IMG/VR virus record: IMGVR_UViG_3300007177_000055
Coordinates: 32,001 to 96,000 of that record
DNA: 64,000 bases
Origin: a virus
Direction: 5' to 3' (one strand)
Each line of letters opens with the position of its first letter. Position 1 is the first letter of the stretch. Made by a program: the position numbers and the translations under genes. Under the pieces are notes generated by a model. That model did no database searches. It saw only the letters and a list, made by a program, of their open reading frames with translations, and had not been told where the DNA came from. Positions 1-64,000 of the stretch are shown here, piece after piece.

Positions 1-282
1 AGCCTTTGTCTGTTATGCCATAAATGTAGCTTAAGAGACTTTTTAGCTGTTTGCACACCTAACAATTATTTTTACGTATTACTAACTTGCTCTTCCGTAG
101 AAACCTTCTTGGGATCAACAGTATGTAAGTCTTTATACGAAGACTTTGTTAGGTTTTGGCCTGAGCTAAATAACTTGCACTGCGAAAACCTAGAAACAGC
201 CCAGTATTTTATAAACAAGTACATAGAATGGCAACACGCTAGTTGGGTTGCTTCAAAAAGAGGCTGCCTAGAATTTGGTTAA
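1..282 (+). CDS. partial hypothetical protein (5' end outside window)
   Basis: Frame 1 is open from base 1 to TAA at 280-282 (manual translation); no recognisable motif. Confidence 0.5.
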   Translation, partial: SLCLLCHKCSLRDFLAVCTPNNYFYVLLTCSSVETFLGSTVCKSLYEDFVRFWPELNNLHCENLETAQYFINKYIEWQHASWVASKRGCLEFG

Positions 283-351
283 AATTTACACACAAAGTCA
301 ATCAACACCCAGCAAAGACTGTTCCCCGCTTAAAATCAAATTCTGTTTGTA

Positions 352-684
352 TTGATGATCAAACTACTTACTGCTTTTGTAATTGTCTTAACCGCAGCCA
401 AACCTGCTACAGCTTCAACAGTTATAGCCAGTATTTACCACCCTTGGTATAACGGTCGACCTACAGCTTCAGGAGAACTGTTTCGTTATTATGGGCTTTC
501 CGCAGCTCATCCCTGGTTACCTTTTGGTAAATACCGTGTTAGTTACCGAGGTAGATCGGTAAATCTAAGAATCAATGACCGACTAGAGCTAAACCGTCTC
601 GACCTTTCGTGTGGGGCAGCACAGATACTATTTGGTTCTTGCAGAGACAACCTAGCCCCAGTTACGTACACCCGAATTGACTAA
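352..684 (+). CDS. rlpA: RlpA-like double-psi beta-barrel protein (lytic transglycosylase family) with signal peptide
   Basis: Hydrophobic N-terminus, then ASIYHPWYNGRPTASGELF...SAAHPWLPFG...VNLRINDR...LDLS, the RlpA/DPBB_1 signature. Confidence 0.85.
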   Translation: MMIKLLTAFVIVLTAAKPATASTVIASIYHPWYNGRPTASGELFRYYGLSAAHPWLPFGKYRVSYRGRSVNLRINDRLELNRLDLSCGAAQILFGSCRDNLAPVTYTRID

Positions 685-911
685 CTATCGAGAGTCTCTT
701 CTGGTACCAAAGAGGACTTTTTCTTAGATAAGCTTAAAGCCACTGCGCCACCACCGGCGACAGCACCTAAAGATCCAGACACTACCATTTCTACTATACG
801 GCCATACTGAACGGCAAATTTCTCACTGCTGTAAGCCACTACAGAAGCTCCTGTAATTGCAATAACCAAAGATACGGATAAACCTAATAGTAAAGGATTA
901 GGTAACGACAT
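681..911 (-). CDS. small two-TM membrane protein (holin-like topology)
   Basis: Two hydrophobic segments and a basic C-terminus (KKK); function inferred from topology only. Confidence 0.5.
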   Translation of the reverse strand: MSLPNPLLLGLSVSLVIAITGASVVAYSSEKFAVQYGRIVEMVVSGSLGAVAGGGAVALSLSKKKSSLVPEETLDS

Positions 912-990
912 AAACTTCCCGCAGCTGTCACTAGTGTAGACTCCCTAACTCAGAATGCCAAAGAGTTAAAACTCAACTAAACTCACTTAA

Positions 991-1008
991 TTAAAACAAA
1001 GTATAGCG
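991..1008 (+). promoter_or_regulatory. repeated phage upstream element AAACAAAGTA, copy 1
   Basis: TTAAAACAAAGTATAGCG, intergenic, about 70 nt before ORF 1081; 17/18 identical to 9983-10000. Confidence 0.55.
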
Positions 1009-1080
1009 TCTGGTAAAGTTAGGTGAACTGGCTTTAGCAAGGCCGGTATGCCATAATTTACTTACTCTTGGAGCAAACTC

Positions 1081-1515
1081 ATGTCCACCAATTCCATTAC
1101 ACCTGAAATGAACAACCCCCGTTTGGAAGCTCTTACTCGCTTGAGCTCCCAACTAACTACAACTGGTTTTGAGAAAGTAACCGTTAACTTTAGCGGCCAA
1201 AACGCCAATTCAGTACTAGAAGAACCTAAGTTCTTTCGTACTGGCTTAGACGAAGCAGTAACCGCTGCTGATGTTGCAACTGTATTTAACGGTACAACGG
1301 TAGACACCTCAGTCATTATAGAAGCAGTTAGCCGAGCACTTGAAAATAGCTATCCGTTCTGGTCCGACCTTGTTGGTGCGTACGGTACGGTCAGCTACTA
1401 CCCCGGCCAGTTTGGGATGTACATTAAGATCCAAAGAATGATCATTACTACCCATGAAAGTAACCTTACCCGTAACACCCTGGAGTCACTGTATCCTAAA
1501 GTAAAAGCTGCCTGA
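1081..1515 (+). CDS. hypothetical protein, weak resemblance to DUF6878 family
   Basis: GFEKVTVNFSG...YPFWSDLVGAYGTV resembles the family pattern as recalled; not verified. Confidence 0.45.
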   Translation: MSTNSITPEMNNPRLEALTRLSSQLTTTGFEKVTVNFSGQNANSVLEEPKFFRTGLDEAVTAADVATVFNGTTVDTSVIIEAVSRALENSYPFWSDLVGAYGTVSYYPGQFGMYIKIQRMIITTHESNLTRNTLESLYPKVKAA

Positions 1516-1535
1516 TTAGACCCAACCCACGTTAT

Positions 1536-1556
1536 AGGGGGTTGCACCCCCTTTTT
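1536..1556 (+). terminator. intrinsic terminator-like hairpin
   Basis: AGGGGGT-TGC-ACCCCCT followed by TTTT, after the stop of 1081-1515. Confidence 0.7.
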
Positions 1557-1558
1557 CT

Positions 1559-1912
1559 ATGCCAAACCTCTTTGAGACCTCAGCTTCCTTTGAAGAGGAA
1601 GACTTTACAGATGAAGCCGTCGCAGTCAGCTCTTTTGATGGCACAAGGCAAATCTCCTTAAAATATGGAACCGAAACTGTATACGTAGACCTTACGCTGT
1701 CTACCTACGCTGGCAAGACTTTGGCCCAAATCGCTGCTCTGCGAGCAGACGACTTAGGTTTTAGTCGCGATGCTTCTCGACTAAACTACCGCCGTGGGGG
1801 AGAGTCTATCGAACCCTCATTTATCCCTAAACCTGGGATGTCTTTTGTTCTTAGCACTTCTGTTGATACTAAGGGCCAGCCAGATAGTAAAGGCGGTTTT
1901 CAGTCAGTCTGA
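1559..1912 (+). CDS. putative ubiquitin-like (beta-grasp) protein with C-terminal DTKG/DSKG motifs
   Basis: Pattern beta-beta (QISLKYG, TVYVDL), helix (GKTLAQIAALRADDLG), beta (LNYRRGG), final strand (PKPGMSFVLS) ending ...DTKG, like PRTRC protein C-type Ubls; E1/E2/JAB genes are present in the window. Confidence 0.65.
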   Translation: MPNLFETSASFEEEDFTDEAVAVSSFDGTRQISLKYGTETVYVDLTLSTYAGKTLAQIAALRADDLGFSRDASRLNYRRGGESIEPSFIPKPGMSFVLSTSVDTKGQPDSKGGFQSV

Positions 1913-1980
1913 AATAAAACCAAGCATACTTAGCACTCTGGTAACACAGAGTGCTATTGTATGTTTACTTGTCTAAAAAT

Positions 1981-3759
1981 ATGGCTAGGCTTTCTAGGGA
2001 CAGTTTTGGAGCTTATCTAAAAGAAATCGGTAGGTTTGAGCTCCTCAGTAAAAAAGACGAACAAGAACTTGGAAGCCTAGTTCAGCTGGGTGAACAACTT
2101 TTAAGCATCAAAAAACAAAATTCGGGTATCCAGACTCTAGAAGAACACGCTAATGCTGCCGGACTAACAACAAAAGAGTTACAACGCACTCTAATAAAAG
2201 CTAAAAGAGCTAAAGATAAATTGATCAAGCACAACTTACGATTAGTAGTTTCTATAGCTAAAAGATACACCAATCGTGGCGTGTCTATGGTTGATTTAGT
2301 TCAAGAAGGCACTATAGGTCTTAACCGGGCAGTCGAAAAGTTTGACCCTAAAAAGGGGTTTAAGTTCTCTACCTACGCTTGTGTACCTTTAACTACTGAG
2401 ATACTTACTCAACGAGGCTGGTTAAAGTTCCACGAACTTGAACCTGGTGATCAAACCATTGGATACGATCAAGGCGTAAGTAAGTGGACACGCATTTTAG
2501 GAAGCAAAGTTTATGGCAAAGCTCCTCTAGTAACCTTTGGAGACTCCAAGTGGTCAGTAGAGTGTACTGGCCAACATAAATGGATTGTGAATGACGAAGG
2601 TACTACAAAGCTAATACCACTAAAAGAAATTGACTTTAAAAAAGACTCTACCAGGTTAGTAACTTCTGCTAGTTTTGTCGGTGGAGATAACCCAATGACT
2701 GCAAAGGAAGCTGCTTGGATAGCCGAAGTAATTTCAGTCAGCAAACCTAAAGAAGATCAACCGGACAATGCCAGCCTATCTGATCTAGTACTAAGTCTAA
2801 AACCAGCGGCACGTAAGGCCTGGTTTGAAGTGTGGTGTAACTCAAGCAGACCTCGTTCTGTTGAGGAAACGCAAGCTTTAGCACTTTGTGCTTTTTTAGA
2901 AGGGCACTCTAAAGTTAGAGTCAACGAACAAACAGTAGAGTGGACAGTAGAGTTTAACGGTCCGGGCTCTCTTTTTATAGAAGATGTTGAAAACGTTAAC
3001 CAGAAAACTTACTCTCAAATTTTCAGCCCTCCTACCATAAAAGCTTGTGGCAGCGCACCTGTTTGGTGTCCTAATACTGAACTAGGTACCTGGACTGCTA
3101 GGACTCCGGAAGGCAGAATATTCTTAACAGGTAACACTTGGTGGGTAAGACAAGGCATTACCCGAGCAGTAGCTTTACATTCCAGAACTATACGTTTACC
3201 AGTACATATCTTTGAAAGACTTAATAAAATAAAAAAGGCAACTCGAACACTGTCACAACAAAACGGTAGACAACCAAGCATCTTTGAAATTGCCTCTTTT
3301 ATAGAAGAACCTATAAATAAAGTGCTAAAGTTAATGCAGTACTCGAAAGTAATTAGGTCGACAGACTCCTTGTTGAGCGATTCTACAGGAACCAGTTGCT
3401 TAAGAGACTTTTTAATAGACGAGATTACCCCAACACCTGAAGAAGTAGTCGAGCGAGAATTAAACGCCGTTTATATCAAAAAACTCCTTAAAGGGTTAAC
3501 AGAACAAGAAGCTTACATAATCAAAAAGCGTTATGGTATAGACCTAGAGTATCCCGTACCTCTAAAAGAAATAGGAGTAGCCCTAGATATTACTACTGAA
3601 CGAGTAAGACAAATAGAACGCAGGGCATTAGAAAAGTTAAAAGAAACCCATTTGTTTCATGAAAAACATCACCCTAAACTTAAGCGCAATACCTTAATGG
3701 GAAAAAGCGGAGTTACATACAAACCAACTGAGGTTACAAAACTTGAAGTAGACTCATAA
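1981..3759 (+). CDS. rpoD: RpoD/SigA-family sigma70 factor (cyanobacterial type, no region 1.1), intein-containing
   Basis: YLKEIGR (1.2), NLRLVVSIAKRY (2.1), DLVQEGTIGL (2.2), KFSTYA/TWWVRQGI (2.3-2.4), RTIRLPVH (3.0), ERVRQIE (4.2); ATG 1981 preferred over GTG 1951. Confidence 0.93.
   Translation: MARLSRDSFGAYLKEIGRFELLSKKDEQELGSLVQLGEQLLSIKKQNSGIQTLEEHANAAGLTTKELQRTLIKAKRAKDKLIKHNLRLVVSIAKRYTNRGVSMVDLVQEGTIGLNRAVEKFDPKKGFKFSTYACVPLTTEILTQRGWLKFHELEPGDQTIGYDQGVSKWTRILGSKVYGKAPLVTFGDSKWSVECTGQHKWIVNDEGTTKLIPLKEIDFKKDSTRLVTSASFVGGDNPMTAKEAAWIAEVISVSKPKEDQPDNASLSDLVLSLKPAARKAWFEVWCNSSRPRSVEETQALALCAFLEGHSKVRVNEQTVEWTVEFNGPGSLFIEDVENVNQKTYSQIFSPPTIKACGSAPVWCPNTELGTWTARTPEGRIFLTGNTWWVRQGITRAVALHSRTIRLPVHIFERLNKIKKATRTLSQQNGRQPSIFEIASFIEEPINKVLKLMQYSKVIRSTDSLLSDSTGTSCLRDFLIDEITPTPEEVVERELNAVYIKKLLKGLTEQEAYIIKKRYGIDLEYPVPLKEIGVALDITTERVRQIERRALEKLKETHLFHEKHHPKLKRNTLMGKSGVTYKPTEVTKLEVDS
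2380..3135 (+). mobile_element. intein (252 aa, endonuclease degenerate) in the sigma factor
   Basis: Starts CVPLTTEILTQRGW, block B ECTGQHKW, ends VWCPNTELGTW...FLTGN before Thr; removal restores FSTYA-TWWVRQ. Confidence 0.92.
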
Positions 3760-3762
3760 GTA

Positions 3763-4095
3763 GTGGGCTGTTGTATGTATCATCATCCTTTAGCTACTTA
3801 TGGCTCTTCTCAAGAAGAAGTAGAAGAATGTAATGCTTGGGGTTTTGCTTCAGGGTTAACTCATTCATACTTTGAATCGGAAGACCCTTTTGCAGGATTT
3901 TCTCTGCTAGCTCTTTTAAAAGACTCATCAGCTCCAGGTTCTCACTATAGAGCGTTAATCAGAGACTACAAAAAGTTTAAGACTACAGCTGTCCTTAGGG
4001 AAATACAGTGCTTACTAGCAACGGCTATAGAAGAAAGTGAAAATGGCGCAGATTTAGAAATTTTTTCATTACCACAAGACGTAGATGAATTTTGA
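3763..4095 (+). CDS. hypothetical protein
   Basis: ORF directly downstream of sigma; no motif. Confidence 0.55.
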   Translation: MGCCMYHHPLATYGSSQEEVEECNAWGFASGLTHSYFESEDPFAGFSLLALLKDSSAPGSHYRALIRDYKKFKTTAVLREIQCLLATAIEESENGADLEIFSLPQDVDEF

Positions 4096-4159
4096 TTAAG
4101 TCTTAAGTCTTAAAGCTTAACTAACTACAGATACACTGATAATATACGCTTGCACAACC

Positions 4160-4432
4160 GTGGCAGACGAGCCTAAAGAAGTTGCAGTAACAGGCGAGTT
4201 AAAGTATCTTGCCTACGGCATAGGCATAATTGTTGTGTCTACAGCTCTAATAGGTTGCTTTTCGTTTGCATGGCAAGTCTCTCTGCAACTTAATTCAGCT
4301 ACTCAAGAAATAAAATCTTTAACAGCTACGGTAAACGAACTCAAAACAGAACTAAATACGCTCAAAAAAGAACACGAATCTAACAAAGAACAAACTCAGG
4401 AACGCTTGAATGAACTACGTTTACGCCCCTAA
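4160..4432 (+). CDS. single-TM protein with coiled-coil tail
   Basis: Hydrophobic LAYGIGIIVVSTALIGCFSFAW followed by heptad-rich region. Confidence 0.6.
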   Translation: MADEPKEVAVTGELKYLAYGIGIIVVSTALIGCFSFAWQVSLQLNSATQEIKSLTATVNELKTELNTLKKEHESNKEQTQERLNELRLRP

Positions 4433-4896
4433 ACAATAAAGTAAAGGGTTTTGGGATCGGTAGTTAAAGTGTTATAAACAGCTTGAGTGCAAAAAACCAT
4501 ATTTTCTATACGGTTAGTCCCTAAAACGGTATTACTGACTACTACATTTGCAGGAACTACGGCTTCCCATCCTTCTGTAGTACCGTTTGTGTTTACTAAA
4601 AACTGTTTAGTGTCTGGTTGGTACCAAAGCTCACCTGTATAGTCTAAAGTTCCGCCGTCCTGGAACTGGTCTGGCCTTAAACCTGAATTACCTATGTAAG
4701 TATTTCCAATACGAATGACTTTATCTGAAGGATTTGTAACCGCAGTTGAACCTACTCTTAAAAACAAACCTAAAGAAGTTCTTATTAGGTTTGCCCCTGA
4801 ACGATGGTTAACTACAGGTTCAGCTCTTGCAAACTCACTTAATCGCGGTACGCGATTAGATGTATGAGTTTCTTTTAGGATAAATTCGTTAGGCAT
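4429..4896 (-). CDS. tail-fibre-associated structural protein
   Basis: C-terminal TQAVYNTLTTDPKTLYFI motif typical of phage fibre modules; N-terminus paralogous to that of 5921-9499. Confidence 0.65.
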   Translation of the reverse strand: MPNEFILKETHTSNRVPRLSEFARAEPVVNHRSGANLIRTSLGLFLRVGSTAVTNPSDKVIRIGNTYIGNSGLRPDQFQDGGTLDYTGELWYQPDTKQFLVNTNGTTEGWEAVVPANVVVSNTVLGTNRIENMVFCTQAVYNTLTTDPKTLYFIV

Positions 4897-4916
4897 GGTG
4901 TTAACTCGCAGTTAAT

Positions 4917-5603
4917 TTAAGGGTTTGGCGGCCAAGACCTAAAAGCTTCAGATTTAACTAGAGTGTTTAAAGCTACTTTACTAGTTACTTGTTGAACTTG
5001 ACTAATTTTAGCCTGAGCAGCTGACCTGACCGACGCTCTCCATAAAGTGACACTTTCTGGAATTAACTGGTTAGTCTCTAGTTGTCGAACAACATACCAA
5101 TCAGTAGGTTGCAGTATTTCATAAGCTTGTTTATTGAGCTCCAACAAAAAATTTTGCTTAGCTTCTGATAGTTTAAGGCTAGGTGAAAAACACGACCATA
5201 TAAAATGCTGGCCTGTCCAGTACAACTCAGAATATTCATCTGGTTTTGATGAAGGTACTTCTTCAGTGGTATCTGCAGGTTGAGGCCAACCTACACTAGT
5301 AACTACTACCGGTGCACCTAACTTTAATTCTGGCTTATCTACTGTAGAGTAGTAAGTTTTAGGGTTGTTTTTAGCCTCTAGTGCCAAGAGTGCCTGATTT
5401 AGTATAACTTCGTAGTCTTCAAGAGACTCCAAGTCCTCTAGAACTAACTCATCAGCAACTACTCTAGCTACTACCCCTAAACCCCTAGTTTGGTCAAACT
5501 CTACACTGTTTACATCTTTAGGAACGCTGCTAAAGTCAAGGTCTTTTACGCAATCATCTCCTATGAAAACTAATTTCTGCCTAGGCTTTAAACAAATAAG
5601 CAT
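4917..5603 (-). CDS. tail fibre assembly chaperone-like protein
   Basis: LQPTDWYVVR...WRASVR...WP pattern, located downstream of the fibre gene. Confidence 0.7.
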   Translation of the reverse strand: MLICLKPRQKLVFIGDDCVKDLDFSSVPKDVNSVEFDQTRGLGVVARVVADELVLEDLESLEDYEVILNQALLALEAKNNPKTYYSTVDKPELKLGAPVVVTSVGWPQPADTTEEVPSSKPDEYSELYWTGQHFIWSCFSPSLKLSEAKQNFLLELNKQAYEILQPTDWYVVRQLETNQLIPESVTLWRASVRSAAQAKISQVQQVTSKVALNTLVKSEAFRSWPPNP

Positions 5604-5609
5604 AATGGC

Positions 5610-5936
5610 TTAGGGTAAGATTTTTACACTGGCTGGTTCAATACTAGGTGAACCTTGAAAAGCACACAACAGTGCTCTACTAGTCTTGCTAAGAGTTTGG
5701 TCTACTTCGTTCCTTAATGCGTCTACACTAGCAGCTGTCTGCCTTTGTTTGTTGGCGTTTTCAATCACCAAAGTAGGCAGCCATGCAACAGCACAAGCCC
5801 AATCGTCTACCTCTTCACCAGTGTTTGGATTAGTTCCTCTGACTTGGGTAAACCAAGCACATTGTAAGCCAACACAGTCTTTTTTTATAAGGGGACAAAA
5901 TTTACCAGCTTCTAGTTTCATTAGTTTCTGGAACAA
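5610..5936 (-). CDS. conserved Cys-rich fibre-adjacent phage protein
   Basis: CPL..KDC...CAWF...GTNPNTG...WACAVAWLP.LVIEN, a pattern commonly seen beside aquatic phage fibre genes. Confidence 0.7.
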   Translation of the reverse strand: MFQKLMKLEAGKFCPLIKKDCVGLQCAWFTQVRGTNPNTGEEVDDWACAVAWLPTLVIENANKQRQTAASVDALRNEVDQTLSKTSRALLCAFQGSPSIEPASVKILP

Positions 5937-8900
5937 AGTATTACGTCAATATATTTTACTGCAAAGTCCATTGTATTAGAAGTAGTCTGAGTGGCCGAGG
6001 CGTATTGAATAAGAATGCCCGTGCTATTGCTAGCAGTACTTCCTGAACTAGTAACAAGAGAAGCTGCACCAGTACCTGTACCCGGACCTGGATCACTAGA
6101 TTGTTCCTTATACGTATAAGAGTGAGAGTGTCCCGGGTCGTTAATACCGTGGTTGTGGTTTACTAGGGGTACAGTTCTGCTAGTAAAGGCACTAGTAAAG
6201 TCCATAGTACCAGATGAGCCACCGCCAGGTCCAGATACCACTCTTATAGCTTTGTTTTGGTGTGTAGTTACTTGTGTCCAATTTAAAGGCGCTGCAGCTT
6301 GATAAAAAAGTAACGTATCTCCAGTACTAAAATCTGAAAAATTTTGAATTCTGTCATCTATTAAAGAAACAGCTGTAAAAGGAGTAAGTACAGCTTTTTG
6401 GTCCGTTCCGGCTAAAGCTTGAAGCGCGGTAGCTAACTGAACAAAACCAGCGCGTTGCGTAGTAGCGTATAGCTTCCAATTGTTAGAAGCCAATATTGGC
6501 GTTTCAAAATCTGTAAGAGAGTTAAAAGCAAACTTGGCAGACCTAAGATCTAAAGTGGCATTAGGGAACAAAAGTAGTCTTTCAGTAACTGTCAAACGCT
6601 TAAAAATCTTACTGTCAGAACTTGTAGAGCTACCCAGGTCAGTTTGCTTACCCGTCTTTAAGTCTATGATTTGTTGACCGATGATAAAGTTACCATCTTG
6701 ATCCATACCTGTGTTATAAACCCGACCGCCAAAAGACTCTTTTTTTATTCGAGCTATTGACTGCTGAAAAGTAAAAACTTTATCCTGAAACAGGGGTAGA
6801 GCCGAAGAGTAATTTAAGTATCCTTGCCATTCCCAAGTGTGTCCAGTGCATCTTATAGTGGAAGGACGATGTAAGTTAGTAAATAGCCTGGCCGGCAAAC
6901 TCACTTCTCTAGTATTTGCTTGCAGCAAAGCTGTTCTAGTAGATAAAGGCAAACCTATTTCGGTAAGTATAGTGTCTAAAGCTCTATAAGTAGCCGAAGT
7001 AGCTGGATTGGATACAGGGTCGTCAACGTTTATTTCAGGATATAGCCCACTTAATGGTTCGTTTGTAGAACCTGCCAACATTAGGGCTATATAATAAGTA
7101 CCTAAAGGTAGAGCAGTTCCCTGAAAATCAGTAGTCTTTACGCTAGCTACAAAAACAGGCGTAGTTAGCTGTAAGCCCATTAGCTGCCGATCAAGCTGCA
7201 AAACAAAGTTTTCTAAAGGCCGGCGTTTGTTAGCAGCAGAAAGACCTTCTAATTTTAGCCACAAAATGCGGTCATCTTGTTCTCTTTGGTCAGGACTGCG
7301 CTTAATGATTACAGGAAAATCTTCAACTAAAGCACGGTTGTTATATATACCGTTGTTAGTAGCTAAAGTGTTAAAAAACCAGCCATTTGAATCTTGAGAA
7401 TATAGAGGAGCTGTACTGGTCAAAGTAGCGGAGTACTCGGTACCATCTTCTCCAGTCACATACAACCTTTCTCCAGGCAAGTAAGTAAAAGGAGCTATAC
7501 GGTCTTCACTAGGCTGAGAGTCTACGTAGAGCTTAGTCGGAGTATTAATATCTAGATTAGTGCTAGTTTTTAACTTAAAGCTTAGAATAGGTATGTTAAG
7601 TACCGTTGAATCTATAGCTTTAGGTAAAATTATAGTATCTACATAAGAACCTGAGTCTTGGGGTAAAGGTTGCGCCGCAAAGCCACTAGCTACTAGAGAT
7701 AAGTCACCGAAGTTAGAGCAGCTATTGGTAATAGAAAGCTCACCTCCATTCTCTACTTCGTAATGAACTGCCGAACAAACCACAAAGCAACTAACAATTT
7801 GTGCATAGCCGCCATTAGTGGCCCTAAAAGCTCGATGTCTCCACTCTGGTTTATACCTTTTGTTTCCAGGTAGAGTATTATCGGTAGTAAAAGCTCGGGT
7901 GTCAGCCTGCAAGCTTACGTTAGTAAACTGAGCTGTAACCATCGACTTTAAGCCTGTGACTTTAGCTCCATCTATTACTAACCCATTAAGTCCAAATCTG
8001 GAACGTACCGAACAATTAAAAACGTATGGACTCGCATATACAGCAGTATCTACACCTAGAAAACCGTTTGCGTCTAAAGTTTGATTACTAGCAGTAGAAG
8101 CAACTATTTGCGTTTCAGCTGCATTAGCCTGAAAGTCAGCTAAAACTACGTTAGGAGATTGTGTTAACCCTAACACTTGGTAAATCTTAGAATAATAACT
8201 AGAGTCTGAACCTGCTAGTTCTTCTGCAGTTGCAAATTCTGCACACCCACAAAGGTGATGGCTACTCTGAAGAAATGCATTGTCAGTAAAAGTAAAACCA
8301 TATAGGTATGACCCTCCGGTTAGTTTAAAAATACTAGTTCTACCAGTACCAAAACAACCAGGGTCGGTTAGCCAATCAGTAAAGTTACCGACATACCTGG
8401 GACGAAACTTAGTTTTCCTGAGGTCTAATGCCACTATAGACACGCCCCGAGGGGTAATCAAACCACCCTTGATAGGGTTAAATACAGAATAATTAGGGTA
8501 ACTAACTGAATCTCCTATAGACCATACGCCTTTCATGCGACGCACAGTAACTGTAAAGTTGTCAACAGCAACTACTATAGCTGAGCCACCAGAAGAACTG
8601 AAAATCTGCTGACGAGGATACAGGCCTTCGGCTACAGCATTAGCAAGGTTTAGTACACCAGTAACTAAATTAATGCCAGTGACCAATCCACTTAACAACT
8701 GAGGATTAATAGGGCCCGTATCAGTTGGGGATAACCGAGGCAGAGCTGAATAGCTCACTACTCCTGGTCGGTTGTCTAAGTGGTAGTCACCAGAGTGTAC
8801 CAAAATAGTATCTTGATCATACAAATCATTATCTGCACCTGCTCGGTAAGACCTTAAAGCTGAAGCTATTAAAGCTCGCTCAGGAGTTAAAAAAGGTCTG

Positions 8901-9499
8901 GCTGGATCTAAACCGTCATTTTCAATAGAATCGTCACCTATAGTTTGATCTACGTGTATTTCATTTGATTCTGTACGTAAAGTAACAAAACCAGAGGCTG
9001 TTGCCCAATCAGCTAACCCTGCTGGGTTTACAGCCGTAGTTTCAGAAACTCCAGCTTTTATTTCTTCTAAAGTCGCTAAACGAACTAAACCAGCTTCTGT
9101 TTGGGTAGCGTCTACCGGAGTAACCTTGTACCAAACGGTTCCGTCATTAACAAAAAAAGCACCATCTGTTTTCCTTAACCACAGCTGGCCTATTTGACTT
9201 AATTTTGCAGAGTTGTTAGTAAACTCAATTCCCGGAGCGGTAGTACTTACTGCATCAGTGGTAACGTAGGCCGGACCAACTCTTACTACTTTGTCAGATA
9301 CATTTTCTGAAGCACCTGTACCAACTCTTAAAAATAAACCTACAGAACTAGCTATCAAGCTAGGGTTTGAAGTCCCGTGATTAACCGTAACTTCGCCGCG
9401 ATATAAGTCTTCAGGAGTAGTAGTACTAGGCACACGGTTAGGTATCCCACTAGACCGGGATACGATACGTGTTACGTCAAAGTCTCTGGGAGTACCCAT
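5921..9499 (-). CDS. large tail fibre / virion structural protein
   Basis: PRGVSIVALDLRKTKFRPRYV resembles cyanomyovirus structural proteins; ATQTEAGLVRLAT and ATTQRAGFVQLAT fibre repeats; HNH-HSH tip motifs. Confidence 0.8.
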   Translation of the reverse strand: MGTPRDFDVTRIVSRSSGIPNRVPSTTTPEDLYRGEVTVNHGTSNPSLIASSVGLFLRVGTGASENVSDKVVRVGPAYVTTDAVSTTAPGIEFTNNSAKLSQIGQLWLRKTDGAFFVNDGTVWYKVTPVDATQTEAGLVRLATLEEIKAGVSETTAVNPAGLADWATASGFVTLRTESNEIHVDQTIGDDSIENDGLDPARPFLTPERALIASALRSYRAGADNDLYDQDTILVHSGDYHLDNRPGVVSYSALPRLSPTDTGPINPQLLSGLVTGINLVTGVLNLANAVAEGLYPRQQIFSSSGGSAIVVAVDNFTVTVRRMKGVWSIGDSVSYPNYSVFNPIKGGLITPRGVSIVALDLRKTKFRPRYVGNFTDWLTDPGCFGTGRTSIFKLTGGSYLYGFTFTDNAFLQSSHHLCGCAEFATAEELAGSDSSYYSKIYQVLGLTQSPNVVLADFQANAAETQIVASTASNQTLDANGFLGVDTAVYASPYVFNCSVRSRFGLNGLVIDGAKVTGLKSMVTAQFTNVSLQADTRAFTTDNTLPGNKRYKPEWRHRAFRATNGGYAQIVSCFVVCSAVHYEVENGGELSITNSCSNFGDLSLVASGFAAQPLPQDSGSYVDTIILPKAIDSTVLNIPILSFKLKTSTNLDINTPTKLYVDSQPSEDRIAPFTYLPGERLYVTGEDGTEYSATLTSTAPLYSQDSNGWFFNTLATNNGIYNNRALVEDFPVIIKRSPDQREQDDRILWLKLEGLSAANKRRPLENFVLQLDRQLMGLQLTTPVFVASVKTTDFQGTALPLGTYYIALMLAGSTNEPLSGLYPEINVDDPVSNPATSATYRALDTILTEIGLPLSTRTALLQANTREVSLPARLFTNLHRPSTIRCTGHTWEWQGYLNYSSALPLFQDKVFTFQQSIARIKKESFGGRVYNTGMDQDGNFIIGQQIIDLKTGKQTDLGSSTSSDSKIFKRLTVTERLLLFPNATLDLRSAKFAFNSLTDFETPILASNNWKLYATTQRAGFVQLATALQALAGTDQKAVLTPFTAVSLIDDRIQNFSDFSTGDTLLFYQAAAPLNWTQVTTHQNKAIRVVSGPGGGSSGTMDFTSAFTSRTVPLVNHNHGINDPGHSHSYTYKEQSSDPGPGTGTGAASLVTSSGSTASNSTGILIQYASATQTTSNTMDFAVKYIDVILCSRN

Positions 9500-9575
9500 C
9501 TAACTAATTAACTTGCCTCTATAGAGACTAACAGTACAACAGTCCTTTTACCAACTACTATATCGGTTAACCTAG

Positions 9576-9986
9576 GTGTATACGTTAGCAAAGCGTATGA
9601 ATGATGGGCTCGGCTTAACTCTTTCTGACTACTTAGACAAGAAAAAAGTCAGGTATCAACATCGTCAAGCTATCTTTACTGCATTTGACCACAAATGTGC
9701 TTACTGCGGTCAACCAGCTCAAAGTCTAGATCACGTCAAGCCTAAGCACAGAGGTGGCCAAAATCTTAGCTCTAACTTAGTACCAGCATGTTTAGCCTGC
9801 AATCAATCAAAAGGTTCTACTAACTTGTGGGATTTCTTCCACGAAGAACAATCTTTCTACTCAAAAACAAGGGCAGATTTCTTAAAAAAATGGATTTCAG
9901 GAGAAATCCATTCACTTCACGTACTTACTACACAGGAACTAGGTCTAGATACTAGCTGCTATTCGTTTAATGTAAGCTTTACTTAA
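9576..9986 (+). CDS. HNH endonuclease
   Basis: CAYCG...LDHVKPKHRGG...NLVPACLACNQSKG. Confidence 0.92.
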   Translation: MYTLAKRMNDGLGLTLSDYLDKKKVRYQHRQAIFTAFDHKCAYCGQPAQSLDHVKPKHRGGQNLSSNLVPACLACNQSKGSTNLWDFFHEEQSFYSKTRADFLKKWISGEIHSLHVLTTQELGLDTSCYSFNVSFT

Positions 9987-10000
9987 AACAAAGTACAGCG
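9983..10000 (+). promoter_or_regulatory. repeated phage upstream element AAACAAAGTA, copy 2
   Basis: TTAAAACAAAGTACAGCG, ending 24 nt before the JAB start codon. Confidence 0.55.
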
Positions 10001-10024
10001 ATTAGTATCACACTTTACAGCTAA

Positions 10025-11650
10025 ATGAGTACAACTGAGAGTAAGACTGCAGCAATAGAACCTTTTGTTAGGACTAAAAGTGGGTGTTTACAGCTAATAA
10101 CTTCGGAATATTGGGGGAGCTGGTATAGAGCTATCGACGATCCTAAAGGTAAAGATATAGATACGAAAGACCTCTTAAGTAGGTTCTGGATAAAACCCGA
10201 CTTTGACAAAGTTCCACTAGTAGACTTACGTCGAATCGTAACTTTTTACCGTAAGTACATCTCCAACCTAGCAGCTAACTCTACAATTGACACTAACGAA
10301 GTACAAGTCTTACTGCTGCGGTCTGAAACAAATGTTAAAGTCTGGAAAATCCTAGTACCTAAGCAAATTATTACACAAGCTGCTGTTGAAGCAGTAACTC
10401 ATCCATGCTGTGATCTAGAAACTGGCGAAGATCACGATATATTCCCACCAGCAGGTTGGGTGCACGCCGGCAGCAGCCATTCTCACAACACGATGTCTGC
10501 TTTTTTTAGTCCCAAAGACGATCGAGGCGAACTGACCGTACCAGGTTTGCACTTTGTTATTGGATCCATTACGTCTGACAGCTACGACATCAAAGCGTCT
10601 ATAGTAATAAATCGCGCACGTTTCTTAGTACCACCTACTCACGTACTAGAAACTGGCGATATCCCGGTGGCAATAAACCAAGCTTTGGTAGCCAGGTTTA
10701 AAGATTCTGAAACAGTACCCTATGCAACAGAAGTAGAAACCTATGTTAAAAGGGCTCAAGACGTGCGTAACTCAGTAAAGGCTGAAAGCTTTACCTACCA
10801 CACTGCTAGCCCTTATTCATACCCTAATTTGCGTCGTCGTACTCGCAAACACTCTTTTAGAAACGCCCCTTACAGTTGGACTCCTGGCATTAACCCCAAG
10901 CTAGACGATTTCTCTGATTTACTAGAAAACTTTAACGAAATAAGTCAATACCAACCTAGCAAAACAGTAACTGTTACTGGCAGGCCGCAACTGTTAAGCA
11001 GCGTAGCGTTTGACTTAGCAGAAATACTGAAGAGTCTTAAGCATACTTACCCAGAAATAGTATTTGATGCTTTAGTAAAACACGATTATCTTTCAGCTGA
11101 AGAAACCCCCCAAGCCTCAGGTGAGGCTACAGAAACTGAAAAACCACTACTCTCAGATTTTACAGAAGACGCTGACTGGTGCGCTGACTGGTCCGCAGAT
11201 CCTTTAGACACCAGTTTTATACTGCTAACTTCTTTACTAAGCGACCTTGAACAAGAAGCTGTGGCCAAAGACATAGTTTACGCTATGTTAGTTGCTCACG
11301 GGCTCCTTAATCTCCACTACTTCTCCATTGATCCATATGTTGTAGACCTTGGAGAATATCTAGTTGAAGGTAAAATTATTGACTCGGTATTTCCCGAAAA
11401 AGAGAACCTAATCAAACTAGCTAAAGCCTTAGATTCGCTTTTAGTTGACGAATACGCCCGAGTAGTTTGTGGGATTTTGATCAACTTAGATTACCTAAGC
11501 ATTGAGGATCTTTGTGACTACTTGCCTGAAAGCGAAATTCGGCGAGGCATCCTAGAAGCCAACGAATACACTTTAACTTTTACGGATTCTAATCCTGAAC
11601 TAAGCGCCGCACCTAAATTACCAGAACCTGACTGGTCTGACTTTGTTTAA
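10025..11650 (+). CDS. JAB/JAMM metallopeptidase (PRTRC protein A-like) with long acidic C-terminal extension
   Basis: Upstream Glu (TNEVQV), VPKQ, then HSHNTMSAFFSPKDD (HxH-x7-S-x2-D) and GLHFVIG. Confidence 0.88.
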   Translation: MSTTESKTAAIEPFVRTKSGCLQLITSEYWGSWYRAIDDPKGKDIDTKDLLSRFWIKPDFDKVPLVDLRRIVTFYRKYISNLAANSTIDTNEVQVLLLRSETNVKVWKILVPKQIITQAAVEAVTHPCCDLETGEDHDIFPPAGWVHAGSSHSHNTMSAFFSPKDDRGELTVPGLHFVIGSITSDSYDIKASIVINRARFLVPPTHVLETGDIPVAINQALVARFKDSETVPYATEVETYVKRAQDVRNSVKAESFTYHTASPYSYPNLRRRTRKHSFRNAPYSWTPGINPKLDDFSDLLENFNEISQYQPSKTVTVTGRPQLLSSVAFDLAEILKSLKHTYPEIVFDALVKHDYLSAEETPQASGEATETEKPLLSDFTEDADWCADWSADPLDTSFILLTSLLSDLEQEAVAKDIVYAMLVAHGLLNLHYFSIDPYVVDLGEYLVEGKIIDSVFPEKENLIKLAKALDSLLVDEYARVVCGILINLDYLSIEDLCDYLPESEIRRGILEANEYTLTFTDSNPELSAAPKLPEPDWSDFV

Positions 11651-11653
11651 CTA

Positions 11654-12712
11654 ATGGAAAACCTAGTACTTGCTACAGAGCAAAATACACCACCCACTAA
11701 AAGAACAGCATGTAGAGGTAAACACAAGTTTATTCCGTTTCCGTCAGGAACTACAAAAGCTATAGTCTCCTATGATTCTTACGAACCTGACGAAATCTAC
11801 ACAGGATATACCACTAAAATATTTACTGTTACTGAGCCTCGAACAGCTCGAATAACACTAGCTACAAGAGAAGACTCTGCTAAATGGCTAGAAGCATTTA
11901 GTGCTAAAATCTGTAAGTCTTGTAGTAAACTGGCAGTTCCTGCCAAGATACTGGAGCAAGCTTATACTGCAGATCCAAGTTTAATAACACTAAACTTGGA
12001 TCAAATGCAAAGTTTCCTAGCCGAAAAAATTGAGGGTGCATGTTTAAGCGTTACCAACCATGTAAAAGGAGTATGCCCAGCCGGGCATGACATAGCTTCT
12101 GGACTAGAAGAGCAAAAAGTAGCTGTGATGAAAGTCCCAGCGTTATGCTTGATGTCTACGTATACTAGCAGAACAAGCAGTAGTCACTTTGCTTTTGATC
12201 AAGGACGAAAGTACAGTCTTTTTGCTTACAAAGATGATAATCAAGTTCCTTATATAAGTCCTTATAGACCAGCTAATGTATACACTAACGGAAATATTTG
12301 TTGGGGTAAGCAACCGTTACCCCAAAATCCTAAACAAGCTTTGGCGGCTTATTGGGGTTCTGGTTTCAATCGTGATTTAGCCTCTCAAGCAGCTAATACT
12401 CTAAAAGGTACCTTAGAAAACTACGAGCAGCTGTCTAGCAACTTTGAGAAGCTAACACTGCATACACTTCAAAACGTCCAGGGCATTAACAAACCTTGTG
12501 TGGGAGTTTATTTAAGCTCTTTTAGTAACTTGTTGTCGGCAGTTCCGTCAGAACTCCACATAAAAGTACGCTCTGAGACTTTTGTATTAGCTTGGGTTCT
12601 GTCTGCAGAACCTGATAGATACTTACTGGAGTTTAAGGAGTTTTTAGTAGAAATGAACGATTTAAACGGTCGTGCAAAAGTAAAAGTTCTTAGTTCATCC
12701 CCAGAAAAATGA
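11654..12712 (+). CDS. prokaryotic E2 ubiquitin-conjugating-like protein (PRTRC protein B / Prok-E2-like)
   Basis: PANVYTNGNICWG...AYWGSGFNRDL with the putative catalytic Cys; lies between JAB and E1. Confidence 0.8.
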   Translation: MENLVLATEQNTPPTKRTACRGKHKFIPFPSGTTKAIVSYDSYEPDEIYTGYTTKIFTVTEPRTARITLATREDSAKWLEAFSAKICKSCSKLAVPAKILEQAYTADPSLITLNLDQMQSFLAEKIEGACLSVTNHVKGVCPAGHDIASGLEEQKVAVMKVPALCLMSTYTSRTSSSHFAFDQGRKYSLFAYKDDNQVPYISPYRPANVYTNGNICWGKQPLPQNPKQALAAYWGSGFNRDLASQAANTLKGTLENYEQLSSNFEKLTLHTLQNVQGINKPCVGVYLSSFSNLLSAVPSELHIKVRSETFVLAWVLSAEPDRYLLEFKEFLVEMNDLNGRAKVKVLSSSPEK

Positions 12713-13512
12713 AATTTGACGCAGTTCACCTTGTAGGTCTAGGTGGTACAGGTTCTTACTTAGCAGCTCCTCTTGCCAAGCTATTGAAGTACCACCAAAA
12801 TGGGACGGAGAACCTCCACTTTTGGGATAAAGATAAACTTGAAGTTAAAAACCTCACCAGACAAGACTTTACTCCAGAGTCTATCGACAAGAATAAAGCT
12901 CAAGAAAAAGCTGCTGAACTAGAAAGCATCAACTCTAATATTAAGGTGCATCAGTCTTGGTTCGTTCCAGACACACTAAATGCATGTTTAAAAGAGGATC
13001 CCAGTGACAACCTGCTAATAATCCTAGCTGTTGACAACGATGCAACCCGGCATCATATCATTGTTGAGCTAGACGGCATGCTTGATCAAGACTTTGTACT
13101 AGTTCTACCTGGTAACGGATACGACACCGGCAACACTTTCTGGTACGGGCGACAAGGCACAGAAACAGCTCCCGTGCACCCTTTTGAAGTGGCTGACAAC
13201 TGGGCAAGACCTCAAGATGGTCTACCAGGAGATTGTGCTTTAGAAGCAGTATCCAGCCCTCAGCTATTAGCTAGCAATTTAGCCCAAGCTCTGGGATCTT
13301 TGTTGTTGGTACAAGGTTTGTTAGAAGATCAGCCTATGCCTTTTAAACTAGACTACTCTGGCCCTGAGTTTAGCATCGTTGCTGAAGGCAGGCCTACGTA
13401 TTTTCCTAGCTTGACACGCCAACCAGAACCTGTTGTTGAGTCAGAGGCAGAAACACAAGACCTACTGCCTGAATCTGTACCTAGCTCTACAACTGTAGAG
13501 CTGTTTTCTTAA
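12709..13512 (+). CDS. ThiF/E1-family adenylyltransferase (ubiquitin-activating-like)
   Basis: VGLGGTGS, DKD.LEVKNLTRQ, NKAQ, AVDN..TR, GNG and GDCA...PQL..N (putative catalytic Cys); ATGA overlap with E2. Confidence 0.92.
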   Translation: MKFDAVHLVGLGGTGSYLAAPLAKLLKYHQNGTENLHFWDKDKLEVKNLTRQDFTPESIDKNKAQEKAAELESINSNIKVHQSWFVPDTLNACLKEDPSDNLLIILAVDNDATRHHIIVELDGMLDQDFVLVLPGNGYDTGNTFWYGRQGTETAPVHPFEVADNWARPQDGLPGDCALEAVSSPQLLASNLAQALGSLLLVQGLLEDQPMPFKLDYSGPEFSIVAEGRPTYFPSLTRQPEPVVESEAETQDLLPESVPSSTTVELFS

Positions 13513-13513
13513 A

Positions 13514-13996
13514 CTAATACTCTCCCCCGAAAATTTGACCTACTACTAAACCTCTAGCACCTAAAGCTATCATATTTGATTGCAAAGAAACTGTTACTTG
13601 CAAAGCAGGATCTATCAAACTCATATTGTAGTTAAACTTGTTGCCAAAAGTAACTAGATCATCTGCTGTAGGGTCTTCCTCAAAGTCACCTAGTTCAGCT
13701 CTTAGTAGACCAAACCCTAAAGGACTACTAGAAACTAGAGTACCACTACCAGCAAACATAGCTACTATAAAGCAGCTCAGTCCACTGGTAGGAGCTTCAC
13801 TAAAAGTAATAGTATCCTCTAAAACTGTAAAGTTAGTTACAGGTGCTTGAGGTACACCCCCCATAACAGCCATAAGCTGAGCTGCATTAGCAGGGGTAAA
13901 AGAAGCTCCTGATAACCTTAAGGGAAAGGTTACTCTGGATCCGTCAAAAAGACTAGAAACATCATCTAGTAGTACATTACTAGCTGGATTAGACAT
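13514..13996 (-). CDS. virion structural protein (cyanophage fibre/baseplate-type domain)
   Basis: DDVSSLFDG.RVTFPL...QLMAVMGGVPQAP..NFTV...ITFSEAP repeat unit known from cyanophage structural proteins. Confidence 0.7.
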   Translation of the reverse strand: MSNPASNVLLDDVSSLFDGSRVTFPLRLSGASFTPANAAQLMAVMGGVPQAPVTNFTVLEDTITFSEAPTSGLSCFIVAMFAGSGTLVSSSPLGFGLLRAELGDFEEDPTADDLVTFGNKFNYNMSLIDPALQVTVSLQSNMIALGARGLVVGQIFGGEY

Positions 13997-14403
13997 CAGT
14001 AAGTACCTCCATCCCAGGTAGACCCAGTCAAGGGTAAAGAATCTTCTAGAGACCCGCCATAAATAGTACCTTGACTTAGAGTACCGTTTAGAACAGTAAT
14101 AGAGTTAACCGTCAATTTATTAAGAGTGAAAACACCACTAGCGGTTATATACGGAATTTTCAGGTTTTGACCAGTAGCAGTTAAGTTTCCAATAGCCAGC
14201 AACTTATCTAAGTTGTTGTTATAGGATTGAACATGCAACCGCAAAGAATCGGCAGTAGCGTCATTATCTGTGTTGCCAGTAGAAGTTCGACGCAAACCAT
14301 TGTATGTAGTTCGATACGGACCCGTTAAAGGCAACAAACTATCATTGCTAGAAGGGTGCCCTAACAAATCTCCTAGGTCTGTCCCTTGAGTAAAGTTAGG
14401 CAT
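13996..14403 (-). CDS. putative structural protein
   Basis: T/G/S-rich, ends WDGGTY; translationally coupled to 13514-13996. Confidence 0.55.
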   Translation of the reverse strand: MPNFTQGTDLGDLLGHPSSNDSLLPLTGPYRTTYNGLRRTSTGNTDNDATADSLRLHVQSYNNNLDKLLAIGNLTATGQNLKIPYITASGVFTLNKLTVNSITVLNGTLSQGTIYGGSLEDSLPLTGSTWDGGTY

Positions 14404-14452
14404 TCAGCAAAAGCAACCTACTAAAATAGTAACTGTTGCAGTACCAAAACTG

Positions 14453-14788
14453 ATGACTTTTTCAGACTTAAATGAATTAGCAGCTTTACACGAACTCCTA
14501 GTTCCGATAGAAGCTCAATTAGTAAACAACCAAAAACTAAAAGCAAGTTACGAGTTCCGTAAACTAGAAATTGAATCTCAGCTGCAATATGCCGTCGCTT
14601 TTGATTCAACTCTAAAAAATGATACTCAACGTTCAGCTATTTTGACAGTAAACAAACTAGCTTCAGAGGAGTGGGTTAGGCTAACAAAAGTAGACCTACC
14701 TGAAGTAGAAGCTAGCTTACTAACGGACTCGTTTAAAGAAAAAAGACTAAGAGAATTAATACAATCAGTTATATGTAAACAGCACTAA
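14453..14788 (+). CDS. hypothetical helical protein
   Basis: ORF only. Confidence 0.6.
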   Translation: MTFSDLNELAALHELLVPIEAQLVNNQKLKASYEFRKLEIESQLQYAVAFDSTLKNDTQRSAILTVNKLASEEWVRLTKVDLPEVEASLLTDSFKEKRLRELIQSVICKQH

Positions 14789-14796
14789 ACAAAGTA
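14786..14796 (+). promoter_or_regulatory. repeated phage upstream element, copy 3
   Basis: TAAACAAAGTA at the gene boundary before 14831. Confidence 0.45.
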
Positions 14797-14830
14797 GAAC
14801 GTTCGGCCTAAAGTTCTTTGTGCTTATTTT

Positions 14831-15445
14831 GTGAGTTTATCAGGTGAAAATAAAATCAGTGAATATATGAGTTATTCTTCTTTAAAGATACGAGACAAAC
14901 TAGGATCTAAAGTAAGATATATCCTTAAAAAAAGTGCTATTAACACTGCTGTTAGTTGGCCTTTTGGTTTTTACATGTATTATATAGAGCAGTTTAGGTT
15001 TATTCACTTATTGTTAAAAGAATTAGAGCTGAGATACCCTGATCAAAGTAAAAGCACTTTAGAAGACCCTGTACTATACAGCCCTGTTTTATATGAAATA
15101 ACCGCCGCCGACTTAAAAAACGTAAGGATAGAAGCAGCTTGTTGTGCTTGGCTTAGCTGGGACAACAAAACACTAGAACAACAAGGCGTGCCGGCTAACC
15201 AATTACCCGATAATCTTTCTTATGGGTTAGTTCTGAGCTACCCCGGACCTATAATGCGGGCAGCTTGTTATTTAGTAGGTGAAACTAAAGAATCAGAACT
15301 TTTATCTATAGATCCAGTAGTACACTACCAAGCAGAACAATTTGCTCTTCAAAGACTTAAAGAGGCTTTTCCTGCCCTCAACGAAGAAGACCTAAAAAAC
15401 ATTACACGGCAGCAAAAGCATTCTTTAGCAAAGAAACCTACTTAA
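14831..15445 (+). CDS. hypothetical protein
   Basis: ORF only. Confidence 0.6.
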   Translation: MSLSGENKISEYMSYSSLKIRDKLGSKVRYILKKSAINTAVSWPFGFYMYYIEQFRFIHLLLKELELRYPDQSKSTLEDPVLYSPVLYEITAADLKNVRIEAACCAWLSWDNKTLEQQGVPANQLPDNLSYGLVLSYPGPIMRAACYLVGETKESELLSIDPVVHYQAEQFALQRLKEAFPALNEEDLKNITRQQKHSLAKKPT

Positions 15446-15882
15446 GAATCACCTGCAATCACAAACACTTCAACTAAAGCTGCAGGGTAACCCTCAGGGG
15501 GAGCCCCTGCAGGCTGAACAACAGGAGTCGAAGGAACTTGTACTCGTATGCTAGTAATAAGATCCAAACCTGTTTCAGCAGTATCCATCACTTGCATAAC
15601 AAAAGTGGTTAGCAAACTAGTAAAAGTGCTAGTGCCAGCAGTATAAGTTACTCGGACAGGCCTAGTAGACTTTACTACCAAAAGCTTAGGGGCTCCAAAG
15701 TTTTGAGCAGCTAAATTAAAGTCTTCAAAAGCACCTGCCGAAATTTTGGTAGCTACGCTGTAAGGATAAACTGGATTTTGTCTAGTACCAAAAGCCGCTT
15801 CAGGTAACTTCAGTAAACTCTTGATGTTATTAAGGGAGCTACTTACTGAAACACTAGCCGTAACAATCACGTTATAAGCCAT
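15442..15882 (-). CDS. hypothetical protein, probably structural
   Basis: Beta-strand-like composition, on the same strand as the virion genes. Confidence 0.55.
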   Translation of the reverse strand: MAYNVIVTASVSVSSSLNNIKSLLKLPEAAFGTRQNPVYPYSVATKISAGAFEDFNLAAQNFGAPKLLVVKSTRPVRVTYTAGTSTFTSLLTTFVMQVMDTAETGLDLITSIRVQVPSTPVVQPAGAPPEGYPAALVEVFVIAGDS

Positions 15883-15904
15883 CAGACAAAAGCGTACTAA
15901 CTCT

Positions 15905-16429
15905 ATGTTACGAAACTGTCCGTTAGAGTACTACAACAATTGCATTAACGCCGGAGTCAAGTGTCGGTGGTGTTCTGCGGGTAACGGTCCCACTGGTGGA
16001 CAGCTGTTTTATGTTGCTATTGAGCCAAATACCACTGAACACCCTTGCCAACCTTCAGAAGCTAAAAAGAAAATCCTTAAAAGAGCTAAGGCCACCGAAA
16101 AAACAGTAGAAAGAGAAATTGTCAAGGGTACGCTAAGGTCTGGAGCAGCTCTAGGAGATGGAGATCATTTACTACTAGGTGAAATTCGCCAAGAAGTTAA
16201 AGACCGAGGAAATAGAACTTCTTGGAATCTCACTTGGTCGGAGTATACTAAGGGGTGCCGGCAAGGCATTCAAGTTTACGCCATTTCTATCTTGCCTCCC
16301 AAAGGCCCTCGTAAAACGATGTACATCATGGAAGAAAACGTGTTCACTGCCTTGCTAGCTAGTATTCAAGCCTTAAAAAATGAGCGACCTAAGCGACTAC
16401 TTGAAGAAGAAATACAAGGAAACAGTTAA
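15905..16429 (+). CDS. PD-(D/E)XK nuclease, Holliday junction resolvase-like, with Cys-rich N-terminus
   Basis: E...RSGAALGDGD...RQEVK pattern. Confidence 0.65.
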   Translation: MLRNCPLEYYNNCINAGVKCRWCSAGNGPTGGQLFYVAIEPNTTEHPCQPSEAKKKILKRAKATEKTVEREIVKGTLRSGAALGDGDHLLLGEIRQEVKDRGNRTSWNLTWSEYTKGCRQGIQVYAISILPPKGPRKTMYIMEENVFTALLASIQALKNERPKRLLEEEIQGNS

Positions 16430-17393
16430 AACTGGAGATGACTTTCCTGCTATTAAAAGAATCTCAACCGGGTTGTTGACTTTAGATACCATCTTAGGCG
16501 GGGGCCTGCCCTTAGGTAGGGTAGGAGAAATCTATGGTTTAGAGTCTTTAGGTAAAACAGCTCTTTCATTAGCTATATGCAAAGCTGCCCAACAGCAAGG
16601 CATAGAACCTTTGTTTATAGACTTAGAACGTACCTTAGATCCAGAACAGTCAGCTAGAATTGGCATCAATAATGATCTATTTCACCGTGCTTCACCTTGT
16701 TATGGTGAAGACGTAATTGACTTAGCTCTTGACGCAGCAGCCGCCGGCTCTAAATTAATCATTGTAGACTCTGTACCCTACATGGTTCCAAAGTCTACAG
16801 AAGAAAAAGTAGAAAAGGACTCAGAAGCTCGATCTATCGGCGCTATTGCTGGTTTGTTTACCAGAGTATTAGGTAAAGTAACTAAAGGTATAGAAGCTTC
16901 AGAATGCTCACTTATCTTCTTAAACCAGGCCCGAGATAAAATGGGTCCTTACGGTGGTGTGCAGTCTCCTGGTGGACATGCCAAGTCTCACTTAATGTCC
17001 TGGCGTTTGCACTTAACTCACGCTACGTTGGATCCCAATCGAGAAGGTGTTATTACTACACACTTAAAAGGTATTAAAAACAAAACTGCCACTGCTTACT
17101 TAACAGGCGAATTAACCATAGAAAGAGGTATTGTCAACGCTGCAGCTTCCTTGGTAGAGGGATCTGTTAAAGCTGGATTGCTAGAAAAAGCTGGCAGTTG
17201 GATTAAGTTTTCTTCAGAACTAGTAGAGGAACTAGGTCTGGAAAAAGCCAACTTAGCTCAGGGTGCAGTTAAAGCTGGTGCTGAGCTAGTAGCTAACCCA
17301 AAATTGTACAAGATGCTCTATTACCGTTCGTTAGTAGCTAACGGCGCCGTCCCTAGTCAAATTCCTGCGTATTGGAGGCCAGACAGTGAGTGA
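16380..17393 (+). CDS. recA: RecA-family recombinase
   Basis: STGLLTLDTILGGGLPLGR.GEIYGLESLGKT, IIVDSV, FLNQAR, SPGGHA, VKAG.LEKAGSW. Confidence 0.95.
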   Translation: MSDLSDYLKKKYKETVKTGDDFPAIKRISTGLLTLDTILGGGLPLGRVGEIYGLESLGKTALSLAICKAAQQQGIEPLFIDLERTLDPEQSARIGINNDLFHRASPCYGEDVIDLALDAAAAGSKLIIVDSVPYMVPKSTEEKVEKDSEARSIGAIAGLFTRVLGKVTKGIEASECSLIFLNQARDKMGPYGGVQSPGGHAKSHLMSWRLHLTHATLDPNREGVITTHLKGIKNKTATAYLTGELTIERGIVNAAASLVEGSVKAGLLEKAGSWIKFSSELVEELGLEKANLAQGAVKAGAELVANPKLYKMLYYRSLVANGAVPSQIPAYWRPDSE

Positions 17394-17658
17394 CCACGCT
17401 GCTCGGTTATTAGAGAATGAAAGAAAAGGCGGCGAACTAGAGCCCGCCGAAAAACAATTTGTAATTTACGCCACCCAAGAAGCTGACGCAGCTACGCTTG
17501 AATACCAACAAGCCAAATCTGTGTTCGAAAAAACAGCTGAGAACTATCGAACAAAAGTAACTGTTATTCAGGGCTTTTTAAAGTATTTAGCAAAAAAGTA
17601 CAACCTGAGTGAAAGAGAAGACATTGACGTACAAGGTAACATTATCACTCGCAGCTAG
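17386..17658 (+). CDS. hypothetical protein
   Basis: ORF coupled between recA and the polymerase gene. Confidence 0.65.
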   Translation: MSDHAARLLENERKGGELEPAEKQFVIYATQEADAATLEYQQAKSVFEKTAENYRTKVTVIQGFLKYLAKKYNLSEREDIDVQGNIITRS

Positions 17659-19010
17659 TGAACTTCTTTTACTGCAATACCCTAGAAAGCTATAACCAAG
17701 GTCTAAGCAGACTAAGTAAAGAACCGCTAGCGTTAGATACAGAAACTATGGTTAGGCCTCAGTATGAAGGTAAAGGTGGTAGTGCCCTAGACCCTCATAC
17801 AGGTCGTATTTCTCTAATCATAGTTCAACACTTAAACCAAAATCCGATCATATTTGATCTGCTTTGTTTAGAAGCTTTAGGTTACAACTCTACTTTACTA
17901 GTTGAAGCTTTAGACGCAGCTGAATACTTGTTGGGAGCTAACATCAAGTTTGATGCCAAACAGTTACGAGGGACTTTAGGCTACACACCTAAAAAACTAA
18001 GAGACGTGATGTTGCTGGCTAAGTTGATCAGTAATGCTACTGGTTCTAAAGCCGGTAAAGCTGTTGGACATTCTTTAGGTGATCTTACCAGAGAGTACTT
18101 AAATATACATCTAACCGGTAAAGGCACTCTACAGAAGTCTACCTGGGGCACTGGCATAGAATCTCGCACGTTAGACAATGAGTGGTGGGTTAGTAAATTA
18201 GCCTATGCAGCTAGCGACGTAGCGTATTTATTCTCGTTGCAAGCTAAAATGCTGCCCGTGCTGGAAACACCTTTGCCAGACTCTCCTCTAACACAAACGG
18301 GTAATGAGGGTACTTGGGGTTTTGGTATGTCAGTACCTGTTAACCGTGAGTTTAGGTTAATACCAGTCACAGCTGAAATGGAGTACAACGGCTTGCCTGT
18401 ATCTGCCACTTTTATGGCCAGCTTTCAAGAAGCTGTTCGGGATTCTTTAGACAGCCTAGGAGTATACCTTTGCAAAGAACTAAAGCTAGACACTCCACAA
18501 AAGGACTGGTCTGGCAAAGAAGTTCCGTCACTCAAAGCTCTTAAAATCTTAAGGTCAGCGACTGGACTACTAGACCTAATACGTAAAGCCTTAGATTTCA
18601 AAAAAATAGACAACGTTCAAGCTAGTGTGCTACAACGAATGGTTTTCATTCTGGACGCACTTGCTGCTTCTAAAGTAGAAGACCCAGACGCCCCTACTAG
18701 CGGCGAGTTGTTCATTAACGAAGACGAAGAATCACTATACTCTGAGTTGACAGAACTAGAACACTGTCAACTAGTAGCAGCCTCACCTTTAGTTCAAGCT
18801 ATCTTGGATTTTAAGCGCTTAACCAAACAAGATGGGATGGACTTGCGTAAGTATGTAAACCCAGCTACAGGTCGTATACACCCTTCCTATAGTCAAATAG
18901 GTGCTGCTACTGGTAGGTATGCTTCTTCCGGACCTAACGCTCAGCAAATTTCCAACAAAACCAAGGTACTACTAGATGGGTTCCAAACCCTTGGGCTGGC
19001 CGCTACGTAA
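17658..19010 (+). CDS. polA: family A DNA polymerase, N-terminal part (3'-5' exonuclease and thumb)
   Basis: ExoI ALDTET, ExoII NIKFD, ExoIII YAASDV, EMEYNG, GRIHPSYSQIGAATGRYASSGPNAQQI; stops before motif A. Confidence 0.92.
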   Translation: MNFFYCNTLESYNQGLSRLSKEPLALDTETMVRPQYEGKGGSALDPHTGRISLIIVQHLNQNPIIFDLLCLEALGYNSTLLVEALDAAEYLLGANIKFDAKQLRGTLGYTPKKLRDVMLLAKLISNATGSKAGKAVGHSLGDLTREYLNIHLTGKGTLQKSTWGTGIESRTLDNEWWVSKLAYAASDVAYLFSLQAKMLPVLETPLPDSPLTQTGNEGTWGFGMSVPVNREFRLIPVTAEMEYNGLPVSATFMASFQEAVRDSLDSLGVYLCKELKLDTPQKDWSGKEVPSLKALKILRSATGLLDLIRKALDFKKIDNVQASVLQRMVFILDALAASKVEDPDAPTSGELFINEDEESLYSELTELEHCQLVAASPLVQAILDFKRLTKQDGMDLRKYVNPATGRIHPSYSQIGAATGRYASSGPNAQQISNKTKVLLDGFQTLGLAAT

Positions 19011-19338
19011 GCGACCGGTCGGCTTTGAAGACAACTTAGTGTTGAAAGAACTGCTTTTATTAGGAGCTTTTCGACAACGCAACACTATAGCTTGGCCTGC
19101 TGATACAGGACTAACAGAATCTGAAACTAAAGTTCTGCTGAAATCGCTGCGCCGAAAAAATCTTATTCGCGGTCGGGCACCTTACACACTAACTACTAAA
19201 GGTAAAAAGATAGTAGCAGACTATTACCAACACCTATTAGCTAAATATGAGTCAAGTGCTAACGCCGCCCAGCCAATTTCTGGGAACACCGAGACAAGCG
19301 TTTGTAGTAGCATCGAAGAAAGTATGGATCTCGGTTGA
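18976..19338 (+). CDS. small winged-helix-like protein between the two polymerase halves
   Basis: GLTESETKVLLKSLRRKNLI...YTLTTKGKK wHTH-like pattern; true start uncertain. Confidence 0.55.
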   Translation: MGSKPLGWPLRKRPVGFEDNLVLKELLLLGAFRQRNTIAWPADTGLTESETKVLLKSLRRKNLIRGRAPYTLTTKGKKIVADYYQHLLAKYESSANAAQPISGNTETSVCSSIEESMDLG

Positions 19339-21749
19339 CTTCTCAGGTCAAGAACTAATGGTAGCCACAGCTTGGTCAAAAGACCCAGCTATGGTAAGAG
19401 CATTTACAGAACCAGAAGAATTAACCTTACCTGATGGTAAACGTTACAAAAACCCTTACGCTGACCTACACACTTTAACAGCAGTAAAGTGTTGTGCCCC
19501 TAAACTTTTTGTAGACGTACCTGAATTCGAGTGGGTGCAGCGTTCTAAAGAAAACGGCTCTAGACAAAAAGGAAAAATCACAAATTTCGGTTAAGTTATA
19601 ATAGCCGAAGTAAAACCCGCTCAATTGCTGGGAACCTCATGTAGGCAATCAGCAGCCAGACTTATAGGAAACTTTAAGCAATGGTTCAACGACTGAAGAT
19701 AACCTAAGTCCCTAGGGATACGGTGACTCTGAGACCTAGCTGTGCTAGGTAACACGGCGGGAGCTTTCTTAAGACAAATGACACCCAGATCTTGTTTAAA
19801 TTGCGGCATTTTACATACTAGGCACCACAATGCGCTGTATTGTGTGGAGTGTTCACTAGCAATCAAAGTAGCTAGCAGGGTAAAACCAAAAGTTTTAACA
19901 AAAACCTGCCAGAACTGCGGCTCTTTATTTGAACCTTCTAGCAAACCAGCCGCTAAATACTGCTTAGAGTGTGCTCCTTCCAAAAGAAAGGAAACCCAAA
20001 GGAGGTCAGTAGACCTAAACAGGATCAGAAATGGAGTAAAAGTAGGTGTGGGGTCTGGTAACAACCAAGGGTCAGGTCCTGAGCATCACTCTTACAAAAG
20101 TGGCATTGGAACTTACCAAAAAATTGGTAGAGAACTACTAGGAAACAGTTGTGAAAGATGTGGCTGTAAGATTGACAAAAGCAAGTCTTTCAGTTAGTGT
20201 ACTCATCATCGAGATCACAATCGTCTTAACAACAACATTTCCAACTTAGAACTTCTGTGTAAGAAGTGTCACCAACATCATCATTTGTCAAAAGATAGTT
20301 AAGGTATAGTCTGGGCCCGTGGCAACACGGGAATTGTCGATTTTATACTTACAGACCGCAGAATCCTTATCCTTACTTAATCACGTTAAACTAGAAGAAA
20401 CTGAACAGTGGGTATCCGGGCATAAAACTACCTACGCAGGGTACCACCATTGGGCTGAAGAATACGGAGCCATAGCTGCTAGCAGAGGCTTTGCTGTTAG
20501 TCCAGTGTCTAAAGCTATCCGTTGGGTAGACGAGGAAAACTCCAAAGGTGGCGGAGAATCACCAGCTCGCGCTGCAGTTAACTATGCTATCCAAGGGGAA
20601 TCCAGTCAAATAACTAAAGAATGTTTGATTAGATTGTATGAAACTTTATCACCAGAAATAAAAATACTAAATACAGTCCACGATAGATTTTGTCGTGGTT
20701 AAATAACCTTAATTGCTGGAAACTCCTTAGAGCTTAACTCACCACAACGTAGTCGGTAACGGCAAGCGTGACGGTTCAAAAAGAGTTATGATTGGACAAT
20801 CAGCAGCCAAGGGTCTAGTGAACTTGCTTTTAACAGCGCTAATAGGAGACGGAACAATTCAACACCAAGCAAATAAACAGAAATCTTCTGTAGTTTTTAT
20901 GGGAACAGACGAAAGTTGGATCAGATTCAAAAGTCAAGTAATTGACCGAGAATCGCATCTGAGAGTTCGTCCCCAGAGTAAAAGAGCTTGGGGTAAAAGA
21001 ACCTATCTATGTTGTCCAAACAGAGTTTAAGGCAGAATATACAAGTCTGCGAGATCTCTCTTTTAAAGAAGTCCTTGATAAATTAGACGAAGAGGACCTA
21101 ATTGTTTGGTACTTAGATGACGGATCGTTTCATCAACGTAAGCGCTTTATGCACTTGTATTCTAATAAACTATCAGAAAGCGACTCGTTGCTACTGATAG
21201 AAAAGTTTACAAACCTTTACGGTATAGCTCCAAAATTGAGGGTTGATAAGAAAAAGGACGGACGTCAGTTTTTCTATCTTTGCTTAAATGTCGAGTTATC
21301 TAAAAAGTTTCGTGCGGCAGTTGAAAAGTTTGGGGTAAAACATAAACTTTTCAACTTGTACTACAAAGCAGGCCTAGATCAAGGTTCATCGACTATCGCG
21401 GAAGCGAGTAGGACTCAAGAGAGTTCGAAACGGGTTACTAGTGAAAACTAGAAGATATAGTCAGAACATTTTGCGAAAGCAAAAGAAGCTTTACGGAATC
21501 GGTAAGGCTGCAACGCCATCGGAAATCAACTTTGAGGCCCCAGGCCGGTGTTGGCTGGACTTAGAACGCTCTAAGTTTGAAGACAACTTAATAGTAAACC
21601 CCGTTTTTGCTTACGACGAACAAGCTCTAGCTACAGCAGAACTAATAAAACAAATAATGGTAGACACAGAAACTGAGTTCTTTGCTGCCGCCGGTTCACC
21701 TATTATCGGCCGAGCTGAATACGCCATTGCTCCCTATTGGAAACACTAA
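19247..21749 (+). CDS. polA: family A DNA polymerase, C-terminal part; exons 19247-19591, 20340-20684, 21522-21749 (305 aa spliced)
   Basis: Motif A DFSGQE, DLHT; splicing restores motif B RQKGKITNFG|ILY and motif C TVHD|EINFE; AAVNYAIQG in the middle exon. Confidence 0.92.
19592..20339 (+). ncRNA. group I intron 1 in polA (motif B)
   Basis: P1 TTCGGT/GCCGAA with U.G at the splice site; P AATTGCTGGGAA 19623, Q AATCAGCAG 19647, R GTTCAACGACTG 19684, S AAGGTATAGTCT 20301, P9 with GCAA loop, terminal G 20339. Confidence 0.93.
19742..20302 (+). pseudogene. intron-encoded Zn-finger/HNH homing endonuclease with in-frame TAG at 20195-20197
   Basis: CxxC repeats, then after the TAG the same frame reads CTHHRDHNRLNNNISNLELLCKKCH (HNH core) to TAA 20300-20302. 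Confidence 0.85.
20685..21521 (+). ncRNA. group I intron 2 in polA (motif C)
   Basis: P1 CCACGAT/GTCGTGG with U.G; P AATTGCTGGAAA 20711, Q AATCAGCAG 20798, R GTTCATCGACTA 21384, S AAGATATAGTCA 21452, terminal G 21521. Confidence 0.93.
20788..21451 (+). pseudogene. intron-encoded LAGLIDADG homing endonuclease, frameshifted near 20995-20998
   Basis: Motif 1 LLTALIGDG; removing one A gives WGKEPIYVVQTE...LIVWYLDDGS (motif 2), continuous with ORF 21149-21451. Confidence 0.85.
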
Positions 21750-22096
21750 TGACAGTTCAACTTGAATTCAAAGCAGTCACTACAGTAACCGTAGATGTAA
21801 CCGGTCCGACTTACTCTTTAATCACCTTACAAAAGACCCGAACTAGCACGGTTCGACAGTTCCGTCGCTGGGACGGTAAGCAGCTACTACTACTAGAAAA
21901 AAAGCTAGGCCCAAAAAACCGACTAGAAATTACACTACGAATAGAACCATACTTACCCAAGTCAGTTAAAACACAAGAAGATTCCGAAAAGATCCTAGGT
22001 AAAGGAGAGTTTGCATTAACTGAAAGTGAGTTCTACCAAGAACTAAAAGCAGCCACCGCGCCTTTCCTTTACCCAGAACCTCCACAAAACAACTAA
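21737..22096 (+). CDS. hypothetical protein
   Basis: ORF only; start may be ATG 21749. Confidence 0.6.
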   Translation: METLMTVQLEFKAVTTVTVDVTGPTYSLITLQKTRTSTVRQFRRWDGKQLLLLEKKLGPKNRLEITLRIEPYLPKSVKTQEDSEKILGKGEFALTESEFYQELKAATAPFLYPEPPQNN

Positions 22097-22343
22097 ACAA
22101 AGCACAACTTTTAAAACCAATGAACAATAAATTTTGGGCAGCTGCAGCCAGCGATTGGGTTTATTACCACCCTCCTATTAGACCATCAAAAAAGTCTTAG
22201 CTGCTTATCAAGAAATTCTAAATACATTAGCTACTACTAAACAAAGCCAGACCAATCTTGTTCGTATTTTAGTCGTGACAGCATATTAGTCTTCCAAAAA
22301 GACAAAGAAAAGTACTACCAAAACACACAAACCGCCGCCGTAA

Positions 22344-23681
22344 ATGAGCACTACTAGGATAGACCTAGCCCAAGCTACAGACTTAACTGAAGCTACTAGG
22401 TGGGTATATGACCCTGACAAAGAACTTTCAGCCGGAGCTGCTTTAAGACACGTACACTTAGAGCAGATTTCTAATGAAAAACTGGGATTAACAGCCTATG
22501 CTACCGGTCAAGTCTGGTTGCACCGTATAGCCCCAGCTTCAGGTGTCATAGGCACCACCTACTTATACGACGGTGAAGACTTAATTTCCCGCGTGGCTAA
22601 GCAAGAGATTTGGCGCAAGTCTTCCTTAAGGGTAAGTCAAAACCGCAACGGGTCGCTAAAACTAGAGTGTGTTCAGCGCATCGAAAGCGATGGTAGCGTA
22701 GTTTCAGCGGGAAACATCAACTTAGGTACGTACAACGGTGACTTAGCTGACTTTGCAATACCCAGTGACGAAAACTACGTACTAGTAGCTACGCTAGACC
22801 TAGGATACGACTTTAAGACTTTAGCTCGCATAGCTGCAGACTACTCTGGTTTGCGAGGTGACACATCTAATAGAGCAGTGTGGGTGTGCTTAGAAAACCA
22901 AACGTTTCGTTTAAGTGTAACTGAGCGAGCCTCAGATCGCGGTATAGGCTTACTAACTCAAACCTTACAGGCCTCAGTCTTACACCCTTTGAGGTTAGCC
23001 TTCCAGGGTAGACACTTAAGCCGCATAGCTGACGTAATAGAAGAAAACCCAACCTTAACAATACACCTTGATTCTTTAGAACAACCTACTAGAGTTCGTT
23101 TTAGCGGCTTTGGTGGTTGGGTAGATTTACCAATAATACCTGATTATCACTGCCGAGCTTTGTCCCAAGGCGCTATGGGTGTGTTTTTAGGAGAAAACTA
23201 CGTACGAACAGAATCTCAACCAGTGTTATTTAACGTAGAAGAACTAGAAGACGGCGTGGCTATTCAAGCTCCTCAGAAAAAAGCTACTCGTAATGACGTA
23301 GTGCTAGAAATAGAAAACCAAAAGCTACTGATTTCCAAAAGATCCGACATCCGCCGATCTGAGCTTTCATCCATTCCACTACACGAAGCTACTGAACAAG
23401 ACTGGGTTGACATAGTCGTAGATCATACTTACTTAACAGACGGAATCACTGCGTTAGATAGTTTCCTGAAAGCAGCTAATAAAAGAGCTGCTGCAAACAG
23501 CTTCGCAGATGAAAGTGCTACACCAAGCGTAAAGTTAGTGTCTCTAACTCAATCTGTGTGCGCTGCCAGCAGCATCCACTTACTACTACTAAAACCAGCC
23601 TTACCAGACGAGTACGAATGTCAAGTAGCCTTAGTAGTCAACACCAAAGCTCAAACCAATGACTACAACGAAGCAGACTAA
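22344..23681 (+). CDS. divergent DNA sliding clamp (DnaN/beta-like)
   Basis: Three repeated alpha/beta units (ALRHVHLE..LGLTA; VWVCLE..FRLSVTE; VVLEIE.QKLLIS) and IVVDHTYLTDGI resembling the beta-clamp 'FN..YL.D.L' segment; DnaX-like gene nearby. Confidence 0.6.
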   Translation: MSTTRIDLAQATDLTEATRWVYDPDKELSAGAALRHVHLEQISNEKLGLTAYATGQVWLHRIAPASGVIGTTYLYDGEDLISRVAKQEIWRKSSLRVSQNRNGSLKLECVQRIESDGSVVSAGNINLGTYNGDLADFAIPSDENYVLVATLDLGYDFKTLARIAADYSGLRGDTSNRAVWVCLENQTFRLSVTERASDRGIGLLTQTLQASVLHPLRLAFQGRHLSRIADVIEENPTLTIHLDSLEQPTRVRFSGFGGWVDLPIIPDYHCRALSQGAMGVFLGENYVRTESQPVLFNVEELEDGVAIQAPQKKATRNDVVLEIENQKLLISKRSDIRRSELSSIPLHEATEQDWVDIVVDHTYLTDGITALDSFLKAANKRAAANSFADESATPSVKLVSLTQSVCAASSIHLLLLKPALPDEYECQVALVVNTKAQTNDYNEAD

Positions 23682-24036
23682 AGAACTAACAGCTTACACT
23701 TGCCAGTATCCTTCAGTATTAAGTTGGTGTAAACGACTTTGGGTTCTCCAAACAGGAGATTTACTAGTTAGATCCGGTGTAGTCTACCAAGTATCTCAGG
23801 TTATCCGTTCACAAATTCCTGGGGCTAAACCCAGAATAGCTTTAGTAAAGTATGCAGAACCCTTACACCAATCCCAGTCCACTAATACAACAAAACCCAG
23901 ATTGCCAGTCATGCAGTCTAGGGAAAACCAGAGCTTACCGAAACACTCAGCTAAAACCGGGACAACCCCTAAAACAGTGCATACCTGGGGCAGGACCGAG
24001 GGACTTGAAATCAGTAAAACTGATCCTACTTTCTGA
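23659..24036 (+). CDS. hypothetical protein overlapping UDG
   Basis: ORF; its 3' 185 nt overlap the UDG gene in another frame. Confidence 0.45.
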   Translation: MTTTKQTKELTAYTCQYPSVLSWCKRLWVLQTGDLLVRSGVVYQVSQVIRSQIPGAKPRIALVKYAEPLHQSQSTNTTKPRLPVMQSRENQSLPKHSAKTGTTPKTVHTWGRTEGLEISKTDPTF

Positions 24037-24640
24037 CTATCCTGGTCACTATGAAGAAACTTACGGTTGGCCCCAAGTAGACATCAACGCTATCAAAGGC
24101 GAGCACAAAAATGGCTTGTTGTTACCTAGAAACTCTGGGGCCTTTATACGGTTGATGTTAGAAAAACTTCTAGGCCTAGATTCTTACCGAGAAGTTTGGA
24201 TAACTAACGCTGTAAAATGCAACCCTTCACAAGCCAAAGTTATTGAGTCTACGCACCTTAAGCCTTGCGTTAGACAATGGCTGGGACCAGAATTACTGGT
24301 CTTAGACCAAGAGTGCCCGCAAGTGCCCTTACTAGTAGCTGGGTTACAAGCGTTTAGGGCTGTTAAGATGCTGTATCGAACAGAAGCTCCTCAATTAGAA
24401 GCTTTGGGTTTTAACGGTTGCCGGCGCCGAAGCGACTTAACGCTAAACGGCCGGCCGGTAGTATTTGCGCCTAACCCAGCTAGACCAGCTAGATCAGAAG
24501 CTCGATTGGAATCTTCTGTAGTGTTTAGTAAAGGAAAATGGATGGTAAGCGAAAATTATTGGCTGTACCCACCTCCTATAGGTTCTCCTGTACATAGCTT
24601 TATCGAAGACCTTAAATTTCTAGCCCCTCACCTAAAATGA
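23852..24640 (+). CDS. uracil-DNA glycosylase family 4-like (Fe-S)
   Basis: CQSCSL...PGAG...YPGHYE...WITNAVKCNP...C...WL..EL. Confidence 0.85.
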   Translation: MQNPYTNPSPLIQQNPDCQSCSLGKTRAYRNTQLKPGQPLKQCIPGAGPRDLKSVKLILLSDYPGHYEETYGWPQVDINAIKGEHKNGLLLPRNSGAFIRLMLEKLLGLDSYREVWITNAVKCNPSQAKVIESTHLKPCVRQWLGPELLVLDQECPQVPLLVAGLQAFRAVKMLYRTEAPQLEALGFNGCRRRSDLTLNGRPVVFAPNPARPARSEARLESSVVFSKGKWMVSENYWLYPPPIGSPVHSFIEDLKFLAPHLK

Positions 24641-26328
24641 CCGAAACCCTAGTTTTTGAATCTTACGAGGATTTAGAAGACTTTGAACCAATAGAACCTA
24701 AACTGTTATCCGAAAAGGTTTCTGGTTACCCTCAATTCTTAGCTAGGGCATCTAAAGCTTATGCTGCTTACCTCTCTGGATTCAACGGAGCAGAATATCG
24801 CCCTTACCAACCGGAATACGCTGCTTTGATGGCTTTACGTAGATGTAATGTCATGGGGTATTCAATGGGCGTAGGTAAAACCAGCATTACCCTACTTACG
24901 ATACAAACCCTTTACGAAGGTTTAGCTCGGCACCAGTCACCTTACCGGCCAGGTTTAGTCCATATCTGTGTACCTTCTTTGCTAGCTGCCGGTAGATGGA
25001 TCGAAGAGCTCAACCGTATGCCTGCTTTAAAAGACAAGTACCGATTAGTAACCCAAGAAAAAGATTTACACCAACCATTCACAGCTGAAATTTTGATTTA
25101 TACACACGACTTTCCTAAAAGAAAGTGCCATCGGTTGTCAGCCCGTACTGAAAGCCGCAACAGTATAGCTCATTACCTAGGTAAACACTTCCAGCCAGCC
25201 TTCTTAATCATTGACGAAGTCCATGGCCTTAAAGCAAACTCCAATCGTACTGAGGCGCTAGCTTACTTAAGAGGTCGGGCCCGTCGTGTACTAGTGCTGT
25301 CTGGTACTTTGTCAGACGGTAATTTAGCGCAAATACACTCGTTATGTAAGTTTGTCTATCGTCATCACTGGCCTTACCGTACAGCTCAAGCCTTCTCGGC
25401 GTTGTTTGGTCAAAAACAACGGTTAGATACCAATTACTTATACGGGTCAGCCAGACACACAGAAGTCCCCGAAAAGTACTTGCAAAAGCTAGACCCTAAC
25501 AAGCTAGGGGCTTACTACGCTTTAATGCGACAATTCGTACACCGAGTAAAACTCAACGAGCCTCAAGTAGCTCAATACTTAACTGTACCTGAGCAAGAAG
25601 TACAACTACACGAAATAGAGCCTACTGCATGTCAAAAAGAAGCTATAGCTAACTTCATCACTCAACATCGAACAGCTCTTGCTGCAGCTGCTCGTTCAGT
25701 AACTACAAACCAAAACGCAGCTGCTTTACAGTTGATACACCCACTAATCGAACTAGCTAACTTTCCTGCCGTGGCGAGTAACAAACCAGGAAAGTTGCTA
25801 GAAATAATTAACTCAGCTACCGGTAAGGTAGTAGTGTTTTGCAGCTATGTAGGTTCAGCCCGTTACGTGCACGAATTCTTAATAACTAAACTAGGAGCCG
25901 CTGCAGTAGTAAGGCTATATGCTTCTGATCCTGAGGCCACACCTGTTACTTTAGATGCTACTGCTAGACAAGAAATAGTAAACTCCTTTCGTCACAATAA
26001 AGAAGTGCGTGTAGCGATTTTGTCAATAAACTTAGCTTCTGAGGCCATAGAATTTCCTGAAGCCTCAGACACTGTGTTTTATTGCATGCCCTGGTCCAGT
26101 CTTAAACTGGAACAAGCTGTACACAGAGTCGTAAGGCCGGGAAACCGAAATGCTAAAGTGGGCACTCACTACTTATTTCAGTCTTCTATGATTGATCAGC
26201 ATCAAGTAGCTTTAGCTATAGCTAAGATTCGAGCCAGCCGTTTGCTCTTAGACTACGAACTAGACAGTTCAGTAGAAGAAGCAGACTTAAGCCCAGCCGA
26301 AGCTATTCGCCAACTACTTGCAGGTTAA
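24637..26328 (+). CDS. SNF2-like SF2 helicase
   Basis: YRPYQ, MGVGKT, IIDEVH, LSGT, KVVVFC, EQAVHRVVRPG. Confidence 0.9.
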   Translation: MTETLVFESYEDLEDFEPIEPKLLSEKVSGYPQFLARASKAYAAYLSGFNGAEYRPYQPEYAALMALRRCNVMGYSMGVGKTSITLLTIQTLYEGLARHQSPYRPGLVHICVPSLLAAGRWIEELNRMPALKDKYRLVTQEKDLHQPFTAEILIYTHDFPKRKCHRLSARTESRNSIAHYLGKHFQPAFLIIDEVHGLKANSNRTEALAYLRGRARRVLVLSGTLSDGNLAQIHSLCKFVYRHHWPYRTAQAFSALFGQKQRLDTNYLYGSARHTEVPEKYLQKLDPNKLGAYYALMRQFVHRVKLNEPQVAQYLTVPEQEVQLHEIEPTACQKEAIANFITQHRTALAAAARSVTTNQNAAALQLIHPLIELANFPAVASNKPGKLLEIINSATGKVVVFCSYVGSARYVHEFLITKLGAAAVVRLYASDPEATPVTLDATARQEIVNSFRHNKEVRVAILSINLASEAIEFPEASDTVFYCMPWSSLKLEQAVHRVVRPGNRNAKVGTHYLFQSSMIDQHQVALAIAKIRASRLLLDYELDSSVEEADLSPAEAIRQLLAG

Positions 26329-26330
26329 CT

Positions 26331-26603
26331 ATGCACCCAGAAGAAGCTTTAGCTCAAGTAAGATTTTTTGAACAACACAGACCTTATTTAGAACTTTATA
26401 ACGAACTATACATAAGAATGCTTAGCCTTGAAGAGCAGTACAAAGCGGCTCTAAGGCTACTAAGTTCAGCAGAAGACCGTAGCGACTTAGAATCTGTAGT
26501 AGGACTGCTTGCCAAAGCGGATAAGAAGTCTAAGTTAATGGCCCAACTACTAGTACAAGAAATCCATTCTGAATCCGATCCCATTCCCAACGACCGTTTT
26601 TAA
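26331..26603 (+). CDS. hypothetical protein
   Basis: ORF in operon. Confidence 0.6.
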   Translation: MHPEEALAQVRFFEQHRPYLELYNELYIRMLSLEEQYKAALRLLSSAEDRSDLESVVGLLAKADKKSKLMAQLLVQEIHSESDPIPNDRF

Positions 26604-27710
26604 ATGCGCAACTTTGCATACGCCTCAAACCCTAAAGTTTGGGGCGATTACTTTGGGCATGTTGAAGTTACCAACCTCTGTAAAAAATACGTAATAAACG
26701 GAGCGAGGTCTTTACCCCGCTCTCTTTTTGTTTCTGGGCCCTCTGGTGTGGGCAAAACAGCTTTAATACGCTTATTGATCCGATCGTTTAGGTGTCAAAA
26801 TCGTCCTGCTGACGACCCCAACCCGTGTGGTACCTGCCCTGCTTGCTTAGACTCAGACGAACGTTTAGGTGACAAAACCTTTACCGACGTATATTGGAAT
26901 CAACCGGGTGGAGGTGAAGACGAAACTCTGTATTCCCAAGTCAAGACCTCTTTAGCTTCAGCTGCCAGAGGTCAAGTGCGTACTAATCGCCCGGAAACAG
27001 ATGTTAAATGGGTAGTTTTCGACGAATGGCAAGCTTTTCCCAGCAACATTCAATCTGAGGTTCTATTACGTACTGAACTAGAAGTTCCAGGCAATAACGT
27101 TTGCTACGTCTTTTTGACTATGCAAGAAGACCGACTAAGCGAACAAAACAAAATAGCTTTGATGCGTCGAGGTTCTTTTTTCCGGTTGTTGCCGTTTAGT
27201 AATGGTGACATGCAACGCTTTATAGCTGAACGTTGGCCAAAAGTCAGCCCTGAAGTAAGAGCAATGATAGCCAATCGTTCTCGCGGGTCAACTGGTTTAG
27301 CAGTAGCTTATTACGATAACATCTGTCAAATCGACTCAGACCTAAATATAGACGTAGCCTCCTACGTACTAGGCCAAGCTCGCAACGACCACCGCTGGGC
27401 TTTGTGGCAAGCGTTAAACACTAGACAACGCATTACTACACTACAAGAAAGCCTAGAATTCTTGCAAACTAAAGTGGAACCGCTAGAGTTATCCAGACAG
27501 TTGCACCAAGACCTACTGCGAGCTATGGACCTAAACGGTGTACCTACTGCAGATCAACTTTACGCTTCGGAGATGCTGCTGCAGTACCAAGCACACTACC
27601 ACAACACTTCTTTAATTACCTACTTGATAGCTTTGATGGGTATGAATTTAGTAACAGAAGCCGCTGTACTTGCTACCTCGGGGGTTTCTTTTGGATATAC
27701 CTCGGTCTAA
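26604..27710 (+). CDS. dnaX: clamp loader AAA+ subunit (DnaX gamma/tau-like)
   Basis: YFGH, SGPSGVGKT, Zn module C...PCGTCPAC, Walker B VVFDE. Confidence 0.85.
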   Translation: MRNFAYASNPKVWGDYFGHVEVTNLCKKYVINGARSLPRSLFVSGPSGVGKTALIRLLIRSFRCQNRPADDPNPCGTCPACLDSDERLGDKTFTDVYWNQPGGGEDETLYSQVKTSLASAARGQVRTNRPETDVKWVVFDEWQAFPSNIQSEVLLRTELEVPGNNVCYVFLTMQEDRLSEQNKIALMRRGSFFRLLPFSNGDMQRFIAERWPKVSPEVRAMIANRSRGSTGLAVAYYDNICQIDSDLNIDVASYVLGQARNDHRWALWQALNTRQRITTLQESLEFLQTKVEPLELSRQLHQDLLRAMDLNGVPTADQLYASEMLLQYQAHYHNTSLITYLIALMGMNLVTEAAVLATSGVSFGYTSV

Positions 27711-28626
27711 AGTTTACCTTACGTTAGGTAACGTAGAGCAGCTCTACTACGTCTTGGGTCGCCGCATTAGGTGCTTATACCACCCATCTACTGCAGAACT
27801 AACTAAAGAAATTGAGGCTCCAGTACTGTTTGAAGACCCCGACGTTTTGGTCTGGCCTCTAAGCCAAAGTGCTACCGGTCTAATAAAAGCTCGTGCTAGC
27901 ACTGCCGCCGCTGGAGCTATACCTAGCGACCAGTTCGTTCGGGTAGCCCCTGGCAAAAGAGTCTTTATTATGTTTTGTGGTGTAGACGGGCTGGTTACTA
28001 AAGCTGACGCTGCTGCAGCTAAAAAGCTTGCAGGCGGATGCTTTGAAGTACTAGATCTTAGGACGCAACACTTTAAAACTGGGCAGCCTGAATTAGATTC
28101 AGTGCTAAAAGAATATCCACTAACAGCTAAGCACTCTTTAGCTCAGCTCAGACTACTTGACGCTAACATTAACTTCTTGGCGGGAGAGCTAACACGTACA
28201 CCTGAAATAGCTTTGATAGCTAGCTTAAACACCACAGAAGGTATTGGACGATGGGGTTGTTTTAATTCAGCTGAGCTTTACAGATACTTTTTACTCACAA
28301 ACTTTAATAAACCGCCACTTTTAGTTTGGGGTAGAGCATGGAGCCTAGAACCCTACTTAGCTCCTTTTGTAAACTTAATAAAACAAGACTTAAACGTAGC
28401 TAACCCTTCAGCTCACTTAGCTAAATTTGCAGCTTGGGTATACGGAGCTAGTCACCATTGGGCTACTCCTAGTACACCTGGACTTAGCTACTACCAACCA
28501 CCTAAAGGTTTGGGTTATTACCGGTTTAACCCTTCTATACCAGCTAAACGACACTGGCATGCTACACTTAAAGGAGACCTAGTTAGGCCTTCAAAAAACA
28601 AAGTACACCACCAGGTAACTCATTAA
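27670..28626 (+). CDS. hypothetical protein, possibly a divergent delta-like clamp loader subunit
   Basis: Position and size after dnaX; no motif, so the function is inference only. Confidence 0.4.
   Translation: MLPRGFLLDIPRSKVYLTLGNVEQLYYVLGRRIRCLYHPSTAELTKEIEAPVLFEDPDVLVWPLSQSATGLIKARASTAAAGAIPSDQFVRVAPGKRVFIMFCGVDGLVTKADAAAAKKLAGGCFEVLDLRTQHFKTGQPELDSVLKEYPLTAKHSLAQLRLLDANINFLAGELTRTPEIALIASLNTTEGIGRWGCFNSAELYRYFLLTNFNKPPLLVWGRAWSLEPYLAPFVNLIKQDLNVANPSAHLAKFAAWVYGASHHWATPSTPGLSYYQPPKGLGYYRFNPSIPAKRHWHATLKGDLVRPSKNKVHHQVTH
28595..28605 (+). promoter_or_regulatory. repeated phage upstream element, copy 4
   Basis: AAAACAAAGTA about 50 nt before ATG 28655. Confidence 0.45.
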
Positions 28627-28654
28627 AAACTACCTTTATTATCACCGGAAAAAA

Positions 28655-30010
28655 ATGTCTGAAATCATTCCGTTTACGCCTAACTCTACAAACCTATATG
28701 AGCTAGACCTTAGCAATACCGAAAGTCTTTTTGACGATGACAGTTCATATACCCCTCAAGCTCTAAAAGCTGTACAAAAGCCAGTTGACAACACCTGGCG
28801 GGCTCACCGTACGGTGAAATTCCGAGAAGACAAGCTAAATTGGAAACTTCCTACCTCAGCAGCCGAACGAGCCGAAGGCAAAAAGAGCCCACAAGAAATA
28901 CTACCTTTTCACCAGTTTGTAGCTATCCGAGGAATCCCGCTCGGATTTCGTTACGGTTTTTCATTAACTGAGGGCTCCGGCGATGACTTTAAGGTTCACT
29001 GTACTACTACCAGAGTAGAAGAACATTTGGGTCAGAATTCTCGTACGATCGAAGATAGGTTTCCCCTAGAAATTCCGCTATCCAGAGTTTATCAGAAAAA
29101 AGCTACGCCGAATCAACCAAACAACTGGTTTAATAATCACCCTCACATTAAAGTGTACGGTTCTCGCCCGCCTGTTGGTATGCCGGAGTCTTATTCCGGT
29201 ACTCCTAGGGAGTGCAAAGATTGCGTACTTGCAGGTGAGCACTACATTGGCACCGAAGAAGAATTCAAGTCTGCAATGCAAATACCCACTTGCAGGATGT
29301 CCGGGTATTTACTGTTCGCTGTTACGCATTTAGGCAGCCAAGACTCTTCAGAGTTAATGGAAGATCCCGTTAACGGAAAGATCAAAGTAACTTGGCAAGC
29401 TGTAAAAGACGCCAAGCTCACTACCGAAGTTGACGGACAACGTGTACCCCTTGACCGACCATTTATCTTAAAAATTGAGGGTTTAGGTAGCAGTCAACAA
29501 TCAGCTATCGGTACCGGTCAGTACGACTGGAATGTTGAAACACAAGCTGACACCAACACGTCGATCTTGCCCGCCGGCGAGAAGCTCTATTCGGCCGGAG
29601 ACTTCTTCAATTACATCAACGACCCTAGATTCATTGGTATTCGCAACCGAAAGCTAAACAACGGGATGTTGGCTTACCCAGTAGTCACAGAAGTCTACAC
29701 CGGTAAGCTTAAAGAAGAAAAGAACGGGTCTAAGTACATCCCTGTGTTTCGGCCTGTAACCGATCCTGAAGTAATCGACAACGGTATGGGTTTAAAGCCC
29801 CAAGACTGGTTGATGAGTGCTTTGCAAACTTTGCAGTACGAGCGTTCCTTAGTTAACGCTAATGAGCAAGCTTTACCACCCGCTGCAATGTCCGCAGCTT
29901 TACCAGTCGCTGTTGAAGAGCCTACAACTAAAACTACAACTAAATCCAAAGCTACTGCAGCTACAGATTACTTAGCTTCCCAAAACTTTGAAGTATTTGG
30001 TAAGCCTTAA
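28655..30010 (+). CDS. hypothetical protein (candidate ssDNA-binding or annealing protein)
   Basis: In the replication cluster with its own upstream element and terminator; Cys cluster and low-complexity tail; function not demonstrated. Confidence 0.45.
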   Translation: MSEIIPFTPNSTNLYELDLSNTESLFDDDSSYTPQALKAVQKPVDNTWRAHRTVKFREDKLNWKLPTSAAERAEGKKSPQEILPFHQFVAIRGIPLGFRYGFSLTEGSGDDFKVHCTTTRVEEHLGQNSRTIEDRFPLEIPLSRVYQKKATPNQPNNWFNNHPHIKVYGSRPPVGMPESYSGTPRECKDCVLAGEHYIGTEEEFKSAMQIPTCRMSGYLLFAVTHLGSQDSSELMEDPVNGKIKVTWQAVKDAKLTTEVDGQRVPLDRPFILKIEGLGSSQQSAIGTGQYDWNVETQADTNTSILPAGEKLYSAGDFFNYINDPRFIGIRNRKLNNGMLAYPVVTEVYTGKLKEEKNGSKYIPVFRPVTDPEVIDNGMGLKPQDWLMSALQTLQYERSLVNANEQALPPAAMSAALPVAVEEPTTKTTTKSKATAATDYLASQNFEVFGKP

Positions 30011-30022
30011 CCCAAATAACTG

Positions 30023-30043
30023 AGGGGGCTTCGGCCCCCTTTT
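30023..30043 (+). terminator. intrinsic terminator
   Basis: AGGGGGC-TTCG-GCCCCCT plus TTT; C(UUCG)G tetraloop. Confidence 0.85.
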
Positions 30044-30046
30044 CCA

Positions 30047-31516
30047 ATGAAACCTACAATCAGCTTCAACGGCTCTGCAGCAGAACTAAGTGGAGTACCT
30101 AACTCCACTCACAAAAAGGTTTATGACTTACTGTCTTGGGAAGACTCTAATGTTTCGTATCAGAACTCACGATACAGAAATTCTCGCTGGAGGGAACCAG
30201 AAGATCCCACACGCAGCGCTTATGACCTGAAGACACACCAATTCCCTACTGGTTTAGTACCCAGGGTTTTAGTAAAACTAAAGCAACTAGGTTTTGATCC
30301 AGAATTAGTAAAGCAATACGTCAGCATTACCCCCACCGAACCAGAAATCCCTGAGTGGGCTTTTGACCACCAACGAAAAGCCGTAGAACTAGCTTTACAG
30401 CACCGTAGGTGCTTAATACAAGCTCCTGCTGGTTCTGGTAAAACTTACATTTTAGTGTTTATAGCTAGTTGTTTTCCTGAAGCCCAAATACTAATCACTA
30501 TACACAACTCAGACATTTTTCTGGGACTACATAAAACTTTCAGTTCCTACTTTGACGAACCCATCGGACAAATTGGTCGTGGTAAAAAGAAATGGGAGCG
30601 CATTACTATTGGCATGCAAAAGTCTTTAGCATTGTATGCCCAGACCGACTTTGCAGACCCTTTAAGCAAAGTAGACGTATTACTTGGAGACGAAGTTCAC
30701 CATTTTGGTTGCGGCGAAGGGTCTAAGATTTCGCTGGCCCTAACCAACACTTCCTATCGTATAGGGGTAAGTGCCACTAAAGATCGAGGTGATGGAGCCG
30801 ACTTCTTAGTAGAAGGAGCTTTTGGACCTTTAGCTTTGACCATACCAGAAATGGAAATGGTGAAACTAGGAGTTATACATGCACCTCAAGCGTATTTCTT
30901 AAGTGTGCCGGCTTTAAGCTCAAGTATTACAGCTGTAATTGAACAAGAACACCGTAACAACTTAAGAGAGGGTTACTACCGCAAAGGGATAGTTCAAAAC
31001 CCTTACCGCAATGAATTAGCAGTTGACGTAGTGTTAACTTTTTTAAGTTGCTCTACCCGCAGTGGTAACGCTCTCATTTTGGTTGAGCGGCTAGAACATG
31101 GATTAGAAATCCAACGCTTGTTAGCTGCAGCAGGTAAAAAAGTAGACTTCATTGAAGGTACAAATACTTCAAACGAAGTTCGTAAAGCTCAAATTACAGC
31201 TCTAAACAATCAAGAGATAGACGCCTTAATAGCAACTTCTATTACTGACGAAGGAGTTGACATCCCGGGTCTAGAACTAGTAGTCAACTTAGCCGGGGGT
31301 TCTAGTCAACGTGCCATAATACAACGTGCAGGAAGATCAGGCCGAATTGATCGTAAAGGATCTAAAACTAGATCCTTATACATAGATTTTGAGGATCTGG
31401 AACCTGCCTTTCTTCACAAAAACTACCGGAACCGTCAGCAACACTTAAACGCTCGTTTTCCAGGTTGCAGCTCTGTTACTACGCTTGATAAATTGAGATC
31501 TATCCTTAATGACTAA
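30047..31516 (+). CDS. SF2 DNA helicase (UvsW/XPB-like)
   Basis: FDHQ, APAGSGKT, DEVHH, SAT, DEGVDIP, IIQRAGRSGR. Confidence 0.92.
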   Translation: MKPTISFNGSAAELSGVPNSTHKKVYDLLSWEDSNVSYQNSRYRNSRWREPEDPTRSAYDLKTHQFPTGLVPRVLVKLKQLGFDPELVKQYVSITPTEPEIPEWAFDHQRKAVELALQHRRCLIQAPAGSGKTYILVFIASCFPEAQILITIHNSDIFLGLHKTFSSYFDEPIGQIGRGKKKWERITIGMQKSLALYAQTDFADPLSKVDVLLGDEVHHFGCGEGSKISLALTNTSYRIGVSATKDRGDGADFLVEGAFGPLALTIPEMEMVKLGVIHAPQAYFLSVPALSSSITAVIEQEHRNNLREGYYRKGIVQNPYRNELAVDVVLTFLSCSTRSGNALILVERLEHGLEIQRLLAAAGKKVDFIEGTNTSNEVRKAQITALNNQEIDALIATSITDEGVDIPGLELVVNLAGGSSQRAIIQRAGRSGRIDRKGSKTRSLYIDFEDLEPAFLHKNYRNRQQHLNARFPGCSSVTTLDKLRSILND

Positions 31517-31741
31517 CAAGTTTCCTGGAGCCTCAAGTACACAAGCTGAAGTTCTAGCTCTAATCTTAGAGCACGCGGTAAAAACAGGCCTTTTAAAGGC
31601 AAGCGTCAACGAAGGGCTGGAGTCAATTCCAGCCCCCGATGAAGTACTACCTAAAAGACAGTATCAGTCACGTTAAATAATGTAAGTCTCCCTTTTCAAG
31701 AACTAAAAGAAGGTACCATTGAGTAGTATTGATCTATTACT

Positions 31742-32002
31742 ATGTGGTTGCCTCAAAAAGCATACAACGGCAAAAAACCCTCAGCCGTAGCTACTACTAC
31801 TGTTGGGGTATGTGCCAGTCAAGTAGTAGCAGCTTCTTTACTACCACCGCCTTTTCCTTTGTTAGCGTTGCCTATAAGTTTACTGTTAGTACTATGGCTA
31901 ACATACATGCCAGCTAAGAAGAAAAATCTAGGTTTACGGCCACCCGAAGCTATACCTACCCTTATGTATGTTGAACCCCCTGTTAATAAGCAGTTTAAGT
32001 AA
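31742..32002 (+). CDS. small membrane protein
   Basis: Hydrophobic segment FPLLALPISLLLVLWL. Confidence 0.5.
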   Translation: MWLPQKAYNGKKPSAVATTTVGVCASQVVAASLLPPPFPLLALPISLLLVLWLTYMPAKKKNLGLRPPEAIPTLMYVEPPVNKQFK

Positions 32003-32131
32003 TAAACTGTACAAGTTAACTATTAAAGTGTTGTATTAAATAAGTTTGGTTATACCGAATATATACAAAGCAAAATTGACAGCCTAAATAAACATATAAA
32101 CTTAACAAGGTTAACCTTTCATTTCATACTT

Positions 32132-33847
32132 ATGGATCCCCGCTTCCAAGTGGCGCTAATCGCCGCCACGCCCAACCCCCAGCGCTGTGTCTATGCCGCG
32201 ATGCATCAGGACTACAGCGAGGGCTATGTGGCCGCCGAACAGCAGCGGTGGCCTGAGGAGGCTGAGGCGGGCGCGATCTGCGTCAAGCGTCTGCTGGCCG
32301 GAGAACGAGGCCACTATGGTTGCTATTCTGCCGATACCGAAGTGCTAACAGATTCGGGATGGGTTTTCTGGCCCGATGTAAAGTCTTATCACAGGCTAGC
32401 CGCAGTGCAACCCAAACAAGGATTAATCACTTTTGAGACTCCTAGTAGTATTCAAGTTGTAGACTTTGCGGAAGGAGATCACCTGTATGAAGTTAGTTCA
32501 CAAAAAATTAACTTTGCCGTAACCTTGGACCATCGAATGGTAGTGTCTACGCGCAAGTCTAATGGCAGTTGGACGGACTGGGAAACAAAACCGGCTTCTG
32601 AAGTTATAGAAAAGTCAGTTCGTTACATGTTAGCGGGAACTCTTGTTGGTCGCTCAATTCCTCTCGACTTTCCCAATGTTGACCCAATAGCAGTATTTAA
32701 GCTGGCAGGCTTCTTTTTTGGAGATGGATGTCGTTCTAAAAATGAAAATCCTACTACAGTACGATTTAGGCTACGAAAAAAAAGAAAAATTGACTACTTA
32801 CATAGCTTAGGTTTTGATGTTAAGGCGGGAAAAGGCGACTGCTTTACAGTTAATGAGCCGCAGTTAGCCTGTTGGATCAATAAGCACTTTTCTAGTTTGA
32901 CCGGAAAAGTGATTCCATCTTTTATCATGCACTTGCCAAGGCATTTATTTGATGCGTTTACCGATGGACTAATGAATAGCGATGGAAGCCTAAAAAGAAA
33001 TACGTGGTGTTACGACTCAAAGGAAAAAGAGTCGCTAGACATACTGCAAGCAGCTTTTCATTTAAACGGTTGCCTTGCATCTCTTTCCCTTAACAACCCC
33101 AATACCGGAGTTGGCCATGAAAATCATGCTCCATGCTGGAGGCTGCACATTTCTTCTGGCAATCCCGTGGCTAGATCCGAGTTTAATCAATTAGGTAGAA
33201 CAAGGGGTCAGTCAGGTCTTGTTTCTTACAGTGGCAAAGTATATTGTGCTACAGTTTCAACTGGCGCACTTTTGGTCAGGAGGAACGGAAAACCAATCGT
33301 GCTAGGCAATTGCCTAGAGCATGCCCAAATTACGCTTAACGCTGGCTGGTTTCCTCACTCTGTAATGCAGCAAGCCCGCACACACCGCGTCGGCATTTCG
33401 TTTGACTGTCAATCCATGCGCTATACAGGCGACCGCATCGTCAAAGCAGCTAAGAGTGAGCTAGAACTAGAAGAAGTATTCTATTTGCGGCCCGTGGGTA
33501 ACTATCAAGACCGTCAAGGTAAAAAGTACTACTATTCTGCTGAAGAGCGTACTAAAGACTTGGCGCTCTGCCTAACCGCAGCACAACGTTACGGTGAGTT
33601 AATCAGCCTAGGATATGCAGAAGAGCATGCCCGTGGCATTTTGCCCTTTGATTACCGCCAGCACTTCGTGGTCAGCTTCAGTTTACGGGCTTTTATGCAC
33701 TTCTTAGACCTACGTGCCAAACTCGACGCTCAACTAGAAATCCGCCAACTTTGTGAATTAATGTTTCCACATCTGGAAGTATGGGTTCCTCAGTTTGCTG
33801 AATGGTACAAAACCAGCCGTTATGGCAAGGCAAGGTTAGCTCCATAA
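32132..33847 (+). CDS. thyX: FAD-dependent thymidylate synthase ThyX, intein-containing
   Basis: ATPNPQ..VYAAMHQDYSE, GERGHYG/CLEH, QQARTHRVG.SFD.QSMRY, AEEHARG, RAKLDAQLEIR, all picocyanobacterial-type. Confidence 0.96.
   Translation: MDPRFQVALIAATPNPQRCVYAAMHQDYSEGYVAAEQQRWPEEAEAGAICVKRLLAGERGHYGCYSADTEVLTDSGWVFWPDVKSYHRLAAVQPKQGLITFETPSSIQVVDFAEGDHLYEVSSQKINFAVTLDHRMVVSTRKSNGSWTDWETKPASEVIEKSVRYMLAGTLVGRSIPLDFPNVDPIAVFKLAGFFFGDGCRSKNENPTTVRFRLRKKRKIDYLHSLGFDVKAGKGDCFTVNEPQLACWINKHFSSLTGKVIPSFIMHLPRHLFDAFTDGLMNSDGSLKRNTWCYDSKEKESLDILQAAFHLNGCLASLSLNNPNTGVGHENHAPCWRLHISSGNPVARSEFNQLGRTRGQSGLVSYSGKVYCATVSTGALLVRRNGKPIVLGNCLEHAQITLNAGWFPHSVMQQARTHRVGISFDCQSMRYTGDRIVKAAKSELELEEVFYLRPVGNYQDRQGKKYYYSAEERTKDLALCLTAAQRYGELISLGYAEEHARGILPFDYRQHFVVSFSLRAFMHFLDLRAKLDAQLEIRQLCELMFPHLEVWVPQFAEWYKTSRYGKARLAP
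32321..33310 (+). mobile_element. intein with LAGLIDADG endonuclease (330 aa) in ThyX
   Basis: CYSADTEVLT start, VTLDHRM block B, LAGFFFGDG and FTDGLMNSDG motifs, VYCATV...VLGN end, +1 Cys. Confidence 0.95.
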
Positions 33848-33854
33848 AAATTGC

Positions 33855-36586
33855 ATGAGCGCCACAGTAAAAATCCCCGGCTGGGGGCTTAACTCCGTTA
33901 GGAACTCAGCCACCAACTTAGAAGAAAAGAAAGGACTGATTTCTCTAGAAGAAAGTGAAGCTAATTTGTGGGCTGGCCTAAAAGAAGTTTACTCTTACAA
34001 AGGGCGCATCATCTATCGCGACACCAACACTATCCAAGAGGGCACATGACCACACCAGCGGCTGGCATTGCTGCTGGACTGGATGTTTGGCACGGTGCTC
34101 CCAATTCTGCAACCGTTGGCGGACAGGCATGGGTTTGGGAGGCAATGGTTCGACATGAGCCGCCAGCGAACAAAAATGCGGCACAGGCGGCGGCATGGGC
34201 GGCGGCAAGGGCGGTAGAGGCGTGGGCTGAGCTTGACCCTTGCGGATTGCTTCTAAAACTAATTGAGCTGCCATGAAAAACAGCGCTTTTGTTTTTTACG
34301 TGTTGGAGTAACTATTATTTGGTTGATTGCAAGATTAGTTGCCGCTTTATTGCTACGGAAAGCCCACCAACTTTTACAAAATCACAAATGACTGATTTTC
34401 ATGAACTTCCGGTTTGGCCTCAAAGCCAACAATCATTGCAAGAGCAAATAGAAACCCTTGTGCAAGTTGCTAACCGGCTTGGTCTTTACGACGCTGCCGA
34501 TGCCGTTTGTCAGCTAATACCTCGTCTTAGCGAGGTCAAATATGGTTGTCATGTTGACCTTGATCCAGGAATGGAGCCTGACGGTTGCGTCATTGATGAG
34601 GGGCGACTACAAGATTGTATTTACGCTAAGCCTGAAATGAGAAAAGAACAGTGTAAATATTGGAGAGTTATCAAACCCACGCCTACTAAGAACACAAATG
34701 ACTGACACAAAAACTGCTGCCGAAGCCTCTCTAATCCTGGCTAACATCATCCGCCAAGTCGATCCCCGCAACGACCTGAGCCCGGAAAAGCTGGCAGAGG
34801 CCATTCTGGGCCACTTTGGCAGTTGCTGGGGGCCTGCAATGCCGCCCGACGAAGAAGAGGTAGCTGATCTGGTGGCTGCACTAAATGCAGATGCAGACTG
34901 TGTTGAGGTTGAGGGTTATAACCTCTGTAACATTACGGCTGAGCAAATGCGTCGCATTGCCGAGTTGCTCCAGCAGCGCCACCCCACGCCAGTAGCGGTG
35001 AGTGAGCGCCTGCCGGGACCGAAGGATTCATGGGACTGGGCTAAAGGAGCTACTTATTGGCTGCCCTTCCACGCCCTGCCGCTGCCTGCGTGGGAGGGGC
35101 AGTCATGAGCCGCCCTCCGCTTCACATTGCCATGACCCACCAACCGAAGACAACGACAGTACCAATGAAGGACACCCCCGCCGCCCAAGCTAGGAAGTTG
35201 ATACTGGCCTACCGAAAGGCAGCCGACGAGGTTCCGCATCGTGCCGGCCTCGCCGCCGCCCTGCGCGACGCCGCAGATCAGGTGGTGCCGGAGGGCGGAG
35301 TTTTCCTCTCGACCGCTAGCGCACCCCGCATCCGCCGCGACCTACTTGCCATCGCCGCCGCCCTGGAGCGGCAGTCATGAGCCGCCCTCCGCGCAGGCGG
35401 TGGTTGACAACATTCGTGACATGTCACAAGTTAAGAAATCATGACCACTCCATCCCTCCCCTACGATGTCCAACGTTGTCTTGGCGACGGCTACGACGAA
35501 GATGGCGTGATCGAATGGCGCGAAGGTTGCAAAATCTGCCTTAGGCGTACATCTCCGCCGCATCCTGATCCATCACGCCAGCGGTGGATCTCACCACCGC
35601 AGATCATTATTTTTGAATGTGAGCATCTAATTGAACCATGAAAAAACTCAGCAAATCAAAACAGGCGCTTCTAAAGCGTGCATTTGTTGCAGACATGAAT
35701 TCTGCAGATTTGTGGGAGCGAAGGTTGGTGCCGTGATCAAGATCACACCAGACTGTGGAAAACTTGGTAATTTCTATTGGTCAAACACGACAAAGCAACG
35801 CTTTTATTGCAATGGACATCAAAGAAATGCAAGCCAAAAAAGCTGCACTTGAAAGTAAAATTTCTAACATGTTACTTGAGTTTACCCGGGAAACAAAAGC
35901 TAAAGTAGACCTTATTTATGTAGATGTTGTAGTAGAAAGGGATAATAAGCCAGTTGCCTACTTAGTTGATCTAAACCTTGTTCCATGAACTTTTTACTAA
36001 GAGATGAACCCAAACCTTAACACTCTCTTAGTACTCAATGCTTTTCAAAGCTGTATCCTAATCTGGAGTATTGCTATTGTTTTAAACCTTTTTTCTACCT
36101 AACACTTAAAGTAGCTAACCGTCGCGGTCCTTCAAACCTATGGACAGGCATGTGCCCAGCGATACAGAAAACTTGCAGATGCTGAGATCAGAAGTATCTC
36201 AGCTGAAGTACGAAGTATCTCAGCTAGATCAAGGCAACAACTTGGTTTTCTCGCAGAACAAGGCTTTAGCCGCGTCATTATTGCCGATGCAATCGGCAGT
36301 ATCGCAGATGCAGTATTAGAATGTGACTAGTAGGTATCACAGTTTTGATCTATGTCGAAAAAAAGTAACAACCGAGACAGACTTAACCAAGACATGGCAA
36401 GAGCTGGAGCAGAAAGTAGAATCTCAGAACAAAGAAATCTCCTCATTGCTGCAATCAATGAGGCAAGAGAGGGAAGAGATAAAACAAGAAAGTAAGCAAA
36501 GACAGCAAGAGCTATCTTCTGCTGTATTGCGGATGGAAAACGCACTCTCTCGGTTAAAAGCTAGCGGCTGCTCCCTATTTAGTTAA
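33855..36586 (+). other. array of short, partly GC-rich hypothetical ORFs (accessory/mosaic region)
   Basis: Chain of 60-140 aa ORFs joined by ATGA overlaps; 34050-35640 looks more GC-rich than its flanks. Confidence 0.6.
35093..35392 (+). repeat. 28-bp direct repeat pair (35093-35120, 35365-35392) flanking one small ORF
   Basis: GGAG[G/C]GGCAGTCATGAGCCGCCCTCCGC, 27/28 identical. Confidence 0.9.
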
Positions 36587-36874
36587 ATGGATCAAAACTC
36601 AGTTAGAGAAGCAAACATAAACGAACAACTTACTTTTAATGAGCGCTGGGAATCTGTATTTCCAAGAGGCCCTGGGTTAATTAGACCTCAAAGGACCTGT
36701 TTTAACCCAAACGGATCCGTAGAACTAAATGTCTGTAGTTGGGTTGACTCAACCCATTTTCAAAACCCAAAGACTTTCCCAGACTGGAAAGCAGTTTCTG
36801 ATAAAGACCTAGCCGACTACTATTTAGAATCCTGCATATTATACGTATCCACTGAGTTTAAACAGGAAATATGA
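36587..36874 (+). CDS. hypothetical protein
   Basis: ORF in operon. Confidence 0.55.
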   Translation: MDQNSVREANINEQLTFNERWESVFPRGPGLIRPQRTCFNPNGSVELNVCSWVDSTHFQNPKTFPDWKAVSDKDLADYYLESCILYVSTEFKQEI

Positions 36875-37122
36875 TAGACAAACAAACCACCGAAGTCTTG
36901 TTTAATACTTTTGGAAAAGCTCTAGACAATGGCAAAAACTACCGCCAGGCTTTAGGTACGTTTACCAAGGCTCTAGCTGACTTAGTTATACCCTGTGAGC
37001 CTCGCCCTGAAGTTTCACAAATGACTAGTCAAGAAGACATTAACGAATGGTCTCTTGCTCAGTCTTACCGCAATGAAATCTTACAAATAGCTGCTTTGCT
37101 AAGTCCGCCTTATAGAGAGTAA
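36871..37122 (+). CDS. hypothetical protein
   Basis: ORF in operon. Confidence 0.55.
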   Translation: MIDKQTTEVLFNTFGKALDNGKNYRQALGTFTKALADLVIPCEPRPEVSQMTSQEDINEWSLAQSYRNEILQIAALLSPPYRE

Positions 37123-37124
37123 TT

Positions 37125-37496
37125 ATGGAAAGTTCTACACAAGAAATACCAGAGCCCAGGCCAATTTACTTAATAGCTGTAGTAGTAGGAAACAACGAAT
37201 ACAACACTACATTTGTAGAACTCCTGGAAAGTATTAACAGGGTATTAATGTGGCGTGAACTACCTTCAACAGCGTTTGTAGAGGACTTAATTAGGTCAAG
37301 CATACATTTTCATTACTTAGGCTTCCAAGTGTCTGAAGAGCAGCAACTTGGAAACGTAGTGCAAACAGTTGAGCATTTACAAAAAAACGTAAAAGTGCTG
37401 TTCAACAAAGAAGCTGAAAAAGACATAGAAACTCAAGATCACGGCTACGGAGCTTGGTATCTAGAAGTAAACAGCGGTGAGATTTACGATTACTAG
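37125..37496 (+). CDS. hypothetical protein
   Basis: ORF in operon. Confidence 0.6.
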   Translation: MESSTQEIPEPRPIYLIAVVVGNNEYNTTFVELLESINRVLMWRELPSTAFVEDLIRSSIHFHYLGFQVSEEQQLGNVVQTVEHLQKNVKVLFNKEAEKDIETQDHGYGAWYLEVNSGEIYDY

Positions 37497-37504
37497 ACCA
37501 AATT

Positions 37505-37935
37505 ATGACTAGAGGTTACGCCGGTATAGGGCTATACCAGCCTAAAGCACCACAAAATGTAGGCGGTGTGCTCAGAGCAGCTTATTGCTATAACGCTGCT
37601 TTTGTAGCACAAAGCGGTATTCGTTACGAAGGTAGCGTTTTAGACACTGCCAAAGCCTACCGACACTTACCGTGTTTACGGTAAGTGATTTGTTAGACGT
37701 ACTGCCCTACGAATGCGTACCGGTAGCAGTCGATCTGTTACCTAAAGCCTGTAGCCTATTTAACTATACACACCCAGAAAGAGCTTTTTATCTGTTTGGT
37801 CCTGAAGACAGAACCCTGCCAGAAGAAATAGTAAAACGTTGTCGAGACCTAATATACATACCTACTAGTTTTTGCATGAACTTAGCAGCCACCGTCAATG
37901 TTGTTCTTTATGACCGCTTATCAAAAAGTGCTTAG
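37505..37935 (+). pseudogene. SpoU/TrmH-family (SPOUT) RNA methyltransferase, frameshifted near 37671
   Basis: MTRGYAGIGLYQPKAPQNVGGVLRAA...RHLP in one frame; VFTVSDL...YLFGPED...IPT..CMNLAATVNVVLYDR in the -1 frame. Confidence 0.85.
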
Positions 37936-38279
37936 AACCTTAAAATGGTACTTTACACCTAGTCCCAACCCTTTTGACTAACTACACGAAGCAGCTCAAG
38001 AGTTTAAACAAGAGTTAAGCAAAGAGCTTTACTCTAAGAGTTTAAATACAGCTAGGCCTAGCCCTAAAGAACTAAGAGACTTCTTTTGGCCTACGGCAGC
38101 GGTTACTACAACTGTAACTGCACACAAGAGTTTGACGCTTTAACTGAAGCCCACATCAAGTTTGCTGAAAAGCTGCTTGATGCGTACGGCTGTAGTAACA
38201 GTTCATTTGCTATGGAGTGCAAATCCATCCATCAAGACCTAACCACTATAGCTAAACGTGTTGCCAACCTTACTAACTC

Positions 38280-39431
38280 ATGACTGACCTAACTATTACT
38301 TATAGCACGGGCGTGCTGCAGGCTTTTACCCGGACTGGCAAACTTAAGTTCTGGCAAGGTCACGTTTTAACGTCAACCGACCGTTGGTTTACTCAAGCAT
38401 CCTATTGGCAATCTAAAAAAGATGGTGGACCAAGTGAAATCCAGTGGTCTAAACCTTACGAAGTAATCGTTAAAAATGCCGGCCGTAGTAATGAAGTGCT
38501 GCCTCAGCAGCAAGCTCTATTAGAAATTGAGCGGGATTATCAAAAGCAACTGGACAGAGGTTACGCCTTAGTAGGTGAAGAGCCTAACGTCTTACCACAG
38601 GCTATGAAAGCTGTTCGTTACTCCGAGCAAAAACACCGCGTAACATACCCAGCTTTTATGCAACCTAAGCTTAACGGCCAACGTATGCAACGTCTACCAG
38701 AACTAGCGTGGTCAAGGGGTAACAAAGAAATTCTAGAAGAATGCGTAGCACACATTCAAGCTGAGTTAGGGAAATTATCACCTAACTTACCTTTAGACGG
38801 AGAGCTAATGCTTCCCGGCAATCAACTCTTACAAAAGACCATGATGGCTATCAAAGAGTTTAAGCCCGAACTTACTCCTACCTTAGTTTATTGGGTATAT
38901 GACTTGGCCGATCCTAACAGGCCTTTTTCAGAAAGGTACCAAAGCCTAAGCGAACTTTTACCTCAAGATTTACCGCACGTTAAACTGGTACCAACCGTAA
39001 CCATACAAAAACCAGAAGAAGTAAGTGCCCATCACCAAGCTTGGGTAAACGCTGGTTTTGAAGGTTCAATGGTACGTTTTGACTATGGGGGTTACGAGCC
39101 GGGCCACCGAAGCGTACAACTACAAAAGATAAAAGACTACCAAGATTCCGAATTTGAAGTTTTAGACATCATACAAGGTAAAGGTAGAGACCTAGGTGCA
39201 GCTATTTTTGTGTGTAAAGCCACCGACACTAAAACTTTCACGTGTGTGCCCGAGTGTGCTGACCACGGAGGCATGCAACACCGCAGGGAACTCTATGCCA
39301 ACCGGGCTAGTATCCTAGCTAAACGAGTCTACTTAACAGTGAGATACCAAGAGCTAAGCGCAGCTGGCATACCTATAGGTAATCCGGTAGGAGTGCTACC
39401 CTTACGACAAACACAAACCGAAGGTTACTAA
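38280..39431 (+). CDS. ATP-dependent DNA ligase
   Basis: QPKLNGQR (motif I), LDGEL, YWVYD, FEGSMVR, LQKIK, LTVRYQ. Confidence 0.92.
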   Translation: MTDLTITYSTGVLQAFTRTGKLKFWQGHVLTSTDRWFTQASYWQSKKDGGPSEIQWSKPYEVIVKNAGRSNEVLPQQQALLEIERDYQKQLDRGYALVGEEPNVLPQAMKAVRYSEQKHRVTYPAFMQPKLNGQRMQRLPELAWSRGNKEILEECVAHIQAELGKLSPNLPLDGELMLPGNQLLQKTMMAIKEFKPELTPTLVYWVYDLADPNRPFSERYQSLSELLPQDLPHVKLVPTVTIQKPEEVSAHHQAWVNAGFEGSMVRFDYGGYEPGHRSVQLQKIKDYQDSEFEVLDIIQGKGRDLGAAIFVCKATDTKTFTCVPECADHGGMQHRRELYANRASILAKRVYLTVRYQELSAAGIPIGNPVGVLPLRQTQTEGY

Positions 39432-39607
39432 TGAAGTATCTAGGAGAGCTAATTGACTGCTTAATGACTTTAAGTATGTTAGTAGCCTGGATTTTTGGTA
39501 TAGCAATAAGTACCAATTTTTTGGATGCAATCTTAGCCATATTACTTCCGCCATACGCTTGGATTTTGTTAGCTGAGGCTTTGTTAAAACACTGGGGTTT
39601 AAAATAA
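39431..39607 (+). CDS. 58-aa membrane protein, paralog 1 (not in ORF track)
   Basis: Manual translation MKYLGELIDCLMTLSMLVAWIFGIAISTNFLDAILAILLPPYAWILLAEALLKHWGLK. Confidence 0.8.
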   Translation: MKYLGELIDCLMTLSMLVAWIFGIAISTNFLDAILAILLPPYAWILLAEALLKHWGLK

Positions 39608-39647
39608 ACCACAACAAAGAAAACCACCTGCAAATCAAAGGTTATTA

Positions 39648-39824
39648 ATGAAGAGTTTAAGACAAGTAATTAAAGACGTAGCGGTTTTAGGCGCTGCAAC
39701 AGCCTGGACTTTGGGCATAACTATAGCTCCAGGATTTTGGGGCGTAGTAGGAGCTACATTCTTCCCACCCTACGCTTGGGCCTTACTAACTCAAGTTTTG
39801 TATAAACACTGGGGTTTACTATGA
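39648..39824 (+). CDS. 58-aa membrane protein, paralog 2 (not in ORF track)
   Basis: Manual translation MKSLRQVIKDVAVLGAATAWTLGITIAPGFWGVVGATFFPPYAWALLTQVLYKHWGLL. Confidence 0.8.
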   Translation: MKSLRQVIKDVAVLGAATAWTLGITIAPGFWGVVGATFFPPYAWALLTQVLYKHWGLL

Positions 39825-39982
39825 CAGAGTTGGATCAACTCCTGAATCTTCCCTTAGGCTGGGTCAAATACTCACCTTGGGAGCAAGAAGGTTATTGTGA
39901 TAAACAAGCTCAATGCTGGTTTCAGCAATACGGAAAATGAATATTAGCTCGTCCAGGCTCGATAACAAACACAGTTTGCTGT

Positions 39983-40825
39983 TTGCCCGCCCACATCAAC
40001 CCTACTGACAGAAACTTGAGCATACCTTTAAAGCAAAAAGAATTAGTACACCAACGGTTGACTGAAGTAGCTGCTGAACAAGAAATTACAGTCTTATACG
40101 CTGTAGAATCTGGGTCTAGAGCTTGGGGGTTCGAGTCACCAGATTCTGATTGGGATGTAAGGTTTTTCTACTTAAGGCCTACCAACTACTATTTGTGGAA
40201 CCTAGACCCTAAAAAGCGAGACTGCATAGATGCTGTTGAATACCCTACACAACCAGATCAAATAGACATAGCCGGCTGGGACTTATTGAAGACTTGTAAG
40301 TTGTTGTTAGCCTCAAACCCAGCTGCCTTAGAGTGGCTAGATTCCCCCATTTGTTACTACAACTGGCAAGACATACTGTCAGAACTAAAAGCCTTAGTAC
40401 CTCTAGTTTACAACCGTAGGTCAACTATGTACCACTACCAACACATGGCTCAAACTAACTGGAGAAAATACATCTCCAAAAAGGACCCACTGTTGCTGAA
40501 GAAATACCTATACGTAATTAGGCCCTTGCTAGCTATGCAATGGATTGAGCGTTACGTCACGCCTATACCTATGTTATTTGAGACTTTAATGCAAGCTACT
40601 GACCTACCCGGGCCAGTACGTAAAGAAATTGAAGATCTCCTAGCTTTAAAACGAAGTTCTTCAGAAAAAGATTACGGCAATCCGTTGCCAGCCATACACG
40701 CTTGGATAGCTGAACGAGTTGACTCACAATCACCTCATTTGGTGCCCACCAGAACACCTGAAGCTAGTGAAATCGCTCGACAAGCAGTAAAAGCCTTTTT
40801 CATAAAAACACTGCAAACCAGTTAA
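39983..40825 (+). CDS. Pol-beta superfamily nucleotidyltransferase (YcgL/RlaP-like)
   Basis: AVESGSRAWGFESPDSDWDVRF, GWDL.K, SNP..LEWL.SP, KKYLYVIRPLLA. Confidence 0.9.
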   Translation: MPAHINPTDRNLSIPLKQKELVHQRLTEVAAEQEITVLYAVESGSRAWGFESPDSDWDVRFFYLRPTNYYLWNLDPKKRDCIDAVEYPTQPDQIDIAGWDLLKTCKLLLASNPAALEWLDSPICYYNWQDILSELKALVPLVYNRRSTMYHYQHMAQTNWRKYISKKDPLLLKKYLYVIRPLLAMQWIERYVTPIPMLFETLMQATDLPGPVRKEIEDLLALKRSSSEKDYGNPLPAIHAWIAERVDSQSPHLVPTRTPEASEIARQAVKAFFIKTLQTS

Positions 40826-40833
40826 AAACTCCG

Positions 40834-40907
40834 GGGCTGTTAGCTCAGCGGATTAGAGCAGTGGTCTTCTAAACCACGAGTCATCGGTTCGAATCCAATA
40901 CAGCCCG
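40834..40907 (+). tRNA. trnR: tRNA-Arg(TCT)
   Basis: Acceptor GGGCTGT/ACAGCCC, anticodon arm GTGGT-CTTCTAA-ACCAC, T-loop TTCGAAT; CCA not encoded. Confidence 0.93.
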
Positions 40908-40925
40908 TTACTTTACTAATTACCA

Positions 40926-41315
40926 ATGGAACTTACTTCGCCCCTTAACCCCGAAATCAAAGAACTCTGGTGTACTGCACTGGAATCTGGAGAATACCAA
41001 CAAGCTACAGGTAGACTACGTACTGAAACCGGCTTCTGCTGCTTAGGCGTGTTATCAGACTTAGCTGTTAAAGCAGGTGTACAAAAGTGGACCTACAATA
41101 CCGACGACTGTGAGGGTTATGGCATTCCTAACGAAGATGGATCTTTTACAAGAGGGCTATTACCCAAAGATATACAAAACTGGGCAGGGCTTACAGGGCC
41201 CGCTGCATGCGACCCGGTAGTGCGAACAGATAACAAAACCCACAGGTTATCTGCCCTTAATGACCAAGGCTACGACTTTAAGACCATTGCCCAACTAATA
41301 AGAGAACAACTATGA
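40926..41315 (+). CDS. CCLGV-motif phage protein, paralog 1
   Basis: W..AL.SG.YQQ...FCCLGVLSDLAV...LND...F..IA.LI.EQL. Confidence 0.8.
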   Translation: MELTSPLNPEIKELWCTALESGEYQQATGRLRTETGFCCLGVLSDLAVKAGVQKWTYNTDDCEGYGIPNEDGSFTRGLLPKDIQNWAGLTGPAACDPVVRTDNKTHRLSALNDQGYDFKTIAQLIREQL

Positions 41316-41755
41316 CTAACCAGAAACTGAACCTAGAAATCAAACAGCTTTGGTGTTCTAGTTTAAGGTCAGGAAAGTACCCTCAAGGTAAAAATGCATT
41401 AAACCGTTCAGGAACTTTTTGCTGCTTAGGTGTACTACCAGACTTAGCTGTTAGGGCAGGTATAAGTAAACGGACTGAAGAAAACCTCTACTTACGCCCA
41501 GAATACAATGCAAAAGACGACGGCTGCAATTTTATAAATAAAAGTAGAACCCAATGTAGCAGATCTTGTTTAATCGAAGACGTTAGAGTTTGGGTTGGAC
41601 TAGAAAACCTAGACCCTTGTGTTGTTACAACTAAACATCACTGGGAAAGCATAGGAGTTAAAGAACCTGTAAGCTTAAGGTATAAGGTGTCCCAACTTAA
41701 CGACCGAGGTTTCAGTTTTGAAACTATTGCTAGTCTGATCGAGGAACAACTGTGA
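41312..41755 (+). CDS. CCLGV-motif phage protein, paralog 2
   Basis: Same motifs as 40926-41315. Confidence 0.8.
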   Translation: MTNQKLNLEIKQLWCSSLRSGKYPQGKNALNRSGTFCCLGVLPDLAVRAGISKRTEENLYLRPEYNAKDDGCNFINKSRTQCSRSCLIEDVRVWVGLENLDPCVVTTKHHWESIGVKEPVSLRYKVSQLNDRGFSFETIASLIEEQL

Positions 41756-42129
41756 GTGATCTTAAACTAAAGCCCGAAATTAGAGCCCGGTTTCTAGAAG
41801 CGTTAAGGTCCAACAAGTACTCACAAGGTGAAGGTCGTTTAAAAAAGCAAGACCACTTTTGCTGTTTAGGCGTATTAAGCGACTTAGCTGTACAAGACGG
41901 TGTAGCTGATTGGGAAGAAGACGTACTAGTAGTAGGCGACATCTACTCTAAGAGTTTATTTCCAGAACAGCTACTTAATTGGGCTTGTGGAGGTAGTTTC
42001 ACAGTCTTTGACGGACCAACGGCCTTCCCATTACCAGAGTCAGAGGAAGCACGTTCATTAACTTACGCAAACGACGAACTTAAATGGACTTTTTCGGAAA
42101 TTGCCTGCCTAGTTGAACAATACATGTAA
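41752..42129 (+). CDS. CCLGV-motif phage protein, paralog 3
   Basis: Same motifs as 40926-41315. Confidence 0.8.
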   Translation: MSDLKLKPEIRARFLEALRSNKYSQGEGRLKKQDHFCCLGVLSDLAVQDGVADWEEDVLVVGDIYSKSLFPEQLLNWACGGSFTVFDGPTAFPLPESEEARSLTYANDELKWTFSEIACLVEQYM

Positions 42130-42134
42130 GACCT

Positions 42135-43319
42135 ATGAAAGCGGCTGCCCTACAAGAAATCCTAACTTTAAGTAAAGTCGCCCGCACATACGGAGTCGAT
42201 CTAAGCGCTAACGAGTCTCAAAACTGCCCGTTTTGCAGTGGCGTCAAGCAATTCCGCACCATTAGAAATCGTTGGTATCGGTGCTTCAAATGTAGTCGCA
42301 AGGGAGACATCTATCGTTTACTTCAAGACTTAAAAGTAACTAAAAACTTTCAAGAGTCCTTTAATATACTCAGCAGAAGTGTAACTGATTCACCAGAGTA
42401 CCAAGCTTATAAGGCCCGAATTAGTGGCTTTAATAGAGCTTGGACAGCCTACCAAGCTAAAGCTAACGCCCCTGAAATAGCACAATACGCTACAGAACGA
42501 GGTTGGAGTTTTAAACCCGGTGAAGTAGGCTACGCAGACTCAGCATACACGCTACGTCAAGCCGGCTTTAGTATACACGAACTAGAAAGTTTGGGCTTAT
42601 ACGCTCACGGTAGTGAACACTATTCCAACCACTTAATATTTCCTATCTACAACCACGACGGAGAAGTAGTACATTTTTCTGCTCGGGCATTAGATCCCAA
42701 GGAAGAGCTACGTTGGAAACACACGTCCGGCACACCTCCCATAAACAACTTTTTATACGGAGCTAACAACTTAGGAGCCAGTACTTATGCTGTTATATGC
42801 GAAGGAATCTCTGATTCACGGTCTTTAATACAACTAGGCGAACCTGCAGTAGGTGTATTTGGGGTTACCATACCTCTAGTACAACACGCAGCACTCTTTA
42901 GAGAGTGTAAGTGTTTAGTAGCTTTCTTTGATAGAGACCGCTACCCATTAGGACACGAAAAACAAAACCAATACAAGTCTTGGTCTCAAGTAACTCCACA
43001 CTTAGTCGACCTAGCTGTAGAACTAAAAGTACCAGTATTATGTCTAATGGCTCCTAACTGGCCAGGGGTAAAAGATGCTAACGAGTACTTAACGGCAATT
43101 GACTATGACCGCCCGACTTATCAGCGCTGGGCCTCCAAGTCTTACCGCCAATTGCATTCTGTAGCTTTAGAAATCCTCGGTAAAGACTTAACCCAACACG
43201 CTAATTTGTGGCGGTTACACGCGGCTGTACCTAATCCTGCAGCTATGAAAGAGTTTCGGGAACAAATCCTAAAGGACTACGATAGCTGGGAATCTTACTT
43301 GCTAGCGTTACATGCCTAA
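42135..43319 (+). CDS. dnaG: DNA primase (Zn finger and TOPRIM)
   Basis: CPFC...CFKC, IFPI...FSAR, ICEGISD, FFDRD, KDANE. Confidence 0.9.
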   Translation: MKAAALQEILTLSKVARTYGVDLSANESQNCPFCSGVKQFRTIRNRWYRCFKCSRKGDIYRLLQDLKVTKNFQESFNILSRSVTDSPEYQAYKARISGFNRAWTAYQAKANAPEIAQYATERGWSFKPGEVGYADSAYTLRQAGFSIHELESLGLYAHGSEHYSNHLIFPIYNHDGEVVHFSARALDPKEELRWKHTSGTPPINNFLYGANNLGASTYAVICEGISDSRSLIQLGEPAVGVFGVTIPLVQHAALFRECKCLVAFFDRDRYPLGHEKQNQYKSWSQVTPHLVDLAVELKVPVLCLMAPNWPGVKDANEYLTAIDYDRPTYQRWASKSYRQLHSVALEILGKDLTQHANLWRLHAAVPNPAAMKEFREQILKDYDSWESYLLALHA

Positions 43320-44028
43320 ATACTACTTATACGCAGAATCCCCAGACCGGGTCTTAGCAGGCCCGGTTTCCGTGTGCGGGTTGTTTTTACCAGAGCCATT
43401 AATACTGCCTGTTAAGGGCCTAAGTGAGTGGATAGACGAAGCTATAAAAACAGAAAAACTTTACTTTATACACTATTACGTATGGCCAGATGAACTAAAC
43501 TTCAAAACTCTTCAGCGTCGTGTTGACTCTGTGTGCTGTCGTTTGTTCTTTAAGTCACAAATAAGAGCAACCTACCACCGGCTGGTAAAAAGTGTACCTC
43601 ATTCTTACAACTACGCTATACACTACAAACGCTGTCCTCTACACCATCGAATAGCTAGTTACCTTTGTCACCAATACCGAACAAACTTAATACTGACACA
43701 CTACACTAAAGTACATCCAGAGTACTCCCTAACTAAACACTGGGGTTATAAAACTGAATTACACCTAGAAGAAATACTACGTTTAGGGCCACGAGCAGAC
43801 TTCCATCATTCTTCAGTTCGCAACTTGGTATCTCAGTACTGGTTAAAGCAACTTCTAAATGGCAACCCTAAATACTTAATGGGAGACTACCCGTATTGGT
43901 GGGGCAGCACAGAGTTCATAAATCCAGCTCTAGTAAATCACCTACTACAACCTTCAGGATGTAAAGAACACTTAGAGTGGCTAAAAACAGCCGGTATAGA
44001 TTCGCTCCCTGCTACGCCAGAAAATTAA
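43312..44028 (+). CDS. degenerate RNase HII-like protein
   Basis: LAGPVSVCG and HPEYSLTKHWGYKTELHLEEILRLGP..FH match RNase HII segments, but DEAGRG is replaced by AESPDR. Confidence 0.7.
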   Translation: MPKYYLYAESPDRVLAGPVSVCGLFLPEPLILPVKGLSEWIDEAIKTEKLYFIHYYVWPDELNFKTLQRRVDSVCCRLFFKSQIRATYHRLVKSVPHSYNYAIHYKRCPLHHRIASYLCHQYRTNLILTHYTKVHPEYSLTKHWGYKTELHLEEILRLGPRADFHHSSVRNLVSQYWLKQLLNGNPKYLMGDYPYWWGSTEFINPALVNHLLQPSGCKEHLEWLKTAGIDSLPATPEN

Positions 44029-44037
44029 AACAAAGTA
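44026..44037 (+). promoter_or_regulatory. repeated phage upstream element, copy 5
   Basis: TAAAACAAAGTA at the start of the intergenic gap before 44096. Confidence 0.5.
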
Positions 44038-44095
44038 CACCTGGGTAAAACCAAACCGTAAGAGCCTAAACAGGATAAGCTGTAAAAAAACAAAG

Positions 44096-44485
44096 ATGAC
44101 TAATTACTCAGAAAAGCTCAACCAAATTTGGCAGTCCCAGCCTGCAAATTTAAGCGTGTCAGCCAAGCTTTTAAGAATAGACTCTTTAGCTTGCATGGAA
44201 ATACTAGATAATACCCAATTCAACCACAACTATTCGGCCAACTGGTTTTTTATATTGATGGTTCATATTTTGCACCAGTATTTAAATCTGGGGTTAGTAC
44301 GGTACAGCGATCCCATAGTTAAAGAACTAACAGTTCATCACGCCTACCGTTTTCAAAGAAAAACGCTTTTAAACATTGACTCTGTAAGCATGTATAACCG
44401 TCTAGTACACTATACTGTTCTGAGGAAACAACTCAGAGTGCTAGTCGATGACAATTTACGTAGGTCTCGACCAATCGCTCAATAA
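44096..44485 (+). CDS. hypothetical protein
   Basis: ORF only. Confidence 0.55.
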   Translation: MTNYSEKLNQIWQSQPANLSVSAKLLRIDSLACMEILDNTQFNHNYSANWFFILMVHILHQYLNLGLVRYSDPIVKELTVHHAYRFQRKTLLNIDSVSMYNRLVHYTVLRKQLRVLVDDNLRRSRPIAQ

Positions 44486-45011
44486 CACCGGTATAGCTGT
44501 GACCAATGGAAAAAAAACCGCAGTAACCTTACAAAAGTCGCCGGCAAAATTAACAGAACTACAAAAACTGTACGAACTTGAACTTCTACTAGTAAACCTT
44601 ATACAAACATTAAAGCCCAAGCGAGTTTACTTAGAAAACGTCTATTTCGTTCGTTTCAGGATAAAGTCAGCTTTGTCCCTACTACGAGTAGAAACCACCC
44701 TAAAGCTAGTTTGCTTAAGGGAAAAAACTGAGCAAACCAGCTTATCGGCCAACCCTAGAGAAGCTGATTCTTGGCCAAAAATATTAGGAGTAACCACTAC
44801 TAAAGAAGCTACTGCTGAGCTTTTTCTTCCCAAAATAAAAGACGATACTACTACAGATCACGAAACAGACGCTTTAGGTATTCTTTACGCAGGGGTAATC
44901 AAAGACACTACTCGTACTAGAGCTGGTATGATGAAAGTACCAATCATACGAGTTCATGCTAGAGATTTTAGAAAAGACTCCCGAAACTTCACGAACTGTT
45001 TCTTACAGTAG
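44448..45011 (+). CDS. ruvC: RuvC-like Holliday junction resolvase
   Basis: YVGLDQSLNNTGIA, VYLE, DHETDALGI. Confidence 0.85.
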   Translation: MTIYVGLDQSLNNTGIAVTNGKKTAVTLQKSPAKLTELQKLYELELLLVNLIQTLKPKRVYLENVYFVRFRIKSALSLLRVETTLKLVCLREKTEQTSLSANPREADSWPKILGVTTTKEATAELFLPKIKDDTTTDHETDALGILYAGVIKDTTRTRAGMMKVPIIRVHARDFRKDSRNFTNCFLQ

Positions 45012-46119
45012 GTTGTCTTCATACTTAGAGTGCCCGCAGAAATACTACAACAAATACGTCGATAAGTTAAAAATAAGCCAGCCTTTAGAAGATTACTTCT
45101 TAAAAGGTACTTTAAGTCACCGAATACTAGAAGAATATTTAAAAGGAGCTTCTATAGAAGACGCCACTAATTTGATACTTCCAGATTGGATAGTTAACAA
45201 CTGTTTAATTCCCCTAACAGAAAGTTCGCCTAGTAATGAAGAAGACCTTTACGAACTAGCAGACTCTAGTGGACTGGACTTCGACTTACTAGAACGGTAC
45301 GTACACCCAACCGCGCATTTACTATATAGGTGTTCCGCTAACTACCAAGGTGATGATCCTATTCGTAAAAATGACGGCACAATCCCAGCAGACCCTTTAG
45401 GATACCCGCCTACTCAATTTAAAAAAGAGTACGAACGTCAACATCTACATACCTTAAAAGCAGAAATAGACATCCAAGCCGCTAGGTCTTCAGTAGCCTT
45501 CCGCCGCTTTTCATTAGCTGATACAGCTGCTTTGGCTTTATCGTACGTAGTAGGCTTTAAAATACCTGAATATGTTGACGAAACCGTAGCGGTAGAGTTT
45601 GACCTTTCTGAAGGTAAAACTCCTTGGGATGTTGACGAATACTGGAATGGAGCTATTGACTGGGTATTTAGAACCACTCAAGGCGCAACAGTAATTTGTG
45701 ATCACAAAACAGAAAAAAGAAAACCGCTGGGTATTGAAGTGTTATTTCATTCCCAGTTAAATCTATACGCTCACTTATATTACGAACAAACCGGAGTGTT
45801 AGCTGATTACTTAGCCATTAATCACTTACCTTCTGGGGAGTTAGTTCTAGCTAAGTTAGACCTAGAAGTAGTAAAAGATAACTACCTTTACTGGCTATCA
45901 GTTAGAGAGAAAATAAAAGGAGATTTAAGTAGCAACTCTTGGACTAAGCAGTTACCGACCAAGTACAACTCCCCTTGTGTACGCCGGCATTGGAAGAGCA
46001 ATGACCTAACTCAGGTATGTCCACACCTAACTAATTGCTGGCCCCAATACGCAGACTACTTAGGTTTAGAATTAGAGCCTTTCCTTAACGAGCAAGCGTT
46101 ACAAAATGCAGGTATCTAG
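44956..46119 (+). CDS. PD-(D/E)XK RecB-family exonuclease
   Basis: SYSRL..YLECP..Y, GTLSH..LE, GAIDW...ICDHKT, QLNLYA, C-terminal Cys residues. Confidence 0.9.
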   Translation: MLEILEKTPETSRTVSYSRLSSYLECPQKYYNKYVDKLKISQPLEDYFLKGTLSHRILEEYLKGASIEDATNLILPDWIVNNCLIPLTESSPSNEEDLYELADSSGLDFDLLERYVHPTAHLLYRCSANYQGDDPIRKNDGTIPADPLGYPPTQFKKEYERQHLHTLKAEIDIQAARSSVAFRRFSLADTAALALSYVVGFKIPEYVDETVAVEFDLSEGKTPWDVDEYWNGAIDWVFRTTQGATVICDHKTEKRKPLGIEVLFHSQLNLYAHLYYEQTGVLADYLAINHLPSGELVLAKLDLEVVKDNYLYWLSVREKIKGDLSSNSWTKQLPTKYNSPCVRRHWKSNDLTQVCPHLTNCWPQYADYLGLELEPFLNEQALQNAGI

Positions 46120-46915
46120 AGGTGAACTATATGAATACATATCTCGTCGAGTAGGAGTTTCTCAAGCTACGGCTAAAGAATGTCTTACCGCATTAGGAGA
46201 ATACACAGCTATAAAACTGGGGGCTGGCCTAAAAGTCAGCCTGCCCGGCATAGGTGTACTTAACCGAGTAAGAGTTAAACAACGTGCTTCCTTAAAACTT
46301 AGTACTAGTTCAGTACTAAGCACATACCTAAGCCTAGCAAGACCGCTTGCACAAGACTACTTTCTAAAGCATGGCAGGAAACCCCCTACACGATTAACAC
46401 AGTTTGACCGATGGATTAACCAAAAGGGAGAAGCTTATTTAGCCCAGATTTCCAAAAATCCCATAAGCCTTAAGTGGTTTAATCCAGTTCATTATTCCTT
46501 GTTAGCTTACCTCCAGTCTTCCTTTATATGGGGTCACTCATGGGAACATCCTATAAGTCACGAAGTTTATAGCCCAGAGCTAATTAGGAGTAAGTTACTG
46601 GCTTACAAACACATAGACTTAGTTTCCTACCAGAAACTGTTTTTAGTGTGGGTCAACTTAAAAGACCGCCGACCAAGAGCTAAACGCTTTGGTTGGTCTG
46701 AAGAGTCACTGTACGAAGGTTGGAAAAAAGCACTCAATGGAGTGTTGCTGCTCTTACTATTTCCTGAGCTAGATCCTATACTTGGAGAAACTTTAATTCT
46801 GCAAGATGTACGACCAGGATCAAGAAAGATTAGCACTGGAACGAGCTCAGAGTGCAATGGCATTCATCGAGCAAATAGAGTTCATAATTTACTCCCTAGA
46901 AGCCCTGAAAAGTAG
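46106..46915 (+). CDS. HU/IHF-like N-terminal domain fused to an unknown domain
   Basis: SRGELYEYISRRVGVSQATAKECL...LGAGLKVSLPGIGVL follows the HU pattern; about 190 additional aa. Confidence 0.7.
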   Translation: MQVSRGELYEYISRRVGVSQATAKECLTALGEYTAIKLGAGLKVSLPGIGVLNRVRVKQRASLKLSTSSVLSTYLSLARPLAQDYFLKHGRKPPTRLTQFDRWINQKGEAYLAQISKNPISLKWFNPVHYSLLAYLQSSFIWGHSWEHPISHEVYSPELIRSKLLAYKHIDLVSYQKLFLVWVNLKDRRPRAKRFGWSEESLYEGWKKALNGVLLLLLFPELDPILGETLILQDVRPGSRKISTGTSSECNGIHRANRVHNLLPRSPEK

Positions 46916-47525
46916 TAGTCCTACAACCATACACGCTGAAATAGATGCAATAGTAAGTCGGTCCCGAGCCATTCATGCAATGGTTAACGACTCAGAAGTA
47001 GAGTTTGATATAGTAGCAGAACGCCGGAATTTGTCTACAAAATCTCTATCCAAAATAGAGCGTTTAGGTGTAGGTAAAGAGATAGTACGCTTACGGCTCG
47101 AAAACCGGATGAATATAAAACAAATAGCTGAGAAGTTTAGCCTTTCAACCGCTACAGTCAGCCAGTTTTTAAAAGTTTATGATCAAGCTAAACCTGATGA
47201 ACAAGCTAAAATGCGCCGCACTAGTATTTTTGATACTGGTGAGCAATACGAGCGTCTAGGTGTTAAGCTGGACCTCTTATACGCCAAGGTTATCAGCTCA
47301 GACCAACAAGTAAGCGTACAAGTGCTCGGAGAAATGCGAAAGACCATCGAGTCAGCCGAACGTTTTATGGATAAACACTCAGAACGGGAAAAAATGGAAC
47401 GTGTACTCCTAACCATCCAAGAAGTGCTACAATCTGAACTTCCTGAAAAACGAGTAGCCATCATGAAAAGGTTTGCTGCCTTAGGAATTAAAGGTGCAAC
47501 TCCTGGTACTTCCTTACCTGCTTAA
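46806..47525 (+). CDS. HTH-containing helical protein
   Basis: MNIKQIAEKFSLSTATVSQFL helix-turn-helix. Confidence 0.7.
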   Translation: MYDQDQERLALERAQSAMAFIEQIEFIIYSLEALKSSSPTTIHAEIDAIVSRSRAIHAMVNDSEVEFDIVAERRNLSTKSLSKIERLGVGKEIVRLRLENRMNIKQIAEKFSLSTATVSQFLKVYDQAKPDEQAKMRRTSIFDTGEQYERLGVKLDLLYAKVISSDQQVSVQVLGEMRKTIESAERFMDKHSEREKMERVLLTIQEVLQSELPEKRVAIMKRFAALGIKGATPGTSLPA

Positions 47526-47596
47526 AAAGACAAATACAAGATTTTTGTTCAGGCGCAAAGCACGATAGTCTACTTCTACGTCAAAGTTCACACCCA

Positions 47597-49165
47597 ATGC
47601 CCAGCAATTTAATCGCAATGACTGGCCGCGTTTCATCGTGGCTAACAGACCCTAGATATACACTACCTGTAAGCTGCACGGTCTTTAGAGTTCTAGATAA
47701 AATGGCCGGTAGAGATGGAATTAGAGATTCTTGGGACTTTGCTTCCTATGCTATTGGTAATGCCGCTGGAGCGGCAATTCACTTAAGTGAAATCAGAGAA
47801 AAAGGAAACACCAACGCTGCTGGCTTAGTAGCCTCTGGCCCCATGTCTTTTGGAGAGATTTTCTCCACTATTAACAAAGTTATACGTCGTGGCGGTATCT
47901 ATAAGAACGGTGCCATTGTACTGCACTTAGATTTAACACATCCTGACCACTTACACTTTATTAGGGGATACGACGAGTCTGACGAAAGTAATAAATGGTT
48001 ACAGCAGCGCAGAAAAGATTACGAAAACTGTCCAAAAGAAGACAAAGACTTAAAAACTTACCTTAAAGAACAACTAATAGAAGGAGAAAATCAGGTCCTT
48101 TCAGAATCTCGTCACACCTATGCTTGGGTTAAACGATGTCTAAACGTTGCTGAAAATTGGTTAGAGACTACACCTACTGAGATTATTAACGAAATACTTA
48201 AAGCTATTGCTCGGGGAGATCTTTGGTTAAACAAGATTCGCTACGACGCTTCAGGTGAAAGGATTTACGCCAACGTTTGCCTAGAAGTTTACTTGCGTCA
48301 CCGAGGGACATGTTTGTTAATGCACGGAAACTTAGGGCAAGCAGAGGTCGGAGCACCTAACGCTTCGGGTGACTTTGATCACAACTTAGTATCCATGTTT
48401 AAAGAAGGTGCCGAGTTGCTATGTGACTTGCACTCACGCACAAAAGTAGGAGAGTCTGGCTACTATTTAGATCCAAAGGTAGACCGTCAAGTCGGTTTTG
48501 GTTTAATTGGTTTAGCTAACTTCTTGAGTTACCATAAAGTTAGCTACAGGGACTTCGGTTTGGCTCTCAAAAGAGTCAATGACAGCGAAGTAGTATCCAC
48601 AGACAACCCAGCTAACCGATTAGCTCTAGCCCTTAAACAAGGCATTGAAGCTGCAGCTGTAATCTTCCGAGCCAATCATATGGACCGGGGCTTTGCAATT
48701 GCACCTACAGCTACGTGCTCTTATCGTTATCAAGACCTTCGCGGGTTTACCACTACTCCAGAAATTGCTCCTCCAATTAACCGTAAGGTTGACCGTGACT
48801 CAAGCACTTTTGGTGTACAAACTTACGACTATGGTGACGTAGAAACAGCAGCTGAAGTAGGGTGGGATACTTACTTTGCAACGACCAACGAAATCTTACG
48901 CCTTTATCAATCTAGTGGATTGTTTCATGGCTACTCTTTTAACAGTTGGTCTGACGTAGTTAGCTATGATCTGGACTTCCTAAAAGCTTGGAACGACTCG
49001 CCACAAACGAGTTTGTACTATGCTTTACAAGTAAGCCCAGACTCTCTACGCAAAGATGACGCGCTAGTTTCTCTAGACGAGTCTTACAGAGAAATCTTCA
49101 GCTTTGATGAAGCTCCTGTTTGTGGCCTAGACCCTGATAGCATTTGTAGTTCCTGCGGAGAATGA
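47597..49165 (+). CDS. nrdA: ribonucleotide reductase alpha subunit (cyanophage podo/sipho-type class I)
   Basis: TGRV.SW...LPVSCTVF, RRGG.YKNGA, NVCLE, AIAPTA.CS, SFNSWSD, QTSLYYALQV, C-terminal CSSCGE. Confidence 0.93.
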   Translation: MPSNLIAMTGRVSSWLTDPRYTLPVSCTVFRVLDKMAGRDGIRDSWDFASYAIGNAAGAAIHLSEIREKGNTNAAGLVASGPMSFGEIFSTINKVIRRGGIYKNGAIVLHLDLTHPDHLHFIRGYDESDESNKWLQQRRKDYENCPKEDKDLKTYLKEQLIEGENQVLSESRHTYAWVKRCLNVAENWLETTPTEIINEILKAIARGDLWLNKIRYDASGERIYANVCLEVYLRHRGTCLLMHGNLGQAEVGAPNASGDFDHNLVSMFKEGAELLCDLHSRTKVGESGYYLDPKVDRQVGFGLIGLANFLSYHKVSYRDFGLALKRVNDSEVVSTDNPANRLALALKQGIEAAAVIFRANHMDRGFAIAPTATCSYRYQDLRGFTTTPEIAPPINRKVDRDSSTFGVQTYDYGDVETAAEVGWDTYFATTNEILRLYQSSGLFHGYSFNSWSDVVSYDLDFLKAWNDSPQTSLYYALQVSPDSLRKDDALVSLDESYREIFSFDEAPVCGLDPDSICSSCGE

Positions 49166-49896
49166 TGTCTTTCCAATCACCCTACTTTCAAGTTCTATCT
49201 AGAAAAAAGTCTTGGTCACCAGTGGCTATTCCTCGAGAACCGTTAAAAGCCGGAGCAGAAGAAGCTGTTTACAGAGCTTTAGCCTTAAGGTGTCTAGAAC
49301 TTCCTGTAAAGGAATTTCTAGCACAAGGCTTAAAGGGAGAATTGCCTAAAACTCCAGGAGTGATAGAAATCCTTGAGTCTAATCAAGCAGACGAAGACCG
49401 CCACGACTTAGCCTTTGAGTATGCTGTTCAAGCACACGGTACAAATGCGCAAGCTGAAAGGGAGGCTCAACACATCCTTAAAACGATGTTAGAAGATCCT
49501 TCACATCCAATTCTTAAAGCCGCCATTTTAGAGCGATCAGTGTTCTTTGTATTGTTGCCCTTTTACCGTTTTAACGGAGACAAAGGCTTACGTACCATTG
49601 CTGCTGACATCTCCAGAGATGAACAAACACATGTAACTTCACACCACATGATCTGTAAAGAGCTAGGCGTTAGGCCTTCCGCTTCTTTAAACCGTCTGCG
49701 TCGAGCTATTGTAGCTTGGGTTATGGAACCACTAGAAGCCAAAAGTGAAAACCAATGGCAATCTAAAGACTTTTGGTTAAAACAGTCAGACGACCTTTAT
49801 AGCAAAGGTGCAGCTAGTGGATTAGCATCTACTAGAGCATCTACCATGCACGCTTTCTTTGAATCACCAAACACTTCTTTGCCTAGTTACGGTTAA
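49162..49896 (+). CDS. nrdB: ribonucleotide reductase beta subunit (ferritin-like)
   Basis: LELPV, DEDRHD, LERSVFF, DISRDEQTH dimetal ligands; follows the alpha gene. Confidence 0.88.
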   Translation: MMSFQSPYFQVLSRKKSWSPVAIPREPLKAGAEEAVYRALALRCLELPVKEFLAQGLKGELPKTPGVIEILESNQADEDRHDLAFEYAVQAHGTNAQAEREAQHILKTMLEDPSHPILKAAILERSVFFVLLPFYRFNGDKGLRTIAADISRDEQTHVTSHHMICKELGVRPSASLNRLRRAIVAWVMEPLEAKSENQWQSKDFWLKQSDDLYSKGAASGLASTRASTMHAFFESPNTSLPSYG

Positions 49897-49903
49897 CCTT
49901 TGC

Positions 49904-49925
49904 GCCCCGACCACCGGGGCTTTTT
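49904..49925 (+). terminator. intrinsic terminator
   Basis: GCCCCG-ACCAC-CGGGGC plus TTTTT after the RNR beta gene. Confidence 0.75.
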
Positions 49926-49928
49926 AAT

Positions 49929-50441
49929 ATGCAAGTTAAAGTACTCAACGACGCCAACCTAAATACACAAGTCTTCAGTGAAAACTCAGTTTTGATTTCT
50001 ATAGTTGGTAAAGAAGAAAAGATTCCAGAAGCTGTCGAGCGAGCTGTCTGTGTCTTGTTTTTAGACTTTGACGATGTCATTCCAAAAAACGAAGAACAAC
50101 TAAAAGACTTTGAGTCTTACTGCAACCTAGAAGAAATAACTGCTGTCTTAGAAGTTTTAGAGGACCCTTCAGTAGACGTGGTATATGTACACTCAACTAA
50201 CAGCAACAGTAGGTCTTTAGCTGTTGCAGCAGGCCTACTAAGCTCAAAGGAAAAAGACTGCAAGGAAGTTTTATACCAAATCGTAAGCCAAGATCCAAGC
50301 ACTCAACCCAACTATTGGGTGTTAGCTTTGTTTGATTGGGTGTTGGACTTGTCTGGAGCACTGACTACAGCCGCCGACGATTATTTAGCTACAGGCGAAG
50401 TAGTAAGCAAATCTGGACGGATTATTACTCACATTAAGTAG
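49929..50441 (+). CDS. protein-tyrosine-phosphatase-like protein lacking the catalytic Cys
   Basis: LISI...LDFDD...VYVHSTNSNSRSLAVA...PNYWV matches the HCxxGxSRS family with C>S. Confidence 0.75.
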   Translation: MQVKVLNDANLNTQVFSENSVLISIVGKEEKIPEAVERAVCVLFLDFDDVIPKNEEQLKDFESYCNLEEITAVLEVLEDPSVDVVYVHSTNSNSRSLAVAAGLLSSKEKDCKEVLYQIVSQDPSTQPNYWVLALFDWVLDLSGALTTAADDYLATGEVVSKSGRIITHIK

Positions 50442-50450
50442 CCTAAAACC

Positions 50451-50615
50451 ATGCGTGCCCCTAGCTTTTTTGAGCTTTTGTTAAAAGGTTTATCTACAAG
50501 GATAAACCTTAAGAAACCAAGAACTATAACTAAGAGCTTAAGTGTAACTGAAAGATGGGCCAAATACTGCAAAGAAAACCCTGGCGCAGAAGAATGTAGA
50601 ATTTATGACACTTAA
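50451..50615 (+). CDS. cp12: CP12-like protein, C-terminal Cys pair only (54 aa, not in ORF track)
   Basis: Manual translation ends ...ERWAKYCKENPGAEECRIYDT, the CP12 C-terminal signature. Confidence 0.85.
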   Translation: MRAPSFFELLLKGLSTRINLKKPRTITKSLSVTERWAKYCKENPGAEECRIYDT

Positions 50616-50668
50616 ACTTCTTAAAAAAGACTAGTAGCGTGTAAACTGTCACTAGTCAATTACTAGCA

Positions 50669-50866
50669 ATGACACCTAAATTTCCTGGCGTTTACGAGCT
50701 ACTAATCAGAGAACCTAAAGGGGCTGCTCCTAGAACTTTAGGTATAGCTCACGTACTTAACTCCAACCCTGGAGCAGCTATAACCTACAAAGATCGAAGC
50801 TACACGATAGTAAACCGTTCCGGACTACCCCCTACAGGACAACTTTTAATCCGTCGCACTGACTAA
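50669..50866 (+). CDS. hypothetical protein
   Basis: ORF only. Confidence 0.55.
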   Translation: MTPKFPGVYELLIREPKGAAPRTLGIAHVLNSNPGAAITYKDRSYTIVNRSGLPPTGQLLIRRTD

Positions 50867-50868
50867 CT

Positions 50869-51051
50869 ATGATTTACGCTTTGACTGCCTACGCTGTGCT
50901 GGGACTAAGTACTGCTTTAGCTGCAAAATACCCTGAAACCGATAACAAAACTCTAAAGGAAAAACTAACATATGTTTACGCAGGTATTACCGTAGGTTTG
51001 TTTTGGTGGCTTTTCTGGCTTATTGCTATAATCAGGAAAATCCTTTATTGA
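50869..51051 (+). CDS. small two-TM membrane protein
   Basis: Two hydrophobic segments. Confidence 0.6.
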   Translation: MIYALTAYAVLGLSTALAAKYPETDNKTLKEKLTYVYAGITVGLFWWLFWLIAIIRKILY

Positions 51052-51079
51052 ATTCACAGCCCTGTCTAGGGCTTAATAC

Positions 51080-51152
51080 GCTCGACGATCCAGCTAGTGA
51101 AGGAGCCTCCCTTACAAGGAGGAAGCGGCAGGGGCAGAACCTGTGTCGAGCA
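51080..51152 (+). tRNA. trnV: atypical tRNA-Val(TAC)
   Basis: Acceptor GCTCGAC/GTCGAGC, anticodon arm CCTCC-CTTACAA-GGAGG, T-stem GCAGG/CCTGT with non-canonical loop GGCAGAA. Confidence 0.75.
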
Positions 51153-51154
51153 TT

Positions 51155-51227
51155 GCCAGCTTAGCTCAGGGGTGGAGCGACTGCCTTGTAAAGCAGTAAG
51201 TCGTCAGTTCAAGTGTGACAGTTGGCT
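51155..51227 (+). tRNA. trnT: tRNA-Thr(TGT)-derived gene with 8-nt anticodon loop (possible pseudo-tRNA)
   Basis: Acceptor GCCAGCT/AGTTGGC, ACTGC-CTTGTAAA-GCAGT, T-arm GTCAG-TTCAAGT-GTGAC with a G.G mismatch. Confidence 0.7.
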
Positions 51228-54200
51228 TACCCTAATTGACCGCTATCTGTACGAGGACCTGTAGGAGTCCAATGTCCAGAACCTCGCTGACCTAAAGGCA
51301 TAGGTTCGTGTGCCGCAGCTTCAGACTGTCGATGTCTAGCTGCTGGGTCTTGTCCTATCAACTCAACTACCGAAGCATAATTTTGAACCATAGAGACATA
51401 AGTAGTTTCATTTTCAACTCCTGCAGCTTTAGTAGCTACTAAGTCAAAACGTTCTTTGACCGGTTTAGCCATAGGCTCAGCGTGCTGATTAGCTTTAACG
51501 CCTAAGTCAGCTTTTACTTGATAAACTGCCGGTGCAACAGTCGCTTTCATAGCAGCTGCACCAGCGCTTACTAACGTGTAGAAAGCTACTTGTTGAGCAG
51601 GATCAATAGCTGATGCTAATTCAATTTGAGCGTTACGTATAGAAGCTGAACTATAAGACTGTGTTACTGGAACTTCTGCTCGCTTTTGGAAAACATGCCT
51701 TGGTTTAGTAGGCACTACTACCTGAGGTTTACGTACACTTGAGTTAGGTTTAACCTGCAAAGATTTTAAAGAAGACTGATAAAGACGGTTGGCGTCTTCT
51801 TGTACTTTTTTTTGGTACTCCACTCGAGATAAACCTTGTATTGTTTTAGCAGCCCGCATTTCTAAGATCGTACCACCACGTCTAGGTATACCTAGGCCTT
51901 CACGTTTAGAACCGTAATCGCCATAATAAGACTGTAGTTCTCGATCTAAAGCACTTTCATTAACACCCGTCATAGTACCTGTATGCCCACCCAAAGGGTG
52001 CTCCCGAGTAGGCATTTCCGAGACGTGGAGTTCTACGTATTGACCTCCAGCTCTTTCAGTACGCTCAGCTACAGAGTATTGACTGCGAGGATCTGACCCT
52101 AAAAGGTTGTCCGCGCCCGGACGGTAAAAACGAATTTTATCCGATAGCCCAGCAGCTCTAACTTTAGTTTCCAGGGCAGCCAACACAGCTTGGTTGTAAC
52201 GCAGTTCACCTAAGGTGCCTTCAGCTTTCTCACTACCCCGCTGAGAATCAGCATGTCCAGCAGCAAAGACTATAAAAGGTACCTTAGAAGAACCCTGATA
52301 AATTGCATTTTGATTTACTGCCGAATGTGCTTTTCTAATATCTCCGCTAACTGAAGAGTTTGAAGACCTAAAGTTACGACTGTCAGCCTCACCCCACTTA
52401 CCTGTGGTAAGAGAAGTAAAGTACCTCTGCCATATAGGTCGGGGCGCTTCTCCGTGAAGGTGTATACCAGTACTAGCTCCACCGGCATCAACTCGATCTT
52501 GTATACCTAAAGCCTGACCATAGGTAACTGTTTGTCCTAGTTTCACACGAAGGGAACTCATGTGAAGTTGCTTGGTAATTGAACCGTCAGCGCCGCGAAT
52601 AGTAACTCTACCGTATTTATTATCTATACCTATAACAGTTCCGCTTTGCATAGCAGGAACAACTACATTACTGCTGCCCTTTCTTAGCAAAACAATATCA
52701 AAAACAACTTGTTTAGTACCTTTGATAATACTTTCTACCCCTGTTTCATAAATAGGGCTCTTAACGTACCCTGTATAATTACCGGTGCCAGCCCAGTGAT
52801 ACTTTAACTGAGAATATTTAGTAACAGCTCTACCTCCTGAAAAAACAGTGTAAGGAGCCTGAGTGACAGAATCAGTAAGCTCAGCCAAACTGCTTTGGCC
52901 TAAACCAAAAGGAACTTTATACTCTCCCTTCAAAGCTCGCTGGTAAACTCCCATTAACTCTTGTTGACTTTTCACAGGCTGACCATAGTAACTCTTACCG
53001 CTAAGTGTGGGAAAAGACGCCCATACAGGGGCTAACTTTGCCATAACTTCAGGCGTAAGTTTTGCGGTATAAGGATCAATACCTAAAGCTCTGATTTGGG
53101 CTAGAGCCGCTCTATCTTGATCAGCTGGAGTAAAAGACTTAGTTTTAGAGAACCTTGCGTAGGTCCCAGGCATAAATTGATAAGCACCAGCAGCAGCAGA
53201 AGCGTACCCTCCAGTAACATTAACGCTGTCTGGGTGCTTGCTCATATCTGTAAAGTACTTATAGCCATAAATAGTTTGGTAACCTTTAGGACCCAAAGTC
53301 CCTTCGGCATACCTAATAGCAGTTAATATAGCTCGGGCATTATCGTTGAGGCCAGTATAACCAAACTCTACAGGCCCTCCTAAAGCTTGACTTAACGCGT
53401 CAACCGCACCACCAGCTGCAGCGGCTGCAGCATCCTTAACACGTTGTAAGCCAGCACTTACTGAGTAAACTAAGTCTTTAGCTCGACCACCTAACCAGTC
53501 CATAGCTTGCTGCCACCAAGGCTTTTCCTCAGTCGCTACAGAATCTTTAAAAGTTTGTTGCAAAACCCAACGTTGCTGTTTACGAGTAGCCTTATAAGCT
53601 GTTATTTGTGAAGCAAACCGTCGGCGCTTAGTAGCTACGTAGCTATAAATAACCTCTTGCTGGGTAGGTTGTAAAACAGAATACAACTTACCGCTTTGAG
53701 TAAAAGCTTCCGGATTACGTTCTCTGTCAGGTTCACTACTACCAACAGGTCTAAAGGAACCTTCTAAACCCACTAAAAGTAAAGGTAAACCTACTAAACG
53801 GGCAGCAGCCTTACCTAGATTTTGAAGTGCCGGAGCGGTAAAACTGTAGATTAACCGCGCAGCTTGATTTATTGCAGGCAAGTACTTTGTTAGAGCAAGT
53901 GCAGAAGCACCCGCCGAAACACCTGAAACATTAGAAACCTTTTCTATAGTATCGTCTGTTAAGTTTTGAGAGCCCGGCATTTGATATGTCCTATAGCTTC
54001 GCATGCTCACTGAAGTGAGCTGTCTAATTATTAAAGCTGGAGCTACTACTCTTGCTGTAGCAGCAAAACCTGTACCTAGCCCTAAAGCAGAAAACACAGC
54101 TTGAATTCCAGTCAAAGCTGCGCCTGAAATTAGAGCTGCACCCACTGCATTTACACCAGCTTGAGACCAACTCTTACCAGAGTTAACAACTTCGTCTAAA

Positions 54201-57200
54201 ACATTAATGCTAGTCAAGCCTAAACCTAGACGGCCACCCAATAAAGTACGAGCTGCACCTAAAGGATGACCTAAAAGATTAATTCCTTTTTGGAAAAGAT
54301 TAAGTTGAGTCCCGCCATTTGTTACAAAACTCTGGCGCGGTTCGTACAAAGACTTAACGTAATCACCAAAACGGCCTTTAATACCTACTTTAACTCCCAG
54401 TGGTAATACCCGATCAACCGGCCGATCAGCTCTTTTTTCTGCTAAAGCCTCTCTAATTTGGGAACGAGGCCCAGATCTTACTAAAAAGCCGAAAGCCCTT
54501 TCCCTAATACGATCAGATAACTTAGTGCCTAAGTAATTGTCAGGCAGCACACCAGTTGCTTTATAAACCGCGTAGTCCCTAGGTGCTAGTTGTAGCGTAC
54601 GACTAGAAGAGTCATACACAAAACTTCTTGGGCCCAAAGAGTCAGAAGTTAAAAGATTCCCAAGACGCACTGAATCTAGTTCGTCAAAAGAGCCAGTTAC
54701 TAGGTTACTGATGTTACCTAAACCACCAATGTCAAAACCATAATGCTGAGCATTCAGTAAAGTACCCGCACGAGCTAAACGACTGTTAAACCCACCAGAC
54801 AGATAATTACCAAAACTAACAGCTGCTGCTTCCCATGGACGTGACTTAGGATCATTCTTTAAGAAAAAGGCTTCAGTACCCGCCATAGATCCTAAACCCT
54901 GACCTGCATTCCAAGCAGCCATTTCTATATTTGCAGCTACTACCGCACCTAAAGGTCCACCGCTTAATAAAGGCACCGAAGCAAACAAAGCTAAAGCCGC
55001 TAAAGTAGTACCTCCGATAACACCACCTACACGCTGATACTGGTTAAGCCCAGCGTACCCAGCCCTGCTGTATTGGTTAATATCTTGCATACGATCAGCT
55101 ATCTGAGAAGTCCTCCATTCTCTAACTGAATCCAGCCCTAAAGCTCCGGCTCCTAAAGCAGACCACAAAGCAGTGCTTACGCCATTATTAGCAATAAGCC
55201 CTAACAAACCAGTTTGTAAAGACTTAAACTCTAAGTCCGCTGCATCCTGACTAATTTGCCAAGGCGTCCGGTCAGTGTTTAAAGTCTTAGTAAGTGCGGT
55301 AACACTTTGGTAGGTTCCTGCTGCAGACAAAAACACACCCGCCCCAGACTGAACCAAACCTTTAGCTGCCAAAGGTAATTTATTGACCAGATTACGTGTG
55401 ACAACACCAAGACCTACCACACCAGCAGCTAAAAATCCAACTCGTTGGGCATTACGGTAAGGTGCATTTTGAGGATCGGCTTGGTCCTGCTCGTAGAACT
55501 CACTAGTAACGCTCTTTAGCCAAGGGTTATCTTGAACTAAAGACTGAGCCATAAAGAAAGATCCCATGACTTGTCTAGTACGTCCACCTGCAGCAGAAAA
55601 AGCTAATCCAGCTGCATTTTCGTAGAATTCTGAATAGGCTGTTTGATACTGAACTTTTCTAGAAGAAGCAGTTAACTGGCTAACGCTAAAACCAGCAGTA
55701 GCTAACCCTGAATATTCTAAGGAAAAACGACTAAGCTTCCCACTTAAACCGACCAGTCGACCAGGCCAAGGACTATTAGCCCAAGCACTTCTAGCTTTAC
55801 TGGTCAGCTGTCTAGCCATAGGTAAAAGCCTACCCAGCTGACTTAAGAAAGACCTAATTGGCTGTAGAGCACGCATTGTAAAGCGAATGGGTCTTTCTAT
55901 AGGACTCCCTAAGATCTGCCTTTTAGTCGTTTCTAGTATCTGAGTGTTAATATCTTGACCCAAAACCAGGGCCAGACCACCTACTAAAGTTGCACCTAAC
56001 AAAACAGTATTTAGTAGACCCAAAGAATTTGGGCTGTTAATAGGCACTAACGGGGCCAAACCTAAAAACAAACCTAACCCTAAAGCCCTACCGCTCTTAA
56101 GAGACCTCCACTTAGGGCCTATACCTAGAATCTTCCGGCCACCCACAAAAGTTTTAAGAGACTGAACCTTTGAATAATCAGGCTTTATTTCACCTGCAGC
56201 TTCTTCAATGGCCTTTATAGCATCAACTTTGTACCTTTCGTAAGCTATACGGATTCTACCTTGCCAGAAATAAGCCGCAGGCCCAGCCAGAGTACCTGCT
56301 ACAGTAGAAGCGTGATAAGTGAAGGAGTCTTCATCACCGTAATTAAAGCCTAAGTTTTTACTAGTAGCCTCACCTAAGTAATTAAAAATACTGGTCATAG
56401 CCCAAGCCCCTAAACCAGCAGCTATAGCTACCCGTCCTAGCCGGCCAGTTAACTTTTTACTCTTAACTATCGTACTGGATTCTGTATTCCAACGCATCTT
56501 AGTATCTGCCAACAACAAGACGCTGCCACCTGCCCAACTTATACCAGTAAGACTTTGCTTCAGTTGGTTACGCTGACGTTCGTTTAAGTTAGCTTTAGTG
56601 GCGTAGGCATCTCCTATAGCTTCACTAAGCTGCCAACTGGCAGCAGCTCCAAGCACTACACTAGGAGCAACTACACCACCTAACTTAGCTGCAGTTCTAC
56701 CAAACTTAACAGCTGGCTCAAAGAAAGTACCTACTTTTGCAGGCAAACTAGCTAATCGACCGATACCGCTGAAAGATCTTAAACCTAAGCTAGCAAAGGC
56801 AGCCCCCACTGCACGTTTTGAGCCACGCACTGTACTCTGTACACCCCGCCCAGTAACTCTATTGATACCGCTAAACAAACTTCTTAAGTTGTAAGCCCCC
56901 TGAGACTGAGTTAAAGACCTAAGAATTTCTCGGGAGTCTTCATATAAAGTAGCTGCAGCAGTACGCATTACATACCCGTACCCCAAGCCCCGCCTTTGAG
57001 AATTAAGTGCCGCTAAAGAACCAGCAGTTATTAAAGGTGAGTAGGAGTAAACAGGCTCTTGGGGACGAGTGTAATAAAAGTTAGCTGCTGTAGAATCAAC
57101 CCCAAACTGTCGTTGACGCATCGCTGACAACAACAGATTACTAACTTGTGACTGGGACCTAAAACCTCCCTGGTTTAGAATACGTTCTGCATAACCAGCA

Positions 57201-60200
57201 GTACCAAAGTAACGATTAGTAAATTCAGGTTCGGGGTCAAAAACTGGACGGCCCATCAAAGCAGGACTAAATAGTGCTTCGTCTAGCTCAATATCAGGAT
57301 TAACAGCTCGATACAACCGACGTCGGTGCATTGAGTCTCTGCGGTTACCTGTATCTGCACCATATTCTTCCATGCGACGACCTTGCGAATTAAATTCAAC
57401 CGGTAACAAGCCAACTTGCTCTTCCATAAAAGACCCAACGGTTTCTGGCAACAAAAACCGAGCTATAAAACCGAAACCTGGAATGTCCAAAGCTTTTGTT
57501 CTAAAGGAGTAAAGCGCCGGGTCTGCTATTTGAGCTATTACATTAGTAGCACTAAACAACGTATTCAACCCTGGCGCTCGACCTACAGAACTTAAAAATC
57601 CAGCCGCAGTAGCGGTAACTGGTTTAAGTAAGCTTTCGTTAAGGCGATCAAAAGTAGTTAAGAAAAAGTTCTGAACGCGATTGTTGCTAGCTTTGTTTAT
57701 AGCTAAGTATCCACCTATAGCTGCTAAAGCAGCTAAAGTAGTAAAGCCAGCTTCAGCTGCCCAGGCTTTACCTATAACACTAAACACACCTAATCCTACA
57801 GCAAGTTCCGTACTCTTAGCAGTTACAAAATAACCAGCTTGAGTACGTACCGCCTCATTAGGCGAACTCAAGTAAGAAGCACCAGCTAACAACTCGTAAC
57901 CTTGAACTACATTAAAGTAACTCATTAGAGTACCAGTGGAACCTGCTAGACCTTCTCCGATTAAACCGGAGTAGCCTCTTTCCCTAAAGGTTTTGTTAAT
58001 AGAGCTAGCTAAAGGCTCATTGAAAGTTTGTGTTGGCATTATCGCACGTTGACGCTTTTTAGCTCCCCAACCTGCACTTTGGGCAGTAGTAGTTTCAAAG
58101 GTATCTCCCAAAAAGTCTTCGTGTAACAATTGAGCTACATTAGCAAAATGGTTTAGGGCATTTAAACGACCATTTATAGGATCAGCATCCCAAGCCTGAG
58201 CTACTTTAGCTTCCAACCCATATTGATCTGCTATTTTCCCCAACCTGTTACCTACGTCAAAGCTGTTGTTAATACTAGTAAAAAGACGATAAGCTCCTTT
58301 ACCACTAGGGTTATAGATTTCTCTCATTCGAGTAAGCAGCGTGTCGCGAACTTGACTTTCCCTAAGTAAAGCTGAATTACCCGCTGCTGTTTGGAATTCT
58401 TCTAACAACCCAAATCGGGCAGCATTATAAGAATTTACTAAGTCTCTAGCTTGTGTTTCAGATATACCGCTAGGAACTGCTCTTACTAGTAAGTCTTTAG
58501 TACCCCCAGAACTGTTGGCCTCAAAAATAACTTGACCTTTACCAGAAACATAATCAACACGAACCCTAAAGCTCGAATTCATCCGGGCCTTAATGTCATC
58601 AAAAGAGTGAATATAAGGTTTAACCCTAGATGAAGTAGCAAAAGTAAACGCAGCTAAACCAATGCCAGCAAAAGAAGCCACACTAGCAGCTGTCAATGTA
58701 GCTAACAAGACTCCACCAAACAAAGCAGAAGGCAAAGAGCTTTTATCGAAAGCCTGGCCAGTAGAAGCCAAAGTGCTAGTAAAGTAAGAAAGAAAAGGAG
58801 TGCGACCTAAGATTTGTTCTTTGTAATACCCAGAATAGTTGCCTAAATCATCACCTGAAGCTTTACCCGTAGCAAAGTCTAAAAAGTCAAATAGCCCCTT
58901 TTTCAGCTCGTTAACGCTAAATTCACCACCTGCTCTAGCAGAATAGTTAGCTAGATTAGGAAAATAGGCTTTGCCATATCGTTTGGCTAGCCAACTAGCT
59001 ACGTGATGTTCATACAACAAACCCATCAAGATTTCTTGAGGCCTTTGGTTAGATATACGAATTAACTCTTGTTGACGTTGACGGATAGCTAAGGATAAAC
59101 CCTGACTACTACCAAGTTGTGCGTATTCTTCACTGGTTACCGCTTTCTGAATAGCAGCTGGTTGTTGTCTAGGCACAGCACTAAAAACGGAATAATAAGC
59201 ACTAGCTACACCACGGTTGGCGCCTATCAACGCAGCTAGCATATAGGCTTGATCTCTAGTAGTCGTAAGACCTTTAACCATGGTCATTTCAGACCCAGAA
59301 ATGTCAGTGTAAGCCGTAGTAGCTTGCACATAACTCCTAAAGCCGTTCTTAGAATCTGAGATACCCAAAGGCCCTATTAAAGAGGCAAACATATTAGGGT
59401 TATCTTGATAAGCACCAGTTAGCTTTTGAACATTAGCTACACCTAAAGCAGAACCTAACAGTTGTTGTATTAAACCACCTAAACCTGGGTTTCCTTGACT
59501 AGGAACGGCACCGTATTTAGCTGCTCTACCTACAGCCAATTGAGCTTGGGTGTAATTGTTTTGACCAGTAAGGAAAAAAGGCAGTAACAGGTTTTGTAGC
59601 CCGTTCATTTCTCCCTTCAAACCAACAGTCAGTAAGTTGCCAGCCGCTAAAGCCGCCCCAATTAAAGCTAGACCTGCTCCGTACTTAAAACCTTTGCGAC
59701 TAGCTAGACTGAAACGTAAGCCCGCAGTTTCTATTAGAGCCGGACGCAAAGACTGTAGCTGTAATAGTGCTCTTGGATCAGAGTCTTTAGCAGCTTGTTG
59801 TAAAGCTTCCTTTAAAGTACTCCCACGTACACCTTCTGCTGCCAGCAAACTTTTATCGCTGGCTGCAAAATTACGTTCATATAAAGCCCATATTTGGCTT
59901 TGGTACCGAGCTGTAGCACCTACAGCTGGCTTGCCTTCAGCAAACTTAGAAAATATAGGATCTTCAGCTCCAGCAAATACACCAGCTCTGCTTAAAGCAG
60001 CGCCGTAAAAAGCTCCGTAAAAGGAACCTATGTAGAGCTGCCGTGCAAAGTTTTCTCTAGCTACCTTTTCAGCTGACCATTCTGGGTCATTAGCTTTAGT
60101 AGACTCTAATTCATATATCAAACCCAACGGGTTAAAAACAGACGATTTAGGTGAAACTAAGGAACTAGCTGCTAAATAAGGTAATAAATAAGGGGTTAGT

Positions 60201-63200
60201 CTACGTAAACGTCTGCCCAACACCAGCGAAGTTTTGTCCGGACTTAAATCAAAGACGCTTTGAAAAGCTCCTTTAACTATGTTGGGAGCTACTAAAGTAG
60301 GAACCTGAGACCAAGTAACTAATTTTTTAGCTAAACCTCCACTAACGCCAACTAAATCTCTAGCAGTAGACCAATTCTTTAAATCTTGGGCTACACCCTT
60401 GTCTCTAGCTTTGGCCATCAACACGGAAATATCAGCTGCGTTATCCCCTCTAAAAGTACGGTACCCAGACCCTAAGTAACTAAAGGCACCTACGGTACCC
60501 ATAGCTGCGTACATCTGCGATTCAGGGAAGAATGTCACTAAAGATGCTAAGTCTGAAGCTTGTGTCCAAAAAGCAGCTCCTTGGTCATCCTTAACAAACT
60601 GTCCACTACTAGCTACAGCGCTTCTTTTTCGCAGCAAATCTTGTATAGGACTTCTGGGTGCTCCGTAAGTTAAGCCAAAAGGACTCATCGGAGTAGAACC
60701 AGCACCTAAAATCGGCATAAATTGGAAACCTGCCCCTACAGCTGTAACTCCAGTACGAGGGTCACTTCGACCAACTACAGTGAACTGGAAGATAGGTGTA
60801 GGTATTTGCAGAGCAAAGTTATAAGTTATATCCTGCCTAGTAACATCAGGCGTCTCTAAGCGTTTAGCTAAGTCCCTGAGCATCTGAACCCTAGCCAGGT
60901 ATATTGGATTGTTAGAGCGGTTAGAGTCTTGTAAGGAGCTTACTATATTTCCTTTAGCCAAAGCACTTTCTGGGTCTATTTCATAAGACTTATCTTTGTC
61001 TTTACGGTAAATCGTATTAGCCAGAGTAGCTAAAAAAGACACCGAAGCCTGCGCAGTTAATATTCCAGCTAATGCACCAACCAGTGCACCAGTCTTAGAA
61101 AAACGCACACCCATATATCTAAGACTAGACTTACCACCTTTTTCAATACCGATAACTTCGGTATAGTAGTCTCTACGCCAGGCACTTTCACCCGTAAAAC
61201 GGTACCAACCCGAAGACTTACCGTTGTTTAGTATTTCATCTACTGATCTATCGCCGCCCAAGTCTAAACGCTTAGTTCTTGTTTCAGGGTCAGGAGGCTG
61301 AACTAAATTCCATTGTCCTTTAGGACTTACATTACGCTCAGTAATTACGACTTGACCTGAACCAGATTCCCACTTATAGCTTCCTGAGTATACGTTTAGT
61401 AAGTTCTTAGAATTACCACCAGCAGTACGTACAACTTGACCTCGCTGTATAGGTACGTTCCCAGTTTGAGCAAAAGGTCTTCTATTTACGATGTCTGTCA
61501 GGTTGTTAACGTCGTAATTAACATACTGAACTTGGCGTTGGTGCAAAACGTGACCCCCAAACCAAGCACCTGTAGCTAGAGCCATTGTGGCCAAAGGCTT
61601 AGGTACTACACCAGTAAAATAAGTTTCGTTCCACCTAGTCCAGTCTTCTTGGTTTTGAACTTTGTAACTGTTTGAAATCTCAGCTCCAAGTTGCGTAAAT
61701 AAATCAGCTCCTTGAGGCTGCATGTAATAGTTATCAAAGATACGGTCTAAGACTAACAACGACCCTAACTTAAAGAAACCAGAGCGAAACTTACCAAAAG
61801 GACTAACGTCTTTAAAACCACCAGCAGTAAGAAAACTAGCTGAATTACGAGCGTTACTAAAGTCTACTTTTTGTTCCCGTAAGTTTAGTAAGGTAGGTCC
61901 AAAGTTCCGCCCCCTTAACTGAAGTTCTTCAAAAATAAGACGATTCTGCTTGAGGAAAATGTCCTGACTGGTTTGGAACACTTCCTTAACGGAACCTTGG
62001 GTGATAAAACTGGCTGCCTGACGACCAATACGACTTACAGCTTTAGTTAAAGAAGTAAAGCCAGGGCTAACTAAAGAACTAGCGGAACGATCTGATCCAG
62101 GTTCTATGCTTTGTCCCCCTACAGCTTTAGTACGAGTTGAATAGTTGCCGATTAGATCCCTTATCTCTGGCAACCACAACCAAGGGCTAGCAAAGATAAA
62201 TCGTCCGGTCTGATCAGCCGCGCCAGCCAAAGCTCTAATGCGCTCAGTACCTATATTTTTCAGAGTTAATACACTCTTGTATTCTCCGTTTTCTCGCAAT
62301 TGTATTTGAGGTAGTTCTCTGGATAGCCTCTGACCCTCTTCCCAAGCTTCTTGTTTAGCTCTTTTTTCAACGGGATCACGTGGGTCAGCCGTCATTACAT
62401 ACCCTAAGAACGGTCCTAAAAAGTTATCCCAAACGCTAGAATCTATGCGACGAAATAAACCTATTAACCCTAGAGGTCCGGAAGTTAAGCCTTTAGGTTT
62501 TATCTCAAAACTGGAAGTGTCATAAACAAAACCTAGTTGTTTGCGTTCCAGTTCTATTAGTTCTACAGCTGTAGTGCTAGCAGTTATACCTTTAATGCGT
62601 GGTAAACGAGCTTCTTCAGTTAAAGTACGACTTCCACTAGGACCATCAATATAGCGAGGCAAGTTCCCTACATCAGGTAGAGTAAGTTGGCGAGATTTTA
62701 TTAAATCATCTAGTTGAGTTGAGGACTGACCTGGTGCCAAAGTAGCTTTAGCTCTTTCTAAAGACTCGATAGTGTTCTGCTCTAGTAAGTACAACATGTT
62801 CTTACTGAGACTTGTACCGTCTGCTGCCATTGCTCTTTGGCTGGCTACGGAATAAACTGTGGAGTACCAACCATCAATCATCTTACTTCTCACACCATAC
62901 TGAGCCATAGCATCAGCTGCTTGTTGCTCTATATGAGCTCTAAGCAGAGTAACACCGTGGCTAAAAGCAAAATAACTACCTATAGCTTGTGCTGTCTGCA
63001 CTGCTACTTCCTGACCAAAAGCTACGATGCGCTCTACAGGTCCGGCATCTTGCTTTTGTCTATAAGCTGAACGATAAAGCTTTCTTAGACTACCGTAATC
63101 TCTGCCTGCTTTAGCGTCTTCTAAGTCTTGTAGCCAGTAAAAGCCAGTAGCAGTATCCAACGCCCGACCAACTGCCGCTCCCAAAAATCCTATTAAACCC

Positions 63201-63994
63201 AAACCGGGTTTATACAAGTCAGTGTTGAAGGTAGCGTTTAGTGAGTTTCCTATACCAGGATCACCTAGCTGCCGATCCATTTGTTTCAGCCAGAAATTAG
63301 CCGGCTTATTGCTTACTAAAGAATGAAAGTCTTGATAAACACTAACTTTAGTATTGGGGTGATCAGTAAAGAAAGACTGCGGCATCTTGGTAGGTAGCCG
63401 CTGCAGCATACGCGCAGGCCCTCCTACTCCTCTTTCTTTAGAAACTGTCGTAACATCTACAAACAACAAGTCCCTTACATTTTTAGGGAAACTTCGGTAG
63501 TCCTTTTGTAAGGCTAGGTCTCTAAGGTAACTAGACCCTAAAACGTCTGCAAACCGACTGGGGTTAGCTGACATATTCTCAAAACCGTACTTTTTAAGGC
63601 CCTTTAGCTCCCTGGCCAAAGCATCTGCTAACTTCTTGTCGGTTAAATAACGAACCTTTTCTAAAGTCTTGTAAGCACTGGCTTGAGAAAAGTTATAAGA
63701 ACCTACTAAGAGTTTACTATCAATAACACCCGTCTTAGAGTGTTGCAGTAGTTGCTTAATGTAGTCTGTTGGTTGTAAATAAACTTCTACTCCGGCCACG
63801 CTTAGTTGAGACAACAACTCAGCTGTAGTCTCTACATTGCCTCCCGCTTTAGTCCCTTTAGGGTTCTGACCATAAACTTTAACGTCTAAGCCACGTTCTT
63901 TAGCACGTATCAAAGCCGCTGCCACTTTTTGGTCAGTCATATACGCTTCTGATATATAAACCCGGTCCTTTGCCGAGTTTATATCTTTGATCAA
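51227..63994 (-). CDS. giant tape-measure/ejection-like protein (>4255 aa, frame open to the window edge) with PLD domain and C-terminal lysozyme, M23-like and amidase-like domains
   Basis: HSKTGVID...GSYNFS (HKD); long A/G/L-rich region with hydrophobic helices; AIRYAEGT...AAGAYQF (lambda-R-type lysozyme); QLHM...STGIHLH (M23-like); AAGH...E...ELH...ILEM (amidase_3-like). Confidence 0.85.
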   Translation of the reverse strand: MIKDINSAKDRVYISEAYMTDQKVAAALIRAKERGLDVKVYGQNPKGTKAGGNVETTAELLSQLSVAGVEVYLQPTDYIKQLLQHSKTGVIDSKLLVGSYNFSQASAYKTLEKVRYLTDKKLADALARELKGLKKYGFENMSANPSRFADVLGSSYLRDLALQKDYRSFPKNVRDLLFVDVTTVSKERGVGGPARMLQRLPTKMPQSFFTDHPNTKVSVYQDFHSLVSNKPANFWLKQMDRQLGDPGIGNSLNATFNTDLYKPGLGLIGFLGAAVGRALDTATGFYWLQDLEDAKAGRDYGSLRKLYRSAYRQKQDAGPVERIVAFGQEVAVQTAQAIGSYFAFSHGVTLLRAHIEQQAADAMAQYGVRSKMIDGWYSTVYSVASQRAMAADGTSLSKNMLYLLEQNTIESLERAKATLAPGQSSTQLDDLIKSRQLTLPDVGNLPRYIDGPSGSRTLTEEARLPRIKGITASTTAVELIELERKQLGFVYDTSSFEIKPKGLTSGPLGLIGLFRRIDSSVWDNFLGPFLGYVMTADPRDPVEKRAKQEAWEEGQRLSRELPQIQLRENGEYKSVLTLKNIGTERIRALAGAADQTGRFIFASPWLWLPEIRDLIGNYSTRTKAVGGQSIEPGSDRSASSLVSPGFTSLTKAVSRIGRQAASFITQGSVKEVFQTSQDIFLKQNRLIFEELQLRGRNFGPTLLNLREQKVDFSNARNSASFLTAGGFKDVSPFGKFRSGFFKLGSLLVLDRIFDNYYMQPQGADLFTQLGAEISNSYKVQNQEDWTRWNETYFTGVVPKPLATMALATGAWFGGHVLHQRQVQYVNYDVNNLTDIVNRRPFAQTGNVPIQRGQVVRTAGGNSKNLLNVYSGSYKWESGSGQVVITERNVSPKGQWNLVQPPDPETRTKRLDLGGDRSVDEILNNGKSSGWYRFTGESAWRRDYYTEVIGIEKGGKSSLRYMGVRFSKTGALVGALAGILTAQASVSFLATLANTIYRKDKDKSYEIDPESALAKGNIVSSLQDSNRSNNPIYLARVQMLRDLAKRLETPDVTRQDITYNFALQIPTPIFQFTVVGRSDPRTGVTAVGAGFQFMPILGAGSTPMSPFGLTYGAPRSPIQDLLRKRSAVASSGQFVKDDQGAAFWTQASDLASLVTFFPESQMYAAMGTVGAFSYLGSGYRTFRGDNAADISVLMAKARDKGVAQDLKNWSTARDLVGVSGGLAKKLVTWSQVPTLVAPNIVKGAFQSVFDLSPDKTSLVLGRRLRRLTPYLLPYLAASSLVSPKSSVFNPLGLIYELESTKANDPEWSAEKVARENFARQLYIGSFYGAFYGAALSRAGVFAGAEDPIFSKFAEGKPAVGATARYQSQIWALYERNFAASDKSLLAAEGVRGSTLKEALQQAAKDSDPRALLQLQSLRPALIETAGLRFSLASRKGFKYGAGLALIGAALAAGNLLTVGLKGEMNGLQNLLLPFFLTGQNNYTQAQLAVGRAAKYGAVPSQGNPGLGGLIQQLLGSALGVANVQKLTGAYQDNPNMFASLIGPLGISDSKNGFRSYVQATTAYTDISGSEMTMVKGLTTTRDQAYMLAALIGANRGVASAYYSVFSAVPRQQPAAIQKAVTSEEYAQLGSSQGLSLAIRQRQQELIRISNQRPQEILMGLLYEHHVASWLAKRYGKAYFPNLANYSARAGGEFSVNELKKGLFDFLDFATGKASGDDLGNYSGYYKEQILGRTPFLSYFTSTLASTGQAFDKSSLPSALFGGVLLATLTAASVASFAGIGLAAFTFATSSRVKPYIHSFDDIKARMNSSFRVRVDYVSGKGQVIFEANSSGGTKDLLVRAVPSGISETQARDLVNSYNAARFGLLEEFQTAAGNSALLRESQVRDTLLTRMREIYNPSGKGAYRLFTSINNSFDVGNRLGKIADQYGLEAKVAQAWDADPINGRLNALNHFANVAQLLHEDFLGDTFETTTAQSAGWGAKKRQRAIMPTQTFNEPLASSINKTFRERGYSGLIGEGLAGSTGTLMSYFNVVQGYELLAGASYLSSPNEAVRTQAGYFVTAKSTELAVGLGVFSVIGKAWAAEAGFTTLAALAAIGGYLAINKASNNRVQNFFLTTFDRLNESLLKPVTATAAGFLSSVGRAPGLNTLFSATNVIAQIADPALYSFRTKALDIPGFGFIARFLLPETVGSFMEEQVGLLPVEFNSQGRRMEEYGADTGNRRDSMHRRRLYRAVNPDIELDEALFSPALMGRPVFDPEPEFTNRYFGTAGYAERILNQGGFRSQSQVSNLLLSAMRQRQFGVDSTAANFYYTRPQEPVYSYSPLITAGSLAALNSQRRGLGYGYVMRTAAATLYEDSREILRSLTQSQGAYNLRSLFSGINRVTGRGVQSTVRGSKRAVGAAFASLGLRSFSGIGRLASLPAKVGTFFEPAVKFGRTAAKLGGVVAPSVVLGAAASWQLSEAIGDAYATKANLNERQRNQLKQSLTGISWAGGSVLLLADTKMRWNTESSTIVKSKKLTGRLGRVAIAAGLGAWAMTSIFNYLGEATSKNLGFNYGDEDSFTYHASTVAGTLAGPAAYFWQGRIRIAYERYKVDAIKAIEEAAGEIKPDYSKVQSLKTFVGGRKILGIGPKWRSLKSGRALGLGLFLGLAPLVPINSPNSLGLLNTVLLGATLVGGLALVLGQDINTQILETTKRQILGSPIERPIRFTMRALQPIRSFLSQLGRLLPMARQLTSKARSAWANSPWPGRLVGLSGKLSRFSLEYSGLATAGFSVSQLTASSRKVQYQTAYSEFYENAAGLAFSAAGGRTRQVMGSFFMAQSLVQDNPWLKSVTSEFYEQDQADPQNAPYRNAQRVGFLAAGVVGLGVVTRNLVNKLPLAAKGLVQSGAGVFLSAAGTYQSVTALTKTLNTDRTPWQISQDAADLEFKSLQTGLLGLIANNGVSTALWSALGAGALGLDSVREWRTSQIADRMQDINQYSRAGYAGLNQYQRVGGVIGGTTLAALALFASVPLLSGGPLGAVVAANIEMAAWNAGQGLGSMAGTEAFFLKNDPKSRPWEAAAVSFGNYLSGGFNSRLARAGTLLNAQHYGFDIGGLGNISNLVTGSFDELDSVRLGNLLTSDSLGPRSFVYDSSSRTLQLAPRDYAVYKATGVLPDNYLGTKLSDRIRERAFGFLVRSGPRSQIREALAEKRADRPVDRVLPLGVKVGIKGRFGDYVKSLYEPRQSFVTNGGTQLNLFQKGINLLGHPLGAARTLLGGRLGLGLTSINVLDEVVNSGKSWSQAGVNAVGAALISGAALTGIQAVFSALGLGTGFAATARVVAPALIIRQLTSVSMRSYRTYQMPGSQNLTDDTIEKVSNVSGVSAGASALALTKYLPAINQAARLIYSFTAPALQNLGKAAARLVGLPLLLVGLEGSFRPVGSSEPDRERNPEAFTQSGKLYSVLQPTQQEVIYSYVATKRRRFASQITAYKATRKQQRWVLQQTFKDSVATEEKPWWQQAMDWLGGRAKDLVYSVSAGLQRVKDAAAAAAGGAVDALSQALGGPVEFGYTGLNDNARAILTAIRYAEGTLGPKGYQTIYGYKYFTDMSKHPDSVNVTGGYASAAAGAYQFMPGTYARFSKTKSFTPADQDRAALAQIRALGIDPYTAKLTPEVMAKLAPVWASFPTLSGKSYYGQPVKSQQELMGVYQRALKGEYKVPFGLGQSSLAELTDSVTQAPYTVFSGGRAVTKYSQLKYHWAGTGNYTGYVKSPIYETGVESIIKGTKQVVFDIVLLRKGSSNVVVPAMQSGTVIGIDNKYGRVTIRGADGSITKQLHMSSLRVKLGQTVTYGQALGIQDRVDAGGASTGIHLHGEAPRPIWQRYFTSLTTGKWGEADSRNFRSSNSSVSGDIRKAHSAVNQNAIYQGSSKVPFIVFAAGHADSQRGSEKAEGTLGELRYNQAVLAALETKVRAAGLSDKIRFYRPGADNLLGSDPRSQYSVAERTERAGGQYVELHVSEMPTREHPLGGHTGTMTGVNESALDRELQSYYGDYGSKREGLGIPRRGGTILEMRAAKTIQGLSRVEYQKKVQEDANRLYQSSLKSLQVKPNSSVRKPQVVVPTKPRHVFQKRAEVPVTQSYSSASIRNAQIELASAIDPAQQVAFYTLVSAGAAAMKATVAPAVYQVKADLGVKANQHAEPMAKPVKERFDLVATKAAGVENETTYVSMVQNYASVVELIGQDPAARHRQSEAAAHEPMPLGQRGSGHWTPTGPRTDSGQLG

Positions 63995-64000
63995 CTTAGA

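What the first reader, a model, noticed from the sequence alone, without database searches (positions are those of the whole stretch)
1559..1912. Distant candidate Ubl with a duplicated D[T/S]KG end and cleavable extension
Seen: a beta-grasp-like pattern ending VDTKG-QP-DSKG-GFQSV, plus an acidic N-terminal arm (FEEEDFTDE). Established: PRTRC-type Ubls end in KG, and JAB proteases mature Ubl precursors by cutting after the terminal Gly. Inference: this is the modifier for the operon 8 kb away, made as a pro-form with two alternative maturation sites. It would be missed by operon-based searches. It lies immediately upstream of the sigma factor gene.
Basis: partly seen in the sequence, partly recalled or inferred. 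Interest (0 to 1): 0.82.

Follow-up and report, generated by a model that had tools for sequence, protein, structure and literature searches.

The report
Displaced ubiquitin-like tag gene in phage
A small phage gene next to a sigma-factor gene most likely encodes the ubiquitin-like tag used by three tagging enzymes encoded 8 kb away, a four-gene kit that many uncultured large phages carry as one operon.

Summary
The 117-aa ORF at 1559-1912 (+) is real and under purifying selection (dN/dS 0.17). AlphaFold2 gives a ubiquitin-type beta-grasp for residues 29-106. Foldseek and VIA-align hits are ubiquitin, NEDD8, SUMO and Raf-RBD, with Gly106 falling at ubiquitin Gly76.

No Pfam or NCBIfam model matches the protein, PRTRC_C included.

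In an alignment of 21 diverse relatives, the only invariant columns are Lys105 and Gly106. Between 0 and 11 variable residues follow them.

Of 22 viral loci with a close JAB homologue, 20 carry this family upstream on the same strand. Most are arranged Ubl-JAB-E2-E1. The window phage and one relative instead keep the gene beside a sigma-factor gene.

A co-fold with the phage E1 scored ipSAE 0.64, against 0.00 for the best control. It places tail residues 99-106 in the adenylation site.

The core reading therefore holds: this is a displaced Ubl precursor. The second DSKG is lineage-specific and looks like an echo rather than a conserved second maturation site. PRTRC membership fails.

This scan has noted other phage Ubl kits on other DNA. 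I found no paper describing this one. Targets are unknown and there is no biochemistry.

The parts
1559..1912 (+). Gene for the 117-aa ubiquitin-like (Ubl) precursor, stop codon included
   Evidence: ORF. Homologues. dN/dS 0.17. Fold.
1559..1642 (+). Residues 1-28: disordered N-terminal arm with the acidic motif EE[DN]F.D[ED]
   Evidence: pLDDT is 48-49 over residues 1-20. The motif is kept in the window's subfamily. It is absent from the JAB-adjacent subfamily, which has MSFF..IR instead.
1643..1876 (+). Residues 29-106: beta-grasp core plus flexible tail, the predicted mature Ubl body
   Evidence: Secondary structure is beta-beta-alpha-beta-beta-beta. VIA-align maps model 29/30..105/106 onto ubiquitin 0/1..76 with Z 7.6-7.8; Raf-RBD gives Z up to 9.2. 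Foldseek gives E about 4e-4 and TMt 0.6-0.65 to ubiquitin, NEDD8 and SUMO.
1865..1876 (+). D103-T-K-G106: family hallmark and predicted activation and maturation site (cut after Gly106)
   Evidence: K105 and G106 are the only invariant columns in 21 sequences. Residues 99-106 contact the E1 nucleotide loop in the co-fold.
1877..1909 (+). Residues 107-117 (QPDSKGGFQSV): variable C-terminal extension, predicted propeptide
   Evidence: Relatives carry 0-11 residues after KG. Ten of the 21 operon-linked ORFs end exactly at G.
1883..1894 (+). Second D-S-K-G: a lineage-specific echo of the motif, not conserved
   Evidence: P0002 has DTKS and P0003 has DSKS at this place; other relatives lack it.
1536..1552 (+). 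Terminator-like hairpin 6 nt before the Ubl start codon
   Evidence: Consensus scan. This is a pattern match only.
1931..1956 (+). Terminator-like hairpin between the Ubl stop codon and the sigma-factor gene
   Evidence: Consensus scan. This is a pattern match only.
10025..11650 (+). JAB/JAMM peptidase (541 aa): predicted Ubl-processing and deconjugating enzyme
   Evidence: Weak hits to Prok-JAB (E 0.0028) and PRTRC_A (E 0.001). E92, H152, H154, S162 and D165, plus the N-terminal R16 and W30, are kept in 19 of 21 distinct homologues.
11654..12712 (+). E2-like protein (352 aa) with an N-terminal four-Cys cluster
   Evidence: Prok-E2_D at E 9e-6, 25.9 bits against a cutoff of 25. N208, C216 and W217 are kept in 21 of 21 homologues; C87, C90, C130 and C141 in 20-21 of 21. 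The AlphaFold2 model failed with pLDDT 31.
12709..13512 (+). ThiF-type E1 (267 aa)
   Evidence: ThiF at E 3e-13. The GxGGxG loop, R51, D109 and C176 are kept in 19 of 19 homologues. The co-fold with the Ubl scored 0.64 against 0.00 for controls.

Best explanation
ORF 1559-1912 encodes the precursor of a ubiquitin-like modifier that belongs to the phage's own JAB-E2-E1 enzymes at 10025-13512.

Proposed mechanism:
1. The 117-aa protein has a disordered acidic arm (residues 1-28), a ubiquitin-type beta-grasp (29-99) and a flexible tail ending in D-T-K-G106.
2. The 11 residues after Gly106 are removed, most likely by the JAB metallopeptidase.
3. The E1 binds the beta-grasp through the YGTE (36-39) and GFSR (67-70) surfaces. 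It threads tail residues 99-106 into its adenylation site, adenylates Gly106 and takes it onto Cys176.
4. The tag passes to Cys216 of the E2 and then to lysines of targets that are still unknown.
5. The JAB can also reverse the conjugation.

In most related phages the tag gene is the first gene of the operon. In this phage lineage it has been moved 8 kb (20 kb in G002) and sits just upstream of a sigma-70 gene.

What is shown in silico: the fold, the invariant KG, the gene linkage, and the E1 docking geometry.

What is inferred: JAB cleavage, the thioester relay, and conjugation to targets.
For: Fold:
- The AlphaFold2 model has beta-beta-alpha-beta-beta-beta topology.
- Foldseek top hits are all ubiquitin or Ubls, at E about 4e-4 and TMt 0.6-0.65.
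- VIA-align gives Z 7.6-9.2. Model residues 29..106 align to ubiquitin 0..76 (6nyo_E, 4auq_C), so Gly106 falls at Gly76.
- ESMFold2 folded residues 26-106 independently at pLDDT 91.

Hallmark motif:
- K105 and G106 are the only invariant columns among 21 relatives, and there are no indels between the last strand and KG.
- 13 of 15 sequences in A2 carry D[TS]KG.
- 21 of 21 operon-linked ORFs end in KG plus 0 residues (10 ORFs), 1 (8 ORFs) or 2 (3 ORFs).

Gene linkage:
- 20 of the 22 viral loci whose JAB matches at E<1e-50 hold a family member upstream on the same strand.
- 17 of the 21 Ubl ORFs lie within 100 bp of, or overlap, the next enzyme gene.
- One of the two exceptions is cut by its contig end (L020). 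The other is G002, which keeps the gene beside a sigma-factor gene as the window does.
- The family is present in 4 of 4 E1-bearing viral records.
- G001 and G003 have the Ubl and the enzymes but no sigma-70.

Co-fold with the E1:
- The median ipSAE was 0.64 and the best of 3 controls was 0.00. That mark was reached by 58 of 80 solved complexes and by 2 of 110 mismatched pairs.
- The three runs agree in at least 96% of contacts, and the partner's pLDDT is at least 90.
- Ubl residues 36-39, 67-70 and 99-106 touch E1 residues 10, 12-15, 107-111, 114 and 134-137.
- E1-Ubl complexes have been solved, so this pass may partly reflect likeness to those structures.

Enzymes look active:
- JAB E92, H152, H154, S162 and D165 are kept in 19 of 21 homologues. 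E2 N208, C216 and W217 are kept in 21 of 21. The E1 Gly loop, R51, D109 and C176 are kept in 19 of 19.

Precedent from papers (passages read):
- BilC pre-processes BilA to expose its C-terminal Gly (PMC10557695).
- 12 BilA homologues carry overhangs of 2-9 aa after the Gly (10.1101/2023.09.04.556158).
Against: - There is no experimental data of any kind.
- There is no sequence similarity to any curated Ubl family. Pfam and NCBIfam gave 0 relevant hits for 15 of 15 members.
- A PDB profile search gave nothing below E 0.19.
- Z scores of 7.6-9.2 lie in the range where VIA-align's own notes warn that a match may show only a common arrangement. Raf-RBD, which is not a modifier, scores slightly higher than ubiquitin.
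- The tail ends K-G, not G-G.
- In this genome the gene is 8 kb from the enzymes and is flanked by terminator-like hairpins, with no clear promoter.
- The E2 assignment is marginal: 25.9 bits against a cutoff of 25, and its structure model failed.
- The co-fold used my own shallow alignments of 13 and 15 rows, so its calibration holds only roughly.
- Two weaker family hits, P0017 (ends NSKA) and P0019, lack the KG.
Confidence: 0.8

Rival explanations
1. Both KG sites are used. The protein matures alternatively after DTKG106 or after DSKG112 (or G113), giving two modifier forms.
For: The second D-S-K-G-G is present in the window sequence. A degenerate echo D[ST]K[GS] also appears in the two nearest homologues. 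If the JAB reads [DE]-x-K-G, it could cut there as well.
Against: Of the 36 distinct family sequences seen, the window protein is the only one with a second KG. P0002 reads DTKS and P0003 reads DSKS. The tail length from the last strand to the first KG is fixed, with no indel in 21 sequences. In the co-fold, residues 99-106 already fill the path to the E1 nucleotide loop, so a form ending at G112 would be 6 residues too long.
Confidence: 0.07
2. It is a ThiS/MoaD-like sulfur carrier. The E1 adenylates it for thiocarboxylate formation, for example for a nucleoside or cofactor thiolation, and there is no protein conjugation.
For: The E1 is a minimal ThiF-type enzyme whose best curated hits include ThiF. 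The ESM Atlas structure search lists ThiS clusters among the neighbours. Both systems use a beta-grasp with a C-terminal Gly.
Against: An E2-like gene with an invariant Cys (21 of 21) and a JAB gene travel with the Ubl and E1 in 20 of 22 loci. The Pfam ThiS model does not match any of 15 members. The terminus is KG, not GG. I saw no sulfurtransferase gene in the operons listed.
Confidence: 0.06
3. It is a non-conjugated beta-grasp adaptor that works with the adjacent sigma factor, for example as a transcription co-factor. On this view its link with the enzymes is incidental in this phage.
For: The gene sits immediately upstream of the sigma-70 gene in the window, in G002 and in L002. Raf-RBD-type interaction domains score as well as ubiquitin in VIA-align.
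Against: G001 and G003 carry the family but have no sigma-70 region 2 match. 20 of 22 related loci place the gene at the head of the enzyme operon. The invariant terminal KG and the E1 docking have no explanation under this reading.
Confidence: 0.03
4. The tag is real, but its main role is as a decoy or inhibitor of host Ubl-based defence of the Bil type, not as a modifier of targets chosen by the phage enzymes.
For: Bacterial Bil systems conjugate a Ubl to phage tail proteins (abstract of 10.1101/2023.09.04.556158). In the window the operon lies between a tail-fibre gene and a virion structural gene.
Against: The phages carry their own complete enzyme set with intact catalytic residues, which a decoy would not need. 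Nothing I ran tests this directly.
Confidence: 0.04

Closest known systems
BilABCD (bacterial ISG15-like) anti-phage ubiquitination system: BilA Ubl, BilB E2, BilC JAB DUB, BilD E1
   Same: Both have four parts: a small beta-grasp tag with a C-terminal Gly, a JAB peptidase, a Cys E2 and a ThiF-type E1. Some BilA proteins carry short overhangs of 2-9 aa after the Gly, and BilC trims them. AlphaFold-Multimer also places the BilA tail in the E1 adenylation site, as my co-fold does here.
   Different: This system is encoded by phages, not by host defence islands. There is no sequence match between this Ubl and any curated family. The E1 is minimal, at 235-300 aa. The E2 carries an N-terminal four-Cys cluster. 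The tail ends [DE]-x-K-G. The target and biological role are unknown.
PRTRC cassette and the Iyer et al. 2006 'row 6d' operons (Ubl, JAB with JAB-N, E1, E2)
   Same: All three enzymes, in two separate phage genomes, take PRTRC_A, PRTRC_B and PRTRC_ThiF as their only or near-best NCBIfam hits. The JAB has an N-terminal region with a conserved Arg and Trp, as described for the JAB-N of row 6d (PMC1779556, passages). Both have a small Ubl with a conserved C-terminal Gly.
   Different: All of these hits are far below the curated cutoffs: 17-42 bits against 101-145. PRTRC_C does not match. PRTRC ParB and PRTRC_E are absent from 4 of 4 genomes. The E2 has no conserved His after its Cys. The equation of 6d with PRTRC is my own inference.
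Eukaryotic ubiquitin, NEDD8 and SUMO precursors
   Same: They share the beta-grasp fold, with the terminal Gly at the same structural position, and a C-terminal extension that must be removed before E1 activation. The latter is stated in the introduction of PMC10557695.
   Different: Sequence identity in the structural alignments is 9-21%. The tail is K-G, not G-G. There is an extra acidic N-terminal arm. The trimming enzyme would be a JAMM metalloprotease encoded alongside.
Lambda/T1 tail assembly protein I (Ubl domain) with the K protein (JAB plus NlpC/P60)
   Same: This is a phage-encoded beta-grasp with a conserved C-terminal Gly that is associated with a JAB peptidase (PMC1779556).
   Different: That system has no E1 or E2 and is part of tail assembly. 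Here the full activation and transfer set is present, and the Ubl is free-standing.

Membership tests
Ubiquitin-like protein modifiers (functional class) | Ubiquitin-type beta-grasp fold | tested here: met
   AlphaFold2 topology. Foldseek top hits are ubiquitin, NEDD8, SUMO and ISG15 at E about 4e-4. VIA-align gives Z 7.6-9.2 over residues 29-106. All of these are predictions, not a solved structure.
Ubiquitin-like protein modifiers (functional class) | Conserved Gly at the end of a flexible C-terminal tail, either exposed or followed by a removable extension | tested here: met
   G106 is invariant in 21 of 21 sequences, with 0-11 residues after it. It aligns with ubiquitin G76.
Ubiquitin-like protein modifiers (functional class) | Dedicated E1 (and E2) encoded with it and able to bind its tail | tested here: met
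   Operon linkage in 20 of 22 loci. Co-fold ipSAE of 0.64 against 0.00 for controls, with the tail in the adenylation site. This is in silico only.
Ubiquitin-like protein modifiers (functional class) | Covalent conjugation to target proteins | not testable with these tools
   This needs biochemistry or proteomics.
PRTRC system (protein C = Ubl) | Match to the PRTRC_C model TIGR03738 above its cutoff | tested here: not met
   No hit at E<=10 for 15 of 15 family members. No hit at E<=0.1 in the whole 125-kb genome, while the control search found the family in Bacteroides thetaiotaomicron.
PRTRC system (protein C = Ubl) | Enzyme trio passes the PRTRC_A, PRTRC_B and PRTRC_ThiF cutoffs | tested here: not met
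   Scores were 18.7, 17.9 and 39.8 bits, against cutoffs of 101.8, 131.45 and 144.75.
PRTRC system (protein C = Ubl) | ParB-related protein and proteins D and E in the cassette | tested here: not met
   PRTRC_parB and PRTRC_E were found in 0 of 4 genomes. PRTRC_D was also found in 0 of 4, but that search rang in no control genome, so it is inconclusive. I recalled the accession numbers; the tool confirmed the family names.
   I could not fetch any PRTRC_C sequence with the tools available.
Iyer et al. 2006 row 6d operons | JAB with an N-terminal domain bearing a conserved Arg and Trp | tested here: met
   R16 and W30 are kept in 19 of 21 distinct JAB homologues; the other 2 are split fragments. 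The feature is as worded in PMC1779556. Homology of the two N-terminal domains was not tested.
Iyer et al. 2006 row 6d operons | E2 with an absolutely conserved His C-terminal to the catalytic Cys | tested here: not met
   No His column reaches 85% in 21 E2 homologues. The conserved columns after C216 are W217, G218, P223, N239, D241 and L242.
BilABCD | Sequence membership of the Ubl and enzymes in the Bil families | tested here: inconclusive
   In PADLOC v2.0.0 (2023) only the E1 hit anything, namely the CBASS-type 'E1-E2' models at E 1e-8 or weaker. I do not know whether that release holds Bil models.
ThiS/MoaD sulfur carriers | Match to Pfam ThiS (PF02597) and a Gly-Gly terminus | tested here: not met
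   No ThiS hit for 15 of 15 members at E<=10. The terminus is Lys-Gly.

The most novel reading that the evidence does not exclude
Large uncultured phages carry their own complete, catalytically intact ubiquitination-like pathway, with a tag ending in an invariant Lys-Gly, a JAMM protease, a Cys E2 with a built-in four-Cys (zinc?) domain, and a minimal E1. They use it during infection to tag host or virion proteins. That would make it a viral counterpart of the host's Bil, Bub and CBASS conjugation defences.

In the window's lineage the tag gene has been uncoupled from the enzyme operon and placed in its own unit next to a phage sigma factor. This could put tag supply, rather than enzyme supply, under separate temporal control.
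Probability: 0.35. Interest if true: 0.8.

Novelty: new variant of a known kind. Interest (0 to 1): 0.62.

Why it matters
Ubiquitin-like conjugation in bacteria has recently been established as a host defence against phages. That rests on the abstracts and passages of the Bil, Bub and CBASS Cap2/Cap3 papers seen.

Here the same chemistry appears on the phage side. It is a four-gene kit seen in at least 20 viral loci, on viral records of 39 to 371 kb. Its tag belongs to a sequence family that no curated database recognises.

Identifying the displaced tag gene completes the system in this genome. That makes the system testable by cloning four genes. It also shows that operon-only searches will call some of these systems 'Ubl-less'.

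The invariant Lys-Gly end has a practical consequence, which is inference from protease specificity. Trypsin would leave only a single Gly (+57 Da) on modified lysines. That mass is the same as carbamidomethylation, so standard di-Gly proteomics would miss these conjugates.

Tried and rejected
Searches that found nothing:
- GenBank phages: tblastn with the Ubl and the E2 found no match, and the E1 gave one weak hit. blastn of 1000-4200 gave one irrelevant short hit.
- Plasmids: the E1 gave one weak ThiF hit.
- Prokaryote genome contigs: no relative of the Ubl or the E1. These scans are pattern-limited.
- Viral contigs with the Ubl alignment A1, P0008, P0011 and the window E2: nothing. The first E1 alignment (A3) recovered only G001.
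- The metagenome scan gave only a 1.8-kb contig.
- A search for fused longer forms of the Ubl found none, which is weak evidence.
- The PDB sequence-profile search with the Ubl gave nothing below E 0.19.
- The ESM Atlas gave only generic beta-grasp neighbours (YukD, TmoB, ThiS, RnfH) at scores of 0.83-0.86, below its 0.9 lead threshold.
- The BFVD fold search gave viral ubiquitins but with large rmsd.

Other dead ends:
- The AlphaFold2 model of the E2 from a 3-row alignment failed, with pLDDT 31, and was not used.
- P0013 and P0014 (1875 and 1158 aa, matched in several stretches) are repeat proteins. I dropped them as spurious after reading them.
- Sequencing runs: no RNA holder was listed, and the DNA holders had shares of 0.28 or less. 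I did not lay reads.
- The JAB-Ubl co-fold could not be run because the single complex job went to the E1.
- The 14 remote JAB-E1 loci (L037, L039-L051) have no A2-type Ubl. I left them out of the 22-locus count because their JAB E-values were between 1e-5 and 1.5e-15.

Literature searches:
- Searches found no paper describing a bacteriophage-encoded Ubl-E1-E2-JAB operon.
- The jumbo-phage overview PMC7824862 has no occurrence of ThiF, E1-like or Ubl.
- Supplements were closed, so tables of Bil homologues that might include phage records were not seen.
Full report
**What is there.**
The window is bases 32001-96000 of a 125-kb viral record that CheckV estimates to be 72% complete. Pfam, PHROGs, NCBIfam and PADLOC give no hit for it.

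Downstream at 10025-13512 lie three coupled genes:
- a JAB-like protein of 541 aa (Prok-JAB, E 0.0028);
- an E2-like protein of 352 aa (Prok-E2_D, E 9e-6, just over its cutoff);
- a ThiF-type E1 of 267 aa (E 3e-13).

The gene immediately after the ORF is a sigma-70 factor interrupted by an insert, which the first-stage notes call an intein.

**It is a real gene and a small family.**
The word-indexed search found 8 proteins at E<=0.01 among 17 candidates, the query included. The exhaustive search of 1.84 billion representatives found 12 at E<=0.001. Ten of those are small proteins of 93-153 aa. The other two are long repeat proteins that I dropped after reading them. dN/dS against the 89%-identical homologue is 0.17. 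No relative turned up among GenBank phages, plasmids or one genome per prokaryote species, within the limits of those searches.

**Fold.**
AlphaFold2 on an 8-row alignment gave mean pLDDT 72, and 74-90 across residues 31-100. The order of elements is strand 31-36, strand 39-44, helix 55-66, then strands 76-79, 82-84 and 95-99. The N-terminal 28 residues and everything after residue 102 are disordered.

Foldseek against the PDB returned ubiquitin, NEDD8, SUMO, ISG15 and bacterial and archaeal ubiquitins as the top hits, at E about 4e-4 and TM 0.6-0.65 by target. VIA-align gave Z 7.6-9.2. Raf-RBD, also a ubiquitin-like beta-grasp, scored highest. Many ubiquitin chains aligned model residues 29/30..105/106 to ubiquitin 0/1..76. 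Gly106 therefore sits where ubiquitin's Gly76 sits. These Z values are in the range the tool itself flags as possibly a 'common arrangement', so the fold alone would not carry the case.

**The KG end.**
In the 15-sequence alignment, 13 sequences have D[TS]KG and two weak members lack it. I then added the operon-linked relatives found later. After that, K105 and G106 are the only invariant columns in 21 sequences that share 21-62% identity with the window protein. There is no indel between the last strand and KG.

What follows the Gly varies:
- Nothing follows in P0007, P0008 and 10 of the 21 operon-linked ORFs.
- One or two residues follow in the other 11 operon-linked ORFs.
- Three to eleven residues follow in most of the window's near relatives.
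- The window protein has the longest extension seen.

This is the pattern of a Ubl precursor. Passages read in the Bil papers describe the same thing: overhangs of 2-9 aa in 12 BilA homologues, and trimming by the JAB protein BilC.

The second DSKG is a different matter. Its nearest relatives read DTKS and DSKS, and all others lack it. It is a lineage-specific echo, not a conserved site.

**Gene linkage.**
A related, syntenic phage (G001) has the homologue P0012, which ends DSKGY, directly upstream of E2, JAB and E1. A second phage (G003) has a 175-aa member ending ...SEAKG-stop that overlaps the start of JAB-E2-E1. The family was present in all 4 of 4 E1-bearing viral records tested.

A scan of viral contigs with the JAB alignment returned 36 loci. 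Twenty-two of them have a JAB matching at E<1e-50. In 20 of those 22, an ORF matching the Ubl profile (E 4e-6 to 3e-33) lies upstream on the same strand. That is 21 ORFs and 17 distinct sequences. Seventeen of the 21 lie within 100 bp of, or overlap, the next enzyme gene.

The two exceptions are L020, whose contig begins at the JAB, and L016, which is G002. In G002 the Ubl lies 20 kb away, directly upstream of an intein-bearing sigma-70, just as in the window. The short contig L002 shows the same Ubl-sigma pairing. G001 and G003 have no sigma-70 at all. The family therefore tracks the enzymes, not the sigma factor.

Several of the 22 loci are near-duplicates (L023-L026, L028/L029, L017/L018), so the number of independent observations is nearer 15.

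**Docking.**
I co-folded the E1 (13-row alignment) with Ubl 26-106 (15-row alignment). The runs scored ipSAE 0.61, 0.67 and 0.64, against 0.00 for the best of three controls. That mark was reached by 58 of 80 solved complexes and by 2 of 110 mismatched pairs. The runs agree in at least 96% of contacts, and the partner's pLDDT is at least 90.

The interface uses exactly the family's conserved patches: YGTE 36-39, GFSR 67-70 and tail 99-106. These sit against E1 residues 10 and 12-15 (the GxGGxG loop), 107-111 (the AVDND aspartate), 114 and 134-137. Because ThiF-ThiS, MoeB-MoaD and E1-Ub complexes are solved, the pass may partly be from memory. It shows likeness to those complexes, not proof of binding.

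**Enzymes.**
Across the close loci:
- JAB E92, H152, H154, S162 and D165 are kept in 19 of 21 distinct sequences. The other two are split fragments.
- E2 N208, C216 and W217 are kept in 21 of 21.
- The E1 Gly loop, R51, D109 and C176 are kept in 19 of 19.

The E2 also has four conserved cysteines upstream of its core. My attempt to model the E2 failed with pLDDT 31.

**Relation to known systems.**
In two genomes each, the three enzymes take PRTRC_A, PRTRC_B and PRTRC_ThiF as their only or near-best NCBIfam hits, but at 17-42 bits against cutoffs of 101-145. PRTRC_C does not match the Ubl family or the genome. PRTRC ParB and PRTRC_E are absent from all four genomes. The PRTRC_D search was uninformative.

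The JAB's N-terminal conserved Arg and Trp fit the 'JAB-N' of row 6d in Iyer et al. 2006. The E2 lacks the conserved His described there. This is therefore a distant, phage-borne relative of that operon type, not a PRTRC cassette.

Functionally the nearest characterised analogue is BilABCD.

**Novelty and limits.**
Eight literature searches found no description of a bacteriophage-encoded Ubl-E1-E2-JAB operon. The jumbo-phage overview does not mention one. Supplements were closed.

Earlier notes of this scan report other phage Ubl kits on other DNA, with different tags such as one ending Gly-Gly, and some coupled to retrons. The general phenomenon has therefore been seen by this scan before, but those notes are unchecked.

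The targets, the timing and the biological role are all unknown. The tail-fibre and virion genes that flank the operon in the window are only a hint.

Noticed in passing
window 1951-3759; L002 1174-1845; L013 1864-3318: The sigma-70 gene after the Ubl carries a large insert, which the first-stage note calls an intein, between ...FSTYA and TWWVRQG. This holds in the window and in G002. The homologue on L002 reads FSTYATWWVRQG without any insert, so both insert-bearing and insert-free alleles exist.
   Followed up: partly
window 9576-9986: An HNH endonuclease gene (Pfam HNH, E 9e-11) sits directly upstream of the JAB gene, at the position the Ubl gene occupies in most relatives. A mobile-element-linked rearrangement may have displaced the Ubl.
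   Followed up: no
L016 6007-6489 and 7599-8753; L036 5974-6399 and 6640-7221: In G002 and in L036 the JAB gene is in two pieces, separated by 1.1 kb and 0.24 kb. This could be an insertion, an intein or intron, or a frameshift. I did not examine it.
   Followed up: no
window 11654-12712 (E2 residues 87, 90, 130, 141): Four cysteines (C-x2-C ... C-x10-C) N-terminal to the E2 core are kept in 20-21 of 21 homologues. They may form a zinc-binding module, and conceivably a built-in target-recognition or E3-like domain.
   Followed up: partly
L021 2139-2621 and 3769-4095: One 371-kb viral record carries two Ubl paralogues with identical C-terminal halves (both end ...MSHEQKG) upstream of E2-JAB-E1.
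   Followed up: no
L017 3171-4733 and 5954-6898; L018 4407-5972 and 7181-8125: Two loci have two E2-like genes (about 520 aa and 314 aa) flanking the JAB. G001 and L021 have only the long form, placed before the JAB.
   Followed up: no
L003 2765-4867; G000 contig 493-2673: In G001 the Ubl operon follows an rIIA-like gene (phrog_612, E 1e-55). Its homologue in the window's phage lies 31 kb upstream of the Ubl, so about 30 kb separates genes that are neighbours in G001.
   Followed up: partly
L037, L039-L051: Fourteen further viral loci have a distant JAB next to an E1 of 284-542 aa, most with no E2 hit (L043 and L050 have one). None has an ORF matching this Ubl profile. They are probably other phage Ubl-system families.
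   Followed up: no
window 1536-1552 and 1931-1956: Terminator-like hairpins bracket the Ubl ORF. The scan found 6 such sites in 900-2300, against 1.1 expected from shuffles. This suggests a separately regulated small transcription unit.
   Followed up: no

What the first reader, a model, noticed from the sequence alone, without database searches (positions are those of the whole stretch)
10025..13512. Phage-encoded ubiquitin-like conjugation operon (JAB-E2-E1)
Seen: three tightly coupled genes with intact-looking catalytic motifs, namely JAMM HSH-x7-S-x2-D, E2-like NVYTNGNIC and ThiF GxGGxG/NLTRQ with a GDC cysteine. Established: this trio resembles the PRTRC cassette proteins A, B and ThiF, and related E1/E2/JAB enzymes run the bacterial anti-phage systems Bil and CBASS Cap2/Cap3. 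Inference: here the phage itself carries the writer and eraser enzymes, with no thiamine or molybdopterin genes nearby, so protein conjugation is the likelier role. The operon sits between minus-strand fibre/structural genes. Since Bil modifies phage tail fibre proteins, it could tag host or virion proteins, or counter a host Ubl defence. I know of no characterised phage system like this.
Basis: partly seen in the sequence, partly recalled or inferred. Interest (0 to 1): 0.92.

Follow-up and report, generated by a model that had tools for sequence, protein, structure and literature searches.

The report
Phage-encoded ubiquitin-like conjugation system
A large phage carries its own ubiquitin-like tag plus the activating, conjugating and trimming enzymes for it, and the same four-gene kit recurs in many other large phages, so viruses of bacteria, not only their hosts, probably use ubiquitin-style protein tagging.

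Summary
Window 10025-13512 holds three translationally coupled genes. They encode a JAMM/JAB metallopeptidase, a UBC-fold E2 with an invariant Asn-x7-Cys, and a small ThiF-type E1 with an invariant Cys176.

The candidate modifier, ORF 1559-1912, also holds up. It models as a beta-grasp whose best solved-structure matches are ubiquitin, NEDD8 and SUMO. Its family ends in an invariant Lys-Gly, followed by 0 to 11 variable residues.

The decisive evidence is gene context. All 13 distinct other IMG/VR viral loci that carry this JAB subfamily have JAB, E2 and E1 adjacent. These contigs are 40-371 kb, with GC 0.34-0.64, and two are complete jumbo phages. In 12 of 12 testable loci a homologue of the window's Ubl lies upstream, directly so in 11. 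In the window's lineage the Ubl gene instead lies 8.1 kb upstream, and about 16.6 kb upstream in its relative G001.

No rhodanese, MoaE, ThiG or ParB gene was found in 5 carrier genomes. The proteins fall far below the PRTRC cut-offs, so this is a remote, virus-borne relative and not a PRTRC member.

Conjugation chemistry and targets are inferred, not shown. A distant version exists in the cultured Salmonella phage Arash. The scan had noted this same stretch before (e1-6141431, e1-6141441), but not on other DNA.

The parts
1559..1912 (+). Ubiquitin-like modifier (117 aa). It has an acidic N-terminal arm, a beta-grasp core at residues ~30-100, a flexible tail ending in invariant K105-G106 (nt 1871-1876), and an 11-residue extension (nt 1877-1909) that is variable or absent in homologues.
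   Evidence: The AF2 model has a beta-beta-alpha-beta-beta-beta layout with core pLDDT 86-89. Foldseek against PDB gave 21 hits at E<=1e-3, all ubiquitin or Ubl entries. VIA gave Z 9.2-6.7, almost all (49 of the 50 rows) beta-grasp domains. K105 and G106 are invariant in 16 sequences, and 9 of 16 end exactly at KG. An HMM built only from the window lineage hits the ORF upstream of the cassette in 6 other phage loci. It is single-copy in the genome.
9576..9986 (+). HNH endonuclease gene directly upstream of JAB. It occupies the position that the Ubl gene holds in most other carrier phages. It is probably a mobile insertion and not part of the system.
   Evidence: Pfam HNH at E 9.1e-11 and PHROG HNH endonuclease at E 2.9e-21. 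The arrangement is the same in G001 (L002 6806-7216).
10025..11650 (+). JAMM/JAB metallopeptidase (541 aa). The conserved N-terminal domain spans residues ~15-200, with E92 (nt 10298-10300) and H152-S-H154...S162..D165 (nt 10478-10519). A lineage-specific C-terminal extension (~230-541) has unknown fold.
   Evidence: Prok-JAB at E 0.0028 and PRTRC_A at E 0.001, both on residues 148-191. The JAMM residues are invariant in 29 homologues. The Atlas found no usable match for the C-terminal part.
11654..12712 (+). E2-like conjugating enzyme (352 aa). The UBC fold spans residues ~22-265 and is interrupted by a helical insertion (~70-155). The active-site loop is PANVYTNGNIC-WG, with N208 and C216 (nt 12275-12301). 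There is an extra C-terminal beta domain (~274-346).
   Evidence: Prok-E2_D at 25.9 bits against a 25-bit cut-off. The AF2 model has pLDDT 91.0 and pTM 0.84. In VIA wide, rows 2-13 are all E2 enzymes, Z 5.2-4.7. In pdb_via, 50 of 50 rows are E2 entries, Z 5.4-4.6 with 98-129 residues aligned. N208 and C216 are invariant in 57 relatives. dN/dS is 0.24 against L003.
12709..13512 (+). E1-like adenylating enzyme (267 aa, ThiF/MoeB type, adenylation domain only). Features are the GLGGTG P-loop (nt 12736-12753), NLTRQ Arg finger, VDND Mg site and invariant Cys176 (nt 13234-13236).
   Evidence: ThiF PF00899 at E 3e-13, PRTRC_ThiF at E 3e-10 and 39.8 bits, below its cut-off, and PADLOC CBASS 'E1-E2' models at E 1.7e-8. 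The motifs and Cys176 are invariant in 15 viral E1s. dN/dS is 0.13 against L003.
5921..9499 (-). Flanking tail fibre gene. This is context only.
   Evidence: phrog_529 tail fiber protein, E 1.4e-127.
13514..13996 (-). Flanking virion structural protein gene, convergent with E1. This is context only.
   Evidence: phrog_10330 virion structural protein, E 2.7e-13.

Best explanation
This is a complete, phage-encoded ubiquitin-like protein conjugation system with four parts: a beta-grasp Ubl ending in Lys-Gly (ORF 1559-1912), a JAMM/JAB peptidase, a UBC-fold E2 and a ThiF-type E1 (10025-13512).

Likely mechanism, inferred from the families:
1. The JAB peptidase removes the 11-residue tail of the Ubl precursor and exposes Gly106.
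2. The E1 adenylates Gly106 with ATP and takes the Ubl onto Cys176 as a thioester.
3. The Ubl passes to E2 Cys216, with Asn208 acting as the oxyanion-hole residue.
4. The E2 attaches the Ubl to lysines of target proteins without a separate E3. Its helical insert and C-terminal beta domain may supply substrate choice.
5. The JAB also removes the Ubl from conjugates. In 9 of 16 family members the Ubl already ends at Gly, so the universally kept peptidase must do more than maturation.

The module is a virus-specific branch related remotely to the Prok-E2_D/PRTRC kind of cassette. In most carrier phages it is one Ubl-JAB-E2-E1 operon. In this lineage the Ubl gene has moved next to a sigma-factor gene.

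Shown here: the genes, motifs, predicted folds, conservation, synteny and purifying selection. Inferred: all the chemistry and the direction of transfer. The targets are unknown.
For: Identity of the parts:
- Pfam and NCBIfam hits.
- Invariant catalytic residues in 29 JAB, 57 E2 and 15 E1 sequences.
- The E2 model (pLDDT 91) matches only E2 enzymes in the second look, 50 of 50 rows. E2s fill rows 2-13 of an unbiased search of 48,161 chains.
- The Ubl model matches ubiquitin, NEDD8, SUMO, MoaD, SAMP1 and a bacterial Bil Ubl.
- The family has an invariant C-terminal KG.

Functional linkage:
- All 13 distinct non-self viral loci found through the JAB profile have JAB, E2 and E1 adjacent on one strand.
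- 12 of 12 loci with upstream sequence have a Ubl ORF ending in ...E.KG plus 0-2 residues upstream of the cassette, directly so in 11.
- 6 of these 12 are hit by an HMM built only from window-lineage Ubls, E 9e-8 to 1.3e-3.
- L019, which was not in the training set of the wider HMM, scores E 3.6e-15.
- BLASTP clustering finds only these four genes conserved across the loci.

Against a cofactor role: no rhodanese, MoaE or ThiG over cut-off in 0 of 5 carrier genomes, three of them 96-100% complete.

Evidence that these are real genes:
- dN/dS is 0.13 for E1 and 0.24 for E2.
- In the relative G001, a group I intron carrying a homing-endonuclease gene sits inside the JAMM motif.
- The distant E1 and E2 homologues of Salmonella phage Arash are annotated 'structural protein' in its GenBank record. 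The paper says that label was given to proteins found by mass spectrometry in the phage preparation. I did not see their own table rows.
Against: - No biochemical or expression evidence exists for this phage. No RNA run holds the stretch.
- Curated-family scores are weak. JAB scores 18 bits, below the Pfam cut-off, and E2 barely passes.
- Foldseek alone gave no significant PDB hit for the E2.
- VIA Z scores are only about 5, a range where chance arrangements occur. The argument rests on how uniform the hit list is, plus the motif.
- In the window the Ubl gene is 8.1 kb away, in another transcription unit.
- No E3 and no target were found.
- The E1 has only an adenylation domain, with no ubiquitin-fold domain to recruit the E2, so how the hand-over occurs is unclear.
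- Related small E1/Ubl pairs (ThiF/ThiS, MoeB/MoaD) do sulfur chemistry, not conjugation.
- The nearest named family, PRTRC, has no characterised function itself.
Confidence: 0.62

Rival explanations
1. The same four-part machinery exists, but its main role is counter-defence against host ubiquitin-like immunity (Bil, or CBASS Cap2/Cap3). The JAB would strip host Ubl from phage tail proteins or de-prime cGAS-like enzymes. The phage Ubl, E1 and E2 would compete with or tag the host components.
For: - The cassette lies between tail-fibre and virion genes. I recall the title and general content of the Bil paper, that Bil interferes with phage assembly through structural proteins. Only search passages of the preprint were read.
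- The E1 is most like the CBASS 'E1-E2' models in PADLOC, E 1.7e-8.
- The module is spread patchily across unrelated large phages with GC 0.34-0.64, as accessory arms-race genes usually are.
- It is absent from 185,579 species genomes by the JAB pattern scan.
Against: - A deconjugase alone would be enough for erasing, yet all four parts are kept in 12 of 12 testable loci.
- JAB and E2 give no PADLOC hits at all.
- Nothing is known about the hosts' defences.
- In other loci the neighbours are not tail genes.
Confidence: 0.15
2. It is a virion-assembly or maturation device, like the lambda and T1 tail-assembly pair TAPI (Ubl) and TAPK (JAB). The Ubl is attached to or cleaved from a structural protein during tail or fibre assembly.
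For: - Phage Ubl plus JAB pairs in tail-assembly clusters are described by Iyer et al. 2006 (PMC1779556; section 14 and search passages read).
- The window cassette lies between tail-fibre and structural genes.
- The Arash E1 and E2 homologues carry the 'structural protein' label in GenBank. The paper says that label came from mass spectrometry of the phage preparation.
Against: - TAPI/TAPK systems have no E1 or E2.
- The cassette is on the opposite strand from the structural genes and shares its orientation with the replication genes.
- The Arash preparation also held RNA polymerase, ribonucleotide reductases and ligases, so detection there does not show a structural role.
- Structural neighbours are not conserved in the other loci.
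Confidence: 0.1
3. It is a sulfur-carrier or other acyl-adenylate pathway. The E1 adenylates the Ubl C-terminus, which becomes a thiocarboxylate as in ThiS, MoaD or Urm1. That would serve thiolation of a cofactor, tRNA or DNA, and the E2-like protein would act as a persulfide or thiol relay.
For: - The best NCBIfam hit for the E1 is ThiS adenylyltransferase ThiF, E 2.8e-12.
- One viral Ubl hits Pfam ThiS weakly, E 0.0062.
- MoaD and ThiS-like folds are among the structural matches.
Against: - No rhodanese, MoaE or ThiG over cut-off in 0 of 5 carrier genomes.
- A UBC-fold protein with the conjugation-type Asn-x7-Cys is kept in every locus.
- So is a JAMM isopeptidase.
- The Foldseek hits are ubiquitin, NEDD8 and SUMO ahead of ThiS and MoaD.
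Confidence: 0.1
4. It is a chance resemblance or a decaying relic: the three ORFs are unrelated or inactive proteins.
For: The JAB hit is below the Pfam cut-off and the E2 hit barely passes. Foldseek found no significant PDB match for the E2.
Against: - Catalytic residues are invariant over 29, 57 and 15 sequences.
- Gene order is conserved in 13 of 13 distinct viral loci.
- dN/dS is 0.13-0.24.
Confidence: 0.02

Closest known systems
PRTRC cassette (NCBIfam TIGR03735 PRTRC_A, TIGR03737 PRTRC_B, TIGR03736 PRTRC_ThiF, TIGR03738 PRTRC_C) and the Pfam set Prok-JAB, Prok-E2_D, ThiF, Prok_Ub, of plasmids and integrative elements
   Same: Both have separate JAB, E2-like and small ThiF-type E1 genes on a mobile element. 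The window proteins hit PRTRC_A, PRTRC_B and PRTRC_ThiF over the catalytic regions, and 35 of 57 E2 relatives hit Prok-E2_D. The function of both is unproven.
   Different: - All scores are far below the curated cut-offs: 18.7 against 101.8, 17.9 against 131.45, and 39.8 against 144.75.
- The best PRTRC_B score among the 57 E2 relatives scanned (10 matched) is 32.9 bits.
- There is no PRTRC_C or Prok_Ub match in the genome or in 16 Ubls.
- No ParB is present in 5 carrier genomes.
- The carriers are large phages, not plasmids or ICEs.
- The E2 has a helical insert and an extra C-terminal domain.
- I could not inspect a genuine PRTRC locus. That PRTRC sits on plasmids and ICEs is recalled.
Bil (BilABCD, Iyer type 6d) bacterial anti-phage Ubl conjugation system
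   Same: Both have four separate parts: Ubl, E2, JAB and E1. There is no E3. The Ubl has a C-terminal Gly. A Bil-type Ubl (8tyz_B) is among the structural matches of the window Ubl, at Z 6.7.
   Different: - Bil is encoded by bacteria as a defence. Here the virus carries the system.
- JAB and E2 give no PADLOC hit.
- The type 6d E2 lacks the residue pattern of classical E2s and uses a downstream His (PMC1779556, section 14). This E2 keeps Asn-x7-Cys.
- The Ubl family differs in sequence.
CBASS type II Cap2 (E2-E1 fusion) and Cap3 (JAB)
   Same: Both combine E1 and E2 chemistry with a JAB eraser. The window E1 matches the PADLOC 'E1-E2' models, E 1.7e-8, over its first ~110 residues.
   Different: Cap2 is a fusion and conjugates the C-terminus of the CD-NTase, so there is no free Ubl. 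Here E1 and E2 are separate and a dedicated Ubl gene exists. Neither a cGAS-like gene nor an effector gene was among the genes conserved next to the cassette. No dedicated CD-NTase search was run.
Lambda/T1 tail assembly proteins TAPI (Ubl) and TAPK (JAB + NlpC/P60)
   Same: Both are a phage-encoded beta-grasp Ubl with a conserved C-terminal Gly together with a JAB peptidase (PMC1779556, passages).
   Different: TAPI/TAPK has no E1 or E2, and its role is in tail assembly by proteolytic processing only.
ThiF/ThiS and MoeB/MoaD sulfur-carrier pairs
   Same: Both pair a small adenylation-domain E1 with a beta-grasp protein ending in Gly. The best curated hit of the E1 is ThiF.
   Different: Those pairs have no E2 or JAB and work with sulfurtransferases and ThiG or MoaE, none of which is present here.
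Eukaryotic UBC-fold E2 enzymes (for example UBE2S, Ubc9, UbcH5)
   Same: The predicted fold is shared over the whole UBC domain, with 98-129 residues aligned in 50 of 50 rows. The active-site Asn sits eight residues before the Cys.
   Different: Sequence identity is only 8-16%. The His of the HPN motif (motif recalled) is replaced by Pro-Ala-Asn. There is an ~85-residue helical insertion and an added C-terminal domain.

Membership tests
PRTRC system (NCBIfam) | PRTRC_A (TIGR03735) at or above 101.8 bits | tested here: not met
   18.7 bits, E 0.001, residues 152-191 only.
PRTRC system (NCBIfam) | PRTRC_B (TIGR03737) at or above 131.45 bits | tested here: not met
   17.9 bits. 10 of 57 relatives match at E<=1e-3. 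The best E-value, 4e-8, belongs to P0039 at 32.9 bits.
PRTRC system (NCBIfam) | PRTRC ThiF family protein (TIGR03736) at or above 144.75 bits | tested here: not met
   39.8 bits, E 3e-10.
PRTRC system (NCBIfam) | PRTRC_C small protein (TIGR03738) | tested here: not met
   No match in the whole 125-kb record at E<=10. 0 families were found for 9 Ubl homologues.
PRTRC system (NCBIfam) | ParB-related protein in the cassette (the 'PR' of the name; the meaning of the name is recalled) | tested here: not met
   ParB_N PF02195: 0 of 5 carrier genomes at E<=0.001.
Pfam Prok-E2_D (PF14460) | Score at or above the 25-bit gathering cut-off | tested here: met
   25.9 bits, E 9.1e-6, residues 184-245. This is marginal. 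35 of 57 relatives match at E<=1e-3.
UBC/E2 superfamily | UBC fold with a catalytic Cys preceded by a conserved Asn | tested here: met
   AF2 model at pLDDT 91. 50 of 50 pdb_via rows are E2 entries, Z 5.4-4.6. Rows 2-13 of the wide search are E2s. N208 and C216 are invariant in 57 sequences. The fold is predicted, not solved, and Foldseek alone was not significant.
JAMM/JAB metallopeptidases (Pfam Prok-JAB PF14464) | E...HxH-x7-S-x2-D zinc and catalytic motif | tested here: met
   E92, H152, H154, S162 and D165 are invariant in 29 sequences and were read from the DNA.
JAMM/JAB metallopeptidases (Pfam Prok-JAB PF14464) | Pfam score at or above 25 bits | tested here: not met
   18 bits, E 0.0028. 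One of the 40 homologues carries a precomputed PF14464 hit (P0171).
E1-like ThiF/MoeB superfamily (PF00899) | Pfam score over 28.1 bits, with the nucleotide-binding GxGxxG, Arg finger and Mg-binding Asp | tested here: met
   49.9 bits. The motifs are invariant in 15 viral E1s.
Conjugating (not only adenylating) E1 | Catalytic Cys that forms a thioester with the Ubl | tested here: inconclusive
   Cys176 is invariant in 15 of 15 viral E1s. Its position relative to the crossover loop was not modelled, and thioester formation cannot be tested with these tools.
Ubiquitin-like beta-grasp modifiers | Beta-grasp fold followed by a flexible tail ending in a conserved Gly | tested here: met
   The model has core pLDDT 86-89. 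There are 21 Foldseek hits at E<=1e-3, all Ub or Ubl. G106 is invariant in 16 sequences, and 9 of 16 end there.
Pfam Prok_Ub (PF14454) and ThiS (PF02597) | Pfam match of the Ubl | tested here: not met
   Prok_Ub: no match in the genome at E<=10 and 0 of 16 Ubls. ThiS: 1 of 16, at E 0.0062 and below its cut-off.
Bil / CBASS defence systems (PADLOC-DB 2.0) | Matches of the component proteins to the systems' models | tested here: inconclusive
   JAB and E2 match 0 families. The E1 matches only the 'E1-E2' models, best E 1.7e-8, over part of its length. Whether this PADLOC version holds Bil models was not checked.

The most novel reading that the evidence does not exclude
Large and jumbo phages of many different hosts carry a virus-specific, E3-independent ubiquitin-like conjugation cascade (Ubl-KG, E1, E2, JAB). 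They use it offensively, to tag host or phage proteins during infection. That would be the first complete writer-plus-eraser ubiquitin-type system known to belong to prokaryotic viruses rather than to their hosts' immunity. It would mirror what eukaryotic viruses do with ubiquitin, and it could be tested in the cultured Salmonella phage Arash.
Probability: 0.5. Interest if true: 0.88.

Novelty: new variant of a known kind. Interest (0 to 1): 0.78.

Why it matters
Ubiquitin-like conjugation in bacteria has so far been characterised as the host's weapon against phages (CBASS Cap2/Cap3 and Bil). A conserved four-gene Ubl-JAB-E2-E1 kit carried by phages themselves would show that the viral side uses the same chemistry. 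The carriers include two complete jumbo genomes of 258 and 371 kb.

It would open direct questions about what is tagged: host defence or metabolism proteins, or virion parts.

It also supplies three useful things. One is a new Ubl family. Another is a compact, apparently E3-free cascade. The third is a practical handle: a tag ending in Lys-Gly should leave a mono-Gly remnant after trypsin.

The UBC-fold E2 keeps the eukaryote-like Asn-x7-Cys, which adds a viral branch to the history of E2 enzymes.

A distant version in a cultured Salmonella phage, whose E1 and E2 homologues carry a label that its paper derives from mass spectrometry, makes the idea testable at the bench.

Tried and rejected
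**Searches that found nothing or little**
- blastn of the cassette and tblastn of the E2 against 50,697 GenBank phage records gave no match.
- E1 tblastn against phages gave one weak hit, MT835919.1.
- E1 tblastn against plasmids gave one weak hit. On inspection it is a twin-ThiF plus ABC-transporter locus, not a related cassette.
- Single-protein scans of viral contigs with the E2, the E1, the Ubl and P0147 found no relatives.
- The A1 profile scan found only G001.
- The metagenome scan gave one short contig, L003.
- The JAB-pattern scan of 185,579 species genomes matched 600 stretches, none a relative.
- Profile searches of PDB sequences with the E2, JAB and Ubl alignments gave nothing significant.
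- Foldseek of the E2 model against PDB found nothing at E<=1e-3.
- Foldseek against BFVD found one unnamed viral protein at E 6.4e-4.
- PHROGs had no family for JAB or E2.
- The Atlas search of the JAB C-terminal extension gave no usable hit. For the Ubl it gave only leads under 0.9, and its structure rows were beta-grasp families.
- The promoter and terminator scan gave counts no higher than shuffles: 6 against 7.6, and 3 against 4.2. No operon boundary is claimed from it.
- Sequencing runs: no RNA holder was listed. Four DNA holders come from one study, plus one small-share run.

**Ideas rejected**
- I rejected the diglycine in the window Ubl tail (...SKGG...) as the conjugation end, because it is not conserved. 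The conserved end is K105-G106.
- The 66-aa Arash ORF ending in TKG is not supported by the Ubl HMM, at E 9.7. It stays a weak lead only.
- I tried to reach a genuine PRTRC locus for comparison. None of the E2 relatives reaches the PRTRC_B cut-off, so none was inspected.

**Literature**
- Searches, and passages read, showed no description of a phage-borne E1-E2-Ubl-JAB system.
- PMC2732565 and PMC5938088 (Burroughs, Iyer and Aravind 2009 and 2011) are not held and may bear on novelty.
- Supplementary files were not consulted.
- In the Arash paper (PMC10585845) I saw passages only. The term search counts one occurrence each of gp246 and gp248. The printed part of Table 2 stopped before those rows.

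Full report
**1. What is in the window**

The window is bases 32001-96000 of an IMG/VR virus record of 125,409 bp, estimated 72% complete. Its 450-aa ORF at 17658-19010 is 27-28% identical to proteins of Microcystis phages of the Ma-LMM01/MaMV group. This fits earlier scan notes that call it a cyanobacterial virus.

- 10025-11650 (541 aa)
- 11654-12712 (352 aa)
- 12709-13512 (267 aa)

A 3-nt spacer separates the first two, and the last two share an ATGA overlap. An HNH endonuclease gene lies directly upstream (9576-9986). The group is flanked by a minus-strand tail-fibre gene (5921-9499; phrog_529, E 1.4e-127) and a virion structural gene (13514-13996).

**2. The three enzymes**

*JAB.* Pfam Prok-JAB (E 0.0028, 18 bits, below the 25-bit cut-off) and NCBIfam PRTRC_A (E 0.001) both match residues 148-191. 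I aligned 29 sequences (the window protein and 28 of the 40 homologues found). In them E92, H152, S153, H154, S162 and D165 are invariant, which is the full JAMM signature. The conserved domain is the first ~200 residues. Residues ~230-541 are specific to this lineage and matched nothing.

*E2.*
- Pfam Prok-E2_D just passes its cut-off, at 25.9 against 25 bits.
- A profile of 8 close homologues was searched against 1.84 billion representatives. It found 120 proteins at E<=1e-3 and 18 at E<=1e-10.
- In an alignment of 57 of them, only N208 and C216 are invariant. 35 of the 57 hit Prok-E2_D.
- An AlphaFold2 model built on that alignment has pLDDT 91.0 and pTM 0.84.
- Foldseek found nothing significant in the PDB.
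- An unbiased alignment to 48,161 representative chains put UBC E2 enzymes in rows 2-13, with Z 5.2-4.7 and 112-126 residues aligned.
- In the second look at Foldseek's candidates, all 50 listed rows are E2 entries. Z is 5.4-4.6, 98-129 residues are aligned, and the match covers model residues ~22-265 and nearly the whole E2 chains.
- The Z scores are modest because the UBC fold is interrupted by an ~85-residue helical insertion. A further beta domain follows it.
- The active-site loop reads P-A-N-V-Y-T-N-G-N-I-C-W-G, so the Asn lies eight residues before the Cys.

*E1.* Pfam ThiF matches at E 3e-13 and 49.9 bits. In 15 viral homologues the GxGGxG loop, the N..RQ arginine motif, VDN.ATR and Cys176 (P.D..P..G.C) are invariant. 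The protein is only an adenylation domain of 235-301 aa.

*Selection.* Against a relative with 84-85% amino-acid identity (L003), dN/dS is 0.24 for the E2 part and 0.13 for the E1.

**3. The modifier**

I scanned all ORFs of the genome for small proteins with Gly near the end.
- It has no Pfam or NCBIfam match.
- Eight homologue clusters exist.
- Conservation stops at ...D-T-K-G. After that come 0 to 11 unrelated residues, and two homologues end exactly at the Gly. The GG further along the window's tail is not conserved.
- The AlphaFold2 model has a beta-beta-alpha-beta-beta-beta core (block pLDDT 86-89) followed by a disordered tail.
- Foldseek gave 21 PDB hits at E<=1e-3, and the listed hits are ubiquitin or Ubl structures: Bacteroides ubiquitin-like protein, Caldiarchaeum ubiquitin, NEDD8 and SUMO.
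- The wide alignment gave Z 9.2-6.7 to beta-grasp domains, including MoaD, SAMP1 and the Ubl of a bacterial E1-E2-Ubl complex.

**4. Gene context in other phages**

This is the decisive evidence. It returned 18 loci.
- One is the sister genome G001.
- The other 17 collapse to 13 distinct sequences. L010-L013 are the same phage from several samples, and L015 and L016 likewise.
- The contigs are 40-371 kb, with GC 0.34-0.64.
- Two carriers are complete genomes with terminal repeats, of 370,804 and 258,362 bp.

HMMs built from my alignments gave these results:
- JAB, E2 and E1 are adjacent on one strand in 13 of 13 distinct loci. The order is JAB-E2-E1, except E2-JAB-E1 in L008.
- In 12 of the 12 loci that have upstream sequence, a small ORF upstream of the cassette ends in ...[S/T]-x-E-x-K-G plus 0-2 residues. 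It is directly upstream in 11; in L022 a 295-aa ORF lies between. L007 starts at a contig end and cannot be tested.
- Six of the 12 are hit by an HMM made only from window-lineage Ubls, at E 9e-8 to 1.3e-3.
- All align into one family in which L66, K105 and G106 are invariant (16 sequences).
- L019, left out of that alignment, scores E 3.6e-15 against it.
- BLASTP clustering of all ORFs in the loci shows that these four genes are the only ones shared throughout. A ~110-aa helical ORF after the E1 occurs in 7 low-GC loci.

So the ancestral unit is a Ubl-JAB-E2-E1 operon. In the window's lineage the Ubl gene lies 8.1 kb upstream, in front of a sigma-70 gene. In G001 it lies about 16.6 kb upstream. 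In both, an HNH gene sits where the Ubl gene normally is. Each part is single-copy in the 125-kb record.

**5. What it is not**

*Not a cofactor or sulfur pathway encoded by the phage.* Rhodanese, MoaE and ThiG are over cut-off in 0 of 5 carrier genomes.

*Not a PRTRC member.*
- The three enzymes score 18.7, 17.9 and 39.8 bits against cut-offs of 101.8, 131.45 and 144.75.
- The best PRTRC_B score among the 57 E2 relatives scanned is 32.9 bits, from P0039.
- PRTRC_C and Pfam Prok_Ub find nothing in the genome.
- ParB is absent from all 5 carrier genomes.

*Not a listed defence system.* PADLOC has no hit for JAB or E2.

*Not seen in cells.* The JAB subfamily was not found in 185,579 prokaryote species genomes, so it looks virus-specific. 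That scan used only two peptide patterns.

**6. A cultured example**

tblastn of the JAB domain hit Salmonella phage Arash (180.8 kb) weakly. My HMMs gave these assignments:
- gp248c is E2-like (E 2.8e-6) and keeps Asn-x7-Cys.
- gp247c is the JAB, with the H-S-H-N-T-M...S..D motif.
- gp246c is the E1 (E 7e-22).

gp246c and gp248c are annotated 'structural protein' in the GenBank record. The paper gave that label to proteins found by mass spectrometry in the phage preparation (PMC10585845; passages only, the rows for these two were not displayed). That preparation also held polymerases and reductases. The label therefore points to expression, not to a structural role. The paper contains no mention of ThiF or ubiquitin.

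An unannotated 66-aa ORF ending in T-K-G lies nearby, but the Ubl HMM does not support it.

**7. How it most likely works**

This is inferred from the families.
1. The JAB trims the Ubl tail to Gly106.
2. The E1 adenylates Gly106 and forms a thioester at Cys176.
3. The Ubl moves to E2 Cys216.
4. The E2 couples it to target lysines without an E3, perhaps using its insert and C-terminal domain to choose targets.
5. The JAB reverses the modification.

Most family members need no maturation, since 9 of 16 end at Gly. The peptidase is nevertheless always kept, which argues for an eraser role.

What is tagged is unknown. Host takeover, counter-defence against Bil or CBASS, and virion assembly are all open. 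They are listed as rivals, together with the sulfur-carrier reading.

**8. Novelty**

The kinds of parts are known: predicted bacterial E1/E2/JAB/Ubl operons (Iyer et al. 2006, section 14 read), and the characterised Bil and CBASS Cap2/Cap3. New here are:
- a virus-specific four-gene system spread over many large phages;
- a Ubl family with no Pfam or NCBIfam model;
- an E2 with added domains;
- the split arrangement in this lineage.

My eight literature searches found no description of it. Two relevant papers were not available. I rate it a new variant of a known kind.

Noticed in passing
L002 7737-8845 (sister phage G001): The JAB gene of the sister phage is split between ...H-S-H-N-T-M and A-F-F-S..., that is, inside the JAMM motif. 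The ~1.1-kb insertion holds a LAGLIDADG-type endonuclease ORF and a group I intron core (Rfam RF00028, 83 bits, E 4.8e-21 at 8519-8792). The window's copy is uninterrupted.
   Followed up: partly
window 9576-9986: An HNH endonuclease gene sits directly upstream of JAB in both G000 and G001. That is exactly where the Ubl gene lies in most other carrier phages. It may be linked to the Ubl gene's relocation.
   Followed up: partly
window 1951-3759: The sigma-70 factor just downstream of the Ubl gene has Pfam region 2 at residues 91-144 but region 3 only at 422-499. That leaves a ~270-residue gap, consistent with the intein proposed in an earlier scan note.
   Followed up: no
window 10715-11647 (JAB residues ~230-541): A long C-terminal extension of the JAB protein is found only in this lineage. 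Homologues elsewhere are 320-420 aa. No family or fold match was found, and the Atlas model has low confidence.
   Followed up: partly
L007 2926-3261, L010 12867-13262, L015 4565-4900, L017 12933-13280, L018 12857-13195, L020 14150-14494, L022 14063-14392: A conserved ~110-aa helical ORF follows the E1 gene in 7 low-GC carrier loci. The ORFs directly after E1 in the high-GC loci give weak hits: L023 at E 8e-4 and L014 at E 0.0074, plus two non-significant ones, L009 at 0.093 and L019 at 0.25. It may be a fifth component. It has no homologue in the window's genome.
   Followed up: partly
L008 6139-6621, 7769-8095 and 8303-9817 (370.8-kb jumbo phage): This phage has two Ubl gene copies with identical C-terminal halves. 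Its E2 is 504 aa and carries a long Cys-rich insertion. The gene order is E2-JAB-E1.
   Followed up: no
L017 4872-5315 and six other loci: A ferritin-like gene (Pfam Ferritin, E 4.4e-22 for the L017 copy scanned) lies within 10 kb of the cassette in 7 distinct loci, at varying distance and strand.
   Followed up: no
L024 107-307 (Salmonella phage Arash, OQ632216.1): An unannotated 66-aa ORF ending in T-K-G overlaps the annotated gp251c in another frame, 1.2 kb upstream of the E2-JAB-E1 homologues. The Ubl HMM does not support it (E 9.7).
   Followed up: partly
L025 7-1682 (MT835919.1, uncultured phage fragment): JAB and E1 homologues are adjacent here with no E2 gene between them. The 360-aa ORF that follows the E1 was not identified.
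   Followed up: no
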